Sequence record: OZ195934.1 | Length of the DNA: 64,000 bases | Direction: 5' to 3' (one strand) | Shown here: piece by piece, positions 1 through 64,000 of the stretch | How positions within the stretch are numbered: position 1 is the stretch's first letter | Layout of the letters: every line of letters begins with the position of its first letter | Notes under the pieces: model-generated | Seen by the model: the letters and a program-made list of their open reading frames with translations, nothing else | Told to the model about the DNA's origin: nothing | The model's database searches: none | Program-made: the position numbers and the translations under genes

Positions 1-320
1 AACTAGCAGCGAACACTAAGCTTTCTCCACACTTCGAAGCTTTAATCTCGCGCTCAATCTACCTTGACCTTGGTGTTCACACTAAAGAAGAAATCATGGT
101 ACGCATTAAGCAAGTAGTTTCTGCTTCAACTATGCTAGAAGATCTTGGTCTAGTTACTGAACAAATCGTAGACATGCTAACGTGGATCGAGTCTCACATC
201 TTCGAATTGCGTTCACTTTCTCTTCGTACTTGTTTACACATCGCTGATATGATGTTAACCTCTCCTACGAAGTGGAAATCACTTGCTAAGATGACTATGC
301 TTACAAAGAAGCGTAAATAG
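1..320 (+). CDS. C-terminal part of AAA+/P-loop ATPase-like protein (truncated at window edge)
   Basis: Frame open from position 3 (LAANTKLSPHFEALISRSIYLDL...) into ORF 96-320; AL-SR box resembles AAA+ arginine-finger region. Confidence 0.5.
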   Translation, partial: LAANTKLSPHFEALISRSIYLDLGVHTKEEIMVRIKQVVSASTMLEDLGLVTEQIVDMLTWIESHIFELRSLSLRTCLHIADMMLTSPTKWKSLAKMTMLTKKRK

Positions 321-331
321 ATTTTTAAACT

Positions 332-350
332 GGGGCTTTCGAGCCCCTTT
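332..350 (+). terminator. Rho-independent terminator
   Basis: GGGGCT-TTCG-AGCCCC followed by TTT. Confidence 0.65.
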
Positions 351-367
351 GTCAACTGAGGAAAACG

Positions 368-1654
368 ATGGAGAGAAAACTTACAGATATTGTAAATGAT
401 GAAGCACTTGAATATGCAATGTACACAATCGAGAATCGAGCTTTAGCAAATGGCGTTGATGGTTTGAAACCAGTTCAACGCTTTGTGCTTTATAGCGTTC
501 TGCGCGACGCATCGACATCGTTTGATAAGGTAGCAGCACTCGGTAGCTCAGTTTCAAAGATTGGTTACAATCACGGTGAGACTTCAGCCCAAGACGCTCT
601 AGCGTTAATGGCAGCTAACTGGAAAAACAACTTGTCGATTGTTGAAGGGCGCGGTAACTTCGGTTCGCGAATGGTTCAAGAGCCCGCGAGTGCTCGTTAC
701 GTGTACGCGAAGCTGCACGAAAACTTCAAGCAATACTTCAAAGATATTCACCTTGCACCGGAACACAAAGACGTTGAACACGTCCCACCACAGTTCTACG
801 TGCCCGTGATACCGACAATTCTATTGAATGGCGTGTTCGGTGTTGCGACCGGCTTTGCGTGTAACATTCTACCGCACGATCCGAAATGGGTTAAGAAAGC
901 AGTTGTTGAATATCTCAGCGGCAAAGAAATCAGTGAGCCAGTGATCATGTATCCCGAGTTCAACGGTCGCGTTGAAAAGCTTGAGCATAACAAGTACGCA
1001 CAGATTGGTACAGTTGAGATTAGCGGTCTGACAGCAGTCGTTACAGAAGTTCCGACGACGTTCGATCACACAAAATATCTCGCAGTGCTTGACAAACTCA
1101 CAGAATCGGGTAAAATCAGTAGCTATGTTGATGAGACTAGCGAGACGTTTCAATTCAGAGTGCGTTGCAAGCGCGGGACGAAGATGGACGAAGCGAATAT
1201 CATCAAACTGTTAAAGCTTCAGTCTAATGCGACTCAGAACATCAACGTTATCGACGAGAACTATGAGATTCGTCATTTTAACGATGTCAGAGAGCTTGTG
1301 AAGTGGTTCGTTGACTACAGACTAACGTTCTTACCAACTCGCATCAAAGACGCGATACAGACGACTACAGCGCGTTCTAGTTTAGCGATTGCGAAAGCAT
1401 CGTTCATCAAAGACGTTGTTAGTGGTAGGATTGTATTGTTCGGTAAGAAGCGTGCTGAAGTTTCAAAAGAGCTGAAAGCAGACGAGCGATATTCACCGCA
1501 CGTAACTGAGCTTCTAAATATGTCGGTTGATAAAATGACCGACGATGAGATTGCAAAACTCGATAAAGACTCAGAATCAGCGTTGAAAGAACTCGATTAC
1601 TGGAATAAGACAACTCCGCAAAAAGAGTTTATCAAAGATCTAAAGGGTATATAA
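368..1654 (+). CDS. gp52: DNA topoisomerase II medium subunit (GyrA/ParC-like)
   Basis: DGLKPVQR, YNHGETS, GRGNFGSR and ARY active-site motifs. Confidence 0.95.
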   Translation: MERKLTDIVNDEALEYAMYTIENRALANGVDGLKPVQRFVLYSVLRDASTSFDKVAALGSSVSKIGYNHGETSAQDALALMAANWKNNLSIVEGRGNFGSRMVQEPASARYVYAKLHENFKQYFKDIHLAPEHKDVEHVPPQFYVPVIPTILLNGVFGVATGFACNILPHDPKWVKKAVVEYLSGKEISEPVIMYPEFNGRVEKLEHNKYAQIGTVEISGLTAVVTEVPTTFDHTKYLAVLDKLTESGKISSYVDETSETFQFRVRCKRGTKMDEANIIKLLKLQSNATQNINVIDENYEIRHFNDVRELVKWFVDYRLTFLPTRIKDAIQTTTARSSLAIAKASFIKDVVSGRIVLFGKKRAEVSKELKADERYSPHVTELLNMSVDKMTDDEIAKLDKDSESALKELDYWNKTTPQKEFIKDLKGI

Positions 1655-1896
1655 TGAACAACATAATCGTAAATAACGGTTTTGTTCAAGTCACAGATCA
1701 TGCTACACTATTCGGCGACGAAGAAGTTATCTTCGTCGAACCGATGAATCTCACTGATTTAGTGTGTTCACTTGGCTTGTACAAATCGAAATCTCAAGCT
1801 CGTCAAGCAAAGCGCGTTGGTGAGATACCTCCCGGTTACTCAGAATTCAAAGGCAACAAGAAAACGCCTCTGTACGTCTGGAACCCAACAGAATAG
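1654..1896 (+). CDS. Small S4-like RNA-binding domain protein
   Basis: LTDLVCSLGLYKSKSQARQA...G resembles S4/TyrRS C-terminal motif. Confidence 0.5.
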   Translation: MNNIIVNNGFVQVTDHATLFGDEEVIFVEPMNLTDLVCSLGLYKSKSQARQAKRVGEIPPGYSEFKGNKKTPLYVWNPTE

Positions 1897-2772
1897 GTGA
1901 AAATAATGGTAAAATGGACTGAAATGTTCTACTCAATTCAGGGCGAAGGCAAATACACTGGTCAAGCTAGTTTATTCTTTCGCTTCTGGGGCTGCAACTT
2001 AGAATGTCACGGCTTTGGTCAAGACGATCCAACCGATCCCGATTCGTACGTACTTGACTTTAAAGAGTATGACCCGAAGGCGCACAACGTAGAATCAGTC
2101 GAAGATTTACCAGTATGGACACGCGGCTGTGACTCAAGCTACACATGGGCGAAGAAATACGCGCATCTAGCTTCTAAGTCTTCAGTCGAAGATGTTTGTG
2201 AAGCTATGCTTGACAAACTACCGAATCGTCAATGGGGTGATATTCATCTTGTATTGACTGGCGGCGAAACGATGATGAATCAAAAATCTATCGCTGCTAT
2301 TCTTGCGTACTTCGCACAAATTGGCAATTTTCCGAAGAACGTAACAATCGAAACTAACGGTACGAAAAAAATGTCGAGCGAGTTCGGTGACTTCATCGAG
2401 ACAATATCGTTCTACACTAAAGTTAGTTTCAGCGTATCTTTCAAGCTTTTCAACGTTACTGGCGAACTGTCAGAAAAAGCTATCTGTCCGAGCGTAGTTA
2501 ATCGCTATGCTCGATACGCAGAGACATGGCTCAAGCCCGTTGTCGTCGATACTGACGCGTGTTGGGATGAAGTTGATATGCATATCGCGCAATACAAAGC
2601 GTGCAGTGCTCTTCACAACGTTCCAATCTATATCATGCCTTGTGGTGCTACTCAAGAAGAGCAAGAACAAGACGGGTATATGGCATCGATTGCAAACAAA
2701 GCATTGAGTCGTGGTTATAATTTCTCAATCAGAGCACATGTGTTTATTTGGGGAAATGCGGTCGGCACATAA
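1897..2772 (+). CDS. queE: 7-carboxy-7-deazaguanine synthase-like radical SAM enzyme (start probably 1906)
   Basis: EMFYSIQGEG, FFRFWGCNLEC...CDS, VLTGGE, TIETNGT, SIRAHVFIWGN. Confidence 0.88.
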   Translation: MKIMVKWTEMFYSIQGEGKYTGQASLFFRFWGCNLECHGFGQDDPTDPDSYVLDFKEYDPKAHNVESVEDLPVWTRGCDSSYTWAKKYAHLASKSSVEDVCEAMLDKLPNRQWGDIHLVLTGGETMMNQKSIAAILAYFAQIGNFPKNVTIETNGTKKMSSEFGDFIETISFYTKVSFSVSFKLFNVTGELSEKAICPSVVNRYARYAETWLKPVVVDTDACWDEVDMHIAQYKACSALHNVPIYIMPCGATQEEQEQDGYMASIANKALSRGYNFSIRAHVFIWGNAVGT

Positions 2773-2801
2773 GTGCCGTTTTAACTTAAAGAGAAATTGA
2801 A

Positions 2802-3116
2802 ATGATTCTATTTGGACACATTGTAGGCACGCTTGGTATGATTCTTATCTGTCTTGCGTTTTGGTTTGTAACTAGCGAGAAATACGGTCCCAAAGACAAC
2901 ACGTATCTTTGGACTAACTTGACTGGTGCAGTCTTGCTTACAATTAGCTTGCTGATTAACTTCAATCTCGGTAGCTTTATGATTGAGCTATTCTGGATGG
3001 CTATTTCTGGGTCAGCACTATATAAAAACTATACAGGCAAAGAAATTAAATTGACTCTGAATGAGAAATTTAACGTCTTTCGCAATTCGACTACTAATAA
3101 AGGTGGTCCGAAGTAA
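2802..3116 (+). CDS. Small 3-TM membrane protein (CBU_0592/SemiSWEET-like)
   Basis: IVGTLG..LI, YLWTNLTGAVLLTISL, FMIELFW pattern. Confidence 0.6.
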   Translation: MILFGHIVGTLGMILICLAFWFVTSEKYGPKDNTYLWTNLTGAVLLTISLLINFNLGSFMIELFWMAISGSALYKNYTGKEIKLTLNEKFNVFRNSTTNKGGPK

Positions 3117-3119
3117 ATA

Positions 3120-3148
3120 GTTTACTTCATTGTCGTTTCGTGTATAAT
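3120..3148 (+). promoter_or_regulatory. Early sigma70-type promoter
   Basis: GTTTAC-17 bp-TATAAT. Confidence 0.75.
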
Positions 3149-3184
3149 CAACTGCGAAACGACAATCTAACAGAGAACAATAAA

Positions 3185-3373
3185 ATGTCTAGAAAATCAA
3201 AGAACAAAAAGAAGCAGAAGCAACGCGATGCTTTAGAAAACAAGCCACGTGATTTCGTCGCGAAGTACATGAATGAGTTCAATCATGCTACGGTCGAGAC
3301 TGATCGCAAGAAAGAAGAGAAACGACGCACACCGCGTAAAATGAAACACAAAGGGAAAGCCTATGGGGATTGA
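3185..3373 (+). CDS. Small basic phage protein
   Basis: ORF downstream of promoter; RDFVAKYMNEFN, Lys/Arg-rich. Confidence 0.6.
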   Translation: MSRKSKNKKKQKQRDALENKPRDFVAKYMNEFNHATVETDRKKEEKRRTPRKMKHKGKAYGD

Positions 3374-3695
3374 TCAAGAGCTAGATATTTTCGACGACTG
3401 GCCAGTGGCGTCAGCGTCTATACCTATGCCGAAAGCACCTGCTAAATTTGAGCCAGAAAATGAGCTTCATCAGTTCTTTCATGACTGTTCGAAGTTCGAT
3501 TGGTATTACAACTACAGCGATGATCATCGTGTGTGGACGCGTGGTGAACGCGAATCGAAAGCTCTTCAGGCGCGTAGTCGTGCAAACTCTGTGACGACAG
3601 CGATTTACGAAGCATGGTCAAAGTACATGTTCACGGGACCGAACTACGGTAATGAACGTGCACCTAAGCCAAAATGGGAAGATTATCGTGCATAA
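3363..3695 (+). CDS. Hypothetical protein
   Basis: ORF overlapping upstream stop. Confidence 0.65.
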   Translation: MGIDQELDIFDDWPVASASIPMPKAPAKFEPENELHQFFHDCSKFDWYYNYSDDHRVWTRGERESKALQARSRANSVTTAIYEAWSKYMFTGPNYGNERAPKPKWEDYRA

Positions 3696-3960
3696 AGACG
3701 TGCTTCAAAATACAATTGAAATGAAAGACATTGTTTTTCGTCTGTCAAAAGAGCGATTGTGCGTTGAGCCGTGTATTGTTGTCGGTTTTACTGAACACAA
3801 AGTTTTACTAAACGATGGCTTGCAATGTGATCCGAATCGCGTTGTAGTTATTACTGAACAAATTCAAAATAACGGTGTTGATCTCTGGTCTACTGTGCTA
3901 GAATTCAAATATCGAGAATACATCATCAAGGGCTTTAAACGCCTCAAACAACAAAAGTGA
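3652..3960 (+). CDS. Hypothetical protein (true start probably 3688-3721)
   Basis: ORF in operon context. Confidence 0.55.
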   Translation: MNVHLSQNGKIIVHKDVLQNTIEMKDIVFRLSKERLCVEPCIVVGFTEHKVLLNDGLQCDPNRVVVITEQIQNNGVDLWSTVLEFKYREYIIKGFKRLKQQK

Positions 3961-3967
3961 GCAAAAC

Positions 3968-4246
3968 ATGAAATTTCTACAAAAAATCTGGGCAGTTCTA
4001 ACAGGCGACACAACTCCACGTACACCTGAAGACATCATCGCTGATATGAACAAAGGTGCGGTTGAGCTTCGAGCGCGTTCGACATTCGATAAAGATCAAA
4101 TCGACAAGAACGTAGCAGAGCAAGCAGAAATTGCCGCAGAAGCTGCGCGTAAAACTGCCGAGCTTGACGCAATCAACACTGGTCACGCTGCTTCAGCAGA
4201 ACATGCAGATCGCGTTGCTAAACGCTTCGAAGATCTGACTGCGTAA
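3968..4246 (+). CDS. Hypothetical alpha-helical protein
   Basis: ORF, Ala-rich helical pattern, followed by terminator. Confidence 0.65.
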   Translation: MKFLQKIWAVLTGDTTPRTPEDIIADMNKGAVELRARSTFDKDQIDKNVAEQAEIAAEAARKTAELDAINTGHAASAEHADRVAKRFEDLTA

Positions 4247-4275
4247 TGCGTTAAAACATACGCATTAACCGAATT

Positions 4276-4320
4276 AAAGCCCCTTAATGAGTGCATTTGC
4301 ATACATTAAGGGGCTTTTTT
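4276..4320 (+). terminator. Rho-independent terminator
   Basis: AAAGCCCCTTAATG...CATTAAGGGGCTTTTTT hairpin plus T-tract. Confidence 0.8.
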
Positions 4321-4359
4321 GTTTCTGTCATAAATACAAGTAAACAAATGAGAGACGCT

Positions 4360-5463
4360 ATGAAAAAATTAAACACATTCATGGAAGAACTTCAGGCACT
4401 TAATGAAGTGTTCGTTCGTGGCGGCAAACCGCGCAACGGGTCTAAAGTTCTTGCAAACGGAAAAAACATTTGGGTATGGAATAACGAGCGTGAGCTTGAA
4501 CGTCTATTGCCTTTCATCAACAAAGAATTCAACACTGATTTCGAAGATCAATACGAAATCGATGAGTGGTACATGAGTGGCGCTGACGCAGTGTACGGGG
4601 AGATTGAACACGGCAGACTAGATATGTCCGGTGATTCGACTTATCGCCCGTCTACAGCGTCTGACACGCTCAGAAAGACGATTAAAGCACTGAATCTAAG
4701 TGGCGTGACTCGTCGTTCACGTTCTTTTACTACTGATTATGACGAAATCGACCACGACTTTGAAACGTCGCGTGCTGAATTCAACAAAAAGCTAGGTCAA
4801 AAAACGTTCTATCACGGTACATCGACGACTTACATCGAATCGATGCTCAAGATCGGTCTAAAACCAGACGTAGGTGAATCGCAGTTCGATAAGATTGAAC
4901 ACAGCGACAAGGTGTTCGTCACGACTGAGCTTGATAAAGCAATGTTCCACGCGACTCATTCAGCGAATCAAAACAGTTCATTCCCTGTAATAATCGAGCT
5001 GAAGATTCCAGACGAGGCTAAACTAGTGTCTGATTACGACGTTGTTATCGACACGCTAGGTGCTGATTCTGACGAAGCACTTGAACTTGGCTACTCTGAC
5101 ATCTATTACGGTGCAGTAAATGGTCGCGATGACGGCAAAAAATACGACGATATGCACCAACGATTTGGTAAGCGTATCGGCAATCTATCGACTAAATTCG
5201 GTGTGTTCGGCTACAAGGGTCGCATCCCTGCAAGTCATTTCACGAAGATTCTAGCAGATACTGACGTAATCGAAGATGAAATCTCGATGAACTTCTATGA
5301 AATGGAAGACGAGTTCAATCTATCTGCGATGACATCAGAAGCGGGAAATCATCGTTCAATTGACTACTGGTCTGAACAACGACCTGACAAATTCATATCG
5401 AATCTTGAAGACCGTTGGGAAGAGATTCGAGACGAGAACGAAGAAGAAGACGATTGGGATTAA
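4360..5463 (+). CDS. Putative ADP-ribosyltransferase-fold protein, possibly head-packaged
   Basis: FYHGTS...GLKP, VFVTT, VIIELKIP; N-terminus MKKLNTFMEELQALNE; late-like CATAAATA at 4329. Confidence 0.65.
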   Translation: MKKLNTFMEELQALNEVFVRGGKPRNGSKVLANGKNIWVWNNERELERLLPFINKEFNTDFEDQYEIDEWYMSGADAVYGEIEHGRLDMSGDSTYRPSTASDTLRKTIKALNLSGVTRRSRSFTTDYDEIDHDFETSRAEFNKKLGQKTFYHGTSTTYIESMLKIGLKPDVGESQFDKIEHSDKVFVTTELDKAMFHATHSANQNSSFPVIIELKIPDEAKLVSDYDVVIDTLGADSDEALELGYSDIYYGAVNGRDDGKKYDDMHQRFGKRIGNLSTKFGVFGYKGRIPASHFTKILADTDVIEDEISMNFYEMEDEFNLSAMTSEAGNHRSIDYWSEQRPDKFISNLEDRWEEIRDENEEEDDWD

Positions 5464-5506
5464 ATACTAGGGAGCATTTAGCTCCCTTTTTTATTGAGGT
5501 AAGAAA

Positions 5507-5986
5507 ATGTACAAATGTAAATATTTCGAAATATATGAACTCGTAACTCCGCAGATGTATGAAGCGTGGGGCGAGAAATGTTGGCAACTATTCGACGAGC
5601 GCGTTCTAATCACGCTAGACGCTCTCAGAAAGAAGTTCGGCTCATGCGTAGTCAATGACTGGAAGTGGGGCGGAAGATTCGATGACAGCGGTTTTAGAGA
5701 CGTTCACTTCTATAGTTCAGTCGATGCGTACTTGAAGAGTCGTTCGCAGCACAAATATGGTCGCGCAGTCGATGCAAAATTCAAAGTACCCGCTCACGAA
5801 GTGCGTAAATACATATTAGAGAACCCCGACGAATTCCCACACGTGAAATTCATCGAAGTGGGTCCGTTAAAAGACGGCTCTGATATGTCATGGGTTCACA
5901 TCGATGTTCGCAACGGTGACTTGCTATGTTGGTCGCCATTAGAGGGTGTCGTTTCAAAAGAAGATGTGATTCGTCGAAAACTTTAG
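5507..5986 (+). CDS. Peptidase M15A-like Zn peptidase, candidate endolysin
   Basis: SGFR, SQHKYGRAVD, WVHIDVR motifs. Confidence 0.8.
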   Translation: MYKCKYFEIYELVTPQMYEAWGEKCWQLFDERVLITLDALRKKFGSCVVNDWKWGGRFDDSGFRDVHFYSSVDAYLKSRSQHKYGRAVDAKFKVPAHEVRKYILENPDEFPHVKFIEVGPLKDGSDMSWVHIDVRNGDLLCWSPLEGVVSKEDVIRRKL

Positions 5987-6057
5987 TTTAACACTCGATG
6001 TTTTAGCATTAATATAACATTGTCAACAAGACATTTATCAACTAAAAGGTCTACTAC

Positions 6058-6768
6058 ATGGGCAAAAAGAAAACTCAAGAAGATCCGCGCTCAAGTCAAC
6101 GCGTCGAGTTACTTTCATTCAATCAAGAGCAGTACGCAGCCGCGATTCACGAAGAGATTAAAGAAGACGGCTCAGGTGCATTTGTGTTCGCGATTGGGTC
6201 AGCAGGTACCGGTAAAACGTGGCTAGCGACTACTCTCGGTGCTGACATGTATTCTATGTTTGAGTACACGCAGTTCATCATTCTAAAGCCGACACTTTCG
6301 TGTGGTGAAGAACTGGGTTACTTACCGGGAACACTTGAAGAGAAAATGGAACCTTGGATTCAAACTGTCACACAGCCGTTGAAAGACCGCTTGGGTGCAG
6401 ATAAGTTCAAATGTGATTGGAACAAACGAATTCATGCAGAGCCTATTCAGTTCGTACGTGGTAAAACGTTCGATAACTGTTTCATTATAGTAGATGAAGC
6501 TCAGAACTTAACTAAAACTGAAATTCAGACGATCATGACTCGTATCGGTGAAAATACGAAGATGGTATTTTGTGGCGACTTGAAACAAGACGACCATAAG
6601 ATGATCTATCGTACTGGTCAGAAAGAAATCAGTGGTCTAGCGTGGATGGTTAACGAGATTCAGCGTCAACAACGCGCAGGTATCGAGATCATTCAATTCA
6701 CTAACGCTGACGTTGTACGTTCTGGCGCATGTAAGATGGCTCTAGAAATTATCGACAAGGCAGATTAA
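6058..6768 (+). CDS. phoH: PhoH-like ATPase
   Basis: GSAGTGKT, LGYLPGTLEEKMEPW, RGKTF, VDEAQN, TRIG, GDLKQ. Confidence 0.95.
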   Translation: MGKKKTQEDPRSSQRVELLSFNQEQYAAAIHEEIKEDGSGAFVFAIGSAGTGKTWLATTLGADMYSMFEYTQFIILKPTLSCGEELGYLPGTLEEKMEPWIQTVTQPLKDRLGADKFKCDWNKRIHAEPIQFVRGKTFDNCFIIVDEAQNLTKTEIQTIMTRIGENTKMVFCGDLKQDDHKMIYRTGQKEISGLAWMVNEIQRQQRAGIEIIQFTNADVVRSGACKMALEIIDKAD

Positions 6769-7076
6769 TGAAGAAAGAAACAAACAACGTCACGTGCAAA
6801 ATCACTGACGTTGGTAATTTCAATGTGCTCGTTAAATCGTGGTATGTTGAGGGTGACTTCGTTCGCGGGGTCACGCTTGAAGTAGGGGATGTCGTTAACA
6901 TCAAAGAATACAACGACCCGTTGGTCTCTGGCGGCGTATATTCCGCTATCAAAGTATCAAAAGATGGGAACGTTTACTCAACTACGGTCTTAGGTCGGTT
7001 AGTATTCGACCGAACAGACTCGTCATACGTCATGAAGAACGACAAACATCGCATTCAGTACACTACGACACTATAA
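6768..7076 (+). CDS. Hypothetical protein
   Basis: ORF coupled to phoH stop, followed by terminator. Confidence 0.6.
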   Translation: MKKETNNVTCKITDVGNFNVLVKSWYVEGDFVRGVTLEVGDVVNIKEYNDPLVSGGVYSAIKVSKDGNVYSTTVLGRLVFDRTDSSYVMKNDKHRIQYTTTL

Positions 7077-7184
7077 CAAAAGCGCCTACGGGCGCTTTTT
7101 TTGTTTAGAATGCATCATTTCTGAAGTAAAATAAATGACGGGAGGTGTCAATGACATACAAACAACAGCACATCGGGGCGATTA

Positions 7185-7916
7185 ATGGAAAGAACAGAAA
7201 TCATAATTCCTACCAAGAGCATCAGAAATGCAGGTTATGAATTCGATGTAATAGATACAAGCAAACTAGATCACTTTCACGTTCGATGCGTGACAAATAC
7301 GTTATACGACAACAGCATACAAGGTTCACAACTCGACGGATTTCGTGCCGAGATTACTCTAATGGACGCAGAATCACTAATCTTCTTGAACTCAATGAAT
7401 CTTTATGCTAACTTTACTGAGTCGAACCGTGCAAATAATGGCATGAAGCGCATTAAGTCGGCTCGATATGACTATCATCATTATTATCAACAACAAGAGG
7501 ACTGGTTTAAAGGCATACTACGAAAGAACAGAGTCACCGTAAAATATCCGAACGGGGAAAAGCGAGAAAAGCTTCCTACGTTCTACACGTGCGGGTTGCG
7601 TTTATCAAACGTAAGACGTTCAGCAGATAAAGCTTGTGCCATGCTCGTACTCGATGAGAACGGGAAGCCCAAGATGTATGCGTTCGCTATCGGAAAACTA
7701 AGATACATTTTCGACGCGTACGACCGGTCAGAAAACCTAAACTGCCCCGCGCAAATCGGGAAGAAAACAGTTGACGTAATCGAGTGTTTAGATTACAATG
7801 ACGGAGACGATTGGAATGACGAAAACGAGTTCGAAGAAACGCGTAAATTAATGTCGATTCCAGATGTATCCGATTTAGACAAAGTATTAATGTCATTAGA
7901 CGAAGAAGAGTTTTAG
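7185..7916 (+). CDS. Hypothetical protein with acidic C-terminus
   Basis: 243-aa ORF. Confidence 0.65.
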   Translation: MERTEIIIPTKSIRNAGYEFDVIDTSKLDHFHVRCVTNTLYDNSIQGSQLDGFRAEITLMDAESLIFLNSMNLYANFTESNRANNGMKRIKSARYDYHHYYQQQEDWFKGILRKNRVTVKYPNGEKREKLPTFYTCGLRLSNVRRSADKACAMLVLDENGKPKMYAFAIGKLRYIFDAYDRSENLNCPAQIGKKTVDVIECLDYNDGDDWNDENEFEETRKLMSIPDVSDLDKVLMSLDEEEF

Positions 7917-7917
7917 T

Positions 7918-8211
7918 ATGAATGAAGTAACAACTTACACCGACACAAAAGAACTAGCACTAGACATCGCAGCATACGCATCACTATTAGTTAAGATGGG
8001 ATATTGCGAATGTGTTGAAAATCAAAAACTCTTTGTTGAAATGTGTAACGAAGCAGGGTTCAGAACAGTAACCGGAAAAGAATTTTCTCAAATGTCATTT
8101 CGACAGATGTTCGCTCGACTTCCAGCACGCATTAGTGAAGAAATCAAAGCACAATTCTCATGGGGTAACAACGCACCAAATGAGTCTATTCTTGAAAGCG
8201 TTTACGTATAG
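7918..8211 (+). CDS. asiA: Anti-sigma70 factor AsiA
   Basis: ASLLVKM...VENQKLFVEMCNEAG...FSQMSFRQM aligns by eye with T4 AsiA (ASILIKF...VENRANFIAFLNEIG...LNQNSFRKI). Confidence 0.8.
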   Translation: MNEVTTYTDTKELALDIAAYASLLVKMGYCECVENQKLFVEMCNEAGFRTVTGKEFSQMSFRQMFARLPARISEEIKAQFSWGNNAPNESILESVYV

Positions 8212-8218
8212 GTAACAC

Positions 8219-8512
8219 ATGGACTTCGGAAAAGCACTAGAAGCACTGAAATCAGGTCAAAAAGTAGCACGCGCAGGTTGGAACGGTCAGGGAATGTTTA
8301 TCGTTCTTATGCCCGAACTATATCTCCCATCGTTTAACACTCAAGACACGTTCAAAAAAGTAAATGATCGAACCGCGAAACACATCGGCAAAGACACTCC
8401 ACTAGACAGTCAGCCGTATATCGCTATGTTCACATCAGATGAAAAGTGGCAGCCAGGTTGGGTTGCGTCGCAAGCTGATCTTCTAAGCGAAGATTGGGCG
8501 ATTGTAGAATAA
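8219..8512 (+). CDS. tad2: DUF2829 / Thoeris anti-defence Tad2-like sponge
   Basis: MDFGKALEALKSGQKVARAGWNG, QPYI, GWVASQADLLSEDW. Confidence 0.85.
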   Translation: MDFGKALEALKSGQKVARAGWNGQGMFIVLMPELYLPSFNTQDTFKKVNDRTAKHIGKDTPLDSQPYIAMFTSDEKWQPGWVASQADLLSEDWAIVE

Positions 8513-8550
8513 AAAAAAGGGCAGTCTGCGTAATGCAAACTGCCCTTTTT
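8511..8550. terminator. Bidirectional terminator
   Basis: A8-GGGCAGT...ACTGCCC-T5 between convergent genes. Confidence 0.85.
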
Positions 8551-8562
8551 GTTGGTCACTCG

Positions 8563-9126
8563 TTATTTCTGGTCGGTTAATTTCTCTACCCTAACATCTA
8601 ACGCGTCAATGCGTTCTTTCAGCATGTCCGCCTCAGAACCAGTAAATCGGTCGCTGTTAACTGCCTCAAATTGAGTTTGCACTTTAGCAAGTTCAGCTTC
8701 AAAACGTCCATCTTTCTGGTTTCGAGCATCGATCTTGATACCCAATTCTTTCTGAGATTCGTATAATGCATCATACGAATTGCGCAGATTTTCATCCGCT
8801 GCTTGTGATGTTGCTCTTAGAGATTCTACACTTGATCCAAGTCTGCCGTACTGCACTAACATTTCATCTTGTTTTTTCACGATGAGAGATTGTTGTCCCT
8901 CTAGCGAAATAAGTTGCTGTGCTTGTGTAGCATCGGTTAATTTAATGTCGGTAATCTCTTTCATAATCGCGTCGTACTGCTTGATGTTGGTCTCGCCTTG
9001 CGCTTGCACTATTTCTAGTGCTTCCTGCATTCCACCATACTGAGTCGCGACGCTCAATGAAGATATTGATAGAGGAATAAGAATCGTCCCAACCACAGCT
9101 AATGCCACTTGCCAGAACTTTGTCAT
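8563..9126 (-). CDS. Membrane-anchored coiled-coil protein (possible holin or lysis protein by position)
   Basis: N-terminal TM segment plus coiled coil; lies directly after distal fibre genes like T4 t. Confidence 0.45.
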   Translation of the reverse strand: MTKFWQVALAVVGTILIPLSISSLSVATQYGGMQEALEIVQAQGETNIKQYDAIMKEITDIKLTDATQAQQLISLEGQQSLIVKKQDEMLVQYGRLGSSVESLRATSQAADENLRNSYDALYESQKELGIKIDARNQKDGRFEAELAKVQTQFEAVNSDRFTGSEADMLKERIDALDVRVEKLTDQK

Positions 9127-9169
9127 AGTATTGGTTCCTATGTTCGTTAATCTTAGTCTTCAATCGTAT

Positions 9170-11947
9170 TTATAAGCCCAGAATTTTCTTCCACCAAGGT
9201 TTTTTAAGCTCGTGTACTTCGCTCTGAAGCGTCTCAACTTTCTCGTTAAGCTCTTTAATCGATTCAATCAAAAGACCGCTTAGATTGCCGTACGCGACGC
9301 TTAAATGGTCTTCACCCTCGACAACAGCCTCAGGTAGAACAGCTTGCACCTCTTGAGCAATCACGCCCGTTTGTCGGTCGCAATCAACATCCGCACGATC
9401 AAACGTATACCCGTTCAATTGAGTCACTTTATCAAGAGCATCATCGATCTTCTCGATGTTCTTCTTCAAGCGAATATCAGAGTATGCAGTAACGTTACCA
9501 GAACACGTGAAATCACCGCCAGTCACTGACAGCAAGTTAGACGCTGAACAATCCAATCGAATATCATAGTCGGCGGTACTATTCGTCGTATGAAAATCAA
9601 TATATCTCGCGACTTCAAGAACACCCGATGTTGATACCTTTCCTAGATACTTCCCTGCGATGTCAGCATATGTTTGCAGCGTTGCAAACTCGCTATATTG
9701 CGCAAATCGCGCATCAGATTCTGTTTCGGTGTAGTAACGACCATCATGCGAGTGACTATCGTTTGCAACAGTAGTCGTAATCGATACTGTTTTGTTTCCA
9801 CTACCGTCAACTGACATACTAGCAGAACCTGACACGTCACCTGTAAGTGTCGTTGTCAACGTACGAGCAGTTGTCCATTTATCAGCATTCGGGTGATAGT
9901 TGTCCATGAAAATGCGTTGTTGCGCATGATCAGCAGCCGTTGTGCTCGTGTTGTTTCGATACGCGTAATGCAGTTGGTCAATAGCACCAGTCTCTGAATA
10001 TAGCGTATGTCTGAACTTCGAGCCGCCATTATGACCCCACTGAATCCAGTTGATAAATGCAGTAGTTGGTGCGCCTGCAACATTCGAAGCTGAACCCGTT
10101 CTGAATTCATCAGTTTGAGTATTCCAGTTCGCGTTTAGCGGGTCTAGTCGTGTGTGCATGTGACTATCGTTTGCAACAGTTGTCGTGATCGATACTGTTT
10201 TGTTCCCACTACCATCGACTGACATACTAGCAGAACCCGTGACATCACCAGTTAGCGTTGTTGTCAACGTTCTTGCAGTTGTCCATTTCGCCGCGCTAGT
10301 CGCAGTAGAAGCATTACCCTGAAGTGCACCGACAAATTTAACCGCATTCACTGTACCGTCATTCAACGTCATAAAGATGCGTTTAACAAACGAATCAGTT
10401 TCGTAGAAATTAACTTCGTTATCAGAGCCGATTTCTAGTGTTCCAGACGCAGGTCCTTGTCTAACAAACGACCACGCCCCGTTAAACCCAGACGCGGCTT
10501 CGTTTAGATGACCGAAGTACAGACCTTTATACGAAGATGAACCCCACTGAATCGAACCAGTCATAGTATCGCCAGACTTCGCTACATATCCCGCGCCGTT
10601 GATAGGCGCGAATCGAGAATCAGATTCTGTTTCAGTGTAGTAACGACCGTCATGCGAGTGACTATCGTTTGCAACAGTTACAGAAATTGTTGCGTTAGTT
10701 GAGCCATCCCATACTACTGAACCACTAGCATCACCTGATAGCGTCAGCGTACGCGCATTCGTCCATTTATCAGCATTTGGGTGATACGCATCGTGAAATG
10801 CACGTGCTGTAGCACCCAAGCCGATGTACAATTCACCAGCCGCAGTCAGATTTGCAGAACGCGTCCATGACCCATCTTTGTTGTATGAAACGCCGAAGAT
10901 CGTGCCAGTCGTTTCAGAATCCCCTAGTACGATTGCTTGATTCAACCCACCTTGGTCGTTGCGGATCGCAGACGCATTACCGTGAGTGAACGTAAATCCA
11001 TAGTCGTCTGTATAGATCTGCTCAAGTCTCATGTAATTGTCACCTGACACATTACCAACTTTAATCATACTATCTTCGACGACTAAATCACCAGTCATCG
11101 TATCACCTGCAACGTTCACATAACGCGCATCAGATTCTGTTTCAGTGTAGTAACGACCGTCATGCGAGTGACTATCGTTTGCAACCGTTACCGACAATGA
11201 AGCATTTGCAGATCCGTCCCATGACACTGAGCCACTAACGTCACCTGAAAGTGTTAGCGTTCTTGCCGTCGTCCATTTGTCAGCATTTGGGTGATACGCA
11301 TTGTGAAAAACGCGATTGCCTTGAAACTGAAATATAGTAGGCGTTACGTACAATCCATTTGTAGTAGTTGTACCAACATACAATTCACCATCAGTGCGAA
11401 CGCGAGACGAACCAAAGTAAATACCATCAGTGAACTCACCAGTATCGTTGATTCGTAGCCATGAATCGTACGAGCGAAATGCCGTCTTGCCGCGTAGATT
11501 GAAATTATCAACGTTTAGATTTACGACGTTAGTCTCAATCGACACACGCGTAGTTGATGTTGTATCTTCGCGAACTGTTAAATTGCCACCATCACCAACC
11601 ACGAACCATTTCTTCGAATCAGTCCAGTCCAGTAACGTCAAGCGAGGCGAGCTGCCTTGAATTTCAATATCATTACCAGAAGTAGTCAACTTACCGGTCA
11701 TTGCATCGCCATCTTTGCGCACATAACCAGCCGTATGAATCGGGGCAAATGTCGCGTTTGATTCTGTTTTTGTATATGCCGAAGTTGTCCCACCGTTGCC
11801 TAGTTCGCTTGGCAGTGGTGTGTCGTGTTCAGTAAAAATCTTATGACCGTTGTACAGAACTGTTTCGCCTTGAGGATCAAAGCGTAAGTTCCCTCCGTGC
11901 CATACTATGTTACCACCGATTGCGGTAGTAGATCTTAGTTCTGCCAT
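9170..11947 (-). CDS. Long tail fibre subunit with C-terminal S74 intramolecular chaperone
   Basis: Repeated YHPNADKWTTARTLT...VANDSH modules; AYSDIRLKKNI, RQTGVIAQEV, VAYGNL. Confidence 0.88.
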   Translation of the reverse strand: MAELRSTTAIGGNIVWHGGNLRFDPQGETVLYNGHKIFTEHDTPLPSELGNGGTTSAYTKTESNATFAPIHTAGYVRKDGDAMTGKLTTSGNDIEIQGSSPRLTLLDWTDSKKWFVVGDGGNLTVREDTTSTTRVSIETNVVNLNVDNFNLRGKTAFRSYDSWLRINDTGEFTDGIYFGSSRVRTDGELYVGTTTTNGLYVTPTIFQFQGNRVFHNAYHPNADKWTTARTLTLSGDVSGSVSWDGSANASLSVTVANDSHSHDGRYYTETESDARYVNVAGDTMTGDLVVEDSMIKVGNVSGDNYMRLEQIYTDDYGFTFTHGNASAIRNDQGGLNQAIVLGDSETTGTIFGVSYNKDGSWTRSANLTAAGELYIGLGATARAFHDAYHPNADKWTNARTLTLSGDASGSVVWDGSTNATISVTVANDSHSHDGRYYTETESDSRFAPINGAGYVAKSGDTMTGSIQWGSSSYKGLYFGHLNEAASGFNGAWSFVRQGPASGTLEIGSDNEVNFYETDSFVKRIFMTLNDGTVNAVKFVGALQGNASTATSAAKWTTARTLTTTLTGDVTGSASMSVDGSGNKTVSITTTVANDSHMHTRLDPLNANWNTQTDEFRTGSASNVAGAPTTAFINWIQWGHNGGSKFRHTLYSETGAIDQLHYAYRNNTSTTAADHAQQRIFMDNYHPNADKWTTARTLTTTLTGDVSGSASMSVDGSGNKTVSITTTVANDSHSHDGRYYTETESDARFAQYSEFATLQTYADIAGKYLGKVSTSGVLEVARYIDFHTTNSTADYDIRLDCSASNLLSVTGGDFTCSGNVTAYSDIRLKKNIEKIDDALDKVTQLNGYTFDRADVDCDRQTGVIAQEVQAVLPEAVVEGEDHLSVAYGNLSGLLIESIKELNEKVETLQSEVHELKKPWWKKILGL

Positions 11948-12018
11948 GTTATTGTCTCAGTTGTTCATTTATCATGTATTTATGCAGATATAAAAAAAGC
12001 CCCTTTCGGAGCTTTTCG

Positions 12019-13599
12019 TTATTTGAAAAGTCGTTTCCACCAAGGCTTCTTCAACTCATCAATTTGTTGTTGCTGTTCTTTGATCGCTTCGATTAGCAAG
12101 CCAACCATGTTCCCGTACGCGACGCTTAAGTGCTCTTTCCCTTCGACTACAGCCTCAGGAAGAACCGCTTGTACCTCTTGAGCAATTACACCCGTCTGTC
12201 TGCTATACTCGTTGTTATCATCATTCGTACGGTTGTACGTGATACCACGAATCTGTTTCACTTTCTCAAGTGGATTTTCGATAACTTCAATATCAGTCTT
12301 CAGTGCAATATCTGAATAAGCAGTGATGTTACCATAACAGTAGAAATCAGCAGCATTTGTAGATGAAGTCCCTGACAATATCAAGCCATTGCTTTCGTGT
12401 CGCAATTGGCATGCAGTATGCCCAGCTCTATGGAAGCCCATCGACGCGTCGCCCGCATCGCTATTCTGAATTTCAAACTGACCAGTCGTATAATTTGGAG
12501 TCGAGCCGACGTTATTCACGATCGACAGCTTGCCAGTCATCGTGTCGCCCGCTTTGTACGTATAGCGTGCATTCGATTCTGTCTCAGTATAATAGCGACC
12601 ATCATGCGTGTGACTATCGTTCGCAACAGTAACTGTTAGTGTTTGATTAGCCGAACCATCGATTGAAACACTACCACTTGCATCACCGCCTAATGTGATT
12701 GTACGAGCAGTCGCCCATTTCGTTGCAGACGATGCATTACCCGATAACGCTCCACTAAACGTTCCGGCAGTCACTGTACCCGTAACAGTGACACCACTTG
12801 TTGTAGTTTCAAGTTTCGTGCTGCTATTGTAATAAAGACGAATGCCTGCACTGTCAGTTGCTTGCCACAACCATACATTACTAGTGTCATCATACAGACC
12901 ACACGTAGTACCATCAGCCATCAACGACCAAACTGTCTCACTTGCGGTATTGTCAATGCATATACCAGCCCACCCCGACGTTTGCGACTCAACCACTAGC
13001 AGGTCTGGTCGATGAGAAGCTTCACCGAGTTTAACACCAGACCCCAATGTGATTGACGTACCACTCAGATTCGTAAATGTATCAGTTGCATCAGAACGCA
13101 AAAACGATGTTGAATTGATGCCATCCAGCAACTGAGCATCGGCTGCTTTTGCAACAGTCACAGACAATGAAGCATTTGCAGAGCCGTCCCAAGACACAGA
13201 ACCGCTCACATCGCCCGTCAGCGTCAACGTACGAGCCGTTGTCCACTTATCTGCGTTAGGGTGGTACGTATCATGAAACACGCGCTGACCCGTTGCATAG
13301 ATTTCCCCCTCGACTTGCAAGTTAACCGTCGCAGCAGTCGAGCCACTTGAACGCAAGATTAGCGCCTGACCAGACCCGTATATATCACCGTCAGTGATTT
13401 CGTGAATCAACTCAGCATTTTGAGCTGCGCTAGTTGTCCACTCGATGCCGGAATTTCCTGTAGCGTAGTTAGTTTCTTCTATAACGAGGCGAGTGCTCAC
13501 ACCGCTAACAACTAAACTTTCGACACTTACATCTTTCAAAGACGCGATTCCGGTCACGTCGATGCTACCATATACTTTAGTAGGGCCTAACTTAGCCAT
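12019..13599 (-). CDS. Second tail fibre subunit with S74 chaperone
   Basis: Same repeat modules; AYSDIALKTDI...GVIAQEV...VAYGNMVG. Confidence 0.85.
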   Translation of the reverse strand: MAKLGPTKVYGSIDVTGIASLKDVSVESLVVSGVSTRLVIEETNYATGNSGIEWTTSAAQNAELIHEITDGDIYGSGQALILRSSGSTAATVNLQVEGEIYATGQRVFHDTYHPNADKWTTARTLTLTGDVSGSVSWDGSANASLSVTVAKAADAQLLDGINSTSFLRSDATDTFTNLSGTSITLGSGVKLGEASHRPDLLVVESQTSGWAGICIDNTASETVWSLMADGTTCGLYDDTSNVWLWQATDSAGIRLYYNSSTKLETTTSGVTVTGTVTAGTFSGALSGNASSATKWATARTITLGGDASGSVSIDGSANQTLTVTVANDSHTHDGRYYTETESNARYTYKAGDTMTGKLSIVNNVGSTPNYTTGQFEIQNSDAGDASMGFHRAGHTACQLRHESNGLILSGTSSTNAADFYCYGNITAYSDIALKTDIEVIENPLEKVKQIRGITYNRTNDDNNEYSRQTGVIAQEVQAVLPEAVVEGKEHLSVAYGNMVGLLIEAIKEQQQQIDELKKPWWKRLFK

Positions 13600-13635
13600 A
13601 AGATTCCTCGTAAAAAAATTAATTCAATGAGATAT

Positions 13636-16600
13636 TTATACCTCATTGAACTCATTGAACATAGCGTCACCATTTGCACCGAAGCTCACATTCCCATTAT
13701 AGTCAACATCTTCACCGTAACTCGGAAGCAGGGGCATTGACTCAGAGCCAGAAAGCAACTCTTCTAGTGTCGGTTGACTGCCGTCCATTACGTCGATTCG
13801 GGGTCTATAAAAGAACTGTTCAGTGTCAGTAGCAGAGCTTTGATACATAAACGCACGCATGTAGTTTTCAGTTGCACCGTCACCCATTGCGTAGTTCGTA
13901 TTAATGCTACTCAAACGATTCCCGTCAACATCGTATATGCCATGATCAATATACGTGTCGTTGTCAGTCGTTCCGTTTGCATATACGTAAGCAACAAGAA
14001 GCACCCATTCATTGTCAAAGTAATTTGTACCGTAATCAAAGTATGGATTCGTGTTTGCAGATCCACTCAAGTTATTTGTCCTTGACCCATTACACCCAAC
14101 ATACCAGTTGCCGTTACCACTCACGCTACGTCGCATCCACAGAGTAAATCTATGATGCTTCGCAGGGTTCATATTAACGTCATGTGCATAAAATCCACCT
14201 GATTGAGTCGTCGAATCTTCTTTATAACCGCGCCACATCACGTCGTCTTCACCCCATGGGTTTTTCGCAACTGCAATGATCGCATTAGAGCCATACACAT
14301 CAAATCCCGGCTGACTTCCTGTGGTTTCTAATGTCCATGTTGAATAGTCAAGCAATCCCGGACGATAATAGCTCTCGACTATCTCACCTGCGTGCATAAC
14401 ACCATCTTTAGTAACTTGCGGCTTATGAAATCCACCAGTCGCAGCGTATTCTTTCGTGTAGTACGAAATTGAACCACTTGAAGCATCATAACGACGTCCA
14501 TCAGAGAACTGAGTCAACAACTCGCCATTCTTGATGCCGATGAAACCCCATGTACCGCGAGACGCAATCGCATGATTCTCAGTGACCCCGAAGTATCGTT
14601 CGAAATATTCACGCAGTGTACCATCTTGCGTCGTACTTGCATCACATCGAGCAGCAGTCATCAGCCAACCATCTTCCATTCGATCAATCGCGTCTTTTAG
14701 ATGATTCGCAGCGGCTTGTGCTGAATCAGGAACATCGTTTGCCGAAGCGACAATCACTTCACCGTCGAACTCGTAATATTGAGCCGTTGTTCCAGAATAC
14801 GTATCAAGACCACCGAACGCACGAAGCGTCATTGTTTGATCGAATATACAGAAGTTAATACCGCGCCAAGAGTCAATATTACCCACCTTAACACCATTCA
14901 AATACGTGCCAGTATTGCCGCTTGAGCTGCTTCGAATCATCAGCGTATTTTCACCGTCATGGTCCCAACCCTCTTGAAACTCTACTGCATGTGCATTGCC
15001 TAGATTATCAACAGACGCCTTCACGTTGTACAAACGAGAAACTTCATCGACTGACAGTGCTTTACCATGAATCGAAACTTCAGTAATATCGCCATTGAAC
15101 GTAGCACCAGTCGTACTAGAATAAGGGTGCATATTCGCGCCAATAGTCCATACGTAGTTTTCTAGCGGCTGAATCACGCCTTCGCTATCAAGCGAGTTTG
15201 CAACTTCACGCACACCATCGACAAACATGTTAGCTAATCGCGTATCGTAATCAAACGTCCATACATAGTGATGCCATTCGCCATCATTAGTATGCGTCGA
15301 ACAAATCGGGTCACTTGAACCCCAACCGTGCATTCTAAATCGATTGCCTTCAAGACACAGCAAAATAGCACCACCAGAGACTTGACTTCCCTCAGTATAA
15401 ATGCCATCATCGTATTTCATGAATGGGTTACGATTATCACCTTGTGTTGTTCTAGCCCAGAATGCAACTGATACTTGACGCGACATGTGATTCGCAGTTG
15501 TTCGAATATGTCTTCGAATATCATTCCAACCAGTACGTCCCGAAGACGGGAAGTGAAAATGACCAGAACCGCGTTCAGTGTCGTTCTCAACATAAGATGG
15601 CGCATAGTCGTATTCAAGAAGAGCATTGTTCTCTAGACCAGTCATATCAGAGACGATAACATCGTCAGCACTGAATTTGCGATATGGGTTTGCCACGTCA
15701 CGATGGCATTCAAATTGAATGTCTTTCGCTTCCATCGTCGCGCCCTCGACTGAGTAATGACCATAGAAGTAAATCGTAATAGAACGATTCACATCAGTGT
15801 CAGAGCCAACAGTCGTCGTATACGATTTGCGTTCCCATTCACCTGCAACGTTTTGCGTGTGTGTTATCTTACCAGATTCCCACTTTGTAGAGTTATCAGC
15901 TCGACGCGTGTAAAATCCAACGTTGAACGTCGCGCCAGTGTGAGTTGAACGCTGCGTCCATGAGACTGTGATTCGGTCGCCAACTTCAAGACCATAATCA
16001 ACTAAATTCCCATGACCGCATGAGATACCCATCCAACGATCCCCGTAACCAAAACGCTGATTATCATTGATATGGCGCATTACAGCTTTACCGTCAATAT
16101 TCACCCATTTCGCGTGATAGCCAATTTCCGGATCAGGGACGCCGCCATTGTAGCCACTTGACCAACTTTCACACAAGATCGCGTCTTTGTTCAGTTCAGT
16201 GTCCCATGTTCCGTTGACGTACGCAGCACCCGGTAGAAAATCAGGGTTACGCGTGCTGTTACGCGGTAGAAACTCGTTCGCCCCGTTCATGTTCCACTTT
16301 GCAACTGTCCCAAGTGCGATGTCTTTCATTTCACGATCTGAAATCGCGTTGTCGTAAAAGCGAACATCTTGCAATCGCACACGAGCACTCGTGTGAGCAA
16401 TCAATGTCACTGCCCCAGTAGGTGGTGATATATCATTCGATACGTTAAACATACGATCAAACTCTGCGTTGATGTATATGCTAACTCTCGTCGGAGTTCT
16501 GCGTATTGTTACGTGATGCCAATCAGCAATAGGCCCGACCCGATAATTGGTTGTAACAACCCCATTACCACTAGTTGCGCCATTGAACCAGTTACACCAG

Positions 16601-16920
16601 TAATCATATTGATTGACATCATCATCAATATTACCACGCTCAAAACGCACCGTTGCTGCGCCAGTCGATGGTTGATAGCTAACAATGTCAGCCCAATCAG
16701 ACCCATCAGAATCACCTTGCACCCAGAAACACAATGTAGCCTCGTCGCCTGAGAGAACTTGATCAAGTTGTTCATTTTTATCGATGTGCAATGTACTCTC
16801 AAGTACATTGCCCCCAATCACACCATTTCCGCTTGTCGAATTTGCACCATGTGCGTGATTCTCAAACCCACTCCAGTCATTGGTGTCTTTGTGGAGCGGG
16901 TACCATGCTAATAATGCCAT
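13636..16920 (-). CDS. Tail-fibre-associated multi-lectin protein (LamG/ConA-like and ILEI/PANDER-like domains)
   Basis: DWHHVT/EWHHYVW...VDG, LQDVRFYDNAIS LamG-type motifs; RGINFCIFD...RGTWGFIGIK. Confidence 0.7.
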   Translation of the reverse strand: MALLAWYPLHKDTNDWSGFENHAHGANSTSGNGVIGGNVLESTLHIDKNEQLDQVLSGDEATLCFWVQGDSDGSDWADIVSYQPSTGAATVRFERGNIDDDVNQYDYWCNWFNGATSGNGVVTTNYRVGPIADWHHVTIRRTPTRVSIYINAEFDRMFNVSNDISPPTGAVTLIAHTSARVRLQDVRFYDNAISDREMKDIALGTVAKWNMNGANEFLPRNSTRNPDFLPGAAYVNGTWDTELNKDAILCESWSSGYNGGVPDPEIGYHAKWVNIDGKAVMRHINDNQRFGYGDRWMGISCGHGNLVDYGLEVGDRITVSWTQRSTHTGATFNVGFYTRRADNSTKWESGKITHTQNVAGEWERKSYTTTVGSDTDVNRSITIYFYGHYSVEGATMEAKDIQFECHRDVANPYRKFSADDVIVSDMTGLENNALLEYDYAPSYVENDTERGSGHFHFPSSGRTGWNDIRRHIRTTANHMSRQVSVAFWARTTQGDNRNPFMKYDDGIYTEGSQVSGGAILLCLEGNRFRMHGWGSSDPICSTHTNDGEWHHYVWTFDYDTRLANMFVDGVREVANSLDSEGVIQPLENYVWTIGANMHPYSSTTGATFNGDITEVSIHGKALSVDEVSRLYNVKASVDNLGNAHAVEFQEGWDHDGENTLMIRSSSSGNTGTYLNGVKVGNIDSWRGINFCIFDQTMTLRAFGGLDTYSGTTAQYYEFDGEVIVASANDVPDSAQAAANHLKDAIDRMEDGWLMTAARCDASTTQDGTLREYFERYFGVTENHAIASRGTWGFIGIKNGELLTQFSDGRRYDASSGSISYYTKEYAATGGFHKPQVTKDGVMHAGEIVESYYRPGLLDYSTWTLETTGSQPGFDVYGSNAIIAVAKNPWGEDDVMWRGYKEDSTTQSGGFYAHDVNMNPAKHHRFTLWMRRSVSGNGNWYVGCNGSRTNNLSGSANTNPYFDYGTNYFDNEWVLLVAYVYANGTTDNDTYIDHGIYDVDGNRLSSINTNYAMGDGATENYMRAFMYQSSATDTEQFFYRPRIDVMDGSQPTLEELLSGSESMPLLPSYGEDVDYNGNVSFGANGDAMFNEFNEV

Positions 16921-16929
16921 TGTATTACC

Positions 16930-18570
16930 TTATGCAAAAATAAAGTCAATTGAGTTCGTTGAAGAATTGTACTCAATCGACGCTGTTCCATCGTCAAATT
17001 TCATTTCAGAACGACCATCGTGTTGCACGATACTATCGTTGTACGTCATTGCGTCTGTATTACTCGCACTTGATGTTGAATCAATTCGAAGCGTATTCCT
17101 ACTACCTGCACCTGCACGCAATTCGATACCCTCAGTCGGACCCGTGCCGTCACCATCAGCTTGTATGATTACACTCGCATTACTTTGCAATGTCGGACCC
17201 GCATTACCGCCCATCAAATCTAAGAAGTAACCAGTTGATGTACCGACAACCCACGCACTACCCATCGTCAAGTTACCAGTCATTGTGTCGCCCGATGCGT
17301 TTACATAACGACCATCAAGTTTTGACGTGTAGTTGCCCATGTGAACAACATCATGTCCGTTAAACTCAAGCGAATTCACATTAGCTGCGCCACCTGCTAC
17401 GCGTAGCGTATTCAAACCAGCTTTCAAGTTCAAGTATCGAGTAGTTTCATTATCGTTCGAGTCTGCTTCGATTGTGATGTCACCAACCGACTCCATCCAA
17501 ATATTCGTCGAATTGAATTTCAATGCGTAGCTCGAAGACTCACCCTCGAATCCGTAACCCGAATCAAATGTGATATTCGACCCCTTCATGTCCAAGCCAC
17601 CGTTGGCAAGAAATTCCCACTTGTTACCAGTCATTCGGTTACCACGAACGCTAATCAACGAGCCGCTTGCCTCACCTAGATACGTCGTGTCTGAATAAAG
17701 ATACGTCGTACCAACACTTGATTGAATGTAGAAATCACCATCTTTGAACGCTGTACGACCCGCAAGATCGCTGAAGAAATAGCCATTGCCTTTAGTATCA
17801 CCGATATACAAACGTTCGTCGGCAATCAAATGATTTGATGCACGAATGTTACCGATACCCTTCCATTCATATGAGTTCATACCCAAACGCGTGAACTGAA
17901 CGATATCATCACCATTATCGTTATTGATGTATCGGACGTTACCGTCTGCAATAGTCCCACCGAAAGTCATCCACGTGCCACCAGTACCGCTGTACTCAAT
18001 AGAACTCTTGGCGTCAATCCCCGCGTTGAATATCACAGCACCGGTAAACGTATCGCCTGCAACGTTAGCATAACGACCGTCTAGTGTTGAGTTAATGTTG
18101 TCAGTGTGCAGCATCATTCGATGAGCTGAACCGTCATAATACTGAAATTCACCGTCATGACCGAACTGCCAGTATTTCGGGTTCGAACCGTACGTACTTG
18201 CAATTCTCAACTCATTGCCCGTTAGCCCCGACGTGGTCCCGACGTAACGAATTTCCCACGAATATGATGTACTAGCCGTACCATTACCCATCGCAATCCA
18301 GTTGTCATAACCGCCAAGGTCGGGGTGTGTTAAGTCTAGAGCACATCCATTAATGACAGGGATGTTTAACGTACCAGACATCGTATCACCGCTACGCTTA
18401 ACAACAGATTCGGTCAAATCAGTATGCGGGTCTGGCTTATCGTTTTCGGTGAATACTTTATAGCCGTCGTAAAGTACAGTCTCGCCCTGTGGGTCAAAAC
18501 GTAAATTACCTCCATGCCATACTATGTTACCGCCAATTGCGGTAGTTGATCTTAATTCTGCCATTAGCAT
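16930..18570 (-). CDS. Tail fibre subunit
   Basis: N-terminus MAELRSTTAIGGNIVWHGGNLRFDPQGETV identical to ORF 9170-11947; GRYVNxSGDTMTG repeats. Confidence 0.8.
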   Translation of the reverse strand: MLMAELRSTTAIGGNIVWHGGNLRFDPQGETVLYDGYKVFTENDKPDPHTDLTESVVKRSGDTMSGTLNIPVINGCALDLTHPDLGGYDNWIAMGNGTASTSYSWEIRYVGTTSGLTGNELRIASTYGSNPKYWQFGHDGEFQYYDGSAHRMMLHTDNINSTLDGRYANVAGDTFTGAVIFNAGIDAKSSIEYSGTGGTWMTFGGTIADGNVRYINNDNGDDIVQFTRLGMNSYEWKGIGNIRASNHLIADERLYIGDTKGNGYFFSDLAGRTAFKDGDFYIQSSVGTTYLYSDTTYLGEASGSLISVRGNRMTGNKWEFLANGGLDMKGSNITFDSGYGFEGESSSYALKFNSTNIWMESVGDITIEADSNDNETTRYLNLKAGLNTLRVAGGAANVNSLEFNGHDVVHMGNYTSKLDGRYVNASGDTMTGNLTMGSAWVVGTSTGYFLDLMGGNAGPTLQSNASVIIQADGDGTGPTEGIELRAGAGSRNTLRIDSTSSASNTDAMTYNDSIVQHDGRSEMKFDDGTASIEYNSSTNSIDFIFA

Positions 18571-18611
18571 AATCCCATTTATTAGATATATGCTTGTATT
18601 TAGTATAGCCG

Positions 18612-18636
18612 AAAAAAAGGACGCTATCTGCGTCCT
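18612..18636 (-). terminator. Rho-independent terminator
   Basis: AGGACGC-AGATA-GCGTCCT-T tract on minus strand. Confidence 0.8.
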
Positions 18637-19148
18637 TTAGTTTTGTTTCTTTTTAGTTTTCGTTTGAGCTTGCGAACTTCTTTACGCTTCGCGATTTTAT
18701 CAGCTCGTCGAACCGCGTCATAATCCGCAGCACAAGACGCTGCAAACGCATCGGGCTTGAATACTGGCTCTTGACCCACATATCCGAAGATCGTGCCCTT
18801 AGCTTCGTTATACGCGACGCTAGACTTGTGTTTAGGGTCTGGGTTAATGTCAACGTGTACTTCAAAGCCGCGAGGGCCGCACATTGGCTTAACTTTCAAC
18901 GCACATTCACCTGCTTTGTATACTTCGTTCATCAAGCGGCTACGAATACCATCAGTAGATGACATATAGGCTTTCTCAGTTTCGATTGTTTTGAATACTT
19001 GAGCGCCTTTACTGCCTTCCAAGTGAATTATGATTACAGTCGCGTAACTGATCATATCACTTTTTCGTTTACTGTCACACCCAACATAGATCGTGCTACT
19101 CGGGTGACTATTTTGAATCGCTGTTTCTACAGCTTCCCAATCGAACAT
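18624..19148 (-). CDS. YkuK/DUF458 RNase H-like protein
   Basis: IYVGCDS, YATVI, RLMNEV, VHVDIN, FKPDAFAASCAAD. Confidence 0.8.
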   Translation of the reverse strand: MFDWEAVETAIQNSHPSSTIYVGCDSKRKSDMISYATVIIIHLEGSKGAQVFKTIETEKAYMSSTDGIRSRLMNEVYKAGECALKVKPMCGPRGFEVHVDINPDPKHKSSVAYNEAKGTIFGYVGQEPVFKPDAFAASCAADYDAVRRADKIAKRKEVRKLKRKLKRNKTKGRR

Positions 19149-19163
19149 GTTTCACCTCGTTAC

Positions 19164-19189
19164 AAAAAAGGGTAGCGACGTGCTACCCT
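19164..19189 (-). terminator. Rho-independent terminator after DUF2828 gene
   Basis: AGGGTAGC-ACGTC-GCTACCCT-T tract. Confidence 0.8.
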
Positions 19190-19197
19190 CTGTGTAC

Positions 19198-20631
19198 TTA
19201 TAAAGCGTATCGGTCGACACCGACAGTCTTCAGCATGATTTTCACTGGCTCAAGCTCACCACCCAACAGCGACGTTAGAATTGAAGGGCTGCAACCCGAC
19301 ACTAACGCTGTGTTCGCTTCACCTGATTTAACAGGCACGTTGTCTAGACGACCACGCAAGTTCCAGAACACTAGTTGCGGCATTTCGTAGCCCGCGTTCG
19401 CATACATGACTTTGATTGCATCGAAGTTCGTAGTGTTACGAGTATGCCAGCCACCGCCAGTACGAGCTTGATCGAATTCCATATCGCTCATGATAAGCAA
19501 TTTGGTTGGCATTTCGTCTTGCGACAAGTTTGCCGTACGAGCGCGTTCAAGAAGAACTTCGAAGCATCGTGTGATGTTCGTGCTCATATCTTCGCCAGAT
19601 CGTTGCATGTTGTCAAGACGCGACTTCAAGCTATCACCCGTCAACTTGTGAAAGTGCGGATCACTTGAGAACGAAATGAATTGATCTTTGAAGATACCCT
19701 CATTACGTTCAGCGACGTAGATGCCAAGAGACATCGCAACTTCTTTACAAGTCACACTACCACCGTGTTCACCGTTGATACCACAGCCCATAGAGCCAGA
19801 AACATCAACAACTGGAATCACGCGCTCGTCAGAGCCTTCCATGTAGTTCGGTAGAGCTTTCCATTGCTCATTTGCAACACGATGGTCACCCATTTTAACG
19901 CTGCGAACAACATCGTACGGGTAAACAGCACCTGCATTGATCTTCGCTTCACCTTTCACAAGCGATGTGATGTACTCACCGTATGCAGATTCAGCGTTAC
20001 GACCGAATGCTTTCTGATAGCGTGCAGACGCTACAGATGGCAGTTTGCCGAACTCGATCTCGTCCCAATTACGAGCACACATCTTCTGTTCAACAGTGTC
20101 AGACAAAAGAGAGATCACTTTACGCCACTGCTTCGCGTTTACACCAACCGACTTGATTGTGCGCTTGAACACGATAGCGTTTTTGCTGCGCTCACGAGGA
20201 AACCACTTAGCAGCAAGCGCGTTTTTGTCATTGACAATCGCGTGTGTCCACAGAGTGATAGCATCAGCTTCAAGAGAAGTACCGAACGCAGATACTAAGT
20301 CATCGAAACGACCAAGTTCTGGGATCTTGCGCATAACTAGACGCGCCACTTCTGGTTGTTCTTTACACAGACGTGCAAAGATTTTGCGGAAAGTACCGCG
20401 CTCACCTGCACCGCCACGCACGTCGCGAGACCATAGCAAGATGCGAGTTGCAAGCTCAGGGTTTTCACCGAATGCGCGATTAAACGCAGTTAGTGACTGA
20501 TCATTACCGCGCATAGCGCCGATAGTGAAGAACAAGTTTAGACACTCGTTACCCGAAGTGCTGTGTGTTACTGCACCGTTTGCTGTACGTGAATCGTTAG
20601 ATTGCATAGCGTTCATAAATAAACTAGTCAT
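19198..20631 (-). CDS. DUF2828 Ro60/TROVE-related protein with C-terminal vWA domain
   Basis: RDVRGGAGER, AAKWFPRE, VYPYDV, VVDVSGSM (MIDAS), SDMEFD, LVFWNL; GGAG SD before ATG 20631. Confidence 0.85.
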   Translation of the reverse strand: MTSLFMNAMQSNDSRTANGAVTHSTSGNECLNLFFTIGAMRGNDQSLTAFNRAFGENPELATRILLWSRDVRGGAGERGTFRKIFARLCKEQPEVARLVMRKIPELGRFDDLVSAFGTSLEADAITLWTHAIVNDKNALAAKWFPRERSKNAIVFKRTIKSVGVNAKQWRKVISLLSDTVEQKMCARNWDEIEFGKLPSVASARYQKAFGRNAESAYGEYITSLVKGEAKINAGAVYPYDVVRSVKMGDHRVANEQWKALPNYMEGSDERVIPVVDVSGSMGCGINGEHGGSVTCKEVAMSLGIYVAERNEGIFKDQFISFSSDPHFHKLTGDSLKSRLDNMQRSGEDMSTNITRCFEVLLERARTANLSQDEMPTKLLIMSDMEFDQARTGGGWHTRNTTNFDAIKVMYANAGYEMPQLVFWNLRGRLDNVPVKSGEANTALVSGCSPSILTSLLGGELEPVKIMLKTVGVDRYAL

Positions 20632-20667
20632 TGCTGTAAGCTCCAAATATCAAGGATCAGAAAAATA

Positions 20668-21258
20668 ATGTTTCATATTGTATATCAAATAACAAATTTA
20701 ATAAACAACAAAATTTACGTCGGTAAGCATTCAACCGAAAACATTCATGACGAATACATGGGTTCGGGAAAGCTTTTGCTCAGAGCCATTAAAAAGTATG
20801 GCAAGGAGAATTTCACAAAAGACATACTGTTCGTATCATTAGACGAAAAGGATGCATATAAAGCAGAACATGAGATCGTGAATGAAGATTTTGTTCTCCG
20901 TGAAGACACATATAATCTCAAAGTTGGCGGTCTTGGTGGATCATCAGGAATAGAATCTCCATGCAAAGGTCGTCAACTGAGTGAAGATACTAAACTAAAA
21001 ATGAGAAAAAGTAAACAATTTTCTCAAAAACATTTAGATTATCTCTCAACTAAATTATCTGAGTACAACAAATCTAGACAAGGTGTTCAAAGAGACGATC
21101 TAAAGGGTAACTCAAACCCAATGCATCGAGGTAATTGGCATACACCCCACGGAATATTTGAAACATCAAGCGAAGCAGCGTGTGCCATAAAATGTAGTCA
21201 ATCAACAATTGTTAGACGTTGCAAAAATCCAAATTTTGAGGATTGGTACATCAAATAA
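20668..21258 (+). mobile_element. Free-standing GIY-YIG (Seg-like) homing endonuclease
   Basis: IVYQITNLINNKIYVGKH, YMGSG, YNL; AT-rich, antisense to neighbours. Confidence 0.88.
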
Positions 21259-21567
21259 CTATCGTTGTCTGTGCAACGATGTGCCATTCTTATGAATTTC
21301 GATCAGAATCGTGCCGCCAGTTTCGTAGTTCGTACGAACAGAACGATAGTCGTATTTCTCAAAGAAGTTGCGAATAATAGTCGCACCTTTCTTATCAGTA
21401 TCGGTAAGATGCACATCAACTTTGATGCGAATCGGGAAATCTGCGTTATTCTTGACAGCCGCCATGAATTCGCGTTCGCACTGCTTAGTGTAGTGCTCAG
21501 AAAGAACGCGACGTTCTTCTAGCACTCGCTCTTCGATGTTTTTACGTAGCTCGTCATGTTTAATCAT
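21259..21567 (-). CDS. Hypothetical protein
   Basis: ORF from MIKHDEL in minus-strand operon. Confidence 0.6.
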   Translation of the reverse strand: MIKHDELRKNIEERVLEERRVLSEHYTKQCEREFMAAVKNNADFPIRIKVDVHLTDTDKKGATIIRNFFEKYDYRSVRTNYETGGTILIEIHKNGTSLHRQR

Positions 21568-21569
21568 AA

Positions 21570-21896
21570 TTAAGAACCGTGATTTTTGTTGATAGTTAGT
21601 GTAACGTATGAATACGAACAAGAATTGTATTCACGCGGGTCAGAATCAGTGCGACCGAACTCGGCAGTGAAGTTATTAAACCCCTCTTTGCGCATAAGCT
21701 CTTTGATGATCGTCATGAACTGCGAGTTTGCTTCTGTTTGACTCTTCAATGTCACTTGAACAGTCACAGGAAACGCATAGCCATTCACTGAGTTGATTCG
21801 TTTCTCGAACGATTTGCGCATATCGCGACCAAACTCTTCCATGCGAGTCGTCTTGTTGTTCTCAACGCGTTCGACTAGTTGTTCGTATAAACTCAT
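21570..21896 (-). CDS. Hypothetical protein
   Basis: ORF from MSLYEQ with SD. Confidence 0.6.
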   Translation of the reverse strand: MSLYEQLVERVENNKTTRMEEFGRDMRKSFEKRINSVNGYAFPVTVQVTLKSQTEANSQFMTIIKELMRKEGFNNFTAEFGRTDSDPREYNSCSYSYVTLTINKNHGS

Positions 21897-21897
21897 A

Positions 21898-22197
21898 TTA
21901 CACCCCAAGAACATTTGGCAATTGCGAAATGGTATATGTGCTTTCTTGCACACGACCGCGAAACTTCACAAGCATACGATGACTGAAGTCGTCTGGGTGC
22001 TCATCTAAAAGATCAGCATACTTCCACAAGCCACATTCATTGCGCATACTCTGACCGATTGAGTGATGATACACTGCTAAATCAGATTCATCAGCAAGAA
22101 ACGCTTCACGATGCTCTTTCGGAGTATCTTGCCAGATGCCTTTTAACCAACGCTGACAGTGCGCTTCTAAGATCTTTTTAACAATTGCAGTTTTCAT
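21898..22197 (-). CDS. Hypothetical protein
   Basis: ORF; HHSIGQSMRNECGLW, HPDDFS. Confidence 0.65.
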   Translation of the reverse strand: MKTAIVKKILEAHCQRWLKGIWQDTPKEHREAFLADESDLAVYHHSIGQSMRNECGLWKYADLLDEHPDDFSHRMLVKFRGRVQESTYTISQLPNVLGV

Positions 22198-22562
22198 TGA
22201 TAGTCCTTAATGTCGTTGTCGAAGTGACGAATGCACGAGCTATCAAGTCTCGGGCGATCATCGTCTTCAGTGATTGATGGTAGTGTGTAATTATCGTTGA
22301 ACGGCTGACCGCTTGCTTTAGCGATTTCGTACGCGTCTGCACGATTGAAATACTCACCACAATAGTTGATGAAACCTTGCCCGCGATCACCGAGTTCTTT
22401 TCGATGTTCGATTGTACAGCCCGCTTTCTTCAGTGCTTTCATTACACCAGACATGTTGCGACCGAAGTGACAGCTATCAGCTATCACAAGTTCTTCAGTC
22501 GAACCATCGGGGTATGTTACGCGTATCGCGTTTGCAGCAGCAGAAATAATGTTTACGTGCAT
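22194..22562 (-). CDS. Conserved hypothetical phage protein
   Basis: QGFINYCGEYFNRADAYEIA..GQ pattern. Confidence 0.6.
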   Translation of the reverse strand: MHVNIISAAANAIRVTYPDGSTEELVIADSCHFGRNMSGVMKALKKAGCTIEHRKELGDRGQGFINYCGEYFNRADAYEIAKASGQPFNDNYTLPSITEDDDRPRLDSSCIRHFDNDIKDYQ

Positions 22563-22909
22563 GTATCGAGCCTCATAAAAATGTTACCGATTTTCTTGTA
22601 CTGTTTAGACGCCATGATCATGTTCGTCATCTTCAAGTTACCGACCGGATTGCTCGTTACAAGAACAATCGTGTACGGATAATTGCGATGATCCATAGCG
22701 TGTGATAGAATATCGCTTCCCTCTTTGCCGACTACATCACCGAGATCATTGTCCATTAGCAACGTAATGTCAGTCAAGTTCGTGTGCTTCACGAAATTCA
22801 TTCCCTGTTCGAACGTTCGAAGTGTCAGCTTTTGAGCTGCATTCACTGTGTCGTTCGTCAACTTGTTGATGTCTCGAAGATCATCAATCAAAATATACAT
22901 GTGTTTCAT
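22553..22909 (-). CDS. Cyclic-phosphate-processing receiver (cREC)-like protein
   Basis: ILIDDLR, LMDNDLG, EGSDIL, TSNPVG match stand-alone receiver pattern LDD.R / DHDLG / S.Np.G. Confidence 0.7.
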   Translation of the reverse strand: MKHMYILIDDLRDINKLTNDTVNAAQKLTLRTFEQGMNFVKHTNLTDITLLMDNDLGDVVGKEGSDILSHAMDHRNYPYTIVLVTSNPVGNLKMTNMIMASKQYKKIGNIFMRLDTCT

Positions 22910-23155
22910 TACACAACCTCTAACCAATATGCTAATTCATTTGCTGAAGCTAAAGCAGGCGTATAAGAAATCCAGTAGTCTAGATTCTGAGTCATCGACT
23001 CAAGATAGCAATACTCTGAGTCTGCGCTGAAACGATAAATAAACTCATCGTCTTTATACGCATCGACCACTTTAGAACGAGGATTGACTTTAACATCGAA
23101 CCCCGCGTTCTTAAACAACGCAATTGCTGTCTCGTGTTCTGCTTCAAGTAGCGTC
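22909..23155 (-). CDS. Hypothetical protein
   Basis: ORF from MTLLEAEH downstream of a TTGACA promoter. Confidence 0.55.
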
Positions 23156-23216
23156 ATATTATTCTCAGTAGTTGTTTTGATAAATACAAGATACAGAAAA
23201 ACTATACGAGTGTCAA

Positions 23217-23585
23217 ATGAAAAGTGAAAAAAGAACAGACTTTTCTTCGTATCTAGAGGAATCATGGATTCAGAAGAAATACACAGAGTATCAAAATGGG
23301 GCTGAAGCGCGTGCTATGAGACGCATCGGCAAACATCTAACGCGACTGAACAAGCTTGAGAAGAAAGCCGAATCAAACAAACACAAGCCAGAAGTGCAAC
23401 GATTCAACTTGATGGACATTTCATTGACGGTAAATGAAGCTAGACACGACATCAAGAAGCTTCGACGCAAGAACATGAGCAAAGACATGCACGATGAACT
23501 AATCGAAGTAGAGCGCGAACTAGACCGATTTAAGCAGTATTCCGATGAGGGATTGAACTACTTGATGATTAATCAGTTAATTTAG
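23217..23585 (+). CDS. Hypothetical basic helical protein
   Basis: ORF with late-like GATAAATA upstream; ends at bidirectional terminator 23589-23615. Confidence 0.6.
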   Translation: MKSEKRTDFSSYLEESWIQKKYTEYQNGAEARAMRRIGKHLTRLNKLEKKAESNKHKPEVQRFNLMDISLTVNEARHDIKKLRRKNMSKDMHDELIEVERELDRFKQYSDEGLNYLMINQLI

Positions 23586-23619
23586 ACCAAAAAAAGCCCG
23601 CTAAATGCGGGCTTTGTCG

Positions 23620-23832
23620 TTAATAGTTATGGCGTAACTTGCGATTGATCGTTTGATCAACAATCGTGGAGTACATCAAATGCTCTTTGTAATATTTCTC
23701 ATCAACTCGATTGCATTGAAATTGTCGAAAGTCTTTGCGCAGTCTCGCAATGAATTTATTCAGTGCTTTGCGAACTTTGCAGACTTCGTTTAATTCCATG
23801 TTTTTCAGTGTTTCTTCAGAAAGTATTTCCAT
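23620..23832 (-). CDS. Hypothetical protein
   Basis: ORF from MEILSEE with AGAGG SD. Confidence 0.55.
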   Translation of the reverse strand: MEILSEETLKNMELNEVCKVRKALNKFIARLRKDFRQFQCNRVDEKYYKEHLMYSTIVDQTINRKLRHNY

Positions 23833-23862
23833 GATTGTTACCTCTAGGTTATTAGACATAAA

Positions 23863-23905
23863 GGCGAGGTCGGGACTCGAACCCAAACATTGCACCATTC
23901 TCACC
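23863..23905 (-). pseudogene. tRNA minihelix-like remnant (acceptor stem plus T-arm only)
   Basis: GGTGAGA-12 nt-TTGGG TTCGAGT CCCGA-CCTCGCC, no CCA. Confidence 0.5.
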
Positions 23906-23932
23906 ATCGAGAAAGTTACACCATCTTACAGC

Positions 23933-24157
23933 TTAGTGTGCCATAGCTTGAAGTCTGCGCATACGATCACGCAGTTCAAGTTCAGATAAGTCTTCGACTT
24001 TCTCTTCCACTTTGAATTCTTCTACCGGCTCGCCGTCTTTCTTAGCATTGGGACCAATGTTATCCCACAATGGCGAGTTGTGCCACGCGTCTGAACATTG
24101 ATTACCCATACCGCGCCCTTGACGAGCACTTGATTTATCGTGAATTGATTTTGCCAT
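23933..24157 (-). CDS. Hypothetical protein
   Basis: ORF coupled to upstream gene. Confidence 0.6.
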   Translation of the reverse strand: MAKSIHDKSSARQGRGMGNQCSDAWHNSPLWDNIGPNAKKDGEPVEEFKVEEKVEDLSELELRDRMRRLQAMAH

Positions 24158-24381
24158 TATTCGTTTGACTTCTTAGTTACTTGTCGACCAACACCAACTG
24201 CGGCACCTACAGCAGCAGCACCGGCAGCTTTACCCGCTTTCTTAGCACCAGACTTGGCAGCAGACTTAGCACGATCTTTCACTGACGGCTTTTTCTTAGC
24301 AGGCTTTTTCTTGTCATCGGACGGCTTTTCTTTTTCTTCGTCTAACTGAGACATAAATTGATCAAATGTTTTGTCACTCAT
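24157..24381 (-). CDS. Lys/Ala-rich basic protein, candidate internal head protein
   Basis: MSDKTFDQFMSQLDE N-terminus, histone-like tail, TCTAAATA late-like promoter upstream. Confidence 0.55.
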   Translation of the reverse strand: MSDKTFDQFMSQLDEEKEKPSDDKKKPAKKKPSVKDRAKSAAKSGAKKAGKAAGAAAVGAAVGVGRQVTKKSNE

Positions 24382-24412
24382 GTGAGTTCTCCATTGTTGT
24401 AGTTAAATGTAT

Positions 24413-24793
24413 TTAGACAAACAACTTTCGGGATAGCTGCACATCGAATTCACGACGAAATGTACAACGCTCATCACCCATCAAAACATCATCAAGCGTA
24501 AAACGCTGACGCTTACGAGAAGTCGCAGTTTCCATCCAACGCGTCATAGCGTCTTCTGTATCGAATTCTAAGCGTCTGCAACGCTGATTAGGTGCATTGT
24601 GTTGACTTCTATCGGTATACGTCTCATAGAGAAACATGCCGCGAACTAGAGCAGCATCAAGCGTGCTTCTGAACTTAACTGTCACGCCATCGATGTCATC
24701 GAACGAACGCATAGTTAAAATCACAGTCGTGTCTTTTTCTTTAGCTATTCGCTTCATCTTCTCGATTGAAACTAGCTTTTCACTTTTGAACAT
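24413..24793 (-). CDS. Hypothetical protein
   Basis: ORF with SD and promoter upstream. Confidence 0.6.
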   Translation of the reverse strand: MFKSEKLVSIEKMKRIAKEKDTTVILTMRSFDDIDGVTVKFRSTLDAALVRGMFLYETYTDRSQHNAPNQRCRRLEFDTEDAMTRWMETATSRKRQRFTLDDVLMGDERCTFRREFDVQLSRKLFV

Positions 24794-24852
24794 ATATTGT
24801 ACCTTTCATTTCACTTTTCTTCAGCATACTGCATTTTCTAACCGACATAAAC

Positions 24853-24879
24853 AAAAAAACCCGCCTAAAGAGGCGGGTT
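24853..24879 (-). terminator. Terminator ending the tRNA/ncRNA array
   Basis: AACCCGCC-TCTTTA-GGCGGGTT-T tract. Confidence 0.85.
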
Positions 24880-24893
24880 CATCGTGCATAAAC

Positions 24894-25084
24894 AGACATT
24901 CGTGAACAGTTTTAAAGTCTTTCGCATTAATCACATTTGACTTTCATGTTTAACGATACATGAATCCCTACCAACAAGTTGATAGTCGTACCTTCGAGTT
25001 TATTGCTTTAAGTCACCGAGAATGCGGCTATGCGTTACTCTATCTCTTATTTAAGTTTTGTTAGTTGGTTGCTGTACAATGTCT
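24894..25084 (-). ncRNA. Motif RNA E1 (end-paired, ACAGCAACC motif)
   Basis: 5' AGACATT-GT-ACAGCAACC ... ACG-AATGTCT 3'. Confidence 0.7.
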
Positions 25085-25094
25085 TTGCAAAATT

Positions 25095-25183
25095 TGGCGG
25101 AGATACTGGGAGTCGAACCCAGAGAACGCTATTAACGTCCGACACCTTAGCAGGGTGCTGTCATACCATTAGACCATATCTCC
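25095..25183 (-). tRNA. tRNA-Ser(GCT)
   Basis: Cloverleaf, long variable arm, CCA. Confidence 0.95.
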
Positions 25184-25314
25184 AGTTCGGAATGCTGCTC
25201 TCATTCTCAACTACATATTTGCTCTTATCGCTGCCGTGTAGTACGAGCTTCGCAGGTTCGCTTTCGATAATTTTAAGAGCAGGGCGACTCATACCAGCTC
25301 TATTCAAGCGAACT
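25184..25314 (-). ncRNA. Putative structured RNA (~130 nt)
   Basis: AGTTCG/CGAACT, GAAT/ATTC and GCTCTTA/TAAGAGC stems in a tRNA spacer. Confidence 0.4.
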
Positions 25315-25320
25315 TGAATT

Positions 25321-25398
25321 TGGTGCCCAACCCGAGATTCGAACTCGGAACTTCTAGCGTTTGAAACTAGCGACTCTGCCAGATTGGCCTAGTTGGGC
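25321..25398 (-). tRNA. tRNA-Leu(CAA)
   Basis: Cloverleaf, loop TTCAAAC, short variable arm, CCA. Confidence 0.9.
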
Positions 25399-25404
25399 AA
25401 TGTT

Positions 25405-25481
25405 TGGTACGCGTGGGCGGATTCGAACCGCCATCCCTGAGATTTTAAGCCTCATGCCTCTGCCAATTGGACCACACGCGC
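25405..25481 (-). tRNA. tRNA-Leu(TAA)
   Basis: Cloverleaf, loop CTTAAAA, CCA. Confidence 0.92.
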
Positions 25482-25483
25482 AT

Positions 25484-25557
25484 TGGAGCTCGTACACAGA
25501 ATCGAACTGTGACCAAGTGATTTGCAATCACTTATACTACCGTTATACGATACGAGC
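25484..25557 (-). tRNA. tRNA-Cys(GCA)
   Basis: Cloverleaf, loop TTGCAAA, U73, CCA. Confidence 0.93.
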
Positions 25558-25567
25558 AAATGTACTT

Positions 25568-25644
25568 TGGGGTGACAGACGGGGACCGAACCCGCATTTT
25601 CCGGAATCACAACCCGGAGGTATTTCCACTTCACCCACTGCCAC
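25568..25644 (-). tRNA. tRNA-His(GTG)
   Basis: Loop TTGTGAT, C73; atypical T-loop TTCGGTC; flanked by TGTACTTTGG/CCAAAGTACA inverted repeat. Confidence 0.85.
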
Positions 25645-25715
25645 ACCAAAGTACACTCTGGGACATATAACGTTTATCAACCGGACTCATTTACGTGGGT
25701 CATTCGAGCAAAGCA

Positions 25716-25961
25716 CTACTTTGCTAGTAAGTTTTCTTTCTTGAGATATATACTATCACTTGAGAGTTCGCGAGTAAACATATTTCTGAAATAAATTTGC
25801 ACATCGTCTTCAGTCGTGTTCGACTCAATTTTCTGCGCTAATTCGAGAATTTTGCTTCGCTTGTATCCCTTTCGCCAACAGTCAAACATCAGTTTGTCCA
25901 TTTCTTTCAGTTTTTCGACCTGATTCGGGTGTACATATTCGCGTGTTTCAAGTAATGACAT
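25716..25961 (-). CDS. Hypothetical protein in tRNA array
   Basis: ORF from MSLLETR; contains a promoter (TTTACT-17-TAGTAT, 25750-25778) for downstream tRNAs. Confidence 0.55.
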   Translation of the reverse strand: MSLLETREYVHPNQVEKLKEMDKLMFDCWRKGYKRSKILELAQKIESNTTEDDVQIYFRNMFTRELSSDSIYLKKENLLAK

Positions 25962-25981
25962 AGTATATTGCTCATAAAGAA

Positions 25982-26056
25982 TGGTAGTCCCTGAGAATTT
26001 CGAAATCTCGACCTTCGCCATGTAAAAGCGGTGCTCTGCCTCTGAGCTAAGGGACT
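25982..26056 (-). tRNA. tRNA-Val(TAC)
   Basis: Cloverleaf, loop TTTACAT, CCA. Confidence 0.9.
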
Positions 26057-26061
26057 ATAAT

Positions 26062-26137
26062 TGGAACGTGTAACGAGATTCGAACTCGTACCTTCGGTTT
26101 GGAAGACCGTAATGCTACCGTTAAACACCATACACGC
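26062..26137 (-). tRNA. tRNA-Gly(TCC)
   Basis: Cloverleaf, loop CTTCCAA, CCA. Confidence 0.93.
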
Positions 26138-26429
26138 ATTGTTAATCAGACGCATTGAACAAGTCTTGAATTGCTTTCAAGTTGCTCAACTCTACTTCAA
26201 GTGTTCTTATAAAGAACGGGTTAGTCTCTACAGAGAGACGATATTCAACATCGCGAATGAATCGACCGATGTTGCCCTTGCTTAGTGTAAAGTAGTCATG
26301 CTTCTTTCTCTTCGTTTGAGGTTAGAATTAGATGAACGTGTTCGTTAACTTCTTGCTCAATCTGCCATTGTTCATAGACATATTCAGCATACAAAAGTGT
26401 TTCGTACATAATTCACCTTTCTTAAAATG

Positions 26430-26506
26430 TGGTAGTGACTCTGAGGTTCGAACTCAGTACCAGCGGCGTATGAAACCACGACTTTACCATCATAAGCTAA
26501 GTCACC
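26430..26506 (-). tRNA. tRNA-Met(CAT)
   Basis: Cloverleaf, loop TTCATAC, CCA. Confidence 0.85.
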
Positions 26507-26614
26507 AAAGCAGATATTAACGTATTTAATCAGCACACGGGCTTGACACCACATTGTTTGTGGTCTACGTGAAGAACCTCTGCACAACAATCCCGCTCTA
26601 ATTGCGTTATGTGG

Positions 26615-26920
26615 TGACTGTCACGAGGAATCTAGTCTTCTTTAAGTGCCTTTCGGCTGTAATAAAGTACAGACAATAACGAAGTGTTTTTTCGTCTTTT
26701 ACATAAATCGCAGTTGACTATCTTGTTACTCTAACAAGCAAGTATCGACTACCTCAGCGTCGCGCCTAGACTGTGTATTTCTACACGCCACATCTTTCGT
26801 TACAAGTCTCGACCTAGCACGTTGTTGCTGTGCTGAACGTCTCGAACCCACGCTAAGACCTAATCATTGTTTTAGTAGATTAGTAGTTTGGTTGCTGCAT
26901 ATTGTCTTACGTGACAGTCA
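26615..26920 (-). ncRNA. Large motif RNA E2 (nested end-pairing)
   Basis: 11-bp IR TGACTGTCACG/CGTGACAGTCA enclosing AGACAATA-TGCAGCAACC...TATTGTCT (26671-26907). Confidence 0.7.
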
Positions 26921-27002
26921 AACACACAATGCCGAAACAATATGCCGAGACGTTCACGCTCTTATTTTTCAAGTTCACACTATCGTAGTGACTCTCGTGA
27001 TA

Positions 27003-27078
27003 TGGCATCCCCAGAAAGATTTGAACTTTCAACCCCGAATTTAGAAGATTCGTGCTCTTCCAATTGAGCTATGAGGAC
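27003..27078 (-). tRNA. tRNA-Arg(TCT)
   Basis: Cloverleaf, loop CTTCTAA, CCA. Confidence 0.93.
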
Positions 27079-27154
27079 ATCAATAAGATTCGAACCATAA
27101 GATCTTGTGACACGATGGTAGTAAAGAGAGTGTCTATCTCATGTGTTCGAAATT

Positions 27155-27230
27155 TGGTGGAGCTTGAGGGTTACGATCCCTCTACTTCTCCGTGCAAGGG
27201 AGATGTTTTACCGATTAGCACTAAAGCCCC
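27155..27230 (-). tRNA. tRNA-Ala(TGC)
   Basis: G3:U70, loop CTTGCAC; atypical T-loop ATCGTAA. Confidence 0.9.
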
Positions 27231-27237
27231 AAATTGT

Positions 27238-27450
27238 CTATTTTAACTCTGTGACGCCTATATTTTTCCAATCAAACAGACCATCGACATCTTCAAGCGA
27301 TTCGCCAGTCACGTCTGCAATATAAGCAGCGACTTTCGATTCGATTTCGTCATTACTTAGAGACTCATCAACAGTGAAAATCTCTTCGTTGTTATTACCA
27401 CCGAATGTGCCGTTAATGTCGTATTCACACCAAACTGATATGTATTTCAT
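27238..27450 (-). CDS. Small acidic hypothetical protein
   Basis: 70-aa ORF with GAGA SD. Confidence 0.6.
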   Translation of the reverse strand: MKYISVWCEYDINGTFGGNNNEEIFTVDESLSNDEIESKVAAYIADVTGESLEDVDGLFDWKNIGVTELK

Positions 27451-27475
27451 AATGTCTCACAAAGTTAATAAAATA

Positions 27476-27550
27476 TGGTGCTCCCGGACAGACTCGAACT
27501 GCCATAACCTGATTACAAAACAGGGATAATCGCCTTTATATTACGGGAGC
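27476..27550 (-). tRNA. tRNA-Thr(TGT)
   Basis: Cloverleaf, loop TTTGTAA, CCA. Confidence 0.9.
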
Positions 27551-27556
27551 GAAACT

Positions 27557-27666
27557 GAGTGTCGTTTATACCGCGTCTCCAAGACCTGAGATACCAACTC
27601 AGCATGGGATTCGAACCCACCGACGTTTCTTGTATCGAAAGAAATTTTAAATTGCTGTAAACACTC
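27557..27666 (-). ncRNA. Circularly permuted tRNA-like RNA E3 (YrlA-like topology)
   Basis: GAGTGT-T-TACAGCAA, anticodon-like hairpin, GTGGG TTCGAAT CCCAT T-arm, loop-closed acceptor, D-like hairpin, AAACG-ACACTC. Confidence 0.8.
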
Positions 27667-27675
27667 TTAGTATTT

Positions 27676-27749
27676 TGGCTGGGGATAACGGACTCGAACC
27701 GATACTGCGAAAGTCAAAGTTTCGTATGCTGCCATTACATCAATCCCCT
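27676..27749 (-). tRNA. tRNA-Gln(TTG)
   Basis: Cloverleaf, loop CTTTGAC, CCA. Confidence 0.92.
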
Positions 27750-27757
27750 ATTGTTCT

Positions 27758-27982
27758 TTAGCGACTCGAATTGATCTCATCGATCATTCGTTTAGCTAGT
27801 TTCGTAGCTAGTGCTTTATCAGCATCGCCAGTTGTTTCTATGTCGTATGCAATTTTACTCACATACTTTGAGTCTAGCGCACCCGCTGATTGTTTAGACC
27901 AGTGATCCTTGACTTTCTGATATTTCGTCATGTCAATCGAATCTTTTGTCGCTTCACCCAAAAATTCTGCTAATGTTTTCAT
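27758..27982 (-). CDS. Candidate internal head protein (T4 IP-like)
   Basis: MKTLAEFLGEA capsid-targeting-like N-terminus; TATAAATA at 28012-28019. Confidence 0.7.
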   Translation of the reverse strand: MKTLAEFLGEATKDSIDMTKYQKVKDHWSKQSAGALDSKYVSKIAYDIETTGDADKALATKLAKRMIDEINSSR

Positions 27983-28022
27983 ATCTCTATTCTTATTAAA
28001 GTGTAAAAACATATTTATATGC

Positions 28023-28171
28023 AAGATAACATACACGACGGCGTAAGTAGTCGTTCTTATGTTTAGACTAGAAATCCACGTCACATCATTAATGCTATAA
28101 TTGCGCCACTCTCTACTATGAATATGTTATGCATTATTCATGCAGACTCTTCTTGCGCTGTAAATTATCTT
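28023..28171 (-). ncRNA. Motif RNA E4
   Basis: AAGATAA-T-TTACAGCGCAA ... ATG-TTATCTT; starts right after tRNA-Asp CCA. Confidence 0.65.
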
Positions 28172-28247
28172 TGGCGGAACTGACGGGGCTCGAACCCGCT
28201 TCCTTCTCCGTGACAGGGAGGTATGCACCCAGTTACACCTCAGCTCC
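28172..28247 (-). tRNA. tRNA-Asp(GTC)
   Basis: Cloverleaf, loop CTGTCAC, G73. Confidence 0.94.
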
Positions 28248-28250
28248 CCA

Positions 28251-28340
28251 AAGATAACTCTTTGTATTAAGACACTGTAATCGTTTGGTTTTTTCTTCAA
28301 ATAAAAAATACTGGTTTGTTTGCAGAATGATTACTATCTT
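28251..28340 (-). ncRNA. Motif RNA E5 (CTGCAAAC subtype)
   Basis: AAGATAG-T-AATCATTCTGCAAAC ... GAG-TTATCTT. Confidence 0.6.
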
Positions 28341-28345
28341 AAATC

Positions 28346-28421
28346 TGGCAGGGACACTCAGATTCGAACTGAGACCAACGGGTTTGGAATCCGTCATGCT
28401 GCCATTAAACACCATGTCCCT
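28346..28421 (-). tRNA. tRNA-Trp(CCA)
   Basis: Cloverleaf, loop TTCCAAA, G73. Confidence 0.9.
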
Positions 28422-28469
28422 ATTGCGTATGAGGTGGCTTAAATCAGTGGCCACTCTCACGCTAAAATT

Positions 28470-28543
28470 TGGTACTCACGAAGAGAATCGAACTCTTATC
28501 TGACGGTTATCAGCCGTCTGCTTTACCGTTAAGCTACGCGAGT
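28470..28543 (-). tRNA. tRNA-Ile(GAT)
   Basis: Cloverleaf, loop CTGATAA. Confidence 0.94.
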
Positions 28544-28608
28544 AAAGTACGCTCGAAAGCGCACAATGTTAATCGGTTAAGTGACTAGCTCGACCAATGT
28601 AACATATT

Positions 28609-28701
28609 TGGAGGAAGATAACGGAGTCGAACCGTCACCGCGCTACTAACGCAATGGGCTGGTTTTCAAGACCAGTTGCGAACCACATCGCCCTATCTTC
28701 C
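28609..28701 (-). tRNA. tRNA-Ser(TGA)
   Basis: Loop CTTGAAA, long variable arm, CCA. Confidence 0.9.
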
Positions 28702-28706
28702 TTTAA

Positions 28707-28955
28707 TTACTTATGTCGTCCCCAATACATCTTATCAAAGCTGTTTAGGTATTCTTCGACTTTAGCTACATCAGCCGCACTAACAACCCATTCGTTGTCT
28801 TGAGTCGTGCGTTTATTCGCAGGAACTGCTTTAGCGCCTAATTTAGCCATTGTGTTTCTGTGTCGTTCGCGATCCATTGATCCACTAAAAAGTGAGCCAG
28901 ATACGCCGTACGTAACGTCCGTTGCTTCTGCAAGAAACTCTTGTAAAGTTTTCAT
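28707..28955 (-). CDS. Candidate internal head protein (T4 IP-like)
   Basis: MKTLQEFLAEA N-terminus; TCTAAATA late-like promoter near 28981. Confidence 0.7.
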   Translation of the reverse strand: MKTLQEFLAEATDVTYGVSGSLFSGSMDRERHRNTMAKLGAKAVPANKRTTQDNEWVVSAADVAKVEEYLNSFDKMYWGRHK

Positions 28956-28999
28956 GTTTTCCACCATTGTCTTAAAACAATATTTAGACGTTTAAAAAT

Positions 29000-29076
29000 T
29001 GGATGCGTGGGAGTGGATTCGAACCACTGACCTCCGGCTTATGAGACCGACGAGCTGACCGCTGCTCTACCCCGCA
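29000..29076 (-). tRNA. tRNA-fMet-like (CAT)
   Basis: TGCGGGGTAGAGCAG initiator-like 5' end, loop CTCATAA; one extra A in acceptor 3' strand. Confidence 0.8.
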
Positions 29077-29080
29077 ATTA

Positions 29081-29266
29081 TTACTTACTGAACTGCACTA
29101 CACAAGTATCTGATTGATACACTATCGTGCCAGTTGCTTCCGCGTCTATTTGAACGATGCAGCCATTTGCCCCATCTTCACCGCGTGATGCTACATCTTT
29201 AATCGAAATGCCACTTGAACAAGCTGTCAATGACAGTGCAAGTGCTAATGCTGCTATTGCTTTCAT
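29081..29266 (-). CDS. Small lipoprotein
   Basis: Signal peptide with lipobox LTAC; two further Cys. Confidence 0.7.
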   Translation of the reverse strand: MKAIAALALALSLTACSSGISIKDVASRGEDGANGCIVQIDAEATGTIVYQSDTCVVQFSK

Positions 29267-29282
29267 GATGTTCACCTTAATT

Positions 29283-29369
29283 TGGTGGTTCGCCTAGGAC
29301 TCGAACCTAGAAGCCCGTTCAAGGGCGAGGGATTTACAATCCCCTGACTTACCATTAGTCTAACGAACC
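29283..29369 (-). tRNA. tRNA-Tyr(GTA)
   Basis: Loop TTGTAAA, long variable arm, CCA. Confidence 0.94.
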
Positions 29370-29375
29370 AGAATT

Positions 29376-29449
29376 TGGTACTCCGTACGGGAGTCGAACC
29401 CGTCCCTTTAGATTGAAAGTCTAACGATCTACCAATAATCTAACGGAGC
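29376..29449 (-). tRNA. tRNA-Glu(TTC)
   Basis: Cloverleaf, loop CTTTCAA. Confidence 0.93.
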
Positions 29450-29572
29450 ATTGAAAAATTATTTATTAGCAAACTAGCAAGTTATCTGAGATAATCATTT
29501 AACGGGCCCAGCTAGTAAACTAATAGATAATTTCTCATCTAGAGATAGTTTAGTGACTTCTCAACGGTCAAT
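29450..29572 (-). ncRNA. Putative rod-like RNA (~120 nt)
   Basis: AAATTAT/ATAATTT, ATTAG/CTAAT, ACTAGC/GCTAGT stems separated by 2x2 internal loops. Confidence 0.45.
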
Positions 29573-29573
29573 T

Positions 29574-29648
29574 TGGTGCGTCGCCTGAGATTCGAACTCA
29601 GACTTTTCTGGTTAAAAGCCAGATGTACTACCATTATACGAACGACGC
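29574..29648 (-). tRNA. tRNA-Lys(TTT)
   Basis: Cloverleaf, loop CTTTTAA. Confidence 0.94.
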
Positions 29649-29654
29649 ATTAAC

Positions 29655-29729
29655 TGGTGCACCCTCTCGGAATCGAACCGAGCACTGTGGGACTTCACTC
29701 CACCGCTTTTCCTGATAAGCTAAGGGTAC
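29655..29729 (-). tRNA. tRNA-Phe(GAA)
   Basis: Cloverleaf, atypical loop GTGAAGT. Confidence 0.85.
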
Positions 29730-29735
29730 TTTATT

Positions 29736-29810
29736 TGGCGGACGTGGAGAATTTCGAAATCTCGACCCCGGTGTTAACAGCACCGCGCTCTGCCTCTGAG
29801 CTACACATCC
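29736..29810 (-). tRNA. tRNA-Asn(GTT)
   Basis: Cloverleaf, loop CTGTTAA, G73. Confidence 0.94.
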
Positions 29811-29815
29811 AAATT

Positions 29816-29892
29816 TGGTACGCAGAGAGAGATTCGAACTCTCAACTCCTAGTTTCTAAGACTAGCGGCTCTGCCAATTGGCCTACCTGCGC
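29816..29892 (-). tRNA. tRNA-Leu(TAG)
   Basis: Cloverleaf, loop CTTAGAA. Confidence 0.92.
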
Positions 29893-29905
29893 ACTGTGTA
29901 AATAA

Positions 29906-29980
29906 TGGTCGGAGTAGAAGAATTCGAATCTTCACCGCTCGGCCCCAAACCGACTATGCTGCCATTAACACCATACTCCG
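29906..29980 (-). tRNA. tRNA-Pro(TGG)
   Basis: Cloverleaf, loop TTTGGGG. Confidence 0.92.
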
Positions 29981-30008
29981 AAAAACTTTTGTAGAACTTC
30001 GTTCTTAC

Positions 30009-30202
30009 ATTGTACATGATGTTTTCTTCGTTGTAAACATCTTTTTTGAAAAACTTTTCGTTCGTTTTCGAACGTTTAAATGCTTTTCTCTATTGTACAT
30101 GATGTTTTCGTCATTGTAAACATCTTTTTTAAATCTTTTTGAATGACTTAACGTTTTTGTTTTAACACGTTAATCATATCACTCGTTTACGACTCGTTAA
30201 AC
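30009..30202 (-). promoter_or_regulatory. Three tandem early promoters driving the tRNA array
   Basis: TTTACA-17-TACAAT twice (30009-30037, 30092-30120, near-duplicate) and TTTAAC-17-TATGAT (30173-30201). Confidence 0.8.
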
Positions 30203-30278
30203 ACTTATTTGTGAATAATTTCGTTAAATTCTATCATCGCGACAGTAGATAACGAGACACGGTCCTAAACGTATCGTT

Positions 30279-30354
30279 TGGCACTCGATATAAGATTCGA
30301 ACTTATAACCTGCGCCTTCGTAGGACGCTGCTCTTCCAATTGAGCTAATCGAGC
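30279..30354 (-). tRNA. tRNA-Arg(ACG)
   Basis: Cloverleaf, loop CTACGAA. Confidence 0.93.
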
Positions 30355-30381
30355 ATTAAAGCTTGTTTGCTTTCTTTGTTT

Positions 30382-30410
30382 ATCATACTCTGCTTTGAAA
30401 GCATGTTAAA
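30382..30410 (-). promoter_or_regulatory. Early promoter
   Basis: TTTAAC-17-TATGAT. Confidence 0.7.
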
Positions 30411-30437
30411 CAAAGAATTTCAGTTTATTTCGCCCAT

Positions 30438-30462
30438 AAAAAAGGACGCTAATCTGCGTCCT
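30438..30462 (-). terminator. Rho-independent terminator
   Basis: AGGACGC-AGATTA-GCGTCCT-T tract. Confidence 0.8.
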
Positions 30463-30723
30463 CAAGTATACTTCTATGTTATACTTTCGGACTACATTCG
30501 TGGATCCCATTTCTGGTTGCCAAACGTCGGATTCGCCAGATATACCGATACTGAGCTAAAGCGCATTTCGCTTCGTAAAATCTCAATATGTGTATTAGAA
30601 TGTGGCATCGTGGCTCTCTTTTCGAACGTAAAAATTGTTGTTTTGTTTTTTCTATAATTGTACTTATAAGACTAAAATCGAGGTTTCGTGCGTTTTTTGC
30701 AAAAAACCTCGAAAAAAGTGAAA

Positions 30724-30963
30724 TTATTTTTTAAAGTGCTTTCTTTTATTGCACTCAGCTAAGATTTCATTGTCATAATGATTCTGAAGCTGCTTGAATT
30801 TCTTGTGCTGATCTGGCGTTAGCTCATTCTCATCACGAAGATTTTTCAAGAACCCAAGAGGTTTACGAAACGACTTGCGATACGAGTCTAAACGCTGATC
30901 AGTCAAACCGACTAGTTGTTTAGGCGTTAGCAATGTCTTATTAATGTCAAAGTTCTTACTCAT
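30724..30963 (-). CDS. Hypothetical basic protein
   Basis: 79-aa ORF with AAGGGG SD. Confidence 0.65.
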   Translation of the reverse strand: MSKNFDINKTLLTPKQLVGLTDQRLDSYRKSFRKPLGFLKNLRDENELTPDQHKKFKQLQNHYDNEILAECNKRKHFKK

Positions 30964-30985
30964 GTGTTACCCCTTGTATTGAAAT

Positions 30986-31100
30986 TGGCTGACCGATGCG
31001 GGACTCGAACCCACGACCACGTGCTTAACAGGCAATTAGAAATGCGGTAGCGATACTTATCAATATCATTTACGTGCTCTACCACTGAGCTAATCGGTCA
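30986..31100 (-). ncRNA. tRNA-Asn(GTT)-like RNA with 38-nt insertion after nt 28
   Basis: Removing 31035-31072 restores CGTGC-CTGTTAA-GCACG arm; 8-bp acceptor, G73, CCA. Confidence 0.8.
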
Positions 31101-31105
31101 ATTGT

Positions 31106-31349
31106 TTAGTTCGCTTTTGCAGTGCACCGAGCCACCTCAGAATTGATACATTTCGTTTGACGCGCATTCGGATGGTTACGCTTTGCGTCGTGAGTCTGTC
31201 AGCGATGCATGGCATACACACACCCCGTTTCTCACCTACTCTGCCCTACAGACGTTATCTGCTTGGTTAACAATTGCACTCGCATTAGGTATAACATGTC
31301 ACCGTCATCTTCCGGACGATTTCAGTGTATGCACTCAAAAGCGAACTAA
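31106..31349 (-). ncRNA. Putative 244-nt RNA closed by a 20-bp terminal stem
   Basis: TTAGTTCGCTTTTGAGTGCA pairs with TGCACTGCAAAAGCGAACTAA. Confidence 0.65.
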
Positions 31350-31362
31350 TGTTGATTCTATT

Positions 31363-31911
31363 CTACTTCTCTCGCAATGTAAACAGCAGATTGCGATAAT
31401 CGAAGTTTCGTTTGTTCTTTGTATTGTAGAAGCTAGTCCAGTCGATTGCAACGGGACAATTCTTACTACCGACACGAGCAATGAATATCTCGTGTGTCGC
31501 GCTGTGCTTCGCGTTATAAGCTCTTACTCGTTTTTCATAGTGAGCTATGTATTCTGCACAAGCAGCGTTGTAATCAGCTCTAGAGAACGTCTTACCTTTC
31601 ATAAAGCGTGCATCAAGATACGGACGAATAACCCGAACGCGTTCTCCCGACCATGCCATATTAAAGCTGTTTTCAATTTCACCTAGAATTTGACCAGTCT
31701 TTAAGTTACGGCTCAGTATGACCCAACAGCGTGTACGACGATAGTCTTCAAAACGCATCACCTTAATGTGTGCATTAATGAATTCATCGCGTTTAGCGTT
31801 GCACTCAATGCGTGCTGCACGACGCTGTTCTTCAGTCATCGACTCTCGAACTTCTTTCGGATACAATGTAGCAAAGCGTTTCGGGCAATCTGCCATCGTT
31901 AGCTTTTTCAT
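31363..31911 (-). CDS. Hypothetical basic protein
   Basis: 182-aa ORF coupled to upstream gene. Confidence 0.65.
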   Translation of the reverse strand: MKKLTMADCPKRFATLYPKEVRESMTEEQRRAARIECNAKRDEFINAHIKVMRFEDYRRTRCWVILSRNLKTGQILGEIENSFNMAWSGERVRVIRPYLDARFMKGKTFSRADYNAACAEYIAHYEKRVRAYNAKHSATHEIFIARVGSKNCPVAIDWTSFYNTKNKRNFDYRNLLFTLREK

Positions 31912-32117
31912 ATCATACCTCTCTTGCGTTTAAGTTGCGAACGCTCAATTTGATTGAAGACTTGCTTATCTTTTGCTTTATTGCGTCGAGAATTACCCCA
32001 ACGACTTCCAGCACATACACCAAAGCGGTCTTTTTTAAGCTTCTTAGCTAACCACAATGGTACTTCGACACGAGCACGTAAGTAGTGCTTTGCGATGTCT
32101 TTATAAGTCTTGCCCAT
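31908..32117 (-). CDS. Small basic protein
   Basis: ORF from MGKTYKD with AGAGGA SD. Confidence 0.6.
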   Translation of the reverse strand: MGKTYKDIAKHYLRARVEVPLWLAKKLKKDRFGVCAGSRWGNSRRNKAKDKQVFNQIERSQLKRKRGMI

Positions 32118-32130
32118 GATAATTTCCTCT

Positions 32131-32371
32131 TGTTGCCGCTCCGTGGAATCGAACCACGTCAAACACAACACCTCGTCAGCCCAATAAGAGTTTCGAAGTA
32201 AGAGCTTACTAGCACATTAAAGCACGGGGCATTATTTCTCTCAAGCAGTTTTCGACCACCGCGTGAGCTTTCTTATCCCCAGTCCCAGTGATTCAGAACG
32301 AAACATGATAGCGAGTCATGAGTTGAACTAATGTTGGGAAAACACTGCGTATTGTACACCGAGTAAGCGGC
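32131..32371 (-). ncRNA. tmRNA-shaped 241-nt tRNA-like RNA
   Basis: GCCGCTT/GAGCGGC acceptor, CGTGG TTCGATT CCACG T-arm, ACAATAC/GTGTTGT helix. Confidence 0.7.
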
Positions 32372-32385
32372 ATTGTTAATAAACT

Positions 32386-32505
32386 TGGTGCCCTACGTGA
32401 ACGTTGAACGTTTTTCTACTTAGCTTCCATCTACCTCACTCAACGAAGAGCTATAGATTCCGTCAAGGTCTACTTCCACTTGACTAAGCGATTCAAACGT
32501 AGGAC
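32386..32505 (-). ncRNA. 120-nt CCA-terminated non-cloverleaf RNA
   Basis: GTCCTACG/CGTAGGGC-ACCA end; internal CTTAG/CTAAG, TCAAG/CTTGA, TCTAT/GTAGA stems. Confidence 0.7.
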
Positions 32506-32544
32506 ATATTTTGAAAGTAGTCTCGTAAAACTACTTTGAGAATA

Positions 32545-32622
32545 TGGTGACCCTCGTGGGACTCGAACCCAACTATCTTTCGGTTATGAGCCGACTGCTT
32601 TTACCAGTTAAGCTAAAGGGCC
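32545..32622 (-). tRNA. tRNA-Met or Ile2 (CAT)
   Basis: GGCCCTT acceptor (ileX-like), loop CTCATAA, CCA. Confidence 0.85.
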
Positions 32623-32623
32623 A

Positions 32624-32989
32624 TTATGTTTCTAGCCATCTACCAATCTTTGCAGCGAAGATGTTTTCTTCTTCGTTGATTAGCGCAGTCGATTTCATTT
32701 GATGAAACATATCTTGCTTGTGAAGCGTATCAAGTTTGACTGCACATTGCAACAACTCTTTTACGCTTCGCATAATTTCTTCTGAATCAAGCTGCGACGT
32801 TTCAGGATGATAAATCAAATTCTGAAGCACAGCTTCTATGTTGCCGTAACAACCCATACCAATAAAATTGATGATAAGTCGATACTGCATTTCTACTGAG
32901 AATGAACAATGCTTGCGCAAATTGCGCTTAACGACTTCACATACTAGCAACTTCTCTTCGAGTTCTTGCTTTATTGCTGTAAACTTCAT
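32624..32989 (-). CDS. Hypothetical protein
   Basis: 121-aa ORF with GAGGTG SD. Confidence 0.65.
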   Translation of the reverse strand: MKFTAIKQELEEKLLVCEVVKRNLRKHCSFSVEMQYRLIINFIGMGCYGNIEAVLQNLIYHPETSQLDSEEIMRSVKELLQCAVKLDTLHKQDMFHQMKSTALINEEENIFAAKIGRWLET

Positions 32990-33005
32990 TGTTCACCTCT
33001 TAAAA

Positions 33006-33128
33006 TGGTGGAGAGTGCGGGATTCGAACCACGCGGCCAAAAGATTTACTTAGTTAGTGTTTGCAGCATGAATACTTGACAATATTCTGTCAACGTTCTT
33101 TTGCTCTACCAGACTGAGCTAACTCTCC
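33006..33128 (-). ncRNA. tRNA-Tyr(GTA)-like RNA with ~45-nt insertion in anticodon loop
   Basis: Canonical acceptor, D and T arms; AAAGA/TCTTT stem enclosing 52 nt that end AAGTAAA. Confidence 0.8.
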
Positions 33129-33140
33129 ATTTAAAACACA

Positions 33141-33264
33141 TTGAGCAGGGTGCAGGATTCGAACCTGCGTCACGATCTTAGAATGATATGCTGTTTGGGT
33201 TGCTGAATACAAGCTATACAACTTGCGTTTATGCTACGTGTGCTAGCCACTACACCAACCCTGC
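33141..33264 (-). ncRNA. tRNA-Arg(TCT)-like RNA with 49-nt insertion after nt 28
   Basis: Removing 33188-33236 gives CGATC-ATTCTAA-GATCG; ends CAA; 17-bp flanking IR. Confidence 0.8.
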
Positions 33265-33517
33265 TCAATGTGTTCTAGTGCAATGCCATATGAACTCACA
33301 TGGCATCACTGAACCTGTTTTATATTGCCTTAGCTAACCAACACAATCTGAAATCGTGCGCTTTAATAAAGGGAGGGCGTCCCTCTTCGCCAGTTAGCAT
33401 AGATGTGTTGCTATGCACCCATTTGTCAATCATGTCCAAGGCAAACAGAACAATGAATACGAGTGCGAGAAGATATACAATCAAATTGAAACACCTCGCT
33501 AAAAAGTTAGAGCATAT

Positions 33518-33639
33518 TGGTCGTGCGTACTAGAATCGAACTAGTCCTACGATCTCCTAATGATATGCGTTATTGGTTGCTGAATACTTACTTGTCAGTA
33601 AGCGTTATGCTACGTGTGCTGCCACTACACCAACGCACG
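33518..33639 (-). ncRNA. tRNA-Leu(TAG)-like RNA with 48-nt insertion after nt 28
   Basis: Removing 33565-33612 gives CGATC-ATTAGGA-GATCG; ACCA end; 21-bp perfect flanking IR. Confidence 0.8.
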
Positions 33640-33654
33640 ACCAATATGCTCTAG

Positions 33655-33809
33655 ATTATTTAATTTGCGTGCTACTTGCACGACGACTGAGCGAATTATA
33701 ACTCAGCTAGTTTTTGTTCGAGAACTCGGCGGCTAAGCCTATTCACTGCTTGTCAGAACTTAGAACTGACCTCATGTTTTCATTGCGTCTAACACGCAAA
33801 TTAAATAAT
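33655..33809 (-). ncRNA. Putative 155-nt RNA closed by a 17-bp perfect stem
   Basis: ATTATTTAATTTGCGTG/CACGCAAATTAAATAAT; internal GTCAG/CTGAC and CTGAG/CTCAG hairpins. Confidence 0.65.
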
Positions 33810-33921
33810 TCTTATCTTCAGTAAAGAGCAGAAACGATAAGACTAGTCTGTTTAATCAATCGTGTTCATCTTCAAGAAGAGGCGAAAACGATGAACTTAG
33901 TTCGCTTAATCAACTGTGTTA

Positions 33922-34046
33922 ATCTTAGCAGCTTTTTCGCTGAAGTCAAACACTTTTTTCAAATTTCTTTCATCGAATCAAGAGTTTGTGTTGCTGTCTC
34001 TCGACTCGATGAAATACATTCTACAGGAAAACAAAGCGAAGTCAAC
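33922..34046 (-). promoter_or_regulatory. Two tandem early promoters heading the ncRNA array
   Basis: TTTGAC-17-TAAGAT (33922-33950) and GTTGAC-17-TAGAAT (34018-34046). Confidence 0.75.
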
Positions 34047-34063
34047 AAGTATTTTCAACTTTT

Positions 34064-34315
34064 TTACGATTGAATGATAATACCGCTTTCCGTCTCACCG
34101 CGCTCAAGAGCTGCGTGCTTAATCTGTAGTTGTGCTACTGCTTGTTGAAGTTCTGTGATCGTCTGATCATATAGCTTCATGTTGCTTTGCATGTGTTTAA
34201 TCTGATCGCTCTGCAAACCAACGATATAGGTAAGCAAGATGATGCTTTCATTATCTTGCAGTTCTTCACCGTCGTTGTATTTCTTCAGAACAGATTGGAT
34301 TGTAATATCAGCCAT
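34064..34315 (-). CDS. Coiled-coil hypothetical protein
   Basis: ORF from MADITIQ. Confidence 0.6.
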   Translation of the reverse strand: MADITIQSVLKKYNDGEELQDNESIILLTYIVGLQSDQIKHMQSNMKLYDQTITELQQAVAQLQIKHAALERGETESGIIIQS

Positions 34316-34763
34316 TGTTTTCAGCCCATGACAAATCGAGTGGTTCAACGTATTCGTCTACAAGTCGAACTTCGGCTTCGACGAACAAGGGAGTGATTGC
34401 ATCGTCATACGAAAGCGTGACGTGCGGAGTATAGTCAGGGTAATCGTGAGTACCACCGATAGAGATAAGGTCTTCATGACGCGCTACAAGCTCAGGACAT
34501 TTCATCTTCGCAACAACTGCGTGATTACCGTCTTGAGTTTTCCAGCAATCGATATACTCAATAGTTGCTACGAATGTCGTATCAACGGCAGGCACATCAA
34601 TTTGATTGCGACTGTATAGAACAGTGACGTGAAATTTATCTGGATCTAAAGGATTTGCTAGACGAAGCGATGTCTGCAAGCGAACTAACTCTTGTTTACT
34701 CGATTCGTCTAGTTTGATACCAACGTACGTCCCCTGACTTTCAAGGAACGTAGATAGTTTCAT
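34308..34763 (-). CDS. acb1: 2H phosphoesterase, T4 57B / anti-CBASS Acb1 family
   Basis: Two HxT motifs (FHVTVLYSR, PHVTLSY); synteny 57B-57A-1-3. Confidence 0.85.
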   Translation of the reverse strand: MKLSTFLESQGTYVGIKLDESSKQELVRLQTSLRLANPLDPDKFHVTVLYSRNQIDVPAVDTTFVATIEYIDCWKTQDGNHAVVAKMKCPELVARHEDLISIGGTHDYPDYTPHVTLSYDDAITPLFVEAEVRLVDEYVEPLDLSWAENNG

Positions 34764-35032
34764 TATTCTGCTTCTTTTTCTTCAGTTGGTTCAGCAGGGC
34801 GTTCAGCCTTGCCAGTAAGAATCGCGATCTCGTCAACGTAGTTTTGAAGAGACGCTGCTTTCTCTTGATCGAAATCAAGTAGCTGTGCAAGTACACCCAC
34901 GAATTGACCGAAAGACTGACGTTCAGCTTGTAGAGTTTCTTGAGTGTCGAATTGACGAACTTTCAGATCTTTTACTTGAGCTTGAAGAGTTTCGATTACT
35001 TGTTCTGGAGTTTGTTGTGACATTCTGTTCAC
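34763..35032 (-). CDS. gp57A: Tail fibre chaperone
   Basis: Coiled coil, LKVRQFDTQE; synteny. Confidence 0.75.
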   Translation of the reverse strand: MNRMSQQTPEQVIETLQAQVKDLKVRQFDTQETLQAERQSFGQFVGVLAQLLDFDQEKAASLQNYVDEIAILTGKAERPAEPTEEKEAE

Positions 35033-35033
35033 C

Positions 35034-35675
35034 TTAAATTTTTAATTGATTAATTTGATCATGTAGCTCAGATAGTGAGCCGTTATTATCTATTTGAATG
35101 GCTTCGAGTATAAACCCAAGCTCTGTGTCGCTAATGTGATTAGATGCCAGTGAACCGTTTCGGTTAACTTGAAGCATTGTCCCATCAAGCTCTTGTACTA
35201 ACGCTAATTCGTTTTCGAATCGCACATCAGTAATTATAAACTTTAAATCTGGTGTATTAAACACCAATTCGTTGTATTTGTTTCTAGCGTAATTGATCCA
35301 GTGCTGTTCGTCTATCGAACGCGCTACATCGGTGCCGGTCATTTGTAGTAAGTCGCGAATACTGAATAGTCCCGTATGCGGTAGCAAGCAAAAGTAGACA
35401 TAATCATAGTCAGCGTCTACGTTGGCGTACTCACAAGCAAGAAGAACGATTTCAACCGCTTCATCAAAAGTGAATGTTGGGATTTCTCTATCGAAGTCAT
35501 CTTGACCATCTATATCAGCATATTCATACCCATAGTCTTGAAGCCCGATAAGCAATCCCTCTTTAATAGGATCAGCAAATTTGTAAATGTAAGTCTGATC
35601 ACTATGGGATTCTTTAATGACGGTTGCTACAGTATCTTTGCCTGAGCGTTTTTGTCCATTTATTCCGATTATCAT
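35034..35675 (-). CDS. gp1: Deoxynucleoside monophosphate kinase
   Basis: IIGINGQKRSGKDT, FADPIK, IITDVRFENE. Confidence 0.92.
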   Translation of the reverse strand: MIIGINGQKRSGKDTVATVIKESHSDQTYIYKFADPIKEGLLIGLQDYGYEYADIDGQDDFDREIPTFTFDEAVEIVLLACEYANVDADYDYVYFCLLPHTGLFSIRDLLQMTGTDVARSIDEQHWINYARNKYNELVFNTPDLKFIITDVRFENELALVQELDGTMLQVNRNGSLASNHISDTELGFILEAIQIDNNGSLSELHDQINQLKI

Positions 35676-35771
35676 AGTGTTACCAGTTTAGTGTTGTTCA
35701 TAAGCTAATTATACGCGCCAATCACCATATTCTAAACAAGTAGCGATTTAGGTTCCTATTCTCTAATACTT

Positions 35772-35840
35772 CTAATATCACTAACTTCACTAAAACTACT
35801 AATACTACTAAGATGATGCGGAATTTTTCCGCCTCGTCCA
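35772..35840. repeat. Copy 1 of a 69-bp long-range inverted repeat (9-bp CTAA iterons plus hairpin)
   Basis: 66/69 identical to reverse complement of 61717-61785. Confidence 0.9.
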
Positions 35841-35890
35841 ATCCTGCCGCTGACGCTCAGACCTAAAAAAGCCCCTGACGGGGCTCTTGA

Positions 35891-36421
35891 TTAAACTATC
35901 GGGCTTATAACAACTTCTTTGCCATCTATCTTGTGTATCATTTCAAAGTAAGCGTATTCAAACTCAACGTCACATGTTACGACTTCAACATCACCTGCTT
36001 CTGTATAGTTCCATTCAACTTGACTTAATGACTTAGGGAACGCATTGATAAAACGATACGTTGCTACAATCTTGTCTTTGTTGTTGTCTAGAATATGAAG
36101 CAGAAGCGTTGATGGAACTTTACCATCGGGATTACTTGGTCCATTCGGATTGTTCATCGTTAACATCCAACGATATAGCTCTGCGTATGTCTTGAGATCT
36201 TCATCGACTAGAAACTGAATCGATAGCGAGTCGTAACTTGTTGCAGACCCTGCAATGTTGTTGTCAGCTAGTTTCGCGTATTTTGGACCTCTTGCGATAC
36301 TAGCAACTTCCATATTGACACCTGGGATAGCGGCAGATTGAATCTGCCACACGAACGTTTCAGTTGCGTTATTATCTGGTATGTCGATTCGGAAGTTATT
36401 CTTCATCGTTACGTTTTTCAT
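35891..36421 (-). CDS. gp3: Tail tube terminator / tail completion protein
   Basis: QSAAIPG, FLVDEDLKTY.ELY.WM, LHILDNNK. Confidence 0.85.
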   Translation of the reverse strand: MKNVTMKNNFRIDIPDNNATETFVWQIQSAAIPGVNMEVASIARGPKYAKLADNNIAGSATSYDSLSIQFLVDEDLKTYAELYRWMLTMNNPNGPSNPDGKVPSTLLLHILDNNKDKIVATYRFINAFPKSLSQVEWNYTEAGDVEVVTCDVEFEYAYFEMIHKIDGKEVVISPIV

Positions 36422-38388
36422 TACTGCGATACCCTCTGTGTAGTTCCGTTGTGTTTAGCACCACCACCAGAAACTAATGGACTTGCAAAGTTCGTTGTTT
36501 TTTGCTGCACTGAACTCACTGCTTGATTGACGATGTTGTTACCAACCGATGCTGCGTTTCTAGCAGCTTCTGCCGCTGCTTTCTGCACTGCAAGGGCTTC
36601 TAGTATCACTGCATTAGAAACCGTCTTAGCGCCCGCTACACCCTCTGTAATCATACGCTGTCTTTCAGCTTCAATTGCTGCTTGTTCAGCCATTTGCTTC
36701 TTCTCAAGTTCCATTGACAAGAAGTTGTCTAGACCTTCCGCTGAAGCTGCTAGTCCGTCAACTGGTTTAGAAAGTGTGTTACCAATGCTCTTGGCACTTT
36801 CAACAACGACTTGTCCCGCTGCTTTTGCACCATCGACTACAGCACTACCCATTTTCCCGATATAATCAGTCTCGTAGTTTGCGTTCAATCGTTCTTTGAT
36901 TGCTGCGCTTTCGCCATCTAAGTTTTCGCGTTTAGCTGTCAACTTGTCTTTGGCTAATGAATCTGGTCTATCGATTCCCGGTATCCAGTCAATCATTTCA
37001 GCAGCCATTTCTTGAACACTTAGCATCATTCGTTCGATTGCGTTCATCAGCAACGCGAATGAATCAGGAATGCTCATGAAACTCGCGATGATCTTGTTCA
37101 AGTTGTTGACAAACATGTTGAACGTGCTCTTAACAAACCCGACTACTTTATCAAACGCGCCGACGATTCCTTCGACTGCTCCCTCTGGAACTGCGTCTTT
37201 GATGTTGTCGCCAACTAATCCGAACCATGCACCGATTCCGTGTATAACGTCGCTGAACCATTGAGATACTAATCCGAATAGCAATTGTCGTTTCTCTGGG
37301 TCCATGAATATAGATTTCAATGCACCGAAAATGCGATCAATCTCTTCTTCGAAGATCTTATAGATACCGTAACCTGCAACAAGACCGACTAGTGCAACTG
37401 GGTTCAATAGAACTGCAATCACGCGTCCAAGCCCGAAGAATATCTGTCTCGCGACTGACTTCATCATTGTCTTAGCTACTTCACCAAATCCCTGCTCGGC
37501 TAAGATTTTAATCATCTTACCACTGCCGCCAGTCAATTTACCAAATCCTGATAGAGCCATTGCAGCGAGTTGTCCTAGTTTGCCGAACTTCGTAGCAGTC
37601 GCAGCCGCAGTTCCCATCGCACTACTGAAAGTCACGATTTGACCGCCAAGCATCATCAAGCCAACGCCGACGATTCTGAACAACTTAGCAATCCATCCAA
37701 GCTGACGACCAGTTAGGTGATTCGCAATACGTTTTAGATCACTTGCTTGATTGCGCTGAACTTTCATGTTCGCTTTATAGCGATGCAATTCAGTTTTACG
37801 GTCACGCGTACGCGAAACTGTTTCATATGCGAAGATCTTCTGATACAATGCGCTTATAAAGCCCACAGTGAGCGGTGAGTTATTACCCCGACCCGATGTT
37901 AGGAAACTATTCAAATCGTCGGCAGTCGTCTTCTGAAGCCCGATTATGCGCTTCATATCGTTCACTCTGAAGATTAGACGCTCGAACCAACGAGTGAATC
38001 CCTCTTGCATACGCATGAATCCGAGTTTAGCCGTCACTTTCATTTCTTGAATGCCGCGATCAATGCGCGACAAATGACCTTTAAAGTCGAGTGTCGTTTT
38101 GATCACATCGGTCAGTGAAATGATCGACGCTCGTAGTTTATTTGATCCTTCTTGGAAGTTCTCGCCAATTCGCTGAAACAGTGATTTTTGCTGAATCGTT
38201 TGCTTTTCATTGACTTTGAAAACAGACTTCATCGTGTCGAGCAATGACGTGGTGCTCACGTCTATATTGGCGACGTGACGAGCCACACGCTGCATCGTGT
38301 AGACTTCTGGTCTGTCTTCTTGTTGTAAAATCACATGATCTAATCGGTTGATTATCTCTTGTAATTTTTTGTTATTATCAGCCGACAT
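36421..38388 (-). CDS. gp29: Tape-measure / baseplate hub gp29-like protein
   Basis: 655-aa helical protein with central hydrophobic segments; position next to gp26/51. Confidence 0.6.
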   Translation of the reverse strand: MSADNNKKLQEIINRLDHVILQQEDRPEVYTMQRVARHVANIDVSTTSLLDTMKSVFKVNEKQTIQQKSLFQRIGENFQEGSNKLRASIISLTDVIKTTLDFKGHLSRIDRGIQEMKVTAKLGFMRMQEGFTRWFERLIFRVNDMKRIIGLQKTTADDLNSFLTSGRGNNSPLTVGFISALYQKIFAYETVSRTRDRKTELHRYKANMKVQRNQASDLKRIANHLTGRQLGWIAKLFRIVGVGLMMLGGQIVTFSSAMGTAAATATKFGKLGQLAAMALSGFGKLTGGSGKMIKILAEQGFGEVAKTMMKSVARQIFFGLGRVIAVLLNPVALVGLVAGYGIYKIFEEEIDRIFGALKSIFMDPEKRQLLFGLVSQWFSDVIHGIGAWFGLVGDNIKDAVPEGAVEGIVGAFDKVVGFVKSTFNMFVNNLNKIIASFMSIPDSFALLMNAIERMMLSVQEMAAEMIDWIPGIDRPDSLAKDKLTAKRENLDGESAAIKERLNANYETDYIGKMGSAVVDGAKAAGQVVVESAKSIGNTLSKPVDGLAASAEGLDNFLSMELEKKQMAEQAAIEAERQRMITEGVAGAKTVSNAVILEALAVQKAAAEAARNAASVGNNIVNQAVSSVQQKTTNFASPLVSGGGAKHNGTTQRVSQ

Positions 38389-38555
38389 TATTGTGCTTCC
38401 TTATTCTTTTCTTGAATATAATGAATTAGCTGTGCGGCGTAGATATCACGCTCGAATAGAACCATCGTTTCAACGTCATGAAGAGAGAAATTGCCATGAG
38501 TGATCATGGCAAAGTTTTCTTTGTAATACTCTTCAAGTGAGTATCCACCGAGCAT
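38388..38555 (-). CDS. gp51: Baseplate hub assembly gp51-like protein (55 aa, absent from ORF track)
   Basis: MLGGYSLEEYYKENFAMITHGNFSLHDVETMVLFERDIY. Confidence 0.7.
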   Translation of the reverse strand: MLGGYSLEEYYKENFAMITHGNFSLHDVETMVLFERDIYAAQLIHYIQEKNKEAQ

Positions 38556-39409
38556 TAGACGAAAAAATCTTCGATTCCTCGTAGTGTTACCTTTTCGCTG
38601 TTACCACACTTAGGGCAAACAACATCAATATGAGTAGTCAGACGCGGAACAGAATCGACGAATGTTTGAACTTTCGTGAATGTGTTTGTGTCAATCTCAC
38701 CCATGATATTGATTAGCATGTTTTGTTGTTCAAGTTCTTCTTTGGTGTATACAACTTCGCCCACGTGAACTTCGTGAATCGATGCTACAGCGATATTGAA
38801 TAAACCCTCAGGTGTATTCGGATCGTTGTTCTCGTATACTTTAATGTTCGGGTGTTTCAGCTTGATTACAACGTTGTCGTTCACTTTAACCGTGTCATCG
38901 CCTTTGAACTTCGGTACGTGCGCTTGATTCAAATCAATGTGCGCGTGAATCTGCGTGCCGCATAGCTCTTTATCGGGCGCGAACACAGCTTCGATTGCTT
39001 CGTCGTCAGACTGATTCACGATTTCTGCGAACAGTTCATCGGCAGACTTCGCAAGCTCTGCTTCTTCTTCTGCGCTGATCTCTGCTAGTTCTTCTTCAGT
39101 TTTCGTTCCTTCTGCACAACAGTTATATGTTGCTTGGATGTTTGTCACACCGTTGCTGTTCATATACATGTGCATGAATAGAAATTCACCATCACCGACT
39201 GTCAGTTCTTCCATTTTGATGTCAGACATGATGCAATTTTCAAGTGCTTGCTCGATTGCGTCAACTTTCTGATCTGACTCGTTCGCGATTAGCAACGCTT
39301 TGTGCTCTTTTGCAAGCATAGCGCGAAGCTTAATCTCTTCACCCGTCGATGGTAGTTTAACTGTGTATTGTGGTGCTGCCAGTACGTTTAAATCAAATGT
39401 TTTAGTCAT
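38555..39409 (-). CDS. gp26: Baseplate hub assembly protein
   Basis: LPSTGEEIKLR...KEHKALL, CPKCG...LRGIEDFF. Confidence 0.85.
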   Translation of the reverse strand: MTKTFDLNVLAAPQYTVKLPSTGEEIKLRAMLAKEHKALLIANESDQKVDAIEQALENCIMSDIKMEELTVGDGEFLFMHMYMNSNGVTNIQATYNCCAEGTKTEEELAEISAEEEAELAKSADELFAEIVNQSDDEAIEAVFAPDKELCGTQIHAHIDLNQAHVPKFKGDDTVKVNDNVVIKLKHPNIKVYENNDPNTPEGLFNIAVASIHEVHVGEVVYTKEELEQQNMLINIMGEIDTNTFTKVQTFVDSVPRLTTHIDVVCPKCGNSEKVTLRGIEDFFV

Positions 39410-39418
39410 GATATTACC

Positions 39419-40159
39419 TTAAAAAAGACCCGTGATTGCTTCTGAGCCCGTATTGTAAATGCTGTTATATGTCTTCTCGAATTCTTGCGAAATCTCTAGT
39501 TGACTTGAAATCTCGTTTTTAATATCTTCGGACAAGTATGTTGCGCTCTCGTACACAAATTCAACTTCGAATTCAGCGATTGCGTTGTTGTTTTCGTAGC
39601 CTAACTGAACGCCACCAACACGCGTCGGGAATGCATTCTTCAAACTAGTCATAGTAACCATGTTCGAGTTGCGGTCATACGTGTAGATTTCAATTGTACG
39701 AGCATAGTTCGCCATGAATCCTACCTGTGCAGTCGCGCTAGTGTAAATCTGTTTGAACCAGCCAAGCATCATTTTACGCTCTGGGTGAGTCGGTGACAGA
39801 TACATTGTCATGGTCACTGTTTCGTCAGTTTTCGATTTGACTATGTGATTTGGCGTGCGTCGAGTCTTATCGACATCAGTTTCGTACGATGACCCCGGGA
39901 TGTTAGTCGATTTCACCATCATTCCGATGTTGCGTTCGTACTCAAACCCCGCGCCGAACAGTTCAATCGTAGACATGAACGCATCTTGAACGCCAACGCC
40001 CTTGACTGAATCAGTCGCAGCGTTGTACATAGTTTCGCCCGTGTTCATAACTTGTTTCGCTGTGTCTTGCAGCGATGCGAAACGCACCGCGTACAAGTTT
40101 TGACGAGCCAAGTCGTTCTTGGTGATTTGCGCCAAGAACTTCTTAACGTCAATGCTCAT
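39419..40159 (-). CDS. gp54: Baseplate-tail tube initiator
   Basis: DLARQNLY, AFPT.V..VQL..ENNN, FEVEF.Y. Confidence 0.75.
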   Translation of the reverse strand: MSIDVKKFLAQITKNDLARQNLYAVRFASLQDTAKQVMNTGETMYNAATDSVKGVGVQDAFMSTIELFGAGFEYERNIGMMVKSTNIPGSSYETDVDKTRRTPNHIVKSKTDETVTMTMYLSPTHPERKMMLGWFKQIYTSATAQVGFMANYARTIEIYTYDRNSNMVTMTSLKNAFPTRVGGVQLGYENNNAIAEFEVEFVYESATYLSEDIKNEISSQLEISQEFEKTYNSIYNTGSEAITGLF

Positions 40160-40161
40160 TT

Positions 40162-40758
40162 TTATCTCCCACGTCTATAACGATCATCGTAAGCACGTAC
40201 AGCAGAAATATTACGACCATTTTTAGCAACGAATTGCTGTAGAGGCATATGAATAACATTGAACCAGTCAGCAGGTTTGACTTCTTCGAGCGAGCCTTTA
40301 ACGCGCTTCAAGATGTACAATTTAACCATGTGTTTACTGAACTTCATGTTCTTCACTCGACCCCAGTCGATAATCAACTTTGTCTTGTTACTTACTGTTT
40401 TCGTGTTCGCGTATCTAAGTATTCTTTCCATGAACTTCTCACGTTCCTTTGGCGGAATGTAGTGTAAGTTCAATCCGAGCATGTATCCCTTGCTAACGCC
40501 TAGACAAACAACGCAAGGGAACTTATCCCAATACGGTAGTTTTGCTTTCGTCTTCGCGTCGTATGCGAATACATACATGTTTCCCTTGTGCGGGACTTGT
40601 ACTTTTTTGCTTCGAATCGCATCATGCACGCGCTTCTTGAACCACGCTATTGATTTGCGCTGATTCTTCGCGACTGGCTGACGACCCATTTCATGCACTT
40701 GTGCTTTGAAACTTTGAAGCAAGCTTTCTTTTTTCTTCGGTGCGCCTGTTTTAGCCAT
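40162..40758 (-). CDS. gp2: DNA end protector
   Basis: FAYDAKTKAKLPYWDKFP, GLNLHYIPP. Confidence 0.92.
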   Translation of the reverse strand: MAKTGAPKKKESLLQSFKAQVHEMGRQPVAKNQRKSIAWFKKRVHDAIRSKKVQVPHKGNMYVFAYDAKTKAKLPYWDKFPCVVCLGVSKGYMLGLNLHYIPPKEREKFMERILRYANTKTVSNKTKLIIDWGRVKNMKFSKHMVKLYILKRVKGSLEEVKPADWFNVIHMPLQQFVAKNGRNISAVRAYDDRYRRGR

Positions 40759-41213
40759 TAGATTCTAAGTCCTATGAGTTTTCTCAAGCCATGCTCAGTG
40801 AGCACTTTAAACTGCCAGCCTTTTTGCTTCGCGAACTTAATCGCAGCAGCCCATTTATCTTGATTGACTTGAAATGTGTATACCTCGTGAATGAGACGCT
40901 TTTTTGCTTTCTCAGTCAGTCGTTGAGGCTTTTCAGGTGGCTGAGTTTCTTTATGAGGCTTAACCTCGAAGATGAACTCGCGACCATCGCTGAACTTCAC
41001 GTAAAAGTCCATAAAATATCTACGTTTTTTACCGCCATCAGCACTGCTCACGTACGGTATAACGATTTCTTCACTGTTCCAACGAACAACGTCAGGGTTG
41101 TTATCGCACCAACGCATGAAAGATAGCTCCCATGAGCTGCGATATTCTATCTTCTGATAGTTGCCTTTGTACTTTTGTTTGTTCGATGGGACGAATTTTC
41201 CAGAATATGCCAT
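40758..41213 (-). CDS. gp4: Head completion nuclease
   Basis: MAYSGKF.P.N..KYKG, YRSSWE, RYFMDF, EVKP. Confidence 0.92.
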   Translation of the reverse strand: MAYSGKFVPSNKQKYKGNYQKIEYRSSWELSFMRWCDNNPDVVRWNSEEIVIPYVSSADGGKKRRYFMDFYVKFSDGREFIFEVKPHKETQPPEKPQRLTEKAKKRLIHEVYTFQVNQDKWAAAIKFAKQKGWQFKVLTEHGLRKLIGLRI

Positions 41214-41281
41214 AAACGTCTCCTTTCTTATATTTAGTGAACTTCTAAATACGAGTATTACACATGAATAGGAGCCGACAT

Positions 41282-42418
41282 ATGTCTTGGATCGGTCTGA
41301 CAGGAAAACAAACAAATACCGCCGAACGAATCTTATCGATGGAATCGGGACCGTCTGGCGGAGTAACAGAAACTAAAGAAATCACAGACGATGAGAAAGA
41401 TGCCAAAGCTCAGGGAAGTAGCAATGTCGCGCTGACATATCCCGCTAATCTTGGTGCAATGGGCGGTCATCCGAACTTCTTTATGTTTCGAGCATACGAC
41501 ATGGCGAGCACTACAAAGCAGCATTACACTGATATGCGTAGCTCGTTCACGTCAAATCAAAGCGAACGCGAAAGTGCAGATAAAATCCCTCAAGAATTGA
41601 TGGCTACCATCGCACTGTACGCACCGAACGTAGTAGAAGAAGTCTCACACGAGTTTGACAAAACGGCAACGTCTGTTTTCTCAGACTTCTTAGCCGATGC
41701 CGCAGCAGCAGTTGGGGCAGATTCAACGCAAGGTAAAGTTGAAGGGGCAGGCAAAGCGATTCGAACTGGTGTTGGTGCGACACTAGCACAAGCAAAACGC
41801 TCGTTCATTCAGCAGAATGCAGCAGCACAATTGGAGAAGAATAGCTCAGTTGTTACCGATAACGTAACAGTTTCTTCGTACAAGGGTACATCACAGCGTC
41901 AACAGACATTAGTGTATATCTTCCACCCGAAATCACTTGATGAATTGAAAACAGTCGGTCAGATTATTAAGACGTTCTACAGTCTTTCGCTTCCGATTAA
42001 AACGAGTATATCAGGTGATGATGTAGTCGGATATGACTCTACGGGTGCCGATGGCGCAGCGGGTTTTGCTAAGTATGCAACTCTTTTGAAAACACCACCA
42101 GTATGGTTGATTGAAGAAGTTTCAGATTCGAGTGCTGACAGATGGACACCTCGTTTCATTTTCGGTCCCGCGGGTATCACGTCAGTGAAATTGAACAGAA
42201 CACCAGATCAATACTGGCGCACGTTCAGAGGCACAGCAGGTGACCCGTCTGGTATTGAAATGGAAATTACGTTTACTGAACTTATTCCGCTTGATCGCGC
42301 TATGTATCTTCGTGATGTTAATAGTAGCATTAACGGGTATCAAGATAACACGGTCACTGCATCAGGTGATAGTGAAGATAGCGGTAGCTTTATCGACGAT
42401 GTTAAGGGGATTTTCTAA
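41282..42418 (+). CDS. gp48: Baseplate tail tube cap
   Basis: FHPKSLDEL, PP.W, FGPAGITSVK, LTFTE; divergent CTAAATA late promoters 41230-41252. Confidence 0.8.
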   Translation: MSWIGLTGKQTNTAERILSMESGPSGGVTETKEITDDEKDAKAQGSSNVALTYPANLGAMGGHPNFFMFRAYDMASTTKQHYTDMRSSFTSNQSERESADKIPQELMATIALYAPNVVEEVSHEFDKTATSVFSDFLADAAAAVGADSTQGKVEGAGKAIRTGVGATLAQAKRSFIQQNAAAQLEKNSSVVTDNVTVSSYKGTSQRQQTLVYIFHPKSLDELKTVGQIIKTFYSLSLPIKTSISGDDVVGYDSTGADGAAGFAKYATLLKTPPVWLIEEVSDSSADRWTPRFIFGPAGITSVKLNRTPDQYWRTFRGTAGDPSGIEMEITFTELIPLDRAMYLRDVNSSINGYQDNTVTASGDSEDSGSFIDDVKGIF

Positions 42419-42996
42419 TGATTTTTTCAATATTCGATAAAACAGAATATGGTGACGTTGAGACAGCCGATATTTTCAAGAACTTGAATTATTACCACAA
42501 GCAATTGATTGGCTCATTCGATGTCATACAATACACAATTGTCGGCGACTTTCGACCAGAACAGATCGCGTATCGTCTATATGGCGATACGTCGCTGTAT
42601 TGGATGATTCTTCTACTAAACGAACGCGTTGATCCGTTCTATGATTGGGTTCAGCCCAATGAAACAGTCGCGGAAAATGCAGAGTATCGCTATCAGTGGA
42701 TTGGTGGCCACGAGCAAGTGCATCATCATGTAGATGAACAAGGGCGTTTGTGGTACGATATGGTAGAAGACCCCGACAACCCGCGAAACTGGTACAATGA
42801 ATTTGACTTCATCAACAACGCGCCTGAAGAGGGGCAAGAAGATCATCGCGAGATTTTATATCACGGTGTCATGATTCCTGTGTCGGTTGATGAATATGAG
42901 TTCAACACAAATGAAAACTCGCGAGTGATCAACATACTATCGAAAGACGATGTTAGTACGTATGTCAGCTCGTTTATGAAATTAGCAGGGGTATAA
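42418..42996 (+). CDS. gp53: Baseplate wedge subunit
   Basis: RPEQIAYRLYGDTSLYWMILLLN...DPFYDW. Confidence 0.9.
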   Translation: MIFSIFDKTEYGDVETADIFKNLNYYHKQLIGSFDVIQYTIVGDFRPEQIAYRLYGDTSLYWMILLLNERVDPFYDWVQPNETVAENAEYRYQWIGGHEQVHHHVDEQGRLWYDMVEDPDNPRNWYNEFDFINNAPEEGQEDHREILYHGVMIPVSVDEYEFNTNENSRVINILSKDDVSTYVSSFMKLAGV

Positions 42997-42997
42997 C

Positions 42998-44269
42998 ATG
43001 TTTGAAATGCGCTCGGCTAACCCCGTTGAGAACTTCGTGGTTAGCTCAATACAGATTCGAGGCGTAAATTACAGTGCAGGTGTCGAGAACGAGATCACGC
43101 ACTTGGAAATTTACGAATCGCTTGATGGCTTAACGTCAGGGATCTTCATGTTCACTGACACTGCGGGTATCGCAGACACATTACGACCAATGGGATTTGA
43201 AGCGGTTGACATCGAATTCGCGTCTCTCGTCGGGGCGCAAGCACACAAGGTTTATAAAAAGTCGTTTCGTTGTACTGGTATTACTCGTCAGCCATCAAAA
43301 ACTGGTGGCTATGAGACGGTAATGATTCGATTCACGAACAACTTAATCACGATGAATGACTATGTGAAACGCCCGTATGTTTTCAAGAAAACAAGTATCT
43401 CGAATATCATCACGGCAATTCTAGATGGTCTTGGTGATGAAGTACCGGTATATGACATCGAGCAGTCGCTATATCAGCGTGATTTTGTCACGTCGATTAC
43501 AAAGCCGTTCGATACGATCATGAGCTTAGTGGATTATGCGAGTACCGACGTGAATAACTCGTGTAAGTTCAAGTTCTATGAAGATCGCGATGGTCTGAAG
43601 TTCAAATCACTCGGTACGATTCGCGATCAAGATTACGACTTCATCATTCGCAAGGGTGCGAATACGGGCGACGGTAAGTGGACGTCGGGTGAAGGTAACG
43701 CGATTACTGCGCTTCGTGTTGTCGTGAAAGAACAATCAAATATGCACGAAATCAGTAGCGGAATATTCGGCGCACGAACGTACGCACACAGCTTGATTAA
43801 TAAAAAGCTGACGACTAGTGATGTTCGACGTAATGACTATATCGCGAGTGTTGGTATTTTAAATGACACTGCTCACATGTACACGAGCGAAGACGTGTTT
43901 CCTAGTGAAGTTACCGAGTCTGAACAGCCATTGAACAGCATTCAGCTTGTATCACACGACGGGTTTTATGAAAAAGACACGCAACACCCACTAGGGTCAA
44001 CGCATAGCGTGTCTATCATGGAAGAAACGTACATCAGATCTAAGACGATCATCGTTGAAATCCCGGGAAATACGAATATGACTGTAGGTGAAGTCGTTTA
44101 CATGGACTTGCATTCAGTAACGGGTGAGAATCACGCGAGTTTAGACGCGTCAGGTCGATGGGTAATTCAAGAGCTGAAGCACCGCGTTGAACTGAATCAA
44201 TTTATAACGACACTTGAGCTAGTCAGTGATTCATCATTGAACGTAGCAGTGGCGGGGAGTGACACATAA
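42998..44269 (+). CDS. Baseplate hub (gp27-like)
   Basis: Position between 53 and 5; FYED, IPGNTNMTVG, SGRWVI..LKH. Confidence 0.75.
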   Translation: MFEMRSANPVENFVVSSIQIRGVNYSAGVENEITHLEIYESLDGLTSGIFMFTDTAGIADTLRPMGFEAVDIEFASLVGAQAHKVYKKSFRCTGITRQPSKTGGYETVMIRFTNNLITMNDYVKRPYVFKKTSISNIITAILDGLGDEVPVYDIEQSLYQRDFVTSITKPFDTIMSLVDYASTDVNNSCKFKFYEDRDGLKFKSLGTIRDQDYDFIIRKGANTGDGKWTSGEGNAITALRVVVKEQSNMHEISSGIFGARTYAHSLINKKLTTSDVRRNDYIASVGILNDTAHMYTSEDVFPSEVTESEQPLNSIQLVSHDGFYEKDTQHPLGSTHSVSIMEETYIRSKTIIVEIPGNTNMTVGEVVYMDLHSVTGENHASLDASGRWVIQELKHRVELNQFITTLELVSDSSLNVAVAGSDT

Positions 44270-45534
44270 TGTTTATGGGATTAGAGGGCTTTGAATGGTG
44301 GACTGGTGTGGTTGAAGATCGCACTAGCGACCCGCTCAAGCTTGGTAGATTAAAAGTACGAATGATTGGCTTGCATCCCGAGAAGAAAAACTCTGAGCAA
44401 GGCATCAAGACTGAAGATTTGCTTTGGGTTCACCCGATGCAGTCGCTTGATAACGCAGCAATGAACGGAATTGGTAATGCATCAATCGGTGTCGTTGAGG
44501 GTACGTGGCTGTTCGGCTTCTATCGCGACAAACTTAGACAAGATGCAGTTGCGATTGGTTCACTTCCCGGTATTCCCGGTGAAGCTGCTAACGGCTCACG
44601 TGGGTTCAATGACCCGAATGAGAAATATCCGTTAGCTGACAAGCTCAATGAGCCAGACACGAATCGACTTGCGCGTAACGACGTTTCGACAGACGAATAC
44701 GACGAGCAAACAGCAGTCGATGAATTCAACAACGGCACGACTGATTACGTGCATAGACCGCACCCTGTTATCGCAGCGAAACGCGCTTTAGATGAAACAG
44801 AAATACCAACAGCGGGATATAACGAAGACGGAGTGCCGTATGATGAGCCTAGCACCCCGTATAACGCTCAGTATCCGTTCAATCACGTTCGTGAGAGTGA
44901 GAGTGGGCATATACAAGAAATCGACGACACAGAGGGCGTAGAGCGTCTTCATACGTATCATAGAACAGGCACGTTTGAAGAAATTCATCCCGACGGCACG
45001 AAAGTGACTCGAATCATAGGTGACGACTTTGAGATCGTGAAGCGCGATCAGAACTTGCTTGTAAAAGGCAACTTGAATATCACGGTAGTTGGCGATGCGA
45101 CGTTCTACTGTCAAAGCAATGTAACGCAGCAAATCGACGGTAACTTGAAACAACACGTGAAAGGCAATGTTGATCAGCACGTTGAAATGGACGTGACGCA
45201 GACAGTTGACCAGAACGTGAATCAAACTGTACATCAAAACGTGACTCAAGAAGTCGATGGTAACGTATCACAGACAGTTCATCAGAACGTCACACAGCAG
45301 GTTGATCAGAATGTGACTCAAACAGTGGGCGGAAACGTACAAAGCACTGTCTCAGGGGATTACACGCAGAATATCAGCGGTAATTATTCGATAACAGTCG
45401 GTGGCTCGATGTCTGAAAGTGTAAGTTCGTCTTATACGAGATCAGCAGCTTCTATCTCAGACGATGGTGGCGGTGCAACATTGAGTCTTGCAGGTGCAGC
45501 AGCACTAGACGGTTCAACAGTGAGCTTAGGCTAA
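44269..45534 (+). CDS. gp5: Baseplate central spike gp5 (OB fold plus beta-helix, no lysozyme)
   Basis: GVVEDR.DPLKLGR, YPFNHV.ESESGH..E.DDT, V...V.Q octad repeats. Confidence 0.92.
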   Translation: MFMGLEGFEWWTGVVEDRTSDPLKLGRLKVRMIGLHPEKKNSEQGIKTEDLLWVHPMQSLDNAAMNGIGNASIGVVEGTWLFGFYRDKLRQDAVAIGSLPGIPGEAANGSRGFNDPNEKYPLADKLNEPDTNRLARNDVSTDEYDEQTAVDEFNNGTTDYVHRPHPVIAAKRALDETEIPTAGYNEDGVPYDEPSTPYNAQYPFNHVRESESGHIQEIDDTEGVERLHTYHRTGTFEEIHPDGTKVTRIIGDDFEIVKRDQNLLVKGNLNITVVGDATFYCQSNVTQQIDGNLKQHVKGNVDQHVEMDVTQTVDQNVNQTVHQNVTQEVDGNVSQTVHQNVTQQVDQNVTQTVGGNVQSTVSGDYTQNISGNYSITVGGSMSESVSSSYTRSAASISDDGGGATLSLAGAAALDGSTVSLG

Positions 45535-46016
45535 TGGCTAGTATTCTTCCGCTTTTGCTAGAAGAAACACCAGAATCGGAGAATGTCGATGTGACGTTCT
45601 CCGCTGTTCTTGAAGAGGGCGAGACTCTTGATAGCATTAGCATAACATCGCACAGAGAAAATAACGGCATAACAGTAGTCGGCGCGAGATTTCACGGTCA
45701 ATACGTCGATTCGTTCGATTTGGGTCCGAGTGGCTTGCAGTATCGCGATACGCGAGATAATAGCTATCACTCAGTGAGTGGCTTTGATGAGCTACCCGAA
45801 AATCCACAAAACGGTCACGTGTATCGATTCGAAGCACCGAGTCCGTTGACGACTGATTATGACTACACAGTAACTTTAAATTACACGTATGAAGACCCAT
45901 TAGTACCGGGAATGCCAGAAGAGTTGGAGATCGTAGAGACGTTTACGCAGACTGTAAAAGGCAAATATGACGCTTGGGGTCAACAATTGCGTGATTACAT
46001 AGCATTGGGGAATTAA
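45534..46016 (+). CDS. gp5.1-like protein
   Basis: Synteny between gp5 and PAAR. Confidence 0.6.
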   Translation: MASILPLLLEETPESENVDVTFSAVLEEGETLDSISITSHRENNGITVVGARFHGQYVDSFDLGPSGLQYRDTRDNSYHSVSGFDELPENPQNGHVYRFEAPSPLTTDYDYTVTLNYTYEDPLVPGMPEELEIVETFTQTVKGKYDAWGQQLRDYIALGN

Positions 46017-46017
46017 T

Positions 46018-46314
46018 ATGCCAGCTTTAGCGAGATCAGGTGACCCGACAACAGGTCACGGGACGTATCCGCCAACTAACGTAGTGGGTGGTAGTCCGAA
46101 AGTAAGCGCACAGGGGATTGGAGTTTTGTCACAAGCAAACTTAGTTCACGTGACGCATTGCAATACAGTAAAACCGCATGATTGCCATGCGGGTTCAGCA
46201 GCAACGTACAGCGATAAAGTTTTTATCGAAGGAAGCCCCGCAGTTCGCATAGGTGATATGCTAACTTGCGGAGATACTGTAGCGGGTGGTGCAGGGAAAG
46301 TTGTTAGTTCTTAG
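46018..46314 (+). CDS. PAAR spike-tip protein (gp5.4)
   Basis: GDPTTGHG, SDKVFIEGSPAVRIGD..TCG. Confidence 0.9.
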   Translation: MPALARSGDPTTGHGTYPPTNVVGGSPKVSAQGIGVLSQANLVHVTHCNTVKPHDCHAGSAATYSDKVFIEGSPAVRIGDMLTCGDTVAGGAGKVVSS

Positions 46315-46660
46315 AGTGTGAACGAATTTCATCTTCACGCGTTGGTGACGTATCAACAGGCTCTGGCTTGAACGAGTTGTCGTTTGCAGTCGGAGCAACT
46401 AGAACAATATCAGCGTCAACTTTGTGCGCGCCAGTGTCATCGACTACTTCAGTCATCACAGGGCGCGTGATTGGCGATGTTACTAGCTTCACACCAGATG
46501 CAACTACAGTGAACACAACGATTGTTAAGATGATTTTAGCGAACGGTACTTCAACGTTCTTTGTCTTTGTCAGTTTCATTACGAACCATATGAAAAACAG
46601 TGCTAGAAGTAAGAACGCGGCGATACCAAGAACAGGTAATACGGGTAGTAAGAATTCCAT
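46304..46660 (-). CDS. Two-TM membrane protein
   Basis: Two hydrophobic segments. Confidence 0.65.
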   Translation of the reverse strand: MEFLLPVLPVLGIAAFLLLALFFIWFVMKLTKTKNVEVPFAKIILTIVVFTVVASGVKLVTSPITRPVMTEVVDDTGAHKVDADIVLVAPTANDNSFKPEPVDTSPTREDEIRSHSKN

Positions 46661-46715
46661 TTTATTTCCTTTTTAAAAAAGAAGAGCGACTATTTAGCCG
46701 CTCTTGAGTTTTTGA

Positions 46716-47591
46716 TTACTTAACTTGAGAAGTCAGGTTAAGATTGTCAATCATACCGCTTGGTACGAACACTTTGTTTGTGCCTTGAGCCATCATTCGA
46801 AGTGTTTTCTGCTCTTCAAGGAATCGAACGTTGTCGTTCATTAGCTTGTCAGCAACAAGTTTCTTCGTTTCAGCTTCGTACAGTTCGATTTCACGCTCTT
46901 TCTTCGATACTTCTTCACGAGTCTTGATAGTCAACAGGTCAAGTTTACGCTGTGCATTCACAGTATCTTCTTGTTGGCGACGTTCAGCAGATTTAATCTG
47001 TGCATCAGTGATTGTATCTGGGTAAACAACATCAGTCACACCAACTACTTTGATTACGAACGGTGTATCAGCTAGTTCTTGATTCAGACGTTGTTTCACA
47101 AATTCGTTCAGTTTCTGACGAGTGGACGCGACTTCTGCGATAGAGTATTCAGCGATAATCGACGGAATAATCGTATTCAGTTTTGCACGCGCATAACGTT
47201 CGAACACTGCTTTCTGTTCAATTACACCAACTTGGTCAGCGAGTGATTTAAACGGAACTTTAGTAAACACGAAGTTGTATTTCTTCGGGTTCATCGCCAT
47301 CGTCATTTCGATGTCGTACTTCAGCATCAGTTCGTCTTTCGGCATGAACGTGTTGAAGTTCATTTCGTAGAAGCTGTCTGACACATCAAGCATTACTAGA
47401 CGGTCAGGGTAGCGCCACGCCCAATCTAGACGAAACTTAGAAGGACCACGTGGTTGAGCTGACGCATCGAAGCCATCTTTCGTCTGAATCTTGCCGACGT
47501 AACCAGTCGGGATTTCAGCAGGCGTACCACAGCCAACAAGTGCTAGACCTAGTGCAGCGACTGAAAGTAGTTTTGCGATTTTCTTAATCAT
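46716..47591 (-). CDS. SPFH/band-7 family lipoprotein
   Basis: Lipobox LVGC, IPTGYVG, C-terminal coiled coil; TTGACA-17-TACTAT promoter 47657-47685. Confidence 0.8.
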   Translation of the reverse strand: MIKKIAKLLSVAALGLALVGCGTPAEIPTGYVGKIQTKDGFDASAQPRGPSKFRLDWAWRYPDRLVMLDVSDSFYEMNFNTFMPKDELMLKYDIEMTMAMNPKKYNFVFTKVPFKSLADQVGVIEQKAVFERYARAKLNTIIPSIIAEYSIAEVASTRQKLNEFVKQRLNQELADTPFVIKVVGVTDVVYPDTITDAQIKSAERRQQEDTVNAQRKLDLLTIKTREEVSKKEREIELYEAETKKLVADKLMNDNVRFLEEQKTLRMMAQGTNKVFVPSGMIDNLNLTSQVK

Positions 47592-47723
47592 GTTTTTCTC
47601 TCTTAGTTAATGATGTTTACTTCATTGTTTGTGCGCTTCGTTGCGCTGAGGAGTACATAGTAGGCAAATTCGATGCACCTGTCAACACTTTTTCTATAAA
47701 TAATTAAAAATACGGAGAATAAC

Positions 47724-48143
47724 ATGGCAATTTCAGAGCTAAACACGCTGAAACCCGGGAAATATTACTACAGTGATATACCCGCGAACTTCAGTAAGAG
47801 TGTTGTAAACAATGACTTGAGCGCGTCATACGACTTAAAAGCAGTTCAAGAATCGATTGTCGGGATCGTGAGTACAAATAAAGGCGAACGTCCTTTCAAT
47901 CCTGAGTTTGGTTGTGATATCAACAATCAACTATTCGAGAATATTTCACCTGCGAGTGCTTTTGCAATAAAGTACAGCATTGAGAACGCGATTTCTCAAT
48001 GGGAGCCGCGTGTAATACTCAAGCGTGTTGAGGTTAGACCGTTGTACGATCAGAATACGTATCAAGTAGAGGTTCAATATCGCTTGAGAACAAACGTAGA
48101 CCGCACATTCGCGACGACAACTACACTCGCTAGTCGAACTTAA
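47724..48143 (+). CDS. gp25: Baseplate wedge subunit
   Basis: STNKGERPFNPEFGCDI..QLFE, WEPRV; TATAAATA at 47695. Confidence 0.93.
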   Translation: MAISELNTLKPGKYYYSDIPANFSKSVVNNDLSASYDLKAVQESIVGIVSTNKGERPFNPEFGCDINNQLFENISPASAFAIKYSIENAISQWEPRVILKRVEVRPLYDQNTYQVEVQYRLRTNVDRTFATTTTLASRT

Positions 48144-48225
48144 TAGAAGCCCGCCATTTGAGCGGGTTTTTTTGTGCATTAAATATAAGAAACGAATTCT
48201 ACGAGAAATTTATCAAGGGGATAAC

Positions 48226-50184
48226 ATGACAACTAACTCGAATTTGCCTGTTAGTTCTGGATCTTTTGAGACTATCAAGCAAGACCTTATCAAATACTTG
48301 AAAGGTCAAGATCAGTTCAAAGATTATGACTTTAAAGGTAGTCGTCTGAACGTACTAACAGATTTGCTTGCGTACAACACAATGTACATGCAGCACTACT
48401 CAAACGCAGCACTGTTTGAGGGTTTTATTCGCACTGCGCAAAAACACAGCAGTGTGGTTCAGCACGCGCAAGATATGGGTTACGCGCCAAGCTCCCTATC
48501 TGCTTCAACTCATACAATCGGAATCAAAGCGTACAACGCTGCGAACCCAGTTGAAATTACTCTAGGTACAGGTACGCGATTCAGTGCTGACGTTGATGGT
48601 ATCGAGAACTACGGCTACATCGTATGGGAACCGCACATTCTAATCGGTGCTAAAGAAGACGCGCTTGACCCTGCATCACCGCTTGTGTATCAAGATCAGA
48701 TTGATGTCGTACAAGGTACGCTTGGTCGTTACGAAACAACTTTCTCAGAAACGCAATCAATCACGATCAAAGACCCTGATTTAGACCGCAACTACGTGCG
48801 TGTGTTCGTAGATAGCGCGGAATGGACAAACTGGACTGATAAGTCGATTGTGAACGTATCGGGTGGTTCAAACGTGTTCTACTTGCGTGAGACAGTTGAT
48901 GGCTATACTGAAGTGTACTTCGGTGAGGGTGAACTAACAGATTTCACAGAAACGGCAGGCGCATACGACCCACAATACATTGGCGGTCTACGTCCGATTG
49001 AAGGGCAGCGTGTTCGTGTTCAATATGTGAAAACTCAAGGTCCCGTTGCAAACGGCTCGAAGAACTTCACATGGGCAGATGATATTCCGAACTTCCAACT
49101 TGATGACAAGAACATCGACGACAACCCGAATGACGATGAAAACTTCGTTGGTTCGATTGGCGGTGGTTATGCAGAAGGCACAGAGCGTATTCGCGAACTT
49201 GCACCTGTATTCCGCGAGTCGCAACGTCGCTGTGTTACTAAGCTTGATTACGAAACGTTCGTGTCTCAGAAATTCGGTAACATTGTTCAAGCAGTACAAG
49301 CATTCGGTAGCACTGAAAAGCCAGGTTACGTGTTTATCTCAATCAAGCCGAAGAGTGGTTTGACGCTACCGCAAGTTGCACGCGCAGATATAGAAGATTA
49401 CTTGAAAGAATTCAACATCGTGACAATCACGCCGAAAGTTGTTGACCCAGATTACTTGTACATCAAGCACAATCTAGTCGTGAACTACAGAACTGGTTCA
49501 TTGTCAGAGGGTGCGGATTACTTGAAAGCTCAGATCACCGACGCGATTAGCGATTACTACTACAACGACGTTGAGATCTTCAACGCATCGTTCCACGTAT
49601 CGAAGATGCTTGGCTATGTAGATGACGCGCACGACTCGATTTTAGGTTCACGCTGTGATATCTCACTGATTCGCGAACTAGTGAACTTCAGTCAGACACC
49701 GATGAGCGGCTATAGCTTCTTGAATCCGATCCTTGAACGTTCGGTGAATTCTGAAGCGATTACTTACATCGCGCATGATTGCGAAGTGTTTATCAAGTCA
49801 ACGGATCGACGCACGACAGAGACGCAAGAAGACATCGGTACATTGCTATTGGGTCCGTTCTCAGAAGGCACAATCACTGACCCGATTGACCCTGAGACTG
49901 GCGCGCCAACGACTGAATACACAGGCGATGATTTTAATCGCGAAGTTATCGACGGTCGTTCGCTGTACTACAGAATCGGTACAGTCAACTATGCAACTGG
50001 TATGTTGGATTACGAGTTCGCAAACTTGGGTGTAAATACATCAGAATGGGATGTCGTTGGCAATCTTGTTGTTTCAGCATCGCCTACGCGTTCAAACATA
50101 TACACAGACGACGGTAGCTTAATCGTTTATGAAAACGAGCTACGTCCTCAATACACTGATATTTTCCTAGAGGGTATTTCTTAA
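48226..50184 (+). CDS. gp6: Baseplate wedge subunit
   Basis: FKDYDFKGSRLNVL.DLLAYNT, QRRCVT..DY. Confidence 0.95.
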   Translation: MTTNSNLPVSSGSFETIKQDLIKYLKGQDQFKDYDFKGSRLNVLTDLLAYNTMYMQHYSNAALFEGFIRTAQKHSSVVQHAQDMGYAPSSLSASTHTIGIKAYNAANPVEITLGTGTRFSADVDGIENYGYIVWEPHILIGAKEDALDPASPLVYQDQIDVVQGTLGRYETTFSETQSITIKDPDLDRNYVRVFVDSAEWTNWTDKSIVNVSGGSNVFYLRETVDGYTEVYFGEGELTDFTETAGAYDPQYIGGLRPIEGQRVRVQYVKTQGPVANGSKNFTWADDIPNFQLDDKNIDDNPNDDENFVGSIGGGYAEGTERIRELAPVFRESQRRCVTKLDYETFVSQKFGNIVQAVQAFGSTEKPGYVFISIKPKSGLTLPQVARADIEDYLKEFNIVTITPKVVDPDYLYIKHNLVVNYRTGSLSEGADYLKAQITDAISDYYYNDVEIFNASFHVSKMLGYVDDAHDSILGSRCDISLIRELVNFSQTPMSGYSFLNPILERSVNSEAITYIAHDCEVFIKSTDRRTTETQEDIGTLLLGPFSEGTITDPIDPETGAPTTEYTGDDFNREVIDGRSLYYRIGTVNYATGMLDYEFANLGVNTSEWDVVGNLVVSASPTRSNIYTDDGSLIVYENELRPQYTDIFLEGIS

Positions 50185-53100
50185 TGTCAAATTTACAAGC
50201 CCCACCAATTATGGGCGTGTACATCGACAAACTGACGCGAAACTATGTTGATTTGCGTTGGGATGGTGTCGGCGAGAACTTCAGATACGAAATACAAGTA
50301 CGTTCGGCTGGCTCAGCCGAACATGTACTGTCTGAAACTTACCAACCACTATACCCAAACCCGTATACAGGCGAAACAAGTCTGTTTGCGCAGATCAATG
50401 AATCAGTGCGCTACTACCAGTGGCGCATTCGTGCCGTTTACACGAATTTCGATCCGGGTGAATGGACAGCATCAGATATCGGCTACACGTCAGATTCAAA
50501 CGATTACGAAATCGTTACACAATCGACGTTCACGGCTGCTCAGTCGTTCATCGAAGCGCGTTTGAACAACGATAACGACAAATACCTGAATGAGCGTAAC
50601 GAGCTACAAGCAACATTAGTACGCCCGGGGTATGAGTTCGATACGAACATGTTCAACGTAGATTCGGCTGCATATTGGTTCGTTACAAACCCAGGGTTTA
50701 GTGCGAATTACGGTGAAGTTCCAAACGTGTGTCAGAACAACATGCGCGTGATCCCATCAGTTATCGATGACGTGATCTATGCATTCGAGCGTTGGCAAGA
50801 AGTGTGTAAGATCTCGAACAACGGCGGTCAAACATGGCAGACGTATCGTGCAACGAACAGTCGTCTAGGCAATCCCGTGTACGATTGTATCTGTAAGCAG
50901 TCAGAAACGTTCAGTTACTTGTTAGGGTACGATTACCTTATTCAGGGCGTTGCGTCTAGTGACGTTGATTACTCACACGATAACGGTACTGAATACAGCC
51001 ACGCGTCGGTCGACTTGACGTTCGATAAGCTTGATTTCGATTTAGGCTTCGGCTTTGACGTTGAGCGTTTTAAAGATCTTGCAGTTTTACCACCACAAGT
51101 GCGTCACAAAGCAGATGCATTTGGCGTTGATAACGTAATGACAGTTATAACCGCAGGTAATACGTACGTATGGCACAACAACAGAATCCCGACTATTTGG
51201 GAAGATGTCGTGAGTGACCTATACGGCGAGCGTATCTTTGAAACAGTCGGTACGTCTAACAACGAGCCAGTATACTTCGAATCATACGTCGTTCGCGATG
51301 ACGTGTCAAGACCTGATTTTGACGAAACGACGGCTGACGTGTGTGTGAAGAAAATCGAATACTTTGATGATCCAGAAGTCGGTATCGACTATCAAGACGG
51401 TAAAATGTACGCTCTCGTGACCGGTGAATGGGTACACGATGAAAACGGCAAGCGTATATCAGTTTCAGACGACAACGAAATTCGTGGCGTGTATCGCATG
51501 AACCGCGACGAAATCATGGACGGTGACATCGTAGTTGGTTACGAAAACATCGAATGGATTCGTGTATATGGTAACATTGAACCAGAGCGCGACTTGATCA
51601 ACGAACGCAGTGTTATTTCTCGCGATACTGAACATCTAATTCTAGGTCATGACTTGACGCGTGCATACGGTGAAGAAGGCGACCCTGAATACGACAATCG
51701 TCAAGAGTCTAGCGGTGCACCGGGTGAATATCACTCTCAATCGGGAGATCACTACGGTACAATCGATGATGCAGCACTTGTTCAAGACAATGCAGAAGTT
51801 AACGAAGCTGTTCGCATGTTCAGCAAGCCGTACTACACGACGCACGCAAAGCCGATGTCACAGATCGTTGCGACTAAAGACGGTGACACGTGGGAATATA
51901 AGCCGCAAGATTACTACGGTAACGCGCATTTCAACTGGATGGAACGTGCGAAGACACGCGACTGGAAATCTTGGTCAAATCAGATCATGTATTACAAGTC
52001 AGATTCGCTATTCCGTCGTGATTTTGACAATTTAGACTCGGTAAAATGGTCTGAAGTTCTTGAAAACGGCTCGTACAAGTTCGAAGCACCGAATCTAGAC
52101 GTGTTCGGCTTCAATGGCTACTGTGACGGTGCGATTATTCACACTGCAAACGATAACAAGGTAATTGGTTACTACAAATTCCCGTATCGCGTTAGCATCA
52201 CAGCTCCGATTCACTGGTCGCCAATCCGTACTGTAATTACAGGCGAGTTGACGAATTACACGCCAGTTACAATCGAAGAGCCAGAAGCAGATCCGACTAA
52301 ACTTCTCGATCCGACGTTGACGCCATTGATTTACAAGATGATGCCAGAGAATTACCTTGATTCTGACGGATTTTACAAAGATTTCGCAAAAAGCTATCTT
52401 GATTTCATCAGTAAAGGTGACGGTACAGCGTACAACAACGTGTATAACTTGCTGAACAGCAAATACCCGCGTGACGAACACTACGAAGAATATCTGTACA
52501 AGATGGTATACGAACGTAATCGTATTCTTGAACCAGAGAAGCGCGACGCAGTTGTGAAATTCTTCTTGAGTAGACGCGCAGACTTCTACAGCACGAAAGG
52601 TATCATCGACTCGTACGAGTTCTTGTTCAAATTGCTGTACAACGAGACGGTTGAGGTTGAGATCGAATCACTGAACGCGTTTGAGTATGCGATTACGGTT
52701 GCATCGAACGACGTGACAGATGACATTGTAGGTCGTCGTATTTTCACAGAGGGCGGTCAAGCTGACGTGACATACATCGAGCGTGAATACATTGATGGTC
52801 GCAGACACTGGAAACTGACGCTGAATAACTTAATCGGTGAATTCAAAGCCGGTGCTGAAATCGGAATTGCGGGATACGATTTTGAAGCAACAGCGTTGAC
52901 GGGCGTTAAGGGTGAGCGTATCGATTATGACTCGAATGAGTATCTTGATCGAAGCAAAACGTACTACGTCATGAAGCTACGTTCTGAAATGCAATTGAGT
53001 CAGTACAAAGACGATATCATTCGTTTCGTACACCCAATCGGCTTCGGCTTCGTGGGTATCACATTGCTGACAGTTCTTGTGAATCACGGCATTTCAGTTG

Positions 53101-53678
53101 ACCATCACGAAACAATTGTCGATTCGTATCGTTCAGTTCGAATTGATAACGGCATCGGTCTTTCGTACACGGAATTGACTGGTTTACTAGACGATGACTT
53201 GAACAGACAGTACAACGATTTCGGTGAGTTGTTGACTAAAGATCACCCGATTTACGGTCAAACTCCGATTGATAACGTGATACATGACAGAATCAACGGT
53301 ACGCAAGGCGTTACAGTAACAGAGTACAACGATTACTGGGCGAATGCACGTGAAATTCTAGTTCGCGAGAATATGGTCGAAGATAATGAACGATATATAG
53401 AAACAGACACGGGCGACGTTGACGATGAATTTGGCGGTAAACAGCGAGTTATTAACCCTGATTACAACCCGATTGCACAAGTTCAAGTTGCAGACGTGAA
53501 TGGTTCTATTCAATGGGGAATGACCGCGTACGAGCGTGCTCCAGCATTTATGTTCGATACGTCGTGCGCTTCACTATCAATCAGTGACATGTACGCGGAT
53601 GATGAGAATCGTCTGAAAGACAATGTTGGTAACCCATACGATCCGACTGAGCCGACTCAGAAATTTATAGGTGAATAA
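50184..53678 (+). CDS. gp7: Baseplate wedge initiator
   Basis: FY..KG...SY.FLFKLLYNE.V, RFVHPIGF. Confidence 0.9.
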   Translation: MSNLQAPPIMGVYIDKLTRNYVDLRWDGVGENFRYEIQVRSAGSAEHVLSETYQPLYPNPYTGETSLFAQINESVRYYQWRIRAVYTNFDPGEWTASDIGYTSDSNDYEIVTQSTFTAAQSFIEARLNNDNDKYLNERNELQATLVRPGYEFDTNMFNVDSAAYWFVTNPGFSANYGEVPNVCQNNMRVIPSVIDDVIYAFERWQEVCKISNNGGQTWQTYRATNSRLGNPVYDCICKQSETFSYLLGYDYLIQGVASSDVDYSHDNGTEYSHASVDLTFDKLDFDLGFGFDVERFKDLAVLPPQVRHKADAFGVDNVMTVITAGNTYVWHNNRIPTIWEDVVSDLYGERIFETVGTSNNEPVYFESYVVRDDVSRPDFDETTADVCVKKIEYFDDPEVGIDYQDGKMYALVTGEWVHDENGKRISVSDDNEIRGVYRMNRDEIMDGDIVVGYENIEWIRVYGNIEPERDLINERSVISRDTEHLILGHDLTRAYGEEGDPEYDNRQESSGAPGEYHSQSGDHYGTIDDAALVQDNAEVNEAVRMFSKPYYTTHAKPMSQIVATKDGDTWEYKPQDYYGNAHFNWMERAKTRDWKSWSNQIMYYKSDSLFRRDFDNLDSVKWSEVLENGSYKFEAPNLDVFGFNGYCDGAIIHTANDNKVIGYYKFPYRVSITAPIHWSPIRTVITGELTNYTPVTIEEPEADPTKLLDPTLTPLIYKMMPENYLDSDGFYKDFAKSYLDFISKGDGTAYNNVYNLLNSKYPRDEHYEEYLYKMVYERNRILEPEKRDAVVKFFLSRRADFYSTKGIIDSYEFLFKLLYNETVEVEIESLNAFEYAITVASNDVTDDIVGRRIFTEGGQADVTYIEREYIDGRRHWKLTLNNLIGEFKAGAEIGIAGYDFEATALTGVKGERIDYDSNEYLDRSKTYYVMKLRSEMQLSQYKDDIIRFVHPIGFGFVGITLLTVLVNHGISVDHHETIVDSYRSVRIDNGIGLSYTELTGLLDDDLNRQYNDFGELLTKDHPIYGQTPIDNVIHDRINGTQGVTVTEYNDYWANAREILVRENMVEDNERYIETDTGDVDDEFGGKQRVINPDYNPIAQVQVADVNGSIQWGMTAYERAPAFMFDTSCASLSISDMYADDENRLKDNVGNPYDPTEPTQKFIGE

Positions 53679-54702
53679 AGTGGCAAAAATTTACAGATCA
53701 ACAATCACAACTGAATATCGAGTGAACAACTTGATGAACTTCTACGATAGCGTCGGTGACGGCGCTGACGAGAATTCAATATATCTCATGTTCGGTCGAA
53801 ATGAGTCATGGTCAGACCGCGAAGATGAAATAAACTTCGCGCCACCTTACCCGAACGATACAACAGACGGCAAAGCTGACGTTTGGGCTCGTTCGCTTGG
53901 TATGATCAAGATTCCAAAGTCGCAGCTACGACCAGTATTGCCGCGCAAAGATTGGGGCGACCCGAATCTAAACAATTCACTGAAATTCACTTTCGGTGAC
54001 ATTGTTACAGTAAACACAATCACGCTGAACGCGCACCCGAGTGCATTGAACGGCTACATGGTTTATCGATGCATTGATATCCCAGAAACAGACGCGAATA
54101 ACTCAAACATTCGCGGTACATGTTCAGTGCCTACAATCACGAACAAAAGCGACTGTGTAGCAGTTGGCGGTACGTGGGATGCACCGAGTTCACCGGGTAA
54201 CCAAGAGAACATTCCTCACGGTACAGGTAACGCGATTGACACAGGTGATGGCTATGTGTGGGAATACATGTACACGATTCCACCGTCAGAAGTTCTAACA
54301 AGTGTTTCGCGTGAATACATCGTATGTCCATTCCCTGACGAAGTGATCGATGATCGCGAAGCGTGGGGATTAGATCAGAACATCATCTTCAATGAAAACT
54401 ACGATGAGACGATCTTCAGCATCGGTGCAGTCAACTTGCGGTTCCGAGCTAAATTAGCAGGCAGTGATTTCATTCACTTGTTCGGGCCCAACAACAACGG
54501 TTATCGTCAGATTACACTTGTTCAGAACCCATTGCTAGTGCGTGAACCCGGTGCGACTGACGACATAAAAGCAACTGAATTGCTGTACAACCCTCACGAA
54601 ATTCAAGAGGGTACAGGTCAGATTATCTACATGGAAAATCGACAGCCAATTCGCAAGACGTTAGACCAAGTAGAAGAGTTCAACCTGATCTACACATTCT
54701 AA
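53671..54702 (+). CDS. gp8: Baseplate wedge subunit
   Basis: PPYPND, VLPRKDWGD, GDGYVWEYMYTIP, YMENR.PI. Confidence 0.93.
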   Translation: MNKVAKIYRSTITTEYRVNNLMNFYDSVGDGADENSIYLMFGRNESWSDREDEINFAPPYPNDTTDGKADVWARSLGMIKIPKSQLRPVLPRKDWGDPNLNNSLKFTFGDIVTVNTITLNAHPSALNGYMVYRCIDIPETDANNSNIRGTCSVPTITNKSDCVAVGGTWDAPSSPGNQENIPHGTGNAIDTGDGYVWEYMYTIPPSEVLTSVSREYIVCPFPDEVIDDREAWGLDQNIIFNENYDETIFSIGAVNLRFRAKLAGSDFIHLFGPNNNGYRQITLVQNPLLVREPGATDDIKATELLYNPHEIQEGTGQIIYMENRQPIRKTLDQVEEFNLIYTF

Positions 54703-54756
54703 TAAATATATAAAACATACATCGGGCTTGATGTCAAGCCCTTTATGGAGATTAAA

Positions 54757-55713
54757 ATGGGAAGAAGTAGACTAGAAACTGGTACTGCGGGTTCAGTTGG
54801 TACAGGTGATACGATTCACAACGGTGGTAATAAGCTGCGCGATAACTCAGACGAGTTTTATCACATTAACGCTGACTTCGAATTGACTGAATCAGGCGAA
54901 CCGTATATTCCAGCCGTGAATGATTCAGCACCGCGTCCACATGCCGGTGGCTACTGGCAGAGAATTCCGCCAAGCTCAACAGCGGGTGGCTCAGGTGGTC
55001 CGAACGCTGCAAACTTGCTTACATCTATTGTAACAGGCGGCAAGTACGATGTCGATACATCATCACTAGGGGGCGGCGCTGTAATGACGCTAAATCTACC
55101 TAAAATCGGCACGAGTGCAGGTCAAGCAAAACGCGGTGAGAAGATTTCATTTCAAAACACAACCTCTACACTAGACACAAATCCACTCGTACTGCGTTCT
55201 AGTGCAGGCGATGCTATTGTAGGCGCAAGCGAGACGAATGGCGATCATACGATTCGCACGAATTACGCTCAGATAACATGCACCGTGATTGATGACGGTA
55301 CAGGCATTGCAGGGACACCACAATGGGGTTTCAAAATTGACCCGATTATCGGTGATTTCGGTGCACCAGTTAATGACACAATTTACACGATTCCGAACAC
55401 AGTGACTCGTTCACTTGCTCTATTCGATGTACTGTCATACGCAGCCGTGAAACTCATGATTTACGCTGAAAATAGCGACCCTGCTCAGGGCGGCATCGTT
55501 ACACGCAGAACAACGTCAGAAATGTTGCTGCTAAATAACATTACAAATGCGTATATTGATGAATACTCAGTAATCAATACGGACAGTGATTTCGGTAACT
55601 TATTGTTAATCGTTCCTCGCGTTGAAGATGGTGTCGTTTATGTTGACATCACATCGAACGACGACAATGTATCAATGGCTATCAAATCAATCGAAACTAT
55701 CAGACTATCGTAA
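54757..55713 (+). CDS. gp9: Baseplate-long fibre connector
   Basis: GTGDTIHNGGNKL N-terminus; synteny. Confidence 0.8.
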   Translation: MGRSRLETGTAGSVGTGDTIHNGGNKLRDNSDEFYHINADFELTESGEPYIPAVNDSAPRPHAGGYWQRIPPSSTAGGSGGPNAANLLTSIVTGGKYDVDTSSLGGGAVMTLNLPKIGTSAGQAKRGEKISFQNTTSTLDTNPLVLRSSAGDAIVGASETNGDHTIRTNYAQITCTVIDDGTGIAGTPQWGFKIDPIIGDFGAPVNDTIYTIPNTVTRSLALFDVLSYAAVKLMIYAENSDPAQGGIVTRRTTSEMLLLNNITNAYIDEYSVINTDSDFGNLLLIVPRVEDGVVYVDITSNDDNVSMAIKSIETIRLS

Positions 55714-55722
55714 GGGACAAAA

Positions 55723-57969
55723 ATGAAACAGACGATCAACGTCGGACAAGTTGTCGATGACGGTACAGGTGACTATCTAAGACAGGGTGGCATCAAAACT
55801 CGTGACAACTTCAACGAAATTTATAGTCATCTAGGCGACGGTAGTACACTTTATGCTGCCGGTGCGTGGCGCAAATGGAGATTTGCTGCTACTTACTTGA
55901 ACGGTGACACTACATACAACGCAGCAAATGCCGAGAACTATTACGACGAAAACGGCGATGGTCAAGGTCCCGAGCTGCACGCTGCATTCGGTGAATCGTG
56001 GACAGTTGATACTACTCTAGGCGCAGTTGATGTGTATCTACCGAGTGGTGTCGAAGAAGCAGACTACGGTAAAGCGATTCGCGTACGCGACGTTAAGGGT
56101 ACGTGGGACAAGCAGCCACTAACTGTATACCCAGACTCAAAAGACTCGATTAAGCGCGTTGCAAGTAGCACAAACCGCGAACTCGGCACAGGCGCTGAGT
56201 TCACAAACGCATATCAAGATTTAGAACTTGTATTCACGCCACCGCGTCACTGGGAATATGTTGCTCAGAAATACGTAAACGGCATGACATTTGGTGATGT
56301 TCCGAGCGTATTGCGTCGTGCATTGCTATCGCGTCAGGGTCAGCGTGATTTCAATATGTCACTTGAACTAGCGGGCGGTGATTACAATGCAACTGCGGTT
56401 GAGATCTATCGTCGCGGTAACTTGATGTACTACGGGAACGAACTGAATGACTTTTCAGATTACGGCTCAATCCCGCTACACACAGTCGAAAGTTGGGAAG
56501 CTTCGCGTTCTGAACCATACTACGTAGGCGATTTAGTTCGTGGTGACGTTGCAGGTTCGCGTGATGACCGCATTTGGCAGTGTATAGAAGAACACAACTC
56601 AATCGGTACATGGGACTCTGACAAATGGGCAGAATTCAGCGATTACCCTGATTACGAAGAGCACGCAGGTAGCACCCCTTATAGCGCGTCAACAGTCGTA
56701 ACGCAAGAACATGACGGGTTCGTGCAGACGTTCGAGTGTCTAATCACGCATACTTCTGCGGCTGGTTACACTGATCTCACGACAGATAACAACTGGAAAC
56801 AGCTTACAAACGATGATCTTGCACCGCTTGACGGGAAGACAATTCGTTTGCGTCTAGCAGCCAATGCAGGTGACCCAATCGCGATGGTAACATACTTGAG
56901 CGATGTGTCAAGCTTCCGTAGCAGCTACATGCTGAAATCGATCAAGCTAATTGACACGAATAACTTCGGTGTTGAGGAATCGACTGGGTCCGTTGTTCGT
57001 AAAGACTTCGTACCTGGGATGACAGTCAAGTTAATTGACTTTGGTCTACCTAGTTACACTCAGTTTAACACTGAGACGCTTGAACTTCTAGTGAATGGTA
57101 CACAATTGACTCGCTCGAATACGGCTGGTCAAGGTGACTCTGATAATGGCGGCGATTACGACTACGACTATAAGCAAGACGCGGAAGGTCTATGGAACAC
57201 GCTTGTATTCAGCGAAGCTCTAGCTGATAGCGATATTGTAACAGTTCGTTGGTACGATAATGTAATCGGCACACTATTATCCTGGGATGAAGGCGAAGAC
57301 AACTTACAAGTTCGCACGCGTGAGTTATTCGTTTCTCGTGATGATTGGGCAGATGTTCGCCGTGTTAACAAACTTGCGTATTCAGACACTGATAATCCGA
57401 GCGCGGCAGTTGCTGAAGTTCTACCTGACTCAGAAACATTCGCACCGGGTGGTACACTGACATCATTGATGGAAAGTATCTTCCCTATTGGCTCGATTTA
57501 CACGAACGCAAATAACCCGAGCAACCCCGCTGATTACATGGGCTTCGGTAAATGGGTTCGTTATGCTGAAGGGCGTACAATCGTTGGTTGGAATAGCGAA
57601 GATGACGGAAGTTTTCACCGCAACAACAACAACGAAAATATCGTTCAAGCGGGTGGTACTGGCGGTGCAATCGGTGTGACTCTTACACAAGAGAACATTC
57701 CAGAGCTGATAAGTACAACAAACGATGATCACGCGAACGACTCTAGTCGCGATATTGGTAACATCACAGAGCAATACAGCTTAGTAGCTCGTGCTGCAAC
57801 GTCTGGCGGTGATATCAACTTGAATGGTTGTTTAGGTGACCCTGAAAACACGACGCCTTTAGCGTACTACGCTGAAGAGCCAATCAAAGTGAATCATGGT
57901 CAAATCGCACAAGCGGTTGATGTAACTCAACCTTACATTACTGCATACACTTGGATAAGGACTGCATAA
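55723..57969 (+). CDS. gp10: Baseplate wedge subunit and tail pin
   Basis: MKQTINVGQVVDDGTGDYLRQGG, FPIGSIY, QPYITAYTWIRTA. Confidence 0.93.
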   Translation: MKQTINVGQVVDDGTGDYLRQGGIKTRDNFNEIYSHLGDGSTLYAAGAWRKWRFAATYLNGDTTYNAANAENYYDENGDGQGPELHAAFGESWTVDTTLGAVDVYLPSGVEEADYGKAIRVRDVKGTWDKQPLTVYPDSKDSIKRVASSTNRELGTGAEFTNAYQDLELVFTPPRHWEYVAQKYVNGMTFGDVPSVLRRALLSRQGQRDFNMSLELAGGDYNATAVEIYRRGNLMYYGNELNDFSDYGSIPLHTVESWEASRSEPYYVGDLVRGDVAGSRDDRIWQCIEEHNSIGTWDSDKWAEFSDYPDYEEHAGSTPYSASTVVTQEHDGFVQTFECLITHTSAAGYTDLTTDNNWKQLTNDDLAPLDGKTIRLRLAANAGDPIAMVTYLSDVSSFRSSYMLKSIKLIDTNNFGVEESTGSVVRKDFVPGMTVKLIDFGLPSYTQFNTETLELLVNGTQLTRSNTAGQGDSDNGGDYDYDYKQDAEGLWNTLVFSEALADSDIVTVRWYDNVIGTLLSWDEGEDNLQVRTRELFVSRDDWADVRRVNKLAYSDTDNPSAAVAEVLPDSETFAPGGTLTSLMESIFPIGSIYTNANNPSNPADYMGFGKWVRYAEGRTIVGWNSEDDGSFHRNNNNENIVQAGGTGGAIGVTLTQENIPELISTTNDDHANDSSRDIGNITEQYSLVARAATSGGDINLNGCLGDPENTTPLAYYAEEPIKVNHGQIAQAVDVTQPYITAYTWIRTA

Positions 57970-58655
57970 TGACAAGTAAAGCAAGACATTCATCAAGAGT
58001 ATGGACGAACGATTCTAGCAAGAAGATCTTCGACCAAGACTCGATTAGCGACGCTGGGCTATATCCCGGCGACCGCTTCAACTTTCGAGGCGCTATTTTA
58101 GGCGACTCGACAGTTGACGAAATTCAAAACGGTGCATGGGATCCCAATGTACAATCGGCATTAATGCAGTTAGCAATGGCTGCGATTTTACCAGTTGGGT
58201 CAGTTCTAATGTCTACTGACGCATCGAACCCGTTTAACACAAACCAGTTCAATGAAACGATTTCGTATACGGGCACATCGCTAGTTGATAACATCAACTT
58301 GTATGGCGTGTCAGTGTCGCTTTCAGTCGGAGACTCAGACAACGACATCGCAGAGAAAGTATTCACTGCAATGCACGCGTCTCAGTTGTTTGACACAGTA
58401 CCGACAGATCACGTACCACCGTCGAACACATTCTTACTGAAGCACCGAAGCTCAAGACCGCATAATACTGCGTACACTTCAACGTACGCTGATATTCTAG
58501 ACTCGAACGGTGATACTACGGGTATACAAGCTAAAAGCGTCGTAACGGGCGAATCAGACGGCGAGACGAGCTTAGGTTATGGGGAATGGGAGCTGTATCA
58601 CACAGATACGACAACATACCCGTCAACAATGTACTTTTATAGAAGGATTGGTTAA
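57969..58655 (+). CDS. gp11: Baseplate wedge / short fibre connector
   Basis: LPVGSV, LGYGEW; synteny. Confidence 0.8.
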   Translation: MTSKARHSSRVWTNDSSKKIFDQDSISDAGLYPGDRFNFRGAILGDSTVDEIQNGAWDPNVQSALMQLAMAAILPVGSVLMSTDASNPFNTNQFNETISYTGTSLVDNINLYGVSVSLSVGDSDNDIAEKVFTAMHASQLFDTVPTDHVPPSNTFLLKHRSSRPHNTAYTSTYADILDSNGDTTGIQAKSVVTGESDGETSLGYGEWELYHTDTTTYPSTMYFYRRIG

Positions 58656-60196
58656 TGTCAGGTACAAACATATTCACGCACGTAAGCGACGAAGCGCAAT
58701 ATGTTTACCTACAGCCGTTCACATCACCGGGCAAGGCGTTCGAGACTGGTGGTGATGTTCAGAGTCTTTTAGAACAGATTCACGTGAACGCTCTTGAGCC
58801 GTTGCCAACTTTACCGTTCGCGACGACCGATGAGCAAGGTTCGGTCGAATACTCAACTCAAGCAGAAGCAAATGCTTTAGATGACGTTTTGACCGTATTG
58901 ACACCACAATCACTTGATGGTGTCAATACACACGTTTCTCCGTCTACGACGACTCAGTTAGGTAACTTACGCGAAGTTCGTACGAGTGATTTGACACGCG
59001 TTACTGCGTCGTCAGATGATACACGATTGATGTCATATCGTCGATTGGATGAAATGACGAGTGTACGAAATGCGTTAGCAGACGATGGTAGCGTCGAGTC
59101 TCAAGGCTTCGCTAGACATTCGACTTTATCAGAAGCACTCGCATACAACCCGACAAATTTCATTTCACCGCAAAAGACGTGGAATTTGATCAAAACCGAA
59201 ATACCAAACCCGTGGACTCAAGCAACTGAAACGGAATCTGGCGTATTACGAACGGTAGGTCAGCGAGACGCACTTAAATCAGATCGCACAATTGCAATCA
59301 CAGTTGGTGGATTGAATCACGTTAACGCTACGACATCGAAACGCGGTGCGTTCAAGATAACTGACAATAATCTAAGTCGTGATGACGAATTCGCAAACGA
59401 GTATGCGATTACACCCGCGACAATTGCAAACTTAATCGGCACAGAAACGCAGTCAGGATTCTTTTCACTACCGACTTCGTTCGCCGATGAATCTAGCGAA
59501 GTAACTAGTGCAGCACGCGGTTTCGAGTTAGGTCAAAAGCTTGGCCCAGATGGCGGTGTGATTACAGGAACATTAAACTGTGACAACATCGTATCGAAGA
59601 TCACGCAATCAGTCAAGAAAACCACGTCTGGTGGCGGTACGTATTACGTAGATGAAACACGCAAGCGCGAATTGTTCCCATCAGATCACATCGACCGTGA
59701 AATTGGATTAGAAGGGCGACCAGTTGGTAGTATATTTCACTGTACTCGCAACGTAGACCCAAACACTCAGTTCGGTGGGGTATGGTATCGCGTACAAGGC
59801 GGGCGTACTATGATCGGTGCAGGTACTGGTAATGATTACGTGAGAAAGCGTAGCTTCAGTGCAGGGTCGCAAGGTGGGAATCGTCGTGAGCGTTTAGCAG
59901 AGAAGCACTTGCCAGTTCACAAACACGCGAGTTGGGGTGAAACGTACTCAACAAAGAACAGCACATGCATAAAGTACGAAGAAGTTCGTAACCCATATGG
60001 TGTTACATATTACTGTAAAGAATATTCAACCGTCAATTACTGGAAGTTCGGTAAAACCGGCTCTAGAAATAACCCGGGAATGGGTAGCACTGACAGCGAC
60101 AACTACATGTACTACAATTCACCAGTGGGCGGCAACGGATATCACGAAAACATGATGCCGTATTACACAGTTTACATTTGGAGACGAGTTAAATGA
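58655..60196 (+). CDS. gp12: Short tail fibre paralogue 1
   Basis: HVSDEAQYV, ATETESG repeats, HxH, PYYTVYIWRRVK. Confidence 0.8.
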   Translation: MSGTNIFTHVSDEAQYVYLQPFTSPGKAFETGGDVQSLLEQIHVNALEPLPTLPFATTDEQGSVEYSTQAEANALDDVLTVLTPQSLDGVNTHVSPSTTTQLGNLREVRTSDLTRVTASSDDTRLMSYRRLDEMTSVRNALADDGSVESQGFARHSTLSEALAYNPTNFISPQKTWNLIKTEIPNPWTQATETESGVLRTVGQRDALKSDRTIAITVGGLNHVNATTSKRGAFKITDNNLSRDDEFANEYAITPATIANLIGTETQSGFFSLPTSFADESSEVTSAARGFELGQKLGPDGGVITGTLNCDNIVSKITQSVKKTTSGGGTYYVDETRKRELFPSDHIDREIGLEGRPVGSIFHCTRNVDPNTQFGGVWYRVQGGRTMIGAGTGNDYVRKRSFSAGSQGGNRRERLAEKHLPVHKHASWGETYSTKNSTCIKYEEVRNPYGVTYYCKEYSTVNYWKFGKTGSRNNPGMGSTDSDNYMYYNSPVGGNGYHENMMPYYTVYIWRRVK

Positions 60197-61617
60197 CACA
60201 AAAAGGCACTCAGATTTTCGACCACGTTTTAGACAATGCGGGTACCGTGACGGTCAACGTTGAAAGTACAGCATTCGATGGATTGACGGGTGGAAATGAT
60301 GATTTACAAACTTGTCTTGAGTTGATCCAAGAACATGCAGTGATGGAGATACCGGACTTCCCAGTCGCGAGTACATCACAGCAAGGGATTACTCAACTGA
60401 GTGATGAAAGTGCAGTTGCTGACGAGACGAATGATTCGTCGGCAGTAACACCATCCGCACTTAATTACTGGTTTGAAAATCACGCAACGGCAACCGAAGT
60501 TCAGTATGGATTCGTGAAGCTGATTAGCAACAATACGATTGACACGGTCGAACCATCAGCGTCTGTAGAAGAAGCTCAGAAACACGCGTTTACGCTTCGC
60601 ACGTTGAACTATGCACTTGACAATCGCTTTTACGCGACTGAAACAGATGCAGGTGCAGTTCGTCTAGCTACAGAAGCGCAAGCAACTACAACTGGTACGC
60701 TTTCAACTACAGTGGCAATGACACCGCAACGCGTTAAGCAAATGCTGGACGTTTGGGCTAATACTACAGCATCAGATGCGAGTGAGTCAACAAAAGGTTT
60801 GATTCGTCTGGCGAATGGAACTGAAGTGAATAGCACATCAGCTTCAGAGAATGACTTAGCGATTTCACCGTATCGTTTCAACGATAGAACAGCAAGCACT
60901 TCGAGAAAGGCGGGTTTCTTTTTAGCAACTCAAGCAATCGCAGATGCGCGTACGTCAAACGAACACGCTGTTACAGTCGGGACACTTTCGTTATTTGATG
61001 CTACATCAACTCGCGTCGGTGTTGCTAAAGTTGCAAACAACTTGACGACAAATGATGCTACTCAAGCACTAAGCGCAGCGATGGGCTTTAAGCTGAACAA
61101 CGAGAAGATCGGTGCACCGGGTGGTACAGTCAACGGGACACTGAACATTAACAACGTTCAGTCTGTGGCGGGCGTTCAGTTGATGCAAAATGGCTTGATT
61201 ACATCGCGTGCGATGTTAAACATGTATCCAGTAGGGGCGATTTACATGAGCGTATCTAGCACTTCTCCCGCTACGCTATTTGGCGGCGGCTGGTCGAGAA
61301 TTGCTAACGGTCGAGTTCTCGTTTCAGAGGGTTCATATGACGGTAAAACGTTCAGTGTCCGATCACAAGGCGGTGAGTATGCAGTTACGCTAACTGAAAG
61401 CACTATGCCAACGCATAAGCACGCAGGTTGGGGCGAACACTATGATGGCAATGGTATCGGATTCGGTGTAGCTAAACAATATGGGCGTAATAACCCAGGG
61501 TCGAAAAAGACCGACAGTGATAACTACTTGTATTACTCAGAGCCAAAAGGTGGTAGTGAAGCTCACCCGAACATTCAGCCGTATTACACGGTTTATATGT
61601 GGGAACGAACTTCTTAA
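60193..61617 (+). CDS. gp12: Short tail fibre paralogue 2
   Basis: ASTSQQGITQL repeats, YPVGAIYMS, HKH, QPYYTVYMWERTS. Confidence 0.85.
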   Translation: MTQKGTQIFDHVLDNAGTVTVNVESTAFDGLTGGNDDLQTCLELIQEHAVMEIPDFPVASTSQQGITQLSDESAVADETNDSSAVTPSALNYWFENHATATEVQYGFVKLISNNTIDTVEPSASVEEAQKHAFTLRTLNYALDNRFYATETDAGAVRLATEAQATTTGTLSTTVAMTPQRVKQMLDVWANTTASDASESTKGLIRLANGTEVNSTSASENDLAISPYRFNDRTASTSRKAGFFLATQAIADARTSNEHAVTVGTLSLFDATSTRVGVAKVANNLTTNDATQALSAAMGFKLNNEKIGAPGGTVNGTLNINNVQSVAGVQLMQNGLITSRAMLNMYPVGAIYMSVSSTSPATLFGGGWSRIANGRVLVSEGSYDGKTFSVRSQGGEYAVTLTESTMPTHKHAGWGEHYDGNGIGFGVAKQYGRNNPGSKKTDSDNYLYYSEPKGGSEAHPNIQPYYTVYMWERTS

Positions 61618-61716
61618 AGACAAGCATAGTATACATTGAAAGTCAATGAAATTAAACGGGTGAGACAAGTTCTTGCCCGTTTTTGTATCTGAAGAATCCA
61701 GAGCGAAGCGAAAGAA

Positions 61717-61785
61717 TGGACGAGGCGGAAAAATTCCGCATCATCTTAGTAGTATTAGGGGTTTTAGTGAAGTTAGGGATATTAG
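61717..61785. repeat. Copy 2 of the 69-bp long-range inverted repeat
   Basis: Follows terminator 61654-61684, precedes TATAAATA at 61795. Confidence 0.9.
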
Positions 61786-61923
61786 TATTATTAGTATAAA
61801 TACCTTGTTTAACTCAGTTCGCTTGACTGCTAAAATAGACGCATAAAGACAATCCCTTCTTGATCCTTTGTATTGCTATAAATAGTAGTAAGCTATGTTC
61901 ATTTACAATACAAGGGAACAAAC

Positions 61924-63585
61924 ATGACAATTCAAAAGCCTATCATTGAAGAGCTTAGATATGTAAATGGTCAACCAGATCCATCACTTCGTCCCGACCA
62001 AACTCGAATCAATTGGGCGAAAAACGGTGAAAGCATTCTTGGTGCTACTGGTGACACGACTTCTGACGGCGTACTTAACCGTGCTCCTGTGCAGATTCAA
62101 GAAAACATTCTGAACTCTCATAACAACACTAAAGCACAGCAAGAAACAATCGGTCAGCTTGTTGATACTGTAAACGAACTAACAGGCGGCGAAGATGCTG
62201 ACTTGGGTTCGCGTATGACAACTGCGGAGTTTGATATCAACGTTCTTGAGACTGAAGTTAATAATCTTCAATCTGACGTTGGCGCGGCATCAACAGAGAC
62301 TGCACTTGCTACTGGCATTCATCTAACAACTGAAAATATTGTTGATGACATTGGTGTTCGTAATCCACAAGATATCCCAAATGACGTTGAGAACAACGAC
62401 ACTGTACGCAAAGACTTGTACTTCATCAAGCGTCGTATCGGTAACGACCGTAACTATGACGTGAACGGCAATTTAGTTCCTGATACTGCACCTACGGGTA
62501 TGAAGTTTCAGATTGATGACTTGTACAACAAAGTAGCGACCGTCAACCAAGAGATTGGCGAGAACGTTACACCGGGTACGATCAATGGTCGATTGACTGA
62601 TCTTGAGCAGAATTCACAAGCAGGGTCTGTTACTGCAATTCGTGCAGAACTAGGCGATTCGGCTGACGCAGTTGAAGGGCGTTCGGTATACTTGCGTCTT
62701 GATGACATCGAAAGTCAAAATGCTGATTTTGTGATCGATATTGCTGCACTTGATGCAACTCTAGTGACTCCTGTTACTGGTCTTGTTCCGCGTGTTACTG
62801 CGCTAGAAACTGAAGTTGCGGGCGCGATTTCACAAGCAGATGCAAACGAATTGAGCATCACAACGATTTCTAACGACGTTGGTGTGTATTCAGTAGGCGA
62901 CACGTACTCTTCTACGATTAAAGAGCGTCTAAGCTCACACAGCACTGATTTGACATCATTGTGGACTCGTGTCGGTGCGACAGATGACGATATCGGCTCA
63001 ATCGGCAATCGAGTTAAAGAACTTGAATCAACCGTCGGTGATGTGAACTCACCTGCTGAATTTACAGCATGGTATGAAATCGCTCAGAATGCAGGTGATA
63101 TTGTTCAGCTACGTGCAGATGTCGATGCTATGGGGCCGTCTACATTACAAACACGTCTGGCAACGCTTGAAGCTGCCGAAGCTGCCGCTCTTATTGCGTC
63201 AGAAACGCCAGATGAAATCACAATCCCGACGACGCTAACTAACGTTGTTGATGTGATTGACGAAGAAGTTGAACTAGTCGGATACACATTTGTCGATGGT
63301 GCGTTGATTAGTAATGCTGCACGCACTGCTCCATTGACGATTGCATGGGTTATGTACGAACCGCACAATCACACTCATTTGATCACGATTCGAGTTGAGA
63401 TCACTCACCCTGATACTTCAGTTGAGATTCATGATTATACTCGTAAGTTGCGCGGTAATCTAGTGACACCTATTGCGATTTCTCATACTGCTACGTTAGT
63501 TGCTGGTAGTGCAGTGAAAGTTTATGTTCAATCGGATTCAGTTGGTAGTTCAGTTGAGCACGATTCGCTATTCATTCGAATTTAA
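61924..63585 (+). CDS. wac: Fibritin (neck whiskers)
   Basis: LRYVNGQP...RINWAKNGE, GVLNRA.VQIQ.N, long heptad coiled coil. Confidence 0.9.
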   Translation: MTIQKPIIEELRYVNGQPDPSLRPDQTRINWAKNGESILGATGDTTSDGVLNRAPVQIQENILNSHNNTKAQQETIGQLVDTVNELTGGEDADLGSRMTTAEFDINVLETEVNNLQSDVGAASTETALATGIHLTTENIVDDIGVRNPQDIPNDVENNDTVRKDLYFIKRRIGNDRNYDVNGNLVPDTAPTGMKFQIDDLYNKVATVNQEIGENVTPGTINGRLTDLEQNSQAGSVTAIRAELGDSADAVEGRSVYLRLDDIESQNADFVIDIAALDATLVTPVTGLVPRVTALETEVAGAISQADANELSITTISNDVGVYSVGDTYSSTIKERLSSHSTDLTSLWTRVGATDDDIGSIGNRVKELESTVGDVNSPAEFTAWYEIAQNAGDIVQLRADVDAMGPSTLQTRLATLEAAEAAALIASETPDEITIPTTLTNVVDVIDEEVELVGYTFVDGALISNAARTAPLTIAWVMYEPHNHTHLITIRVEITHPDTSVEIHDYTRKLRGNLVTPIAISHTATLVAGSAVKVYVQSDSVGSSVEHDSLFIRI

Positions 63586-63596
63586 GAGGTAAGGTC

Positions 63597-64000
63597 ATGA
63601 ACACATATAATGCAACTTCTCCACGTGAAATGAAAGACCTGATTTTAAGGCGCCTTGGTGCGCCTATTGTCAACGTCGAAGTGACCGAAGACCAAGTGTA
63701 CGACTGTATTTCTCGTGCGCTTGAGTTGTTCATTGAATATCACCCAGACGGTGTTAATAAAACGTACTCTATCATATCACTATCTGCCGAGCAAGCATCG
63801 ACTGGTATCATTCAGTTAGATATCCCTGCCGAAGCTGTGACTAAGATTCTGCGCGGTGAAAGCACGTTCTGGACTATGGATGGTAACGCAACTTACTCAT
63901 GGTTCAGTGACTTCTTGACTGGTCTTGCAGGCGGTGCGATGGGTAATGGTTCATCAAACTCGTATCACAACGGGATGTTGGGTGGCTCAAGTGGTCTATC
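63597..64000 (+). CDS. gp13: Neck protein (5' part, truncated; absent from ORF track)
   Basis: MKDLILRRLGAPIVNVEVTEDQVYDCISRALELF. Confidence 0.92.
   Translation, partial: MNTYNATSPREMKDLILRRLGAPIVNVEVTEDQVYDCISRALELFIEYHPDGVNKTYSIISLSAEQASTGIIQLDIPAEAVTKILRGESTFWTMDGNATYSWFSDFLTGLAGGAMGNGSSNSYHNGMLGGSSGL

Follow-up and report, generated by a model that had tools for sequence, protein, structure and literature searches.

The window analysed here is a stretch of 64,000 nucleotides (OZ195934.1) from a KVP40-like Vibrio phage of the Straboviridae. Its tRNA operon ends with a tRNA-Ser(GCU) gene whose CCA is encoded (25097-25095), and this gene is followed by a non-coding element, E1, and by an intrinsic terminator, the stem proper of which occupies 24880-24857 with the U run after it. 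E1 thus lies between the CCA and the operon terminator, as a preliminary description had placed it. The element begins with AAGACAUU at 25085, and its final AAUGUCUG is at 24893. On the minus strand E1 contains no ORF of at least 40 codons and no promoter-like site of its own. A gene for a protein with DUF2828 and DUF7788 (vWA) domains is located 4.4 kb downstream on the same strand but in another transcription unit, with the terminator and about 11 small ORFs standing between the two. The E1 region of the window is identical to that of phage 6E35.1a and of the D48x/K5xx oyster-farm isolates. Coordinates are collected in Table 1.

Table 1. Positions of E1, its parts and associated features. 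Coordinates refer to the window except for the leader mini handle, which is given on the contigs of relatives.
Feature	Position	Strand	Remarks
tRNA cluster, 26 genes	25095-32622	minus	
tRNA-Ser(GCU), last tRNA of the operon	25095-25183	minus	ARAGORN; Rfam tRNA, 58 bits
E1	25085-24893	minus	between tRNA-Ser(GCU) and the intrinsic terminator
E1 leader, 10 nt, AAUUUUGCAA	25085-25094	minus	
P1 5' strand, AGACAUU	25078-25084	minus	closing stem of the handle
Single-stranded handle motif, GUA-CAGCAA-CCA	25066-25077	minus	family consensus NUA-CAGCAAaCA
E1 interior hairpin, CAUGU-AUCGUUAA-ACAUG	24945-24962	minus	
E1 3' hairpin, UGUGA...UCACG	24901-24935	minus	A-rich loop (AAAGAC..AAAAC); abuts P1; also in E2
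P1 3' strand, AAUGUCU	24894-24900	minus	followed by G at 24893
E1 trailer, UUUAUGCACGAU	24881-24892	minus	
Intrinsic terminator of the tRNA operon	24850-24880	minus	10-bp GC-rich stem and U run
DUF2828 + DUF7788 (vWA) protein	19198-20646	minus	proposed partner; Pfam
Leader mini handle in relatives	L001, about 8350-8392; L002, about 385-430	minus	
E2, paralogue of E1	26670-26908	minus	handle AGACAAUA/UAUUGUCU; same 3' domain, other interior
E3, third handle RNA	27555-27667	minus	GAGUGU/ACACUC with UUA-CAGCAA; between tRNA-Gln and tRNA-Thr

E1 is conserved in all KVP40-like vibriophages. BLAST matched it in 48-49 Vibrio phage records, with both ends and several internal blocks kept down to about 75% identity. 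We aligned the copies of KVP40, VH7D/ValKK3/phi-ST2, nt-1/CZ01, VS1/VS2 and F86/K566. Copies range from 193 to 276 nt in length; their ends are invariant, internal blocks are conserved and the inserted hairpins are lineage-specific. Rfam searches with E1 and with E2, a paralogue within the tRNA cluster, returned only tRNAs and terminator-driven noise at both gathering and permissive thresholds.

The minimum free energy (MFE) fold of the single sequence pairs the ends of E1 through 13 pairs with one 1-nt and one 2-nt bulge, and the stability of the whole fold is unremarkable relative to shuffled sequences (z -1.2). The bulged end stem drawn in the preliminary description is therefore reproduced exactly by the fold, but only its closing part is conserved. 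Seven pairs, AGACAUU/AAUGUCU (P1), are intact and invariant in 11/11 E1 orthologues, whereas 8-9 of the 11 cannot form three of the pairs in the bulged extension. The 3' bases of the extension instead form a local hairpin, UGnGA/UCnCG, that abuts P1 and is 100% paired in the 11 orthologues, with a change from A-U to U-A between lineages. When E1 and E2 are considered together, this 3' hairpin is 92% paired, two of its positions vary (G-C/C-G/G-U and A-U/U-A/C-G), and its covariation was reached by 0/500 shuffles. The interior hairpin keeps its loop, AYYGUYAA, on stems that read CAUGU/ACAUG, UUCGU/ACGAA or UUCGU/ACGGA in relatives, such that three stem positions have changed on both sides. RNAalifold, applied to eight KVP40-type copies, added an outer helix, GCAAU/AUUGC, which joins the 10-nt leader to the trailer and is invariant in 8/8 KVP40-type orthologues; in the window type it is shorter, and the leader UGCA can pair with the trailer UGCA. 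We also considered an interior pseudoknot of CAGCAACCAAC with GUUGG and ruled it out, as F86 alters the hairpin and the pseudoknot is not kept. Because P1 is invariant among E1 orthologues, support for this stem comes from E2 and the wider family. With three covarying helices, E1 is, on comparative grounds, a real, conserved and structured non-coding RNA.

P1 and the single-stranded motif that follows it, hereafter the handle, recur within the same operon, and the window contains at least three handle RNAs that are paralogues of each other, E1, E2 and E3. The 5' 20 nt of E1 are identical to the start of E2 (26908-26889) at 17/20 positions, a match that 0/100 shuffles produced. The preliminary description had noted this resemblance, as well as a compensatory swap from U-A to A-U, which is indeed found at stem position 6 (AGACAUU/AAUGUCU in E1 and AGACAAU/AUUGUCU in E2). 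It had further called the interior unrelated to E2. This is correct for the central ~100-140 nt, where 435/500 shuffles reach the alignment score, but not for the last 58 nt of E1, a 3' domain common to both RNAs that aligns without gaps at 71% identity (score reached in 0/500 shuffles). The strict definition of the handle given below picks out only E1 and E2 in the 64-kb window, each on the same (minus) strand as the DUF2828 ORF. A perfect 10-bp complement, GACUGUCACG/CGUGACAGUC, pairs 26910-26919 with 26616-26625 on the minus strand and brackets E2 together with a downstream GAAA-loop hairpin, which suggests that the E2 unit may be longer, about 304 nt. This outer helix is not conserved, its 5' partner being absent in K566 and not evident in KVP40.

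A weak match to a covariance model of eleven ~60-nt mini handles led us to E3; the model missed E1 and E2. The MAFFT alignments of these mini handles misplace some 3' strands, and no pair counts were taken from them. E3 contains a T-arm-like GGGUUCGAAUCCC and two further hairpins, and its orthologue is the element that follows tRNA-Gln in KVP40 and VH7D. It resembles an AGAGUGA subfamily of handles that is found elsewhere beside DUF2828 genes.

Four tRNA-like genes on the minus strand of the window (33520-33650, 33140-33265, 33009-33128 and 30990-31099) have acceptor, D and T arms, and the anticodon loop is replaced by an insert of about 50 nt; in two of the genes the acceptor helix is extended to 13-19 bp. 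The insert consists of a short hairpin and then UAUUCAGCAACC(A), which is weaker in the fourth gene, and amounts to a circularly permuted form of the E1/E2 handle motif in which the helix is capped and the ends are at the acceptor stem. Two of the four score 49-50 bits against the Rfam tRNA model, and one is a pseudo-tRNA in the annotation of 6E35.1a. We regard a sub-threshold match to the YrlA model at 33070-33196 as an artefact of neighbouring tRNA-like genes, the T-arm of one and the D-arm of the following one making up the match.

Other non-coding spacers of the window and of related phages also contain CAGCAA(C/A)CA on the minus strand, and each such element is closed by a stem of 6-8 bp that differs in sequence. 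The layout is the same as in E1: the 5' strand leads into NUA-CAGCAA, and the 3' strand has an A-rich stretch before it and a G after it. To count such elements we defined a strict handle as a 7-bp stem starting with AG, a spacer of 2-4 nt, CAGCAA, the complement of the stem ending in CU within 450 nt, and then G. We scanned 84 loci (962 kb) centred on DUF2828(+vWA) genes in diverse phage contigs and found 43 strict handles on the strand of the gene and 0 on the opposite strand. Dinucleotide shuffles of the same loci (n = 20) contained 0-3 handles each, and 974 kb of unrelated viral contigs contained 7 with both strands summed. The handles cluster at the gene itself, with 31/43 no more than 1 kb downstream of the DUF2828 stop codon and 6/43 no more than 1 kb upstream, or 37/43 within 1 kb overall. 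They use 19 different arm sequences, every one complementary to its partner, but because the search itself required pairing, it is the enrichment over controls and not the pairing that counts as evidence.

The RNAs closed by these handles are between 32 and about 310 nt long and have unrelated interiors. Further members include a mini form of ~60 nt in VH7D and both a mini form and a ~310-nt form in phage D479. The handle also adjoins DUF2828 in phages that have no tRNA within 21 kb. A loose pattern scan of IMG/VR for the 3' domain gave nearly all chance matches, only those in KVP40-type contigs being real, and its loci were reused as a negative control. Rfam contains no family for the DUF2828-adjacent elements. 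Given its distribution, the E1 handle is a widespread RNA motif on the coding strand beside DUF2828/vWA genes of diverse marine phages, and by this motif E1 belongs to a previously undescribed RNA family.

Several loci show particular arrangements. In several contigs without a nearby tRNA (among them L136, 11932-12300, and L174, 7431-7720), the DUF2828 gene is followed directly, in a fixed order, by a mini handle of ~58 nt, a large handle RNA and a terminator; mini handles of this type have an unstructured loop with repeated AGCAA, and the large RNAs measure 230-260 nt. Many large handle RNAs carry ACGAAC 1-4 nt ahead of the 3' strand. In contig L183, a full-length tmRNA (8605-9054, 75 bits) and then about 10 tRNAs occur ~2 kb downstream of a DUF2828 gene and its handle RNA.

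We next consider the protein whose gene the handles accompany. Translation of the DUF2828 ORF in the window probably begins with the ATG at 20631, and the protein has a conserved DxSxS motif. Proteins of this family are very common, and a single search scored over 7,900 relatives, the majority encoded on marine phage contigs. Their annotation is just 'RNA-binding protein' or 'hypothetical'; PHROG 850 carries the former label. In the literature searched, DUF2828 is nowhere discussed as an RNA-binding protein. An AlphaFold model of medium confidence (pLDDT 74) was compared with the PDB, and its best fold match was Ro60 of Thermus phage phiLo (E 4.6e-8, TM 0.54), followed by Xenopus Ro (E 1.8e-6, TM 0.56), in both cases over the full length. 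The DUF2828 protein is thus predicted to have a Ro60-like fold. Sequence profiles and HMM searches of the PDB did not reach Ro60, and the Pfam assignment is DUF2828 with DUF7788, not TROVE. Directly downstream of the DUF2828 gene there is an ORF with a PF04308 RNaseH_like (DUF458) domain (18624-19148, minus), and the two genes are likewise paired in a metagenomic T4-like contig that is only distantly related (L135, 11747-12289). Judging from this repeated neighbourhood, the PF04308 ORF may belong to the same system.

The handle is found not only beside the DUF2828 gene but also in its mRNA leader. In 6E35.1a, KVP40, phi-pp2 and nt-1, the leader reads (A)GACAUU-NUA-CAGCAA...GAGGAA...AAUGUC, with the same 5' arm and motif as E1; the loop contains the Shine-Dalgarno sequence, and the AUG is part of the 3' strand. 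The leader of D479 has an analogous mini handle, AGAAAU/AUUUCU. The 5' arm is missing from the leader of the window (20631-20700) and from that of CZ01, because a gene for a GIY-YIG homing endonuclease (20668-21258 on the plus strand of the window) lies immediately upstream of the DUF2828 gene and occupies the site of the arm; UUACAGCAAUG is all that is left of the handle. The leader copy ties the particular handle of E1 to the DUF2828 gene within the same phage lineage. Translational operators that mimic the primary RNA ligand of a protein are known from ribosomal proteins and from the autoregulation of T4 RegA, gp32 and gp43. The leader handle of relatives resembles them in repeating P1 and CAGCAA of E1 around the start signals, and it looks like a translational operator of the DUF2828 mRNA. 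It departs from them in that the window leader lacks the 5' arm, and its role as operator is one we infer.

For the sequence of the window no RNA run is listed, and RNA evidence came from a homologue of E1 rather than from this phage itself, in the form of assembled contigs from one environmental sample. Four oligo-dT RNA-seq runs of a single seawater sample each contained contigs of 295-297 nt corresponding to the E1 homologue. We compared these with a KVP40-like IMG/VR contig (L106, with E1 at 6210-5962 on the minus strand), to which they are about 94% identical. The RNA contigs span exactly 5949/5950-6219 of that contig, that is, from 1-2 nt after the CCA of tRNA-Ser to ~12 nt past AAUGUCUG. 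They stop just before the terminator hairpin and contain neither tRNA nor terminator. Their 3' end is joined to their 5' end, the alignment going back 270, with a rotation that differs between runs and a length equal to a 267-nt cycle plus k-1. One of the RNA runs also contained an adjacent stretch of this phage region. The head-to-tail junction was absent from the contigs of IMG/VR and of the JGI metagenomes, which gives no indication that the DNA carries a tandem copy. An isolated, head-to-tail-joined unit of 267 nt implies defined ends and possibly a circular RNA. These results argue that the E1 homologue is processed to an RNA with defined ends and that some of its molecules, at least, are circular or joined head to tail; the junction may also have arisen from template switching by the reverse transcriptase. 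By analogy, we predict that the mature E1 of the window starts 1-2 nt after CCA and ends near 24881.

Among known systems, E1 is nearest in function and architecture to the Y RNAs. Bacterial Y RNAs, or YrlA, are bound by Ro60 (Rsr) (Chen et al. 2014, PMC4201824), and Thermus phage phiLo encodes a Ro60 that works with the Y-like RNAs Yrl1/2 and host PNPase (PMC12135203). Like the Y RNAs, E1 is small and structured, and its ends pair into a terminal stem that adjoins a conserved motif. As with Y RNAs, one genome encodes several paralogues in which the other half is modular, and some handle RNAs carry a tRNA-like domain (T-arm, hairpin and D-arm). One such RNA, of 129 nt in the metagenomic T4-like contig L135, has its arms in that order and reaches a sub-threshold 32 bits with the YrlA model. 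Most strict handles are, moreover, encoded beside the gene of a ring-plus-vWA protein with a predicted fold nearest to Ro60, E1 itself being 4.4 kb away.

The differences are equally clear. The partner has DUF2828 and DUF7788 in place of TROVE, and any relation to Ro60 is undetectable in sequence and confined to the level of fold. E1-E3 are embedded in a tRNA operon, minimal handle forms measure 32-60 nt, the handle is repeated in the mRNA leader of the partner, and a head-to-tail-joined form is possible. Unlike YrlA, E1 has no tRNA-like domain and no T-loop. It lies outside the Rfam YrlA family (RF02553, gathering score 69 bits), with no match at E<=10, and related handle RNAs score only 28-32 bits. 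The Ro-binding sequence is GGUCCGA in vertebrates and GNCGAAN0-1G, on the 5' side, in bacteria (PMC4201824), with a CGAA bulge as a feature of binding (PMC12135203). Where Y RNAs have GGUCCGA or GNCGAA in a bulged helix, handle RNAs have a single-stranded NUA-CAGCAA after an AG...CU stem. Neither known sequence is present in the E1 stem, the 5' strand of which carries UACAGCAA and is followed by GUACAGCAA; CGAA occurs in E1 only on the 3' side, at the junction of the UCnCG|AA hairpin with P1, and is absent from E2. The comparison of the end stem to a Ro-binding helix in the preliminary description is accordingly unsupported, given the broken extension, the missing GGUCCGA/GNCGAA and the lack of a YrlA match.

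T4 offers a likeness of another kind. Its species 1 and 2 RNAs (rnaC and rnaD) are small, stable and of unknown function, and their genes close the tRNA cluster at its 3' end, on the same strand as the tRNAs. Homology of E1 or E2 to them was ruled out, as the local alignments score no higher than the shuffle means, with 264/300 and 281/300 shuffles reaching the observed score; the sequences are dissimilar and only the genomic position is alike. No DUF2828 gene was found in the T4 region examined, and no handle motif in the 6-kb locus.

In our assessment, E1 is probably a Y-RNA-like, stand-alone RNA that derives from the 3' end of the phage tRNA operon and partners a divergent Ro60, the DUF2828 protein. 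This retains the core of the original proposal of a constant protein-binding handle with variable cargo, which the comparative data support well: one handle closes unrelated interiors, clusters with DUF2828 genes, recurs in the leader and accompanies a protein with a Ro60-like predicted fold. The proposal needs amending in that the shared part exceeds 20 nt, and protein binding enters it as a conjecture. E1 could instead be a cis-acting structure of the operon's 3' trailer, without a dedicated protein partner, that guides trimming of the last tRNA by RNase E, RNase III or an exonuclease or protects the transcript. We regard this as unlikely. A trailer structure would be at home directly after the last tRNA and before the terminator, would need no promoter of its own on the minus strand and would have a parallel in T4, which likewise keeps stable RNAs at the 3' end of its tRNA cluster; yet the handle is also found away from tRNAs, beside DUF2828 genes in phages without a nearby tRNA, as well as between tRNAs (E2 and E3) and in the DUF2828 mRNA leader. 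Furthermore, the E1 homologue persists in RNA libraries as an isolated unit without tRNA, and the sequence of the internal hairpin loops is conserved. The tight, strand-specific linkage of handles to DUF2828 genes, together with the leader copy, points to the DUF2828 protein and makes it quite unlikely that E1 is a trans-acting regulatory or decoy RNA with the handle as a mere cassette for processing or stability. The action of such an RNA would rest on base pairing or on the titration of a host factor, for instance Hfq, ProQ, an anticodon nuclease or an RNA ligase. It would be in keeping with the conserved A-rich single-stranded loops (AAAGAC..AAAAC and repeated AGCAA) and with paralogue interiors that differ, as different targets would predict, and the members with tRNA-like domains could mimic tRNAs.

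It is highly improbable that the motif acts at the level of DNA, whether as a promoter, as a site for a homing endonuclease or for recombination, or as a miniature mobile element bounded by terminal inverted repeats of 7 bp. The inverted termini are superficially transposon-like and GIY-YIG homing endonuclease genes are nearby, but the arms vary freely and stay complementary, which is RNA-like covariation and unlike a transposase-bound repeat. Strand specificity is strict (43 vs 0), the internal hairpins covary, and RNA libraries contain the element in contigs whose ends are defined. We give least credence of all to E1 being a mere unprocessed operon trailer with chance pairing and no stable ends, the null named in the preliminary description. 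A single-sequence fold no stabler than shuffles is what this would predict, but it is contradicted by conservation with covariation across genera of KVP40-like phages, by the existence of the paralogue E2 and of a family-wide motif, and by the discrete RNA contigs of the homologue.

If E1 is indeed a Y-RNA-like partner of the DUF2828 protein, its life cycle might run as follows. RNase E-type cleavage acts on tRNA 3' trailers, and release of E1 after CCA is compatible with it. By comparison with the 94%-identical homologue, E1 would be cut from the operon transcript 1-2 nt after the CCA of the tRNA, and its 3' end would come to lie about 12 nt past the closing stem with the terminator hairpin removed. 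Its ends would then lie on the outer helix, which could hold them together for ligation, and some molecules may become circles. The DUF2828 protein would bind the handle, much as Ro60 binds the terminal stem of Y RNAs, and the variable interiors would serve as functional cargo, tRNA-like in E3-type members and made up, in E1 and E2, of different hairpins that are also conserved. In relatives with a leader handle, free DUF2828 protein may repress its own synthesis, with the E RNAs titrating the protein. The physiological role is the weakest step; by analogy with Ro60/Y RNA and with the Ro60 of phiLo, it could be RNA surveillance, or the particle might recruit an exoribonuclease of the infected host, perhaps in connection with the large tRNA set of the phage. 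A more far-reaching version, which we hold to be possible but doubtful, is that E1-type RNAs are covalently circular in infected cells, their ends sealed by, for example, a phage or host RNA ligase, and form an exonuclease-resistant RNP with the Ro60-like DUF2828 protein, the handle doubling as operator. This would constitute a widespread, unannotated circular Y-like system of marine myoviruses.

Ro60/Y-RNA particles represent a conserved and poorly understood form of RNA surveillance, and their phage versions are only beginning to be studied. What may be new here is a Y-RNA-like family for a divergent Ro60 with its own handle, mini forms, an apparent operator copy and perhaps a circular form. 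The searchable handle (AG-stem, NUA-CAGCAA) provides a candidate ligand for the DUF2828 family. The handle would also give 'empty' spacers in phage tRNA clusters a function and predicts an autoregulatory operator, and culturable Vibrio phages such as KVP40 and 6E35 make these predictions directly testable. Should the head-to-tail junction reflect true circles, E1-type RNAs would count among the rare circular non-coding RNAs that a bacteriophage genome encodes. As an observation unrelated to E1, a 390-aa ORF at 4291-5463 (plus) has a sub-threshold match to the PARP catalytic domain (E 0.008, 16 bits against a cutoff of 26.7).

Follow-up and report, generated by a model that had tools for sequence, protein, structure and literature searches.

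The tRNA-Arg/tRNA-Met spacer of a KVP40-like vibriophage encodes a conserved structured RNA

The window analyzed here is a 64,000-nt stretch of sequence record OZ195934.1, which comes from a KVP40-like Vibrio phage of the 6E35.1a group. Within its tRNA operon, tRNA-Arg(tct) and tRNA-Met(cat) are separated by a 496-nt spacer (26507-27002) whose synteny is kept in 16 phages, with a conserved core inside (Table 1). The initial annotation saw no credible sense ORF in this spacer, and comparison bears it out: no ORF keeps its strand, position or frame in the 12 homologous spacers compared. In public records the spacer is covered by "hypothetical protein" coding sequences, one of which runs into tRNA-Met, and phage nt-1 has a genuine small ORF inserted at the spacer 5' end. 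Within the spacer, the minus strand has neither promoter nor terminator; the sole minus-strand terminator lies behind a shorter paralogous element, B RNA.

Table 1. Positions of the genes, RNA elements and helices considered in this work (window coordinates unless a phage is named).
Feature	Position	Strand	Basis or remark
Ro60-fold protein gene, 482 aa, DUF2828 + DUF7788/vWA	19198-20646	minus	Pfam
Intrinsic terminator behind B RNA	24857-24880		
B RNA, shorter A RNA paralogue	24891-25086	minus	Directly behind last tRNA-Ser(gct)
tRNA-Met(cat)	26430-26506	minus	
3' flank module GGUUCUUCAC...ACCACAAACAAUGUGGU...GCCCGUGUGC...	26507-26602	minus	Upstream of tRNA-Met
P0 outer helix, 3' arm	26603-26626, pairs with 26910-26933	minus	11-bp perfect core
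A RNA core, structured ncRNA of ~240 nt, helices P1-P7	26668-26909	minus	Covariance model R1
P1 closing helix, 8 bp	5' strand 26900-26907 (AGACAAUA); 3' strand 26671-26678 (UAUUGUCU)	minus	
J6/7 UAGUCAAC, then P7 (GCGA/UCGU)	26679-26720	minus	Covariation
P6 hairpin CUUGUU/AACAAG, extended by AUx/xGU	26717-26743	minus	Covariation
P5 hairpin CGAC...GUCG	26746-26762	minus	Covariation
P4 hairpin GUGUA-GAAA-UACAC	26773-26786	minus	Fold and covariation
P3 long arm	26792-26859	minus	Pairing/covariation of alignment helices 3-5
P3 expansion	26808-26845	minus	Holds second CAGCAAC in AGCAC/GUGCU hairpin and GGUUCGAGAC element
P2 hairpin CUAAUC/GAUUAG, 12-nt loop	26860-26883	minus	Minimum-free-energy fold
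J1/2 signature U-G-CAGCAAC-C	26889-26899	minus	Directly 3' of P1 5' strand
Variable 5' flank, tRNA-Arg to core	26910-27002	minus	Repeats; replaced in K566, D484
tRNA-Arg(tct)	27003-27078	minus	
Sibling motif RNA after tRNA-Gln	27551-27675	minus	Closing helix GAGUGU/ACACUC, then UACAGCAAU
Sibling mini motif RNA after tRNA-Trp	28250-28345	minus	AGUAAUC-AUUCUGCAAACAAAC...GAUUAC
Permuted tRNA-like domain in siblings	JH2 13919-14048; L060 880-1010; Whirlwind 5588-5652; this window 27551-27675		

On the same strand as the tRNAs, the spacer specifies a conserved non-coding RNA of several helices, which we call A RNA; many G-U pairs identify the minus strand as the RNA strand. Our covariance model R1 scored the core at 186 bits (E 3e-40) and its homologues in all 16 related phages at 135-252 bits, with conserved core lengths of 206-243 nt and 70-86% identity across phage genera. 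In an alignment of 22 sequences that was itself fitted to the model, 92.0% of cells were paired compared to 79.3% in shuffles, and both-side changes occurred at 30 of 51 pairs; none of 500 shuffles reached this level of pairing and covariation, and slid controls paired at 32-46%. RNAalifold on homologues, a check that the initial annotation had proposed, revealed compensatory changes at 14 of 43 pairs in an independent MAFFT alignment. Fold stability showed no significant excess over shuffled sequence (z -1.6 and -1.2). The initial annotation thought of a large, possibly scaffolding multi-domain RNA in this ~500-nt spacer; the structured RNA stands, but what conservation supports is the ~240-nt core within the inner stem and not all 500 nt. 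It is, as was claimed, the biggest of several CAGCAAC RNAs in the tRNA operon.

Rfam, which had also been named as a check, returned no family at E<=5-10 or at gathering thresholds for the spacer, for the B copy or for the homologues from KVP40 and 1.081.O. DNA-pattern scans across IMG/VR, JGI metagenomes and GTDB genomes recovered only KVP40 and VH7D, and 28 other loci were chance matches. No RNA run is listed for the window. Contigs from a KVP40 relative span the spacer in a seawater oligo-dT RNA library, which is weak evidence as the library may contain DNA; two RNA-seq runs that share a species label with a run holding KVP40-like sequence contained 0 spacer reads.

Several familiar identities were considered and rejected. 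ARAGORN and Rfam RF00005 see no cloverleaf of a tRNA or decayed tRNA. The PeSL repeats of T4-like phages have a consensus (A3-4G3-loop-C3T3-4 plus TTGYVH-N17-TAWWAT) unlike the motif (PMC4122927). RNase P RNA, 6S RNA, tmRNA and a tRNA-Cys anticodon-loop mimic (CUGCAAA) are unsupported by Rfam or structure, and the GGA and ARN repeats of a CsrA or Hfq sponge are unconserved in the window's A RNA.

Seven helices and an invariant signature define the A RNA core

The closing pair of the seven helices is AGACAATA/TATTGTCT. This inner stem, P1, had been noticed earlier and is the only one of the initially named stems with evolutionary support: compensatory changes give AGGCAAU/AUUGCCU in F86 and AGAUAAU/AUUAUCU in 1.081.O, and every B copy carries UA in place of AU. 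We discarded a MotA-box reading of TTTGCTTGTT, since in 1.081.O this sequence is replaced and the pairing stays, and an alternative pairing of AAAGAC with the P1 3' strand was rejected as uncompensated in F86 and 1.081.O. Next to P1 lies the J1/2 signature, in which C-N-GCAA is unchanged in all 22 family members. The spacer holds two copies of CAGCAAC, at 26891-26897 and 26824-26830; the first is the motif originally pointed out, confirmed here and conserved.

The interior helices change in sequence and keep their pairing. The P2 stem, in an alignment read by hand, varies by lineage (AUUAC/GUAAU, UUAC/GUGA, AUCA/UGAU), and P4 covaries to CUGUCUA-GAAA-UAGUCAG in KVP40 and CUUAUG-GAAA-CAUGAG in 1.081.O. 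Both-side changes were found at 4 of 4 pairs of P5, with 97.7% of cells paired, and covariation at 5 of 6 pairs of P6, where 1.081.O swaps the whole stem for UCACU/AGUGA. P7 is paired in 100% of cells with CG, GC and GU exchanges, and the loop inside it, UU.A.G..AAAGAC...AAAAC, is invariant in A and B copies. The sequence GACGAA occurs in A RNA only within the P7 loop and is unconserved in B copies. UUCG and GNRA tetraloops are present.

The outer helix, flanks and P3 expansion are lineage specific

A perfect 11-nt inverted repeat (26615-26625/26910-26920) brackets the core, with an estimated chance expectation of ~0.03 for such pairs in 496 nt. RNAduplex lengthens it to ~20 bp with a dG of -29.4, a stability equaled in 0 of 200 shuffles. 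This is the nested outer stem of the initial annotation: the repeat is present, but it belongs to this lineage only. P0 is not conserved in K566, D484, F86, nt-1 or 1.081.O; its 5' arm is replaced in K566 and D484, whose spacers share 94% and 85% identity with this one. KVP40 has a different 11-bp outer helix, CAUGGUUUGAG/CUCAGACCAUG, and further lineages have none. A competing repeat of equal length (26834-26844/26946-26956) had gone unmentioned. Besides the P0 5' arm, the 5' flank contains a 13-nt tandem repeat (26924-26949) and the 11-mer 26946-26956 complementary to the P3 expansion, and the 3' flank module is shared with KVP40 and missing in nt-1, VS1, VS2 and 1.081.O.

The P3 expansion is found only in the 6E35/K566/D484 lineage and is missing from KVP40, nt-1, F86 and 1.081.O. 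Two further elements of the initial annotation fall within it. The hairpin with the second CAGCAAC motif exists (AGCAC/GTGCT, 26817-26835) but is confined to this expansion; the proposed T-loop-like element, GGTTCGAGAC (the reverse complement of 26839-26848), is likewise present and lineage specific but is not tRNA-like, with no tRNA match at E<=10. The suggestion that CATTGT and ACAATG may pair further out was not confirmed: the downstream copy lies in a local hairpin, ACCACAAACAATGTGGT, and the best duplex joins the upstream GCATTGTGTG to CACATAACGC.

A paralogue and smaller motif RNAs share the operon

B RNA matches A RNA in nhmmer (E 2e-8) and in R1 (72.9 bits, E 1e-14), whose seed held no B copy. 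Orthologues of B RNA occur in KVP40, nt-1, VH7D, phi-ST2, F86 and VS1, and the B copies score between E 1e-13 and 1e-19 although outside the seed. Two smaller siblings lie farther upstream in the operon. The one after tRNA-Gln carries a T-arm-like GUGGGUUCGAAUCCCAU followed by a D-arm-like CUGAGUUGGUAUCUCAG, and in 1.081.O its counterpart reaches 34.9 bits with the Rfam tRNA model; the stem of the mini motif RNA after tRNA-Trp covaries with KVP40 copies (GCAAUC/GAUUGC). A module order of closing helix, (U/A)CAGCAA, A-rich ...AAAC stretch and 3' strand is repeated in other spacers here.

The CAGCAA module recurs beside genes for Ro60-like proteins

Ro60-like proteins are widespread in large lytic phages with tRNA clusters. 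The window encodes one such protein, of 482 aa, downstream of the tRNA operon; B RNA lies 4.2 kb and A RNA 6.0 kb upstream of its gene on the same strand. The protein belongs to PHROG 850, "RNA-binding protein." Its AlphaFold2 model (pLDDT 78) gave 13 best PDB matches, all of them Ro60 (E 2e-7 to 3e-4, TM 0.4-0.62, full length), and at E<=3e-4 it matched Ro60 structures only. A mycobacteriophage protein annotated as "Ro-like RNA binding protein" resembles it over the full length at 30-34% identity. The DUF2828-type family numbers 7,900 or more proteins in the protein database and appears in 711 phage records; the 60 of these 711 records listed for the Ro-like protein include no T4 record. In Astolliot and JH2, the homologue lies inside or beside the tRNA cluster. 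We propose the 482-aa protein as the protein partner of A RNA.

Our survey of such loci revealed that the module adjoins DUF2828/DUF7788 genes in FelixO1-like, Aeromonas and metagenomic T4-like phages and in mycobacteriophage Whirlwind. The same motif stands in the same position in JH2, whose tRNA cluster has four module copies, in D479, where the module sits in a 311-nt RNA of a tRNA spacer, and in AsFcp_1, metagenomic L060, L058 and Whirlwind; Astolliot has only a variant motif, ACAGCAC. In L058, the module lies directly behind the Ro-like gene, and in Whirlwind three tandem modules of the form GGACnn-ACAGCAA...AAAC-nnGUCCAGU start 40 nt after it. No tRNA cluster was called near the module in either phage. 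The distance between module and gene is 0.04-1.2 kb in JH2, L058 and Whirlwind. A strict-module detector written for this analysis found 13 sense and 3 antisense modules in 256 kb of Ro loci versus 4 in 347 kb of control DNA, a modest enrichment; a permissive detector was uninformative because 7-bp stems often arise by chance.

These relatives connect the module to Y RNAs. The bacterial Y RNA YrlA has a tRNA-like domain of T, acceptor-like and D stem-loops, and its gene shares the strand of the Ro60 gene and lies no more than about 4 kb from it (PMC4201824). A domain of T arm, acceptor-like part and D arm, which is the YrlA arrangement, stands inside the module in JH2, L060 and Whirlwind, and the middle Whirlwind module scores 38 bits against Rfam YrlA (E 8e-7). 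A RNA itself is not a member of the Rfam YrlA family. Neither tRNA nor YrlA signal was detected in 26507-27002 at E<=10, and the A and B loci gave no YrlA match at all. The only YrlA match in the window, at 33070-33196, scores 28 bits against a gathering threshold of 69 bits (RF02553) and runs across the junction of two adjacent tRNA-like genes; it is probably an artefact.

A RNA is a probable Y-RNA-like partner of the phage Ro60-like protein

Published Y RNAs act on exoribonucleases, either as tethers or as modulators (PMC4201824, PMC12135203), and the Ro60 of Thermus phage phiLo binds two adjacent Y-like RNAs together with host PNPase (PMC12135203). The initial annotation compared the spacer with large non-coding RNAs of phage tRNA clusters; that comparison fits the setting, but Y RNAs offer the closer analogy. 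As with YrlA (RF02553) and phiLo Yrl1/Yrl2, the partners of Ro60/Rsr, the genome also encodes a Ro60-fold protein, whose gene shares the strand of A RNA and lies a few kilobases away. A closing helix of 5' and 3' ends flanks a loop, with a short conserved motif on the 5' side, and there are several RNAs per genome, including module-sharing siblings that hold the permuted tRNA mimic. There are also differences. The A RNA motif is (U/A)NCAGCAA, whereas that of Y RNAs is GNCGAAN0-1G: near the 5' end of A RNA this CGAA element is absent, and the closing stem is present and covarying with U-R-CAGCAAC as its 5' motif. The protein belongs to the DUF2828/DUF7788 branch, not to Pfam TROVE. Unlike Y RNAs, A RNA has a seven-helix interior of ~190 nt in place of a tRNA-like domain, and it sits between tRNAs with the protein gene 6 kb away.

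The evidence in hand comprises the RNA fold with its covariation, the paralogue, the module beside Ro60-like genes in unrelated phages and the Ro60 fold of the protein. We think it probable that A RNA is a stable, trans-acting structured RNA and a Y-RNA-like partner of the phage Ro60-like protein; it would be a new and unusually large partner RNA, because its signature is shared with RNAs beside Ro60-like genes in very different phages. We propose the J1/2 signature as the equivalent of the Ro-binding motif.

We infer transcription, processing, protein binding and a downstream effect as follows. A RNA would be transcribed within the long tRNA-operon precursor, freed by processing of the flanking tRNAs, trimmed back to P1 and bound by the phage's own Ro60-like protein. 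The binding site would be the module common to all motif RNAs, that is, P1, (U/A)-N-C-A-G-C-A-A and the A-rich ...AAAC stretch before the 3' strand, taking the role of the Y RNA GNCGAA/GGUCCGA stem-loop. The interior helices P2-P7 (~190 nt) would then form the effector part, which by analogy with Ro60-Y RNA complexes may act during infection on damaged RNA or on a host RNA-handling factor, an exoribonuclease for example, by recruiting, gating or sequestering it.

Against the Ro60 link, the shared module could stem from common descent of tRNA-cluster elements and not from a common protein partner, and A RNA is 6 kb from the gene, compared to the 4 kb published for YrlA, and has neither GNCGAA nor a tRNA-like domain. 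In an unlikely alternative, A RNA is a stable structured product of the tRNA operon whose action does not involve the Ro60-like protein, and the CAGCAA module reflects no more than paralogy or a signal for processing. It might then correspond to the T4 species 1/2 RNAs, occupy a host nuclease or RNA chaperone as a decoy or sponge, assemble with itself as an ornate RNA or be an unrecognised ribozyme. The structural evidence fits this reading equally. The T4 RNAs (rnaC, rnaD) are likewise small stable RNAs of a T4-type tRNA operon, placed directly after tRNA-Arg(UCU) and at the operon end, so the spot of A RNA mirrors that of rnaD and rnaC after tRNA-Arg in T4; their roles are still described as unknown (PMC3014915). 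GOLLD and ROOL RNAs are also phage or prophage encoded, often near tRNA islands, multi-helix and without a known protein partner (10.1101/2024.12.08.627333). However, the T4 RNAs are shorter (119 and 139 nt), and R1 found nothing at E<=1 in T4 69000-74000, the rnaC/rnaD region, with no similarity in sequence or structure. GOLLD and ROOL are far larger (~580 nt and >800 nt), their Rfam models gave no match at gathering threshold or E<=10, and no Rfam ribozyme or ornate-RNA family matched at E<=10. The modules directly behind the Ro-like genes of L058 and Whirlwind also count against independence from the protein, because elements tied purely to tRNA operons are unexpected there.

The same modules outside tRNA clusters weigh against a cis-acting precursor element, which would direct or insulate RNase III, RNase E or RNase P processing of the neighboring tRNAs and have no existence after cleavage. 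Such a role agrees with its position inside a polycistronic tRNA operon, where it has neither its own promoter nor its own terminator, with the hairpin-rich flanks and with the outer duplexes (~20 bp here, 11 bp in KVP40), which could be RNase III substrates. Yet the outer duplexes are unconserved, conservation sits in an internal core with invariant unpaired segments, and the second copy stands behind the last tRNA with no processing needed downstream; we consider this explanation improbable. Functionless decay (degenerate tRNAs or a homing endonuclease or mobile-element remnant) or a small unannotated protein gene, to which the annotated coding sequences, the nt-1 ORF and the fast-changing, repeat-rich 5' flank might point, is very hard to credit given a core whose changes preserve pairing across genera, the lack of any ORF kept in frame, strand or position, the overlap of one annotated coding sequence with tRNA-Met and the lack of tRNA signal at E<=10.

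If A RNA is a partner of the Ro60-like protein, part of the unannotated spacer DNA in phage tRNA islands would be explained, and the CAGCAA signature picks candidate partner RNAs in vibriophages, FelixO1-like coliphages, Aeromonas phages and mycobacteriophages. The gp130 of Felixounavirus Bas63, described as Ro60-like and encoded upstream of tRNAs, is reported to counter the ppl defence system, and its authors merely speculate on Y RNAs (PMC11482910); the signature makes the question of its RNA partners, only guessed at so far (PMC11482910), testable. More tentatively, and somewhat short of what we would call probable, the CAGCAA module may mark a large undescribed class of Y-like RNAs for the DUF2828-type phage Ro60 family, with the A and B RNAs as the first ornate members that lack a tRNA-like domain and carry the seven-helix interior as a new effector domain. 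In that case, the targets caught by the effector domain might be a host exoribonuclease, a defence factor or damaged tRNA, which would tie phage tRNA islands to RNA repair and to counter-defence. As a structured RNA family, A RNA is new and well supported; it comprises 22 sequences, has two paralogues per genome and lies in a region that spurious "hypothetical protein" coding sequences now cover in public annotations.

A conserved structured RNA core in the spacer between tRNA-Met and tRNA-Arg

Over the tested kilobase, the window was 100% identical to Vibrio phage 6E35.1a and ∼14 sister isolates, a group of Straboviridae of the KVP40-like "schizo-T4" type. ARAGORN called 26 minus-strand tRNAs from 25.1 to 32.6 kb, among them the two that border the 496-nt spacer studied here. 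This spacer was syntenic in 16 of 16 related phages examined, with lengths from 303 to 689 nt. Its flanks showed fast turnover; a core of 206 to 243 nt, running from AGACAAUA to UAUUGUCUG, was kept in all 16. RNAalifold, a check proposed in the initial annotation, revealed a multi-helix fold with compensatory changes in 14 of 43 pairs when applied to a plain MAFFT alignment of the homologues. Hand refinement of this fold yielded helices P1 to P7, the basis of a covariance model (R1) that recovered every spacer copy at 135 to 252 bits. In a 22-sequence alignment fitted to R1, standard pairs filled 92.0% of cells (versus 79.3% in shuffles), two-sided changes occurred in 30 of 51 pairs, and none of 500 shuffles matched the observed pairing and covariation values; pairing fell to 32 to 46% when partners were slid by 1 to 3 columns. 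Because this alignment was fitted to the model, the independent RNAalifold/MAFFT result matters. The fold has many G-U pairs, which would turn into A-C mismatches in a transcript of the opposite strand; the RNA strand is therefore the minus strand. The single-sequence folding energy was only marginally better than that of shuffles (z −1.6 and −1.2). We refer to this core as A RNA.

Features of the window and of two other phages

Feature	Coordinates	Strand	Remarks
Ro60-like protein gene	19198-20646	-	482 aa; Pfam DUF2828 + DUF7788; PHROG 850 "RNA-binding protein"
RNase H-like protein gene (PF04308)	18624-19148	-	adjoins Ro60-like gene; such a neighbor also in metagenomic contig L060
GIY-YIG SegE-like endonuclease gene	20668-21258	+	adjoins Ro60-like gene on opposite strand
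Intrinsic terminator of tRNA operon	24857-24880	-	3' of B RNA
B RNA	24891-25086	-	directly after last tRNA-Ser(gct), before terminator; ends tRNA operon
tRNA-Met(cat)	26430-26506	-	border of spacer
A RNA core	26668-26909	-	P1 to P7
tRNA-Arg(tct)	27003-27078	-	border of spacer
Motif element, ∼115 nt	27551-27675	-	Gln-Thr spacer, after tRNA-Gln; closing helix, motif, then T-arm-like and D-arm-like hairpins
Mini motif RNA, ∼65 nt	28250-28345	-	Trp-Asp spacer, after tRNA-Trp; hairpin-closed
tRNA-like genes	33145-33270, 33520-33640, 33009-33128, 30986-31100	-	anticodon-arm inserts of 38-52 nt
Two sigma-70-like promoters	33950-34045	-	TTGACT-N17-TAGAAT and TTGACT-N16-TAAGAT; upstream of tRNA region
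Vibrio phage D479 motif RNA, ∼311 nt	about 25281-25600		tRNA spacer; AGAAGACAGUG-UC-CAGCAAAC...AUUGUCUGG
Mycobacterium phage Whirlwind modules	5486-5750		three in tandem, GGACnn-ACAGCAA...AAAC-nnGUCCAGU; first begins 40 nt after Ro-like gene

All of the sequence features listed in the initial annotation were present in the spacer, including an 8-nt repeat, AGACAATA/TATTGTCT, at 26671-26678 and 26900-26907. The proposed inner stem corresponds to closing helix P1, which was strongly supported by compensatory changes across lineages (AGGCAAU/AUUGCCU in F86, AGAUAAU/AUUAUCU in 1.081.O, and AGACAUU/AAUGUCU in B copies). The proposed outer stem, an 11-nt perfect inverted repeat at 26615-26625 and 26910-26920, is real in the window genome, where it extends to a ∼20-bp duplex (ΔG −29.4; 0 of 200 shuffles as stable). 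Its 5' arm was replaced in K566 and D484, KVP40-type phages had a different 11-bp outer helix with the 3' arm 168 nt after P1, and no outer helix was found in F86, nt-1, VH1_2019, or 1.081.O. The outer stem is thus lineage specific, perhaps a processing stem. Both expected CAGCAAC copies were found, the second inside an AGCAC/GTGCT hairpin. This hairpin and the "T-loop-like" GGTTCGAGAC (∼26839-26848) exist as described but are confined to an expansion of the long arm P3 seen only in 6E35, K566, and D484. Two features had gone unnoticed: a further 11-nt inverted repeat (26834-26844/26946-26956), which competes with the proposed nesting, and a 13-nt sequence repeated in tandem within the 5' flank.

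The claim that the spacer lacks a credible open reading frame held, as the stop-free stretches of 12 homologous spacers differed from one another in strand, location, and length. "Hypothetical protein" CDS are drawn across the spacer in the MW824377 and OZ1957xx records (window 26384-26590, minus strand); one public CDS overlaps tRNA-Met, which is absent from the MW824377 feature table. These public CDS look spurious. No minus-strand promoter or terminator was found inside the spacer, so A RNA is presumably excised from the tRNA precursor; the cuts would be made by the maturation enzymes of the flanking tRNAs. For the window itself, listings showed no RNA runs. Contigs of a KVP40 relative in an oligo-dT seawater RNA library, which possibly contains DNA, span the spacer. 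A 17-bp hairpin with a 13-nt loop, ACAGCAACACAAA, lies behind the first sigma-70-like promoter.

A paralogue and a recurrent motif in the tRNA region

Built from a seed without any paralogue, R1 detected a shorter paralogue (B RNA) in every genome tested (E 1e-13 to 1e-19), and B RNA was conserved in KVP40, nt-1, VH7D, phi-ST2, F86, and VS1. KVP40-type B copies carry a covarying hairpin with a AGGAAAUG loop. In DNA-pattern scans of IMG/VR, JGI metagenomes, and GTDB genomes, the A/B core was found only in KVP40-like phages; all 28 other loci from these scans were rejected as chance matches.

The 9.3-kb tRNA region has six CAGCAAC copies on its minus strand, versus 0.44 expected. A relaxed search located the motif in A RNA, B RNA, the mini RNA, the tRNA-Gln element, the loop of a leader hairpin downstream of two sigma-70-like promoters, and the ∼50-nt inserts in the anticodon arms of tRNA-like genes. 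In the first four, the motif lies directly 3' of the 5' strand of the element-closing helix, and an A-rich ...AAAC precedes the 3' strand; in the inserts, a local hairpin comes just before the motif. The mini RNA stem covaries with its KVP40 homologue, and the order of parts in the Gln-Thr element resembles the YrlA arrangement.

Three of the tRNA-like inserts carry the motif (UAUUCAGCAACC twice, UGCUGCAAAC once). ARAGORN called these genes only in intron mode, with noncanonical insertion points. Their KVP40 homologues are annotated tRNA-Pseudo-4 and tRNA-Pseudo-5, and three or four genes of this kind, 116 to 124 nt long, occur in D479. A below-threshold Rfam YrlA match at 33070-33196 (minus strand; 28 bits, E 0.001) combines the T-arm of one tRNA-like gene with the D-arm of its neighbor and is probably an artifact of their adjacency.

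A Ro60-like protein and the module beside Ro-like genes

The Ro60-like gene lies 4.2 kb downstream of B RNA on the same strand. An AlphaFold2 model of its product, built on 28 homologues (pLDDT 78), had Ro60 structures as 13 of its 13 best PDB matches, at full length and with E of 2e-7 to 3e-4 (Thermus phage phiLo, Xenopus, Deinococcus Rsr, and human Ro60); below these came vWA domains only. In tblastn searches, the family was found in 711 phage records, with full-length identity of 30 to 34% to the mycobacteriophage "Ro-like RNA binding protein." The Ro-like gene lies inside the tRNA cluster of Pseudomonas phage Astolliot and immediately before that of FelixO1-like phage JH2.

Weak R1 matches in the Astolliot and JH2 tRNA clusters led us to a shared module composed of a closing helix, (U/A)NCAGCAA, and an A-rich ...AAAC before the 3' strand. 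The distribution of this module is much wider than that of the A/B core. Four copies are present in JH2 (AGAAGACCnnn-U-N-CAGCAA...AAAC-nnnGGUCUGG), at least two in Aeromonas phage AsFcp_1, and one in the metagenomic T4-like contig L060; D479 carries the module in its spacer RNA. In metagenomic contig L058, two copies of the motif directly follow the Ro-like gene, and no tRNA was called nearby. R1 did not detect the D479 motif RNA, whose interior is therefore unlike those of A and B RNAs. The modules at 13919-14048 of JH2 and 880-1010 of L060 surround a T-arm, followed by an acceptor-like hairpin and then a D-arm; such a permuted tRNA mimic is the defining trait of YrlA-type Y RNAs (PMC4201824). 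Whirlwind offers the clearest case, and the tRNA-like core of its middle module matches Rfam YrlA (38 bits, E 8e-7). The middle module also carries GGUCGAAG, which is GNCGAA-like, 3' of the D-arm. A strict detector that we wrote ourselves found 13 sense and 3 antisense modules in 256 kb of Ro loci, whereas unrelated control DNA totaling 347 kb yielded 4; this is modest support for the Ro60 link.

A candidate recognition module and its relation to known RNAs

The most economical reading of these data is that P1, (U/A)NCAGCAA, and ...AAAC form a candidate recognition module of DUF2828-type phage Ro60. In classical Y RNAs, the GNCGAA/GGUCCGA stem would be its equivalent, and A RNA would then be the largest of a Y-like RNA family, with a seven-helix interior in place of a tRNA mimic. 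Complexes of Ro60, Y RNA, and PNPase are known. Those of phiLo Ro60 and Yrl attenuate host PNPase (PMC12135203). The vibriophage ribonucleoprotein might similarly act as a gate or tether, either for an RNA-handling enzyme of the host or for damaged RNA. The ppl defense is countered by Bas63 gp130, and the PhageMaP preprint guesses that Y RNAs may be among the Bas63 "tRNAs" (PMC11482910).

Y RNAs beside Ro60 genes, phages included, are already known. The literature searched contained no description of the CAGCAA module or the A/B RNA family, nor of partner-RNA candidates for DUF2828-type proteins in vibriophages or FelixO1-like phages. A RNA falls outside Rfam YrlA, as it lacks a match to the family, a CGAA motif, and a tRNA-like domain; the spacer had no Rfam match even at E ≤ 10. 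The initial annotation had compared the locus with large phage noncoding RNAs: A RNA shares its setting with YrlA, T4 rnaC/rnaD, and GOLLD/ROOL, but by the tests run, it is related neither to T4 rnaC/rnaD nor to GOLLD/ROOL. With Y RNAs we propose, by analogy, a common working principle. T4 rnaD (2054-2172, minus strand) ends in ...CAUCACAGCAGAAACGGCGCACCA, which is motif-like except that GCAG replaces GCAA. A T-arm and an imperfect acceptor-like stem are present in T4 rnaC. Chance may explain both resemblances.

What the first reader, a model, noticed from the sequence alone, without database searches (positions are those of the whole stretch)
27557..27666. Circularly permuted tRNA-like RNA (YrlA-like architecture)
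Minus strand reads GAGTGT-T-TACAGCAA-TTTAAAA-[TTTCTT TCGATAC AAGAAA]-CGTCG-[GTGGG TTCGAAT CCCAT]-G-[CTGAG TTGGTAT CTCAG]-[GTC TTGGA GAC]-GCGGTAT-AAACG-ACACTC. The order is anticodon-like arm, variable region, T-arm, loop-closed acceptor, D-like arm, with ends paired at the motif helix. This is what the insertion-bearing tRNAs would give if circularised and reopened in the motif hairpin. It has no free 3' CCA, so it cannot be charged.
Basis: partly seen in the sequence, partly recalled or inferred. Interest (0 to 1): 0.9.

Follow-up and report, generated by a model that had tools for sequence, protein, structure and literature searches.

The report
Phage Y-RNA-like permuted tRNA mimic
A 110-nt conserved RNA in this vibriophage's tRNA cluster is a tRNA cloverleaf opened at its core and closed by a helix plus a UACAGCAA motif; that motif marks RNAs encoded beside a Ro60-like ring protein in many unrelated phages, so it is most likely a phage "Y RNA".

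Summary

Single-sequence folding is not significant (z = -0.98). Across 11 related phages, however, the structure is kept in 96.9% of pair cells, with compensatory changes in the T-arm and the next hairpin.

It is neither a tRNA nor an Rfam YrlA hit. Its 5' signature, a 7-bp terminal helix followed by U(A/U)CAGCAA, recurs in unrelated phages (FelixO1, mycobacteriophage LeBron, Staphylococcus phage 6ec, many metagenomic contigs). There it sits beside a DUF2828/DUF7788 gene. The window encodes this protein 6.9 kb downstream, and its predicted structure matches only Ro60 over its full length.

Several family members carry a full T-arm, loop-closed acceptor and D-arm. FelixO1 has a full-size copy of this exact architecture.

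Best explanation: a Y-RNA-like partner of a phage Ro60-like ring, with one protein-binding module and one tRNA-mimic module. RNA-protein binding is inferred, not shown.

I rate it a new variant of a known kind.

The parts
27557..27666 (-). The whole RNA core (110 nt): a five-way junction closed by terminal helix P1
   Evidence: Sequence. Consensus structure and covariation. Orthologues score 80-149 bits with model R1.
27660..27666 (-). P1 5' strand, GAGUGUU. It pairs with 27563..27557 (GACACUC).
   Evidence: Invariant in 11 KVP40-like phages. A compensatory U-A to A-U change occurs in the T4-like contig L131 (GAGUGAU/AUCACUC). P1 sequences are entirely different in other family members.
27652..27659 (-). 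Signature motif UACAGCAA, directly 3' of the P1 5' strand. Proposed binding site of the Ro-like protein.
   Evidence: CAGCAA is invariant in alignments A1 and A3. The same motif follows a helix in RNAs beside DUF2828 genes in IMG/VR loci, LeBron, 6ec and FelixO1.
27626..27644 (-). Hairpin A, anticodon-arm-like: U-UUCUU / UCGAUAC / AAGAA-A
   Evidence: The stem is kept, with a compensatory change in 1.081.O (UUCGU/ACGAA). The loop varies from 6 to 8 nt, so it is not a decoding loop. FelixO1 has the counterpart UUUCU CGGUA AGAAA.
27604..27620 (-). T-arm: GUGGG UUCGAAU CCCAU, preceded by the 5-nt variable-like linker CGUCG (27625..27621)
   Evidence: GUUCGAnUC is invariant. Three of the four stem pairs carry compensatory changes.
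27586..27602 (-). Hairpin B, CUGAG UUGGUAU CUCAG. Positionally the loop-closed acceptor-like stem. Its loop GGUA is invariant.
   Evidence: Three of five pairs covary. It occupies the place of the acceptor hairpin of L131, L213, LeBron and FelixO1.
27575..27585 (-). Hairpin C, GUC UUGGA GAC: a miniature D-arm (G10...C25 equivalents, GG in the loop)
   Evidence: Conserved. It occupies the place of the canonical D-arm in FelixO1, L213 and L131. As in L213, it is followed by GCG.
27555..27563 (-). P1 3' strand GACACUC plus the conserved 3' flank AG. The 5' end of tRNA-Thr lies 6 nt after P1.
   Evidence: ACACUCAG is invariant. G at +2 after P1' is seen in 31 of 36 frames next to DUF2828 genes and was not part of the search criterion.
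19201..20631 (-). Gene for the 477-aa DUF2828/DUF7788 protein (PHROG 850 'RNA-binding protein'), the proposed Ro60-like partner. It lies 6.9 kb downstream on the same strand.
   Evidence: tblastn. Pfam assignment by homology and precomputed domains. PHROG assignment. AF2 model with pLDDT 78. The Foldseek top 8 are all Ro60, E 1e-7 to 3e-5, TM 0.51-0.61. MIDAS residues D276, S278, S280, T351 and D383 are invariant.
26672..26906 (-). Second RNA of the same class (235 nt): GACAAUA-UGCAGCAAC...UAUUGUC-UGUACUUUA, between tRNA-Arg and tRNA-Met
   Evidence: Conserved in KVP40 with the canonical UACAGCAAC. No ORF on this strand.
33009..33128 (-). Insertion-bearing tRNA-like B (ends in CCA). Its anticodon insert holds the hairpin GAAUAU..GUAUUC followed by A-UGCUGCAAAC.
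   Evidence: Rfam tRNA 49.8 bits with a 52-nt insert. Hairpin covariation and motif conservation.
33140..33268 (-). Insertion-bearing tRNA-like C. The insert hairpin GCAAG..CUUGU is followed by AUUCAGCAAC.
   Evidence: The hairpin becomes GAUUC..GAAUC in nt-1 and KVP40.
33516..33643 (-). Insertion-bearing tRNA-like C2, a paralogue of C. The hairpin CUUAC..GUAAG is followed by UAUUCAGCAACCAAU.
   Evidence: The hairpin covaries in three forms and the motif is invariant.
30990..31099 (-). Insertion-bearing tRNA-like A. The insert hairpin GAUAU..GUAUC is followed by a degenerate motif, GCUACCGCA.
20629..20646 (-). Copy of the motif at the start codon of the Ro-like gene: GGAGCUUACAGCAAUG
   Evidence: In KVP40, F86, ValKK3, 1.081.O and nt-1 the leader forms a frame, GACAUU-UUACAGCAA-(SD)-AAUGUC-AG, that encloses the SD and the AUG.

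Best explanation
The element is a Y-RNA-like non-coding RNA with two modules.

Module 1 is the 7-bp terminal helix P1, the adjacent single-stranded U(A/U)CAGCAA, and a conserved G two bases after the 3' strand. I propose it is the docking site for the phage's own Ro60-like ring protein (DUF2828/DUF7788, window 20631..19201).

Module 2 is a tRNA cloverleaf in which all four arms are closed by loops and the chain enters and leaves at the D-arm/anticodon-arm junction. In other words, it is a circularly permuted tRNA mimic with a canonical T-loop and GG-containing partner loops.

The RNA is made as part of the tRNA polycistron. It would be released by the ordinary tRNA-processing cuts at the 3' end of tRNA-Gln (9 nt upstream) and the 5' end of tRNA-Thr (6 nt downstream).

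By analogy with Ro60/Y RNA particles, the RNA would gate the ring, or tether it to a tRNA-recognising partner such as PNPase or a tRNA processing or repair enzyme, during infection.

Shown: the conserved structure, the motif class, its genomic linkage to the Ro-like gene, and the Ro60 fold of the protein. Inferred: RNA-protein binding, processing, and any downstream effector.
For: 1. The structure is conserved with covariation.

2. The exact 5' signature led to contigs L077 and L061. There, 4-5 tandem modules of the form [P1]-UACAGCAA(A/C)AC-[variable interior]-[P1']-(U)GUUAAAU sit under a sigma-70-type promoter directly upstream of a DUF2828/DUF7788 gene. One module in each contig holds T-arm, loop-closed acceptor, UA and D-arm.

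3. The window encodes a 43%-identical homologue (E 3e-114). Its AlphaFold model matches only Ro60 structures over its full length: 1yvr, 2i91, 1yvp, phage phiLo 9l5y/9kop and 9nfa, at probability 1.0 and TM 0.51-0.61. The next hits are isolated vWA domains. The MIDAS residues are invariant.

4. In 80 IMG/VR loci carrying the gene, helix+motif frames on the gene strand within 1.5 kb number 36. The controls give 2 in reversed sequence and 6.2 +/- 2.1 in block shuffles. G at +2, which was not part of the search, is present in 31 real frames and 0 reversed-control frames.

5. The same arrangement is seen in phages of distant hosts. LeBron has three modules after gp53, annotated 'Ro-like RNA binding protein'. 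Staphylococcus phage 6ec has three modules. FelixO1 has four modules in the tRNA array that starts 165 nt after the gene.

6. Model R1, built only from KVP40-like orthologues, finds full-length matches in L213 (45 bits), FelixO1 (43), L131 (39.5), L197 (35.7) and LeBron (23).

7. The leader of the Ro-like gene in five KVP40-like phages is itself a frame that encloses the SD and the AUG. This is what autogenous control by an RNA-binding protein would look like.

8. Published precedent exists. Y RNAs lie beside Ro60 genes, have a Ro-binding helix formed by the two ends plus a tRNA-like domain (V, T, acceptor-like, D), and occur in phages (PMC4201824, PMC12135203).
Against: - No experiment shows that the RNA exists as a discrete species or binds the protein.
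- In the window the RNA is 6.9 kb from the gene, not adjacent to it.
- Rfam YrlA gives no hit, and the YrlA motif GNCGAA is absent.
- Within KVP40-like phages P1 never varies, so P1 covariation comes only from other family members, whose complementarity was part of my search criterion.
- My frame detector found a frame within 1.5 kb in only 33 of 80 loci. Antisense frames are also somewhat enriched near the gene (0.081 per kb against 0.022 per kb far from it).
- The assignment of hairpins B and C to acceptor and D-arm is positional. B's loop UUGGUAU looks more like a D-loop than C's does.
- The leader helix is weak (about -3 kcal/mol, z not significant) and overlaps coding sequence.
Confidence: 0.72

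Rival explanations
1. The element is a tRNA-mimic decoy or sponge that works on its own. It would soak up a host tRNA-targeting factor (an anticodon nuclease, a modification enzyme or RNase P). The helix+motif would then be only a stabilising or processing clamp, unrelated to the Ro-like protein.
For: It sits in a tRNA array and has a canonical T-loop and GG loops. Four further tRNA-likes with blocked anticodon loops lie in the same array. No binding data exist.
Against: This does not explain why the same helix+motif also frames RNAs with no tRNA-like interior (L077 U1/U2/U4, L155, L160, 6ec). It does not explain why these cluster next to the DUF2828 gene, or why the gene's own leader carries the motif.
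Confidence: 0.12
2. The element is a permuted tRNA gene in the sense of Cyanidioschyzon or Thermofilum. The transcript would be circularised and reopened in the acceptor loop to give a working, chargeable tRNA.
For: The order of the arms is that of a permuted tRNA, and the phage family encodes RNA ligases and a 2H phosphoesterase near the array.
Against: - The anticodon-like loop varies from 6 to 8 nt and in sequence among close relatives.
- The acceptor-like stem is 5 bp, with no discriminator or CCA.
- The D-like arm is 3 bp and lacks A14 and A21.
- No bulge-helix-bulge motif is present.
- ARAGORN and the Rfam tRNA model find nothing here.
- The most conserved parts are P1 and the motif, which such maturation would discard.
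Confidence: 0.03
3. The element is a decayed tRNA pseudogene or passive spacer. Its apparent conservation would only reflect the slow divergence of the neighbouring tRNA genes or processing signals.
For: KVP40's annotators called several odd tRNA-likes 'tRNA-Pseudo'. The single-sequence folding energy is unremarkable.
Against: Compensatory changes maintain two helices. Invariant blocks lie outside any tRNA-like part. Full-length homologues exist in FelixO1 and in metagenomic T4-like phages that share no flanking sequence.
Confidence: 0.05
4. The helix+motif is a recognition site for some other factor, with the Ro-like gene linked only because both belong to an RNA-metabolism gene cluster. Candidates are a host RNase that excises RNAs from polycistrons, or another phage protein such as the PF04308 RNase-H-like neighbour.
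For: The frames bracket very different interiors, as a processing cassette would. PF04308 lies directly downstream of the Ro-like gene in the window, KVP40 and L131.
Against: PF04308 homologues occur in only 2 of 88 loci that carry the Ro-like gene. No other window neighbour has a homologue in those loci. The only gene constantly near the frames across proteobacterial, firmicute and actinobacterial phages is DUF2828.
Confidence: 0.08

Closest known systems
YrlA, the bacterial and mycobacteriophage Y RNA with a tRNA-like domain (Rfam RF02553; Chen et al. 2014, PMC4201824; structure preprint 10.1101/312249)
   Same: - The ends pair to form the proposed protein-binding helix.
- The interior is a tRNA mimic ordered T-arm, loop-closed acceptor-like stem, D-arm.
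- It is encoded on the same strand as a Ro60-fold protein gene, and several Y-like RNAs occur per genome.
- Relatives of the window element give sub-threshold YrlA scores: L077 37 bits, L131 32, L213 28, LeBron 40.
   Different: - There is no YrlA hit for the window element at E <= 10, and all relatives score below the gathering score of 69.
- The motif is U(A/U)CAGCAA directly after the helix, not GNCGAAN0-1G.
- An extra closed anticodon-like hairpin is present.
- The acceptor-like and D-like arms are miniaturised.
- The partner protein is Pfam DUF2828/DUF7788, not TROVE.
- The gene lies inside a tRNA array 6.9 kb from the protein gene, against within 4 kb for YrlA.
Thermus phage phiLo Ro60 with Yrl1/Yrl2 (PMC12135203; PDB 9KOP, 9L5Y)
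   Same: It is a phage-encoded Ro60-fold ring with its own small RNAs encoded nearby. The phiLo protein is among the best structural matches of the window protein (E 4e-7, TM 0.53-0.61).
   Different: The phiLo RNAs are stem-bulge-stem RNAs with a CGAA motif and no tRNA-like domain. The proteins share about 15% identity. Binding was shown experimentally for phiLo and not here.
Insertion-bearing 'pseudo-tRNAs' of KVP40-like phages (KVP40 tRNA-Pseudo-3/4/5), present in this window at 30990-31099, 33009-33128, 33140-33268 and 33516-33643
   Same: They have the same helix+WC(A/U/G)GCAA module and the same tRNA body. They are related to the element by circular permutation.
   Different: In them the acceptor ends are free (B ends in CCA) and the module is a hairpin inserted in the anticodon loop. 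In the finding the acceptor is loop-closed and the module forms the RNA's ends.
Phage T4 stable RNAs rnaC and rnaD (species 1 and 2 RNAs) in the T4 tRNA cluster
   Same: They are small stable non-tRNA RNAs of unknown function encoded in a T4-type tRNA cluster. rnaC has a T-arm next to an acceptor-like end.
   Different: They lack the helix+CAGCAA signature. R1 finds nothing there beyond tRNA-level noise (18 bits). No relation was established.
Permuted tRNA genes of Cyanidioschyzon merolae and Thermofilum, and two-piece permuted tmRNA (from general knowledge, not tested here)
   Same: They show circular permutation of a tRNA-shaped RNA at the gene level.
   Different: Those mature into normal functional tRNA or tmRNA. 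Here the permuted form appears to be the end product and cannot decode or be charged.

Membership tests
Rfam YrlA (RF02553) | Covariance-model score at or above the gathering score (69 bits) | tested here: not met
   No YrlA match at E <= 10 on 27400-27800 and none at gathering on the whole window. The 28-bit hit at 33196-33070 is an artefact that joins the T-arm of one tRNA-like to the D-arm of the next.
Rfam YrlA (RF02553) | GNCGAAN0-1G motif near the 5' end, in the helix formed by the two ends (PMC4201824) | tested here: not met
   The 5' region is GAGUGUU-UACAGCAA. No CGAA occurs in any of the 11 orthologues.
Rfam YrlA (RF02553) | tRNA-like domain ordered T-arm, acceptor-like stem-loop, D-arm, with a canonical T-loop | tested here: met
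   The T-arm has invariant GUUCGAnUC. It is followed by covarying hairpin B and then the small GG-loop hairpin C. The full-size equivalent is in FelixO1.
Rfam YrlA (RF02553) | D-arm with the conserved tRNA nucleotides (A14, G18 G19, A21) and the U8-A9 linker | tested here: inconclusive
   Hairpin C keeps only G...C closure and GG. There is no UA linker and no A14 or A21. Hairpin B's loop UUGGUAU carries GGUA instead.
Rfam YrlA (RF02553) | Encoded within about 4 kb of, and on the same strand as, a Ro60 orthologue | tested here: inconclusive
   The strand is the same but the distance is 6.9 kb in the window. Other members of the same RNA class lie 27-700 nt from the gene.
Y RNA in the functional sense | Bound by a Ro60-family protein in vivo | not testable with these tools
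   Only genomic linkage and the protein fold are available.
Ro60 / TROVE proteins (partner protein, window 19201-20631) | HEAT-repeat ring followed by a vWA domain with a MIDAS site | tested here: met
   In the AF2 model, residues 29-259 are all-helical and 271-470 are alpha/beta. The Foldseek top 8 are all Ro60 over their full length. DxSxS, T and D are invariant.
Ro60 / TROVE proteins (partner protein) | Sequence-level match to TROVE or to solved Ro60 chains | tested here: not met
   Pfam gives DUF2828 + DUF7788 only. phmmer finds no Ro60 chain. The profile search reaches the phiLo TROVE protein only at E 0.45.
tRNA | Recognised by ARAGORN or Rfam RF00005; free acceptor ends; 7-nt anticodon loop | tested here: not met
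   There is no call at 27557-27666. The acceptor-like stem is loop-closed, and the anticodon-like loop is 6-8 nt and variable.
Permuted tRNA gene (matures to a working tRNA) | 3' half upstream of 5' half, processing motifs at the junction, 7-bp acceptor with discriminator, conserved anticodon | tested here: not met
   The stem is 5 bp, and there is no discriminator or CCA. The loop is variable. The most conserved parts are the junction helix and the motif.

The most novel reading that the evidence does not exclude
A large, so far undescribed class of phage Y-like RNAs is defined by a helix plus a W-R-CAGCAA module. It would be read by the DUF2828/DUF7788 Ro60-fold ring found in at least 710 sequenced phages, including FelixO1-like coliphages, mycobacteriophage cluster L, Staphylococcus phages and KVP40-like vibriophages.

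The module would be grafted onto tRNA bodies in two topologies. In one it replaces the anticodon loop of an otherwise processable, CCA-ended tRNA. In the other it forms the ends of a circularly permuted cloverleaf. It would also be placed over the ring gene's own ribosome-binding site for feedback control.

The particle would couple the phage's tRNA supply to RNA surveillance, repair or decay during infection.
Probability: 0.45. Interest if true: 0.82.

Novelty: new variant of a known kind. Interest (0 to 1): 0.68.

Why it matters
Ro60/Y RNA particles are known from animals, some bacteria and a few phages, but their role in phage infection is open. The RNAs have been hard to find because they diverge fast.

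This work gives three leads:
- A short, searchable signature ties one RNA class to a very common phage protein that is mostly annotated 'hypothetical', 'vWFA' or 'RNA-binding'.
- It explains the long-standing 'pseudo-tRNAs' of KVP40-type phages as probable ligands rather than junk.
- It shows that the same protein-binding module can be attached to a tRNA body in either of two circular permutations.

The class is present in FelixO1-like phages of E. coli K-12 and in LeBron of M. smegmatis mc2 155. The binding, autoregulation and infection phenotypes are therefore directly testable in laboratory strains.

Tried and rejected
- **Rfam.** Searches at gathering and at E <= 10 gave nothing for the element.
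- **Single-sequence thermodynamics.** Not informative.
- **T4 rnaC/rnaD as homologues.** They share no signature and R1 finds no hit.
- **IMG/VR scan with the 14-base pattern.** Only L077 and L061 were real. A gapped pattern added L213, plus two chance hits inside coding sequence.
- **PDB sequence and profile searches with the protein.** They gave armadillo-repeat artefacts, and TROVE only at E 0.45. Only fold comparison resolved it.
- **PF04308 RNase-H-like neighbour as an obligate partner.** Rejected, because it is present in only 2 of 88 loci.
- **Ideas considered from the sequence and dropped.**
  - A hammerhead-like CUGAUGA...GAAA in hairpin A of some orthologues is not conserved in the window.
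  - A MotA-box or promoter on the opposite strand: the consensus scan finds no promoter-like site at the element on either strand.
  - A boxA-like reading of ACACUCUGUUAAAU fails because only GU..A is conserved in other modules.
  - A retron-like priming AGC is unlikely because there is no reverse transcriptase and the modules are tandem.
  - A protein-spliced intron in the insertion-bearing tRNAs is unlikely because the insert ends give no plausible anticodon loop.
- **CGUACAGCAAACGG inside the Ro-like coding sequence (codons 14-18).** Probably a coding coincidence, since 1.081.O has synonymous changes there.
- **A second covariance model from the canonical members (A3).** Not built, because MAFFT misaligned the 3' strands.
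Full report
**1. The observation.** The window matches Vibrio phage 6E35.1a/D480 at 100% identity over the 1.3-kb segment (27000-28300) that was searched. These are KVP40-like members of the Straboviridae. Its minus strand carries 26 tRNA genes between 25.1 and 32.6 kb. It occupies the 125-nt spacer between tRNA-Gln and tRNA-Thr. The minimum-free-energy fold contains the terminal helix and the three 3' hairpins, but it is not more stable than shuffles (z = -0.98). No ORF of 40 aa or more overlaps the element. No sigma-70-type promoter or terminator consensus lies at it, which fits co-transcription with the tRNAs.

**2. Conservation and covariation.** The spacer is conserved in the whole KVP40-like group at 68-84% identity. 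In an 11-sequence alignment the invariant blocks are GAGUGUUUnCAGCAA at the 5' end, GUUCGAnUC in the T-loop region, GGUA in the next loop, and ACACUCAG at the 3' end. RNAalifold returns five helices: P1, hairpin A, the T-arm, hairpin B and hairpin C.
- On that structure 96.9% of cells are paired, against 48-61% for slid partners.
- Six pairs carry double changes, three in the T-arm and three in hairpin B.
- The covariation score is 0.234, against at most 0.092 for slid partners, and 0 of 500 shuffles reach it.
- Hairpin A keeps its stem, with a compensatory change in 1.081.O. Its loop varies from 6 to 8 nt, so it cannot be a working anticodon loop.

**3. What it is not.** ARAGORN and Rfam call nothing here, even at E <= 10. 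That includes both tRNA and YrlA. The one weak YrlA hit in the window (33196-33070, 28 bits) is an artefact spanning two adjacent tRNA-likes. T4's rnaC and rnaD share no signature with the element.

**4. The lead.** I scanned IMG/VR for GAGTGTTTNCAGCAA. Most hits were chance matches. In two contigs (L077 and L061), however, the pattern heads a tandem series of 4-5 modules under a TTGACA/TATAAT promoter. Each module has the form [7-9-bp helix 5' strand]-UAC(A/U)GC(A/G)A(A/C)AC-[variable interior]-[helix 3' strand]-(U)GUUAAAU. The helices differ in sequence from module to module.
- One module in each contig holds a T-arm, a loop-closed acceptor-like hairpin, UA and a canonical D-arm.
- Directly downstream lies a 476-479-aa protein with Pfam DUF2828 + DUF7788.
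- The window encodes a homologue at 20631..19201 on the same strand (43% identity, E 3e-114). It belongs to PHROG 850, 'RNA-binding protein'.

**5. The protein has the Ro60 fold.** Sequence and profile searches of the PDB miss Ro60. An AlphaFold model built from a 30-sequence alignment (pLDDT 78, pTM 0.78) has an all-helical N-terminal part and an alpha/beta C-terminal domain.
- Foldseek against the PDB returns Ro60 entries as the eight best matches, all over their full length. These are Xenopus 1yvr/2i91/1yvp, Thermus phage phiLo 9l5y/9kop, and the 9nfa Ro60/La complex.
- Those matches have E 1e-7 to 3e-5, probability 1.0 and TM 0.51-0.61. Every later match is an isolated vWA domain.
- The MIDAS residues (DxSxS, T, D) are invariant.

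**6. Linkage of the RNA signature to the gene.** I took 80 IMG/VR loci that carry the gene and ran a simple detector. It required a 7-bp helix, WWCWGCRA immediately after its 5' strand, and the 3' strand within 400 nt.
- It finds 36 frames on the gene strand within 1.5 kb of the gene. The controls give 2 in the reversed sequences and 6.2 +/- 2.1 (maximum 10) in block shuffles.
- The density is 0.166 per kb near the gene and 0.037 per kb far from it.
- Many frames start 27-300 nt after the stop codon.
- Complementarity was a search criterion, so it is not independent evidence.
- Independent features are the excess over controls, a G two bases after the 3' strand (31 of 36 real frames, 0 in the control), and the tRNA-like interiors of several frames.

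**7. Breadth.** tblastn finds the protein in 710 phage records. These include FelixO1-like phages of E. coli and Salmonella, mycobacteriophages (annotated 'Ro-like RNA binding protein'), and Listeria, Staphylococcus, Campylobacter, Enterococcus, Bacillus and Aeromonas phages. The RNA signature is next to the gene in very distant members:
- LeBron has three tandem modules after gp53. The middle one has T-arm, acceptor hairpin, UA and D-arm. It scores 39.8 bits on YrlA, below the gathering score of 69.
- Staphylococcus phage 6ec has three modules.
- FelixO1 has four modules inside the tRNA array that begins 165 nt after the gene.

The model built only from the KVP40-like orthologues (R1) recovers several relatives over its full length: L213 (45 bits, E 4e-7), FelixO1 (43 bits, E 1e-6), the T4-like contig L131 (39.5 bits), L197 (35.7 bits) and LeBron (23 bits). 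L131 and L213 carry almost the same P1 as the window (GAGUGAU/AUCACUC and GAGUGUU/ACACUC), and they also stand at tRNA arrays.

**8. Reading the arms.** The FelixO1 module at L224 6464-6586 reads as follows: P1, UACAGCAAAAC, linker, UUUCU CGGUA AGAAA, AGGA, GAGGG UUCGAUU CCUUC, ACUCGGC AGGU GUCGAGU, UG, GUGU AAUGGUA GCAC, linker, P1', UG. By position, then:
- Window hairpin A is the anticodon-like arm, and the next 5 nt are the variable loop.
- Hairpin B is the loop-closed acceptor.
- Hairpin C (GUC UUGGA GAC) is a shrunken D-arm.

A caveat is that B's invariant UUGGUAU loop looks like a D-loop. Some relatives (L197) have a T-arm followed directly by a D-like hairpin with no acceptor hairpin. 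Which GG loop meets the T-loop is therefore not settled.

**9. Relation to the insertion-bearing tRNAs.** The window has four tRNA-likes with inserts of about 50 nt in the anticodon loop. KVP40 annotates three of them as tRNA-Pseudo-3/4/5.
- Alignments show that each insert holds a 5-6-bp hairpin with a UGACAA-type loop. The hairpin covaries: GCAAG/CUUGU against GAUUC/GAAUC, and CUUAC/GUAAG against UAAUC/GAUUA against CAAGU/GCUUG.
- The hairpin is followed by U(A/G)UWC(A/G/U)GCAA.
- Opening that hairpin in its loop and closing the acceptor gives the order P1, motif, anticodon stem, variable loop, T, acceptor, D, P1'.

A further 235-nt RNA of the class lies at 26906..26672 and is conserved in KVP40. 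KVP40 also has a 56-nt module upstream of tRNA-Asn.

**10. A possible feedback site.** In KVP40, F86, ValKK3, 1.081.O and nt-1 the leader of the Ro-like gene reads GACAUU-U(U/A)(A/U)ACAGCA(A/U)-...GAGGAA...-AAUGUC-AG. This is a frame whose interior holds the Shine-Dalgarno sequence and whose 3' strand holds the start codon. RNAfold predicts that helix in all five phages, but it is weak. In the window a GIY-YIG homing-endonuclease gene on the opposite strand (20668-21258) has displaced the leader. GGAGCUUACAGCAAUG remains.

**11. Mechanism, with its status marked.**
- Shown: a conserved, structured, tRNA-derived RNA; a shared helix+motif class; its linkage to a Ro60-fold gene.
- Inferred from published Ro60/Y RNA biology (PMC4201824, PMC12135203): the helix+motif docks on the ring; the tRNA mimic either stabilises the RNA or recruits a tRNA-recognising partner; the RNA is released from the polycistron by tRNA-processing cuts; and the protein represses its own translation through the leader frame.
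- The biological purpose in infection is unknown. Candidates are RNA surveillance, capture of PNPase, or protection or repair of the phage tRNA pool. The array lies between a 2H-phosphoesterase/ligase-like gene (57B) and the Ro-like gene, with a cREC receiver-domain gene nearby. That fits an RNA-repair theme but proves nothing.

**12. Comparison and novelty.** The element works like a YrlA-type Y RNA, but it fails two defining tests of that family, the covariance-model score and the GNCGAA motif. Its partner is not an annotated TROVE protein.
- The searchable literature holds nothing on DUF2828 in phages.
- It holds nothing on KVP40 pseudo-tRNAs as ligands.
- It holds only a speculative mention of Y RNAs near the homologous Listeria phage gene (PMC12282133).
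- Chen et al. 2014 reported YrlA-like RNAs in 22 phages. LeBron-type RNAs may be among them, but the supplementary table is not held, so partial prior description cannot be excluded.

I therefore rate the finding a new variant of a known kind.

Noticed in passing
window 26672-26906 (minus): A second RNA of the same class (235 nt), GACAAUA-UGCAGCAAC...UAUUGUC-UGUACUUUA, lies in the ORF-free gap between tRNA-Arg and tRNA-Met. Its 3' half is 82-86% conserved in KVP40-like phages, and KVP40 has the canonical UACAGCAAC.
   Followed up: partly
window 30990-31099, 33009-33128, 33140-33268, 33516-33643 (minus): Four tRNA-like genes carry inserts of about 50 nt in the anticodon loop (KVP40 calls three of them tRNA-Pseudo-3/4/5). 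Each insert holds a covarying hairpin with a UGACAA-type loop followed by the WC(A/U/G)GCAA motif. B ends in an encoded CCA.
   Followed up: partly
window 20629-20646 (minus); KVP40-like leaders in L218-L222: The Ro-like gene's leader in five relatives is itself a helix+motif frame that encloses the Shine-Dalgarno sequence and the AUG (GACAUU...AAUGUC-AG). This suggests translational self-control. In the window the leader is altered but keeps UUACAGCAAUG.
   Followed up: partly
window 20668-21258 (plus): A GIY-YIG (SegE-like) homing-endonuclease ORF lies on the opposite strand, directly upstream of the Ro-like gene. It is absent at this place in KVP40, and it probably displaced the original leader.
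   Followed up: no
window 18627-19148 and 22556-22927 (minus): A PF04308 RNase-H-like (DUF458) gene lies directly downstream of the Ro-like gene, as it does in KVP40 and L131. A cREC_REC 'cyclic-phosphate processing receiver' domain gene lies 2 kb upstream. PF04308 is not a general neighbour (2 of 88 loci).
   Followed up: partly
window 33070-33196 (minus): The weak Rfam YrlA hit (28 bits) joins the T-arm of tRNA-like C to the D-arm of tRNA-like B. This is an adjacency artefact of the kind Chen et al. warn about for tandem tRNAs.
   Followed up: yes
L224 (Salmonella phage FelixO1) 5750-6600: Four helix+UACAGCAA modules share the 5' context CAGAAGACC. They lie inside the tRNA array that begins 165 nt after the DUF2828 gene. 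They overlap 'unknown' ORFs (such as ORF94) annotated on the opposite strand, which are probably spurious.
   Followed up: partly
L223 (Listeria phage cka14) 2473-3024: A ROOL-like RNA (86 bits, gathering score 99) lies about 1 kb upstream of the DUF2828 homologue, among tRNA genes. It may account for some of the highly transcribed regions reported for the related phage CKA15. My detector found no clear helix+motif frame there.
   Followed up: no
L131 1010-1170: Directly after the Y-like RNA of this T4-like contig come two tRNA-shaped sequences that ARAGORN misses. One ends in ACCA, and Rfam scores the other as tRNA (40.9 bits at 1093-1166).
   Followed up: no
window about 20580-20595 (minus): CGUACAGCAAACGG occurs inside the Ro-like coding sequence (codons for R-T-A-N-G) and is kept in most KVP40-like phages. 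1.081.O has synonymous changes there, so this is probably a coding coincidence.
   Followed up: partly
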